A DNA stretch of 12,085 nucleotides from Amoeboaphelidium protococcarum X5 (lineage: Eukaryota > Fungi > Aphelidiomycota). The stretch lies in assembly GCA_023515725.1 (NCBI GenBank), contig JALDTO010000081.1:1-12085 (forward strand). Direction: 5' to 3'. The notes below the pieces were generated by a model, which was given only the letters and a program-made list of their open reading frames with translations, searched no databases and had not been told where the DNA came from. Each line of letters begins with the position of its first letter. Position 1 is the first letter of the stretch. Positions 1-12,085 of this stretch are shown here, in pieces. A program made the translations under genes and the position numbers.

Positions 1-1
1 G

Positions 2-805
2 CATCACAAGCGCGATTTGAACACGGTAACTATTAAGTCCAGGACACTGGTATTTAGGGGCTGGGATCTACTGCTTCTGTCAGTCTATTACGTCTATGAA
101 CAATTATAGGCACACCACCCTGAGTTTATCAGTGTGGATAGGGTGGGAAGGCAGACGTTTGTAACGTTTGCGACTCATCAAGATGCAGCAAACGTGATGC
201 GGCAGCATTAGTGGCAAATGCTGTTCCACGAGCGAGTCACGGCACACTATGCTTTCAATTCCGTCCATATAGACATTAATCAGCAAGCTCGATTCACTGG
301 CCACACCAACGTAAATGTCATGGCTCTAACATATCATACAATGAAAAAAATCTCATCGGAAATTGGAAGCGATTACCTCCGAAGATATTGGAGAGATATC
401 CACCGTCGCTTGAGCCGTCAGTAATACACATTTGGCCAGTAATACGGCGGTGTCTGGTTAGGCGGTCTCGTTGTAGAAGATCCCTCTCCTACTACTGGTC
501 GTGCGCACAGTCCGCGCTTTGTCCGATTTGCCGTGGACAGAGATATGCGCCAGAGAGTAGAAGTTCTCAGGCAATAGCTACCAACTTTCCACAGGGATGA
601 GGTGGCCACTCTAGCCCTCCCTTGGCTATAGGAGTTGGACAGCTAGAGACAGCTTCCGGTCTCCGAGTTGAGAGACTTCCTGAGAGATTATGAGAGGTAG
701 TTGGTTGCGCTATATGGAGGATGCGCAATATACGAAATTTACCACAGAACTTTAAAAATGTGGCTGAGAAGAAGGTTTGAATAATATATGAATAGAAATA
801 GATGA
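2..805 (+). CDS. 5'-partial intronless gene (>=267 aa) with an RRM-like domain followed by an unrecognised, probably helical region
   Basis: Frame 2 has no TGA from the window start to TGA 803-805 when TAA/TAG are read as Gln. Segment about 38-255, SRTLVFRGWD...EFISVDRVGRQTFVTFATHQDAANVMRQHQWQMLFHERVTAHYA, fits the RRM pattern (RNP2-like TLVF, RNP1-like TFVTF, DA helix, terminal V.AHYA strand). The ORF is seen directly; the domain call is by eye. Confidence 0.7.
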
Positions 806-1142
806 ATTTGTTTTATTGAAATAATAATTTCATCATATCATTGTCCCCAGTGGCGTAAGTAGTTTTCAATTCCAAGTACGCACACCACGGTAAAAAAGTT
901 TATCCCAACAATAATCTAGAAACAGGTCGGAAATTTGCTAGTAAAAGTGTCTAATCTAAAATTTTTGGGTACGCTGCGCGTATCCGTGCGAAGCGCTAGA
1001 TACACCACTGATTGTCCCAGTTTGATTTGATAGTTGAAACAACGGCCAGGCTTGCAGCTTTCAGTATTAAATAAGCGTTTAGCGGGAATAGATATCACGT
1101 AAATTTTAAATGAGTAAGAACGCATTTCATTTCTACAGTATG

Positions 1143-2207
1143 TCAATCAAGAACAAGAATTTAATCTTCAAAGTCATCAGCATCGTCTGGTTTTACATCA
1201 ACCAAGGCCTTCCAGATTAAGCGGCCGCGCGAAGAGGTCCTCAATTTAATCTAGACTAGAGACTCAATGAGATTGCTTAGAAATTAAACCACTGGCTAGA
1301 ATCTCGTGGATAATTCAGGCACGTCCGCTTACTTGCAGGTACGCTTAAACTGATCCATGCTCCAGAAGTTGCTCAGTTATTTGAACCGAGCCTTATCCAG
1401 AATACGCATGAACTAAACCAGAAATTCAGCTAGCTCCTTACCCTCGACAAAGCTTACTTTCTGATTTAGCACAGCAGCATCTACTTCCCAGTCGAAATAG
1501 GCGAGGTAGTCGAAACACAGGCTCGCATCAGAGAGGACGTCTAGATTCTCAGAAAATCCGGCCGCAGAGTTCCAAATCAGCACGGTCTTGTTGTTGGCGC
1601 CTTTAGCTTTTCTGGCCGCATCCTTGACGCTTTTCCATTCAGCCAAATTTCTAACATCCTGCGACAGTTTCTTCTTATAGAAAAAAGCCTTGTTATCAGG
1701 GGAAGCAGTAGTCTACAAACCTATCTCTAAGAGCTTGTCCAGCACTTTAAAGTGCTGTAGCTTAGCTTGCTCTTCAGAAGACGCGCTGCAAGGGGAAACT
1801 CTTGAGACAGCGAAGTAGCTATTGTACTTCAGATACTGCTTTTCAATTCCATAGAGTTTAATATCATTGCTGAGACTAAAGCTCTGTGCCCGAGCAGTTG
1901 ATCCGGAGGAGGAGGACGCGAGGAGACTCTTAGCGCGTAATAAGAAGTATTTGCATCCTTGGAAAGTTACAAATAATTTATCATCAGCTTTCTTGGTCTA
2001 TTCCTTCAGCACCTCCGTGATGATATCTTCTAACTAGGATATTGAGCAATATTACTCGTCACCTTTTTTCTCCTTAACCAGTGCCAAGATCTTGTTGCGG
2101 AAATATATAGCCGATAGACCGCTGAAACAATCCACCACTTCATACCCATTTAAAAACTGTTTAGTCAACGCTTTGACATTGTTGTATTCAGCTCGAGAGC
2201 GTTTCAT
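1143..2207 (-). CDS. Intronless 354-aa hypothetical protein; central region resembles a divergent serine recombinase/resolvase catalytic domain
   Basis: ATG 2207 to TGA 1143-1145, 355 codons with no internal TGA; includes track ORF 1413..1646. Motif FAVSRVSP (R136, S138 at 1794-1802), then VLIWNSAAGFSENLD about 75 aa later. The ORF is confident; the function is tentative. Confidence 0.75.
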
Positions 2208-2772
2208 ATTGTTTATAATGAGATTAGAGTTTACGGCGAAATGATGGATTATTTAGAAATACTGTAAGTAAAGACTGAACAGGAATGATCTTTTGACAAT
2301 GGGAAGAGATCATCGCGTATGAGTGACGCGCGATTTATAAATAGACAATTCAGATTAAGACCCAATCCCATCTAATCCTCATTAAAGTTCAGGAGGCGCC
2401 CAATTACTCGTGATATTTAATACCATTACATTTTCAGAATAGAAGTTTTCAAATTTGTTCACTTCATACTCTTCAGTAGTTGTGTATAAGTCATATCTTT
2501 ATGCCACGCCACAACGCCTGACAAGAACTCCTGACTTCAATACTTTGTGCTGAGTTATATAGTAGATAGAATGAAGAATATATTGATTGTCTGTAAAAAT
2601 TACAGGTCATTTAGATAGTGTATCCTATGATTGCCAGGATTGGAGTTTTGCGCTGATTGTTCAAGTGAAAGTCTTTGGGGAGTTAAGCCAAAAGTCCTGA
2701 AAGATATTCATGTCATCAAACGCAAAATCTTAAGCAGAAGAACTGCAACTATTTAGTATATTTACCTTTCAT

Positions 2773-3336
2773 TCAATCGACTTCATGTAAAAAGAGTACC
2801 CAAGGATAATGACTCAGGCGCAGCAAATTTCTGCGTGGTATCTCATGCAATCTGTAAATCCATTTGTCTCTCCTGCGAATAAAGTCTTTAACTGCCGCAT
2901 TTTCCGCCTAGGCCATACTATCACCTTACCCACGGAATGGCCCTATGCGTCGGCCGTATATTAATACACGCAATAAGAATTTGCACGGGGGCCTTTGCTA
3001 GACCGTAAACTGCTCAGACTCAACTTGCATCTCATCTTGCAAGTGGAGTCTTGCAAACATTGGAGTTAAGTCCGCAAAGGTTAGCCGGCCAAACCGTATC
3101 AGGCGCCAGTAAAACCACTCTGGGCTCTTGTCCCAGATTTCCCGATACAGCAAATTTTCGCACTCGCGGAAATCTACATTCCTCACTGTTATATCCGGCT
3201 GCCTTTCCAACTAGAATTGCCCTATGAATCCCGTGGCGGATGCGTTAAAACGTATTGTCGCGTAACAATCCATATCAACCGCACGATTGATCATCTTCAC
3301 GACCTCGGACTTGATATATCTGTTAGTTTCAGCCAT
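2773..3336 (-). CDS. Intronless 187-aa protein with a double-stranded RNA-binding domain (dsRBD)-like fold, possibly two in tandem
   Basis: ATG 3336 (AAAATG context) to TGA 2773-2775, 188 codons; includes track ORF 2998..3210. Residues about 88-154, DLTPMFARLHLQDEMQVESEQFTVQQRPPCKFLLRVLIYGRRIGPFRGQGDSMAQAENAAVKDFIRR, match the alpha-beta-beta-beta-alpha dsRBD signature (F.x.V.I.G ... G.G.S..AE.AA). Confidence 0.7.
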
Positions 3337-3535
3337 TTTAGTTTGTTAGTTTGTAAACGATCAGTGATGCAAAGGTCATCACAGCTATGACTCGCATCAT
3401 CGCTGTCATTTTTGACATCCTCTCCTAAAGAACCTGTAGGTTTCTCAAAGAAGCCATCTGAAAGTGTCGATCAACTTATGTGAATAGTTACCATTTAATA
3501 GTCTTGACACCAACCTATTCCTATTCCTATCCTAA

Positions 3536-3558
3536 GGGGGTGACCAGAAATTACGTAA
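3536..3558 (+). repeat. Left terminal inverted repeat
   Basis: Pairs with 4442-4464 at 21/23 positions. Confidence 0.9.
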
Positions 3559-3719
3559 TTATCTCGAGGGGAGAGGGGTCTAGAATTCCTGAGAAATAGC
3601 GTTACGTGAGATTTTTGTTTCAAGTATGAAACGCGTCTATTGTATCTTTGGATTACCAAGGCGAGTCCGTTTTGCGCTAATCGCCCTCTATCTTTACATT
3701 TTCAGTTTCAAGTCATAGA

Positions 3720-4185
3720 ATGACAATTTAAACATATCTGAAAGCACCTGGAAAGGTGTAAATAATCATCTATGAGAAGCCGACATGTAATTATCATCAT
3801 GCTCAAGATTTCGTTCAGTGCTTAGAATTTTATAATGGTTTTATTCCATCACCTACTCTAATGGCGAAGAAGCATTTTGATTCCATCGTCTAAAACTCTT
3901 CTCTCTTCCAAGTCTAGCTGGCGTCAGGCTGACATATGTATTCCTTCACTCAAAAGTACCTATGAAGAATACTGCTGCCAGAATCCAGGATGTTGCAAAT
4001 ACTACCCTGTAAAGAAGGCTCTGTAGATGAATAGGAAGATTTGTATATTTGGGAAACGGTCAAGAAAGAAGCATCCAATTGCGCGTTCATACGATGATGA
4101 TACATTATAGGACAACTACAATGGCGTAAACGGAAGGTTGGCGGCTTAAGTGGTCCTCGTCAGAAATGGCTACGAGTCTGAGTGA
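3720..4185 (+). pseudogene. Decayed, probably frameshifted coding remnant inside the TIR element (Cys-rich, Zn-finger-like tail)
   Basis: Frame from ATG 3720 (…HAQDFVQCLEFYNGFIPSPTLMAKKHFDS…) stops at TGA 3930-3932. An overlapping +1 frame continues DICIPSLKSTYEEYCCQNPGCCKYYPVKKALQMNRKIC to TGA 4183-4185. No DDE core is visible. Confidence 0.4.
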
Positions 4186-4441
4186 TTGTGATTATATGAG
4201 ACGGCTGTTGGTAATCGAAGATTAGTGTTTAGTGAGCTTTGACGCGTTACACTAGGCAAATGGTAAGCAAAGGCCGAGTGAATGGTAGTTTGTTAATATA
4301 TCCTAATTTTCGACACCGCATTTACATCATTCGATTCAGATTTACGAGATCTATTTAAAAATGCAATAATATTCGTACATATATATCTTGAGCCGAGGTT
4401 GGCACTTAAGGGAGGGGGGTCAATTTTCCTGATTTTCTGCG

Positions 4442-4464
4442 TTAAGTAATTTCTGGTCAGCCCC
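4442..4464 (-). repeat. Right terminal inverted repeat
   Basis: Pairs with 3536-3558 at 21/23 positions; followed by the TAA TSD. Confidence 0.9.
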
Positions 4465-4937
4465 TAAGCACTGGCACATACATTCACCTCTTTTCAGGTT
4501 TAAGCTGGGTAAAACGGATATTGAGGCAATAGTGACATTGATTTGCCATCCAAAAATTATTTAATCAGGGCAGGGTATGAATCTCATCTGTTAAAGTTAC
4601 CAGCCTTATTTTGCACTGGCAGGGAAGAATGCAAAGATATCACTATCTCTCAAGCGTCGCATGTACCCTCTCTCCGTTAACCTCTCTCCGTGAACATGGT
4701 AAGGCATGGCAGGGTAAGTTTTAAAGATGATAATCCATTTATAATTATTTTAAACCAAAATACCGCGTAAGATTCTGAGTTCATAATACATCAATATTAC
4801 TATAATAAAATTTCATAGTGTTTAATAGAAAAGTGACAATAATTTTCCACGTCAAATGTTTGCAGTACAGTAGAGTACATTCCAAAGCGCATCAGTCGCC
4901 TGATTGTCTCTTGACCCTTAACGATAAAACTTTCAAA

Positions 4938-5516
4938 ATGAAGAGGAATAAAGTTTAGTCATCATGTTATAAATCTTATCTGTCAATGATATAAGCTTTT
5001 GATATTTAGAATTAATCTATGACTATGGAATAGTTTAAAAAGTTGTGTGACAGTTTTTATAAGAAGAATCACCTTGCAAAGTCGTTGCCACGGTTTAAGA
5101 ACTGCATGAAGTACTTCTATAATGCATTTCACGACGGGAATTAATTTAAGCTTGGAACTGCATTAGAGAATGAGTTGGGAGTATATGCTGAATAAACTAT
5201 AAGAGCTGGCACAGTACTGAAAGGCCTGATTGGTTTTAGGAATGCGATGGCTGCAGACAAAACTTCAGAAGTTGGCAAGAAGAATCAACGCAATTTTTAT
5301 GTGAATATGGTGGGTGTCAATGATGTATTTGACGGACCAACGTATTTTCTCAACCATAGTTGCCGTCCTAATCTGATATGCTCTTCAATGCCGGGAAAAG
5401 AGTTCAGATTCAAGGCTACACGTAATATTGCTGTCGGAGAAGAACTTACTATTACCTATAGTAAACAATACTTTTTAGGCAACAATTTGAAATGTAAATG
5501 TGAACACTGTCGTTGA
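4938..5516 (+). CDS. Minimal (192 aa) intronless SET-domain lysine methyltransferase, Set9/Suv4-20 (KMT5B/C)-like
   Basis: ATG 4938 (AAAATG) in frame with track ORF 5247..5516 through seven TAA/TAG codons; ends TGA 5514-5516. Motifs LGVYAEQTI.AG, DGPTYFLNHSCRPN, ATRNIAVGEELTITY and post-SET YFLGNNLKCKCEHC parallel Suv4-20 GPAAFINHDCRPN ... FFGENNEFCECYTC. Start could alternatively be 4986. Confidence 0.88.
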
Positions 5517-5561
5517 ATAAATTAAAATAGTATAACACAATCTCCAAGCGTCCGACTTGTT

Positions 5562-5655
5562 ACACGCTTCCGCGTGTTTGACGAAAATCGTTCCGCTCGT
5601 TATTCCGCTCGCGCGCTCGCTCTTTTCCGCCTTGGCATCCAACGGCTGCCGCCGT
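5562..5655. repeat. GC-rich block of short direct repeats and hairpins
   Basis: TTCCGC at 5568, 5591, 5603, 5625 (two extend to TTCCGCTCG). Perfect hairpins ACACGC-TTCC-GCGTGT (5562-5577) and ACGGC-TGCC-GCCGT (5642-5655). Confidence 0.6.
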
Positions 5656-5943
5656 AATATAGTAACAGGGGTCATTGTCGTGCACAAAATTGTTCAATAA
5701 CGCGGGTAGTTTTAAATTTATGCAGTAGAACGGCCTTCAGCATGGCGGAGTGCCTACTTTATGTTAAGAATAGTATAAGAGAGTGAAGTGAATATGAGAT
5801 ATAACAAGTATATTTACAGTTGTTTCAACTCTTATATGATAAAGAGAGAGAGTGAGTGACTGAAACGCGTCAACACGGTTTCAGCTCCACACTTTAAACT
5901 GCGAATAATCTTATCTTGCTTATCATGACAATCATAGTGCCAA

Positions 5944-6945
5944 TCATAATGCAATAATGATCGATATAAGCATTAGCAGCCTGTCTTATTGCCAGCCGTT
6001 GTTCAATTGGGCAATTTTCAGCTCGCGACTATCGTACAAAGAAGATGACCATTATTGTTTATGTACGTTAATTAGCTTAAATAAATTTGGCAGCTTTTAA
6101 AAAATCAAATTTATTGTCCTCGATATGACTTCTGTAGTGATAGTAACTTTCCGAGATTTTTAGATGCTGGCATCGAATTACCAGGTGCCAGCGTACCAGG
6201 TGAAACTCTAAATCAATATTCGATATTAGGGCCGATAGTGAATTGTCAAATCTAATTCTGAAGCCAATTACTTTGGTGCTGATAGATTATCGCTTGAGAC
6301 TGATCGTTTACGAATCCGCGAATACTTCGAATCAAAAAATGAGAATGGTGGTGTTATTAGCTAGTGTACGATGTTTATCAAACTTTACCTGATCTATGAA
6401 AGCTGCAGCGCCTACTCTATAGACTCTTCCAAAAGTGAGTTTTCTAATATGCTCCGCCAATTGTATCTGACGTATACCACGAATCTATGCATGTCCTGTT
6501 AACTGCCGTGATCTAACGGCTGTCAATAACAATAAAGTGTATAATAAACGCGCCATCAAATCATACTCGAATCCAATATGCTTATATTTACGAGTCAAAA
6601 GTCATTAAGAAAGTAAAGGCAGAATAATCTGCGCTCAAACAGTATTCGAGTTGTAAAGTTAAAGGTACTGCGCCCTGTTGAACACAGATCCTACAATGCT
6701 AATTACCTAAAGACGCATCTATGAATATGAATACTTAGTGTTGTTAATACAACAAAAGACAAATCATCCATATCGACCCTGGTCGTCAGGCATTGAGCTG
6801 CACCATACTGTTGTAGTCTCGCCTAGCGACCCCGGTCGTTAAGCATTAACTCACACTATTAAAACAGTGCAAGGCGTGCTCTATTTATAGTAACAAATTG
6901 GATTTTTCTTTTTGTACAGCCCTTACTGGTATTTCGCGTTGCCAT
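5944..6945 (-). CDS. Hypothetical protein, tentative 3-exon model (6945-6855, 6718-6567, 6519-5944; 272 aa)
   Basis: A 192-codon minus frame 6519-5944 has no internal TGA and ends TGA 5944-5946. Candidate introns GTGAGT..TAG (6854-6719) and GTATGA..CAG (6566-6520) join the exons in frame. No family recognised; the 5' exons are uncertain. Confidence 0.45.
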
Positions 6946-7106
6946 GGAAATGAAACTTGAAGCGAAATCTGAAATACCAGTTCGGGAATAGTAGTGTAAT
7001 AATATTAATTGTTGCGAGAAAAGAAAAAGCTTATAAATAGAAATAACTAAAGTAAAAAAAACCACTATGGTAGACTAAACATGTTAATTCCAACATTTAT
7101 AGTAAC

Positions 7107-7598
7107 TCATTAGGATGATGATGATCGCTTAGACTTAGACGCTAGGTACGCAATGAAGAATATGACCATCACAAATATAATCATGTAGAGCGTGTACTTG
7201 GAGTTTTGTGTCTACATAAGCCTTGAGAGACGATTCATAGTGTTCCCCAACACTCCTCTAGTGCGGTCAAAATCTGTCGACATTCCACCCAAGAATCGAT
7301 TCTAATCCTGTACTTCATCTGATATTTTAATAGTCACAGCTTTAAGTGCGTTAACTTTGTTCTCCAATAGAGAGATCTCTGCATCATTCTATCGTTCTTA
7401 TTCATACCTAGCATCAAAATTATTATTATTATTACTATTACTACCGGAACTTAGTGTACTATCACCTCTATTCACCAATTTACTATTTGCAGCTGGATAC
7501 ATAGTTCTACATACAATTGTACCTTATAATAAAATTATGTTGTGAAATTATCATGATTTAATATTTAATATATTTTACCTGTTGTATTTTCCAGACAT
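7107..7598 (-). CDS. BET1: Bet1-type Qc-SNARE (ER-Golgi), 139 aa, exons 7598-7579 and 7506-7107
   Basis: EQERQNDAEISLLENKVNALKAVTIKISDEVQDQNRFLGGMSTDFDRTRGVLGNTMNRL followed by a C-terminal TM helix TLYMIIFVMVIFFIAYLA; ends TGA 7107-7109. The Bet1/Gs15 subfamily pattern is clear. An alternative start is ATG 7502. Confidence 0.9.
7507..7578 (-). other. Probable 72-nt spliceosomal intron of BET1
   Basis: AG|GTAAAA donor at 7578, AT-rich body, TAG acceptor ending at 7507; splicing gives in-frame MSGKYNR-TMYP. Confidence 0.7.
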
Positions 7599-7751
7599 TA
7601 CTCTACAGTAGTTAGCTGATGGACGAAATTACAATTGTCTATCGATAAAACAAAAGTTGGACAAGAATGAAAAGTTTTAACATTAGACGCGTTCGTATCA
7701 CAGCAAATGGTTGTACGATGAAGAAAGTTGTTAAATAACGCTGAAATAAGT

Positions 7752-9428
7752 TCAATCTATTGGCGACCATCGAGCGACATCTTCGTGTGGAATGAGGAGA
7801 TAATTTCTATGAGGTTGAGATGGCGGCGATGGAGACATTTAGTTAGATGATTGATCAACAGTCGGATTTTGAACCACTGGCAGCAAATCTTCCAATGTCA
7901 ACTCTTCCTCATTAATTTTGTCTTCATTCAACTACTACTACTACTACTACTGTTATTACTATATGGTAGATATCCTTAATGAGTTATCAGCACTCTTGGT
8001 ACCAAATCTCTTTGAAGATCTGGCATCAGCATTACCAGCTCGCAGTATAAATGTTCTCTCATTCATGTTGACTTTCTCTGATTTTGTGGATTCCTTCAGT
8101 ACATTCTTCGCTGATATACTATTATTACTACCAATATGAATACTTAGATCCGACAGATTTTACCTGAATTAATCATCAGAACTCAGCTTCAATTTAATTT
8201 GTCCACAAGGATCTTCACTAGCTTCATTTGAGAGAGAATACCACCCATCTATGCACTGCATTCCATAAGAAAGTGAAGAGTGATCAACTTTACATGAAGC
8301 TATCAAGTCCTTTCTATCATTCAACAACTACACCTCAATATGGCCTTTCATTGTCCCATCTAGGATGCTAATCTTCCAATAAATGCTATTAAGATTAGAA
8401 CATTAAACTTCCTTTTAGTACAAAGTTCTTCCAGATATAATTTAAACAAATACTATAGGACACGTAATGTATATATTGGAAATCTTCTCCACCATAAGAA
8501 ACATCAATCTTTAAGGCTACTTTGAAGTTGATAATTGCGAGTGTTAACTCTACTCATTCTAGTCAACATGCAAATCTTTATTCAAATTCGGTGAATGATT
8601 TCCGGCCCTATCATTAACTTAATCTACGTTGAAAGAGCGCTATACATTAGTGCCAGATGATTTAGTAGCAGATAAAGCACCAGAGAACATTACAGTTGAT
8701 AACAGAGAATCTTAAATCTACGCGTGAAGACTCTATGCTCGCTACATGAGCAACTGCAATTTACTTTAATCGATAACGTTTTACTAAGCTCTATAACTAC
8801 TCTTAATATCAGGAGATACGTTCTCTTTATCCTACCTGATTTAAGAGGTGTTAAAATTCCTTAATGGACTTTTAGACTTTGGTCGATGAATAACATGGTC
8901 AGTTGGCGGCACTTTGACTTCAACAGGTCGTTGTAAATCGTCACCAACTTTCAAAGGCGTCAGACTCAAACCAAGCGTAATTTAACCAATAGACTTCTTA
9001 TTTAGATTAAGTACATGCAGTCCGATCTCAACCTCTTCACCAAGCTTATCAAGCACCTACTGCATTAGAGTTGAAGGTATGAAACAATGACCAATTTGTT
9101 AATTAGGATTACTGCCCAATGAACAGAATACACTGATATTCAACTACTTCATATCGCCAATATATTATTAAAACTAGCCTAAAGCACTCAAAATGTCAAA
9201 TTCAACTATATCTGGATAGCCTTCTACCTCCTGTGATGTACGCCCATCACTCATATGTCTCTATAAATTCAAGAAGTGAAACTAATCCGATCCCCAGAAT
9301 TTAAATTTGGCATACATAGATTGACCATGAATTTACTTTTAACTGCTTGCATTTAACTGTAATTTAATGGCTCTAATGCACAGTTGGAACTACTTTTATC
9401 CCTCCACTCTAGGCGGCAGAGTTTCCAT
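7752..9428 (-). CDS. C2CD3: Compact C2CD3-like centriole distal-end protein (558 aa, intronless; N-terminal C2CD3-type C2 domain plus one later C2 domain)
   Basis: ATG 9428 to TGA 7752-7754, 559 codons; entirely missing from the standard-code track. TLPPRVEGQ, KFKFWGSD, QFQQYIGDM and KKSIGQITLGLSLTPL resemble, from memory, animal C2CD3 SLPPLVEGQ, RVRWWGE, QFTSYLTDM and KKLGELQVSLALEPL. SYGMQCIDGWYSL...PCGQIKL resembles its last C2 domain. Confidence 0.8.
7932..7961 (-). repeat. Poly-Gln (Q10) tract written TAG TAA TAA CAG (TAG)6
   Basis: In frame within the C2CD3-like ORF; mixes a canonical CAG with reassigned TAR codons. Confidence 0.9.
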
Positions 9429-9626
9429 GACATATACTCTTTATTGCGTTAGATACTCTGCAGTCGAGCAGATCCCACTCTAAAACAGAATAGAACGCGC
9501 TTTCGCTGAAACAGAGAATTCAGTAGACTGTGAAGAATGCATAAGGGAAAGATTACGAAAATACAGTACCAAACAAATAACGCGAGCAATGAATGACCAA
9601 TAAATTCTATTTTTATTGAGTACGAA

Positions 9627-10499
9627 TCATGAACCAACGTTGGCGTTGAGGTATTAAATGAACACCTCGCCAATACCAGAGTGGGCTCCAACCATGCGAT
9701 TGAGAGTCAGAAATTGTCTTCGCAGTCGTTTCAGTTCTTGCGGTCTCACATCGGTTGGAGAGTTGATTTGGGTGAACTAAAGAGGCGTCGCGTAGCTGAG
9801 AACGGTGCATCCGCCACTCTGAATATCCATCCCTTCGGACGCACACTTGAGCACAGCCGCTACAATCTCTGAGGTGATCTAGTCAATGTCAGTGATATTT
9901 TACACAGACGGCGACACTGTCTTCCGAGTGGCTAATGTTGGTCTCAGCTTAACATCACTCTGCAAATATGAAATAATTTGATCAATTTGCGAATCAATCT
10001 CAGATTCACTATTACCATCAGAAACGTTATTTGTGGTGAATATATTAAAAAGTGGCGAATCCCACCGATTAGTAGATATAGGCTCTTCATAACGCATCAT
10101 CAACGCAGATAGTACGGCATCAGAGTATTTCGCAGCTGTACCATGCTGCATATTTCTATCACGTATGTCATCATCACTAGCATTAACGTACACCACACAG
10201 TATTAAGTCGGTACAGCACGAGCGACACAATATAATTAATATCTACAACTCTTTATATTGTTCATAGCATCCATAATTACTATAGAGTCTTTGCTAATGA
10301 ACTTTTCCACTTGCGATAGAATGGATCCGCGAATTTTCTTCTCCTCGTAGTCAGTCGAGTATGCCTAGTCATGTTCTCCATCAGCGAGCCCATCATTAAT
10401 CAACTGGACACTCTTACCACCGGGTATTTTATCAATCAATTTGTTGGCGATTGTAGTCTTACCGCTCAATGGCTTACCAGTCAGCACTATCAATGGCAT
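9627..10499 (-). CDS. KTI12: Kti12, Elongator-associated P-loop (PSTK-like) protein, 290 aa
   Basis: MPLIVLTGKPLSGKTT P-loop, EEKKIRG, IVIMDAMNNIKSCRYQLYCVAR, MRYEEP..NRWDSPLF, ELKRLRRQFL, FIQYLN. ATG 10499 to TGA 9627-9629, 291 codons; includes track ORF 9900..10196. Confidence 0.96.
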
Positions 10500-10868
10500 A
10501 CTTGTAATATATTTATTTAACGTGATAATTAATGCTCACACGCTATCTGCTATATGAGGAGCGCTGTGTGGTGATCTAAAAATGGAAACGCGCCGATCTG
10601 ATTGACGCGTCTCTGATTGGCCAAGAGGCAATTTTTAATCACTTCCTGTCCAGTTGCACAATCGATCGTGGCTGTTATATCAACGCCCTTTTTATCCTCT
10701 AATAATTCTATATCTTTCTTCTTGTTGGTTATAATATTTATTCACCTACTGCTCATATAATAAATTCCTCTCTGTTTATCCTTGTTATTGCGCATCACTG
10801 TTTTGTAGTAGACTGATTGACATACATATTTAAAGCTCGAATTAATTACAAGATAATAGTAGACACTG
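10500..10868. promoter_or_regulatory. Divergent intergenic/promoter region between KTI12 and SKT5 with MCB-like and CCAAT motifs
   Basis: AAACGCGCC 10586-10594, ACGCGT 10605-10610, CTGATTG twice (10598, 10613; the second is a reverse CCAAT). The motifs are seen; their function is inferred. Confidence 0.45.
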
Positions 10869-12085
10869 ATGTATTCATAATAATAACAATAGTAATCTCA
10901 AGATTAAATTTACATGCAGTCATCGCAGTAGTAATAGTAGCGGTAATAATAACAATTGTAATAAGGTGCACAGTAATTATAGTCTCCTCAATAGTAGAAA
11001 ATGTATTAGCCGCAACCGCTGCAGCAGCAGTAGTAGTAGGTGTTGTATAGAAAAGCTGCAAGTGCTGCCTCTGCCACGCCTCAGACCTCGAGATCAACCA
11101 CGGCTACTTCGCTGAGCAGTTACAGCAATCAGTCGGCAGCTAGTGCTCATACTGGATCTGAACACTCTCGTCAGATGACTAATGGCAATGGAAGTTTAAA
11201 TGGCGGTGGTGTCTCTGTTGCAAGCGGAAATCAGTACATTGACGCGGTATCCTCGGGCGATGGACCGCAAAGAGCTGTAATGTATAGTCAGAATAACAAT
11301 CGCTCTAACGGTGCACTATCAGCCTCGCTTATATCCAACTCTTATGGACGACATTAGCCTGGAGATTTGGCGTCACTGGTTTCCTATGAGCAGACTTTGT
11401 AAATGTACAGAGAGAATGCCAAGAAGAGTCAAGACGTACAAACTCAACTCGACTTTGCCAAGTATCTTATCCAAATTTCCGAGTCTATTCAGGTGATGCC
11501 AGGTGACAAGTTAATGTCAAAGAAGCGAGACTCTCTGATGCAAGAAGGTATCAAGTGGATCAAGAAGCTGGCGAATAACGGACTGGGTCTTGGTAAACCA
11601 GCTTTTGCTGAGGCTCAATTCTTCCTAGCCGAGTGTTATGGCAATGGAATCTTTGGGCTTCCCATTGATCACGACAAGGCCTTCTCTATGTACGTGCAAG
11701 CTTCCAAGTAGAACCATGCCGCGTCCACCTATCGTGCCGGAGTGTGTTACGAGATCGGTGCCGGTTGCAGAAAAGATGCTGCTCGTGCTGTATAGTTTTA
11801 TAGGAAAGCTGCTGCATTGGGTGATATTAATGCCATGTATAAACTTGCGGTGATCCTGCTGAATGGTATGATGAGTGTGTAGAAGAATGAGCGTGAAGGT
11901 GTCACTTGGCTTAAACGTGCTGCCCAAGCTGCAGATGAGAATCATCCCGAAGCTTTACATGAACTGGCGTCTGTGTATGAGAAGGGAGGTGTACCGTCCA
12001 TCATATCGGATGAGAGTTATTCGCGCGAGTTGTATACAAAGGCAGCGTAGTTGGGTTATGCACCATCGCAGTTCAAGCTTGGCTA
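10869..12085 (+). CDS. SKT5: 3'-partial chitin synthase activator Chs4/Skt5 family protein (Sel1-like repeats) with Gln-rich N-terminus
   Basis: One frame from ATG 10869 joins track ORFs 11040..11357 and 11403..11711 and runs off the window. MYRENAKKSQD..TQLDFAKYLI, EAQFFLAECYGNG, QASKQNHAASTYRAGVCYEIGAG, QFYRKAAALGD..AMYKL, WLKRAA..ADE.HPEALHELA, KAAQLGYAPSQFKLG. Confidence 0.9.

Follow-up and report, generated by a model that had tools for sequence, protein, structure and literature searches.

A candidate IS607-like serine transposase and its neighbouring genes in the aphelid Amoeboaphelidium protococcarum

Four short genes at the left edge of a 12,085-nucleotide stretch of the genome of Amoeboaphelidium protococcarum X5, a fungal relative that parasitises algae (contig JALDTO010000081.1, positions 1 to 12,085; hereafter the window) raise the question of whether they form one mobile island, as the initial annotation proposed, or several pieces with separate histories. 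As that annotation stated, all four ORFs are intronless, each being uninterrupted when translated with table 6 (Table 1), although ORF length is weak evidence under this code, since shuffled sequence yielded 3.4 ORFs of at least 187 aa per shuffle (200 shuffles). Translation with table 1 leaves just an 89-aa piece of the SET-domain ORF, in line with the expectation that standard-code annotation would miss most of the block. However, near-identical annotated A. protococcarum proteins exist for all four ORFs (P0027, MP228_006739, MP228_006740, and MP228_006741, all on a single 2,170,272-nt contig); thus, annotation had not missed them, but carries them as unnamed hypothetical genes. The first 20 residues of the ORF1 counterpart, P0027, are absent from the window. 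Rfam returned three sub-threshold snoRNA rows for the window, and ARAGORN returned no matches.

Table 1. Features at the left of the window, ordered by position.
Feature	Positions	Strand	Description
ORF1	2-805	+	last 267 codons of a gene for 287 aa; possible RRM/ferredoxin-like domain at about 26-205, helical C-terminal part
ORF2	1143-2207	-	354 aa; predicted winged helix and serine-recombinase-fold protein; species-restricted multicopy family
ORF2 serine-recombinase catalytic domain (predicted)	1386-1823	-	residues 129-274; structural matches
ORF2 Ser138 codon	1794-1796	-	register of resolvase Ser10
ORF2 Arg136 codon	1800-1802	-	register of resolvase Arg8
ORF2 winged-helix domain (predicted)	1929-2207	-	residues 1-93; structural matches
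ORF3	2773-3336	-	187 aa; one degenerate dsRBD-like segment, residues about 95-152
Non-autonomous TIR element, 929 bp	3536-4464		inverted repeat 27 nt, 89%; G-rich ends; TAA on both flanks
Multicopy unit with SET gene	4478-5655		likeness ends left at 4478; right limit at least about 5655
SET-domain ORF	4938-5516	+	annotated start 5019, 165 aa; NHSC, ELTITY, post-SET CKCEHC
GC- and CpG-rich block	5540-5755		short direct repeats; 51% GC
Solo-LTR-like repeat, 130 bp	5762-5891		TG...CA ends, 5-bp direct-repeat flanks, high copy

The predicted model of ORF2 (pLDDT 81) displayed an N-terminal winged helix followed by a serine-recombinase domain. Structural comparison of the model matched its first 93 residues to winged helices at Z-scores of up to 6.7, including those of RFX5 (Z 6.4, rmsd 3.3 over 77), RFX-DBD (Z 6.0, rmsd 2.5 over 70), and the phage P4 origin-binding domain (Z 5.7). 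The catalytic domain matched TP901-1 integrase (Z 7.1, rmsd 3.9 over 121) and gamma-delta resolvase 1zr2 (Z 7.1, rmsd 3.5 over 120; model residues 129-325 to chain residues 1-124). Serine recombinases made up 13 of the 50 structural matches listed for the model, and the best ten matches listed for residues 128-270 were all serine recombinases (Z 5.5-7.1, with the first unrelated protein at Z 5.2); a second structural comparison gave four resolvase or recombinase chains at Z 5.8-7.1 against 4.1 for the best unrelated match on the same domain, but all ORF2 Z-scores lie below 8, where, according to the tool, values may reflect a common arrangement. A Foldseek search of the model against PDB and BFVD gave no match at E <= 0.001. 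The suggestion that this ORF may encode a recombinase thus finds its support in the predicted fold.

The structural alignments start with model residue 129 on gamma-delta residue 1, a register that places Arg136 and Ser138 on resolvase Arg8 and Ser10. Among the ORF2-family rows covering each column, Arg136 is conserved in 14/16 and Ser138 in 15/16, and the family keeps an RVSP serine motif. Trp212 and Gly217 are conserved in 18/18 rows, and Arg323 and Arg327 in all 16 rows covering the column; all four key residues are found together in 7 of 25 rows, the majority of the remainder being partial. The residues crucial in Tn3 resolvase are Tyr6, Arg8, Ser10, Asp36, Arg68, and Arg71 (PMC2794168). 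ORF2 keeps two of these six, Arg8 and Ser10, when the remaining four are mapped by eye; a valine stands in the place of Tyr6, and a conserved lysine lies near the place of Asp36 (the latter mapped by eye). The WNxAAGFS(E/D) loop of the family carries no arginine in 18/18 rows, and the arginines of the DRxxR motif are absent. At the sequence level, 40 of 100 and 565 of 1000 shuffles matched 26 resolvases as well as the ORF2 profile did, profile comparison with seven IS607 TnpA proteins gave no match, and searches of Pfam and NCBIfam gave no serine-recombinase match above shuffles. PDB sequence searches with ORF1, ORF2, and ORF3 likewise found no significant match.

IS607 elements have no TIRs and no target duplication but carry short subterminal direct repeats, and their second ORF, TnpB/Fanzor2, is usual but dispensable. 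ORF2 resembles the transposases of IS607 TnpA/Fanzor2 elements in having a predicted winged helix ahead of the catalytic domain, the order reported for IS607 in PMC4058570 and PMC6188088, in the serine at the nucleophile position, and in its multicopy, species-specific spread; the IS607-type structures 3lhk (Z 5.5) and 6dgb (Z 5.0) were among its structural matches. It differs from TnpA in its length (354 aa versus about 200), in lacking a sequence-profile match and the DRxxR arginines, and in its winged helix, which matches RFX, P4, and Fur types, whereas PMC4058570 presents a SoxR/MerR-like model for IS607. Its partner ORF1 is convergent with it (ORF1 on the plus and ORF2 on the minus strand) and, like ORF3 and the other ORFs scanned in the window, has no TnpB-type Pfam match. 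The best structural matches of the catalytic domain were resolvases and large serine integrases (gamma-delta, Sin, TP901-1, and Bxb1), whose helix E aligns to ORF2 residues about 304-325. ORF2 is likely an IS607-like serine transposase.

The ORF2 family comprises 23 named locus tags in two assemblies (13 MP228 and 10 MIR68), which are 24-99% identical, mostly partial, and scattered over many contigs, with partial copies at every divergence level. A search of 1.84 billion representatives gave 13 matches, of which the 12 named ones are all from A. protococcarum (P0040 being the unnamed one); among the sequences searched, the family was found only in this species and appears restricted to it. At 3 of 7 other tags, ORF1 relatives directly adjoin ORF2 relatives (consecutive accessions, contigs of equal size), indicating that ORF1 and ORF2 form a repeated unit. 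Only 1 of 200,000 random draws equalled this adjacency, a test that overstates independence because orthology or segmental duplication may account for the linked loci of the two assemblies. At one further locus, the distance between ORF1- and ORF2-family tags is 11 tags in each of the two assemblies, and 17-18 of the 22 ORF2-family tags other than the window counterpart have no ORF1 tag nearby (17 if the three adjacent tags and the two at 11 tags are counted as linked). The ORF1 model (pLDDT 39.6) showed a strand-helix-strand-strand-helix pattern; a structure search with this low-confidence model ranked the ArgR C-domain best, with RRMs at E 0.15-0.44 and helical-bundle matches as well, and the RRM profile score was equalled by 53 of 1000 shuffles. 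No TIR pair for the ORF1-ORF2 unit was detected within 1-6100, its left end lying outside the window, and neither an element end nor an empty site was seen. Several strains carry the island in almost the same sequence; accordingly, no recent jump of this copy is evident. A literature search, with Repbase, the genome paper, and supplements outside its reach, found no description of aphelid transposons or of the ORF2 family.

We consider the best explanation, with a probability of roughly 0.55, to be that the region is a nest of independent mobile pieces in one haplotype, whose core, ORF1 and ORF2, is a likely DNA transposon with a predicted IS607-like serine transposase. In this scheme, repeats close to the ends of the element would be the binding sites of the ORF2 winged helix, and Ser138 would become linked to DNA as a phosphoserine. 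As in IS607, the element would leave and enter DNA by strand exchange, with no duplication of the target. The conserved Lys178, Lys180, Arg323, and Arg327 might replace the lost Asp36, Arg68, and Arg71. ORF1 would be an accessory protein that binds nucleic acid and stands where IS607 elements have TnpB/Fanzor; its neighbours ORF3 and the SET unit would have reached the site in other ways.

The same copies could instead belong to a host gene family, descended from a horizontally acquired, domesticated, or catalytically dead serine-recombinase-fold DNA-binding protein whose gene, together with the adjacent one, multiplied through segmental duplication and hybridisation and is now partly decaying; of the alternatives this one survives best, though we regard it as unlikely. 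Four of the six crucial catalytic residues appear replaced, the window copy of ORF2 is intact and near-identical across strains, and domestication has been proposed for eukaryotic IS607 copies (PMC3673617). PMC2715888 describes dispersed, species-specific, horizontally acquired IS607-type recombinase genes in a genome of the fungal lineage, that of the yeast S. kluyveri, some with altered catalytic motifs and, in its account, without proven mobility. That family has six genes, 27-31% identical to bacterial proteins (PMC2715888), whereas for the ORF2 family no bacterial relative was detected; it numbers at least 10-13 tags in each assembly and has a partner gene that recurs with it. The many partial copies at all divergence levels, the restriction to one species among the representatives searched, and the conserved RVSP serine motif together with mobile debris nearby fit a transposon better than a host family.

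The remaining two genes behave differently from this core. The SET-domain ORF is methyltransferase-like, as initially annotated, with a Pfam SET match at E 4.9e-13, NHSC and ELTITY (ELxxxY) motifs, and the post-SET cysteines CKCEHC. SUV420H1 was the best solved match of the SET protein P0004 (E 1.4e-6), and KMT2 scored slightly above SUV420 for the copy P0017; by sequence, the gene appears closest to SUV4-20/KMT2 enzymes. Chlorovirus vSET has a SET-only architecture and is not known to carry post-SET cysteines, in contrast to the CKCEHC tail of P0004, and no viral SET was present among the PDB matches (17 and 38 matches). In run X7, the contigs 4478-4855 and 4826-5353 had depths of 312 and 328 against 62-69 for single-haplotype contigs, and in run X6 the SET unit reached 391 against 49-52. 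Run X7 also showed a loose end before 4478, left of which a high-depth SET contig departs from the window sequence, and an insertion variant at 5623 with a depth of 225. All four other annotated SET copies lie at least 114 tags from any ORF1- or ORF2-family tag; the SET gene is multicopy independently of the ORF1-ORF2 unit. A metagenome scan with the SET protein gave no match, and three matches of 23-24 nt to a 20-nt pattern were judged to be chance. For ORF3, a degenerate dsRBD is weakly supported by sequence: its 6.8-bit match was reached by 0/1000 shuffles with residues 120-152 in register, at an HH probability of 12%, and the usual basic pair of the KKxAExxAA helix is replaced by Met-Ala. 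A candidate second dsRBD in the first half of ORF3 was no better than shuffles (17/100). The ORF3 zone had a depth of 69.4, that of one haplotype, and no second copy at 80% likeness was found among the run X7 contigs, so that ORF3 is apparently single-copy. Recurrence of the gene set, which the initial annotation proposed to check, holds for ORF1 and ORF2, which recur side by side at three other annotated loci, but not for the SET gene, whose four other annotated copies lie elsewhere, or, at 80% likeness in the run X7 contigs, for ORF3. In the same way, that recurrence and the predicted recombinase fold of ORF2 speak for a mobile origin of parts of the block, but not of the four genes as one element.

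These data bear on whether one large cargo-carrying element is present, in which the serine-recombinase gene mobilises the whole block and ORF1, ORF3, and the SET unit are cargo or anti-silencing accessories. The block looks haplotype-specific, since the ORF3 zone is at one haplotype's depth compared with two for the host gene at 7365 (69 versus 135, run X7) and the other KTI12 copies have no island-family tag in a range of 200 tags, and the ORF1- and ORF2-family tags 11 apart would fit variable cargo. SET-carrying DNA transposons, HarbingerS and MuDR, are reported from Phytophthora (PMC12730594); the window is similar in having a short, multicopy SET gene next to a Harbinger-like TIR element, but this gene lies outside the TIR pair. 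We nevertheless find such an element rather improbable, because none of the four other SET tags lies near an ORF1 or ORF2 tag, the SET contigs of high depth diverge from the window sequence at 4478, and ORF3 has no second copy at 80% likeness among the run X7 contigs. Nor is there an element terminus in the GC-rich block, since a haplotype free of the solo-LTR-like repeat continues for 89 nt left of 5755. Doubtful, too, is a bolder version of the transposon reading, a new kind of eukaryotic DNA transposon with a serine transposase whose active site is rebuilt (lysines and helix-E arginines for DRxxR), an RNA-binding partner instead of TnpB/Fanzor, many subfamilies in the aphelid, and cargo that varies; in the window this cargo would be the dsRBD-like gene and a histone methyltransferase of SUV4-20-like type, with a possible role against silencing. 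An endogenous DNA virus fragment that encodes a suppressor binding dsRNA and an enzyme similar to vSET, which would suit compact intronless genes without cellular homologues and the IS607 elements reported in eukaryotic viruses (PMC6188088), is very improbable, because all four genes read TAA/TAG as Gln like the host (9, 11, 4, and 7 codons), the SET protein carries post-SET cysteines and finds its matches in SUV420H1/KMT2, the window holds no capsid, polymerase, or packaging gene, and scans of IMG/VR (back-translated words from the ORF2 alignment, ORF1, ORF3, and SET), PHROGs, and BFVD, reaching close relatives only, gave no relatives.

According to PMC3673617, the serine recombinases of eukaryotes are thinly spread IS607 copies that were transferred recently (80 sequences, from 14 of 430 genomes). 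The ORF2 family, which is likely an undescribed transposon family, has diverged within a single eukaryote down to 24-37% identity; Pfam does not detect it, and it retains the nucleophile, with four other crucial residues apparently lost. If the transposon reading is true, serine transposition can establish in nuclei, and the chemistry behind it is open to rebuilding. A second lead is the SET unit, which is multicopy and SUV4-20-like and points towards chromatin enzymes carried by transposons close to the base of the fungi.

The block initially annotated as GC-rich repeats and hairpins has the GC content and the short direct repeats, but not the hairpin (folding z 0.82, with 158/200 shuffles as good). 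Two features missed in the initial annotation were also observed, the TIR element and the solo-LTR-like repeat. The former holds a frameshifted gene remnant in six-frame reading, and its ends and flanks agree with G-rich TIRs and a 3-bp TAA/TTA duplication, which we take to be a PIF/Harbinger-type signature; no empty site was seen and no transposase identified for it. No internal retroelement was seen for the solo-LTR-like repeat. Many loose contig ends were found at 5762 and 5884-5893, and an empty site of this repeat is present in other haplotypes as a joint 5755-5891 that skips 135 (runs X9 and X7).

The window is readable in table 6, with TAA and TAG read as Gln in all four ORFs of its left part. 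These ORFs, which the initial annotation had proposed as a single mobile or viral island (RRM, recombinase-like, dsRBD, and SET), do exist; each has a near-identical annotated counterpart, and the four counterparts keep this order on a single contig. The GC-rich block described beside them is no unusual hairpin. All named homologues at 96–99% identity come from A. protococcarum. Copy and linkage evidence was taken from the locus tags of two annotated A. protococcarum assemblies (MP228 and MIR68) and from contigs of public sequencing runs (X1, X6, X7, X9, and X10 below); contig depth, which does not equal copy number, was taken as no more than a hint to be read with the tags. A nest of mobile DNA on a single haplotype is the likeliest reading of the region, with ORF1 and ORF2 likely forming a transposon core. 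Several runs were almost letter-identical to the island (47–7218) but about 5% different in the host genes rightwards (7458–10269), and KTI12 on the matching contig was 96% identical versus 99% for the island genes; this contrast suggests that haplotypes may have recombined near 7.4 kb.

Features of the window and their annotated counterparts
Feature	Position (strand)	Details	Counterpart
ORF1	2–805 (+)	start 20 codons left of window edge	P0027
Small repeat	890–962
ORF2	1143–2207 (−)		MP228_006739
ORF3	2773–3336 (−)		MP228_006740
TIR element	3536–4464	929 bp; 27-nt inverted arms, TAA flanking both sides
Gene remnant	3720–4190 (+)	within TIR element; frameshifted, cysteine-rich stretch
SET ORF	4938–5516 (+)		MP228_006741
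TG...CA repeat	5762–5891	130 bp; 5-bp duplication
Unannotated stretch	6042–6716	182-codon minus-strand ORF
Small repeats	6903–6990, 6995–7059
Intron	7507–7578 (−)	72 nt, GT-AG ends; upstream of SNARE-like ORF
SNARE-like gene, C2CD3-type C2 protein, Sel1-repeat gene	right of 7 kb	host genes
KTI12	right of 7 kb	host gene	MP228_006744

ORF2 had no sequence match in Pfam, NCBIfam, or PDB. Its profile gave 13 hits among 1.84 billion representatives, and the 12 with an established organism (all but P0040) were from A. protococcarum. Including cluster members, the family comprises 13 MP228 and 10 MIR68 tags that are 24–99% identical to ORF2; a tree built on 17 of 25 rows, with the eight shortest or most broken excluded, showed several deep subfamilies and long branches. 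ORF1 had six hits among 471 candidates, one being the window's own protein and the rest all from A. protococcarum. Three of the seven other ORF1-family tags directly adjoin tags of the ORF2 family; the paired accessions run consecutively and their contigs are equally long (MIR68_004961/2, MIR68_001689/90, and MP228_004616/5). Random placement reached three such adjacencies in 1 of 200,000 draws, the loci not being fully independent. Since the partners are only 52–83% identical to each other, far below the 94–97% between KTI12 copies, they are not simple homeologues. The RRM proposed for ORF1 drew a profile score equalled by 53 of 1000 shuffles, and the ORF1 model (pLDDT 39.6) had no significant fold match.

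At E ≤ 0.001, Foldseek found nothing for the ORF2 model, which was built from 25 rows (pLDDT 81, pTM 0.81). In a VIA-align comparison with 48,161 chains, serine recombinases took 13 of the 50 listed rows, TP901-1 integrase leading them (Z 7.1, rmsd 3.9 over 121 aligned residues), and residues 1–93 matched winged helices. In a second structural comparison, gamma-delta resolvase was the top match (Z 7.1, rmsd 3.5, 120 aligned), with model residues 129–325 on chain residues 1–124; R136 and S138 therefore fall on R8 and S10. In a by-eye mapping, these two were the only ones kept of the six residues crucial in Tn3 resolvase (PMC2794168), and the DRxxR loop position reads WNxAAGFS(E/D). Because of this two-of-six retention, because all serine-recombinase Z-scores were <8, and because ORF2 did not rise above shuffles under the own profiles of 26 resolvases and 7 IS607 TnpA, ORF2 falls outside the serine recombinases in the strict sense. 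R136, S138, R323, and R327 are all present in 7 of the 25 aligned rows, the remainder being mostly partial. A domesticated or dead recombinase-fold family is unlikely. For ORF2, a mode of action like that of a serine transposase is likely. Its predicted winged helix lies N-terminal to the catalytic domain, like that of IS607 (PMC4058570, PMC6188088). By analogy with IS607, the winged helix would bind the element ends, Ser138 would link to DNA, and strand exchange would excise and insert the unit without target duplication. Known eukaryotic serine recombinases are IS607-like, sequence-recognisable, and TnpB/Fanzor2-linked (PMC3673617, PMC3627910, PMC2715888). No report of the ORF2 family was found in the openly accessible article texts searched, supplements and Repbase aside.

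The SET ORF has a Pfam SET match with catalytic and post-SET motifs. Its protein (P0004) best matched SUV420H1 and then KMT2 among solved structures; a SET copy (P0017) gave the reverse order, by a small margin. Four other SET tags (89–98% identity) are at least 114 tags away from any ORF1- or ORF2-family tag, and the X7 contigs over 4478–5353 have roughly fivefold the depth of a single haplotype and part from the window sequence at 4478, with X6 in agreement; the SET gene therefore rides a unit of its own, amplified recently and present in 5–6 copies. In Phytophthora, Harbinger and MuDR elements that bear SET genes are known (PMC12730594). The initial annotation had named single-copy genes, never linked to one another, as the outcome that would count against its island; ORF1 and ORF2 proved otherwise, whereas linkage of all four genes was seen nowhere else. 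Two more of the seven ORF1-family tags lie 11 tags from an ORF2-family tag on the same contig (MP228_003598/_003609 and MIR68_002349/_002338). The two pairs are probably orthologous, a single locus represented once per assembly, and could mark a larger, cargo-filled element; that the present region is one large cargo element is quite unlikely. A viral fragment is highly improbable.

ORF3 belongs to a 90% cluster of two sequences. Its residues 120–152 are in register with 30 bacterial dsRBDs, at a low score that was above 1000 of 1000 shuffles. Met-Ala stands where a dsRBD normally has two basic residues ahead of its final helix, which makes strong binding to dsRNA doubtful. In X7, the ORF3 zone (2541–3302) had a depth of 69, equivalent to one haplotype, and the host gene 135. 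Among the matched X7 contigs, which show presence rather than absence, none represented a second copy at 80% likeness.

X9 and X10, neither on record as an RNA run, are presumably RNA runs from one study, since the intron is skipped in X10 and X9 has the same junction plus a poly-T/adapter end. Their contigs matched this copy of ORF1 (47–542) and ORF2 (1126–1560) with 0 differences and ORF3 (2746–3485) with 1, and the SET contig differed at 13 positions; every bin has some depth in these runs, so the matches are compatible with DNA carry-over and give neither strand, level, nor co-expression. An X10 contig spans the unannotated stretch with 37 differences, and the ORF there had no Pfam match.

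The TIR element and the TG...CA repeat had both been overlooked. The TAA flanks and inverted arms of the former are a Harbinger-type signature; the latter has an empty site in X9 and X7. A divergent copy of the gene remnant has high depth (176–270) in the presumed RNA runs, which makes it probable that some other locus holds a relative that is intact and expressed. The three stretches tabulated as small repeats show high depth as well as loose ends in both DNA and presumed RNA runs. In an X1 contig, sequence ending at 2510 is joined to the solo-LTR-like TG...CA repeat in opposite orientation; a further copy of the region upstream of ORF2 thus either carries an LTR insertion of its own or ends at 2510.
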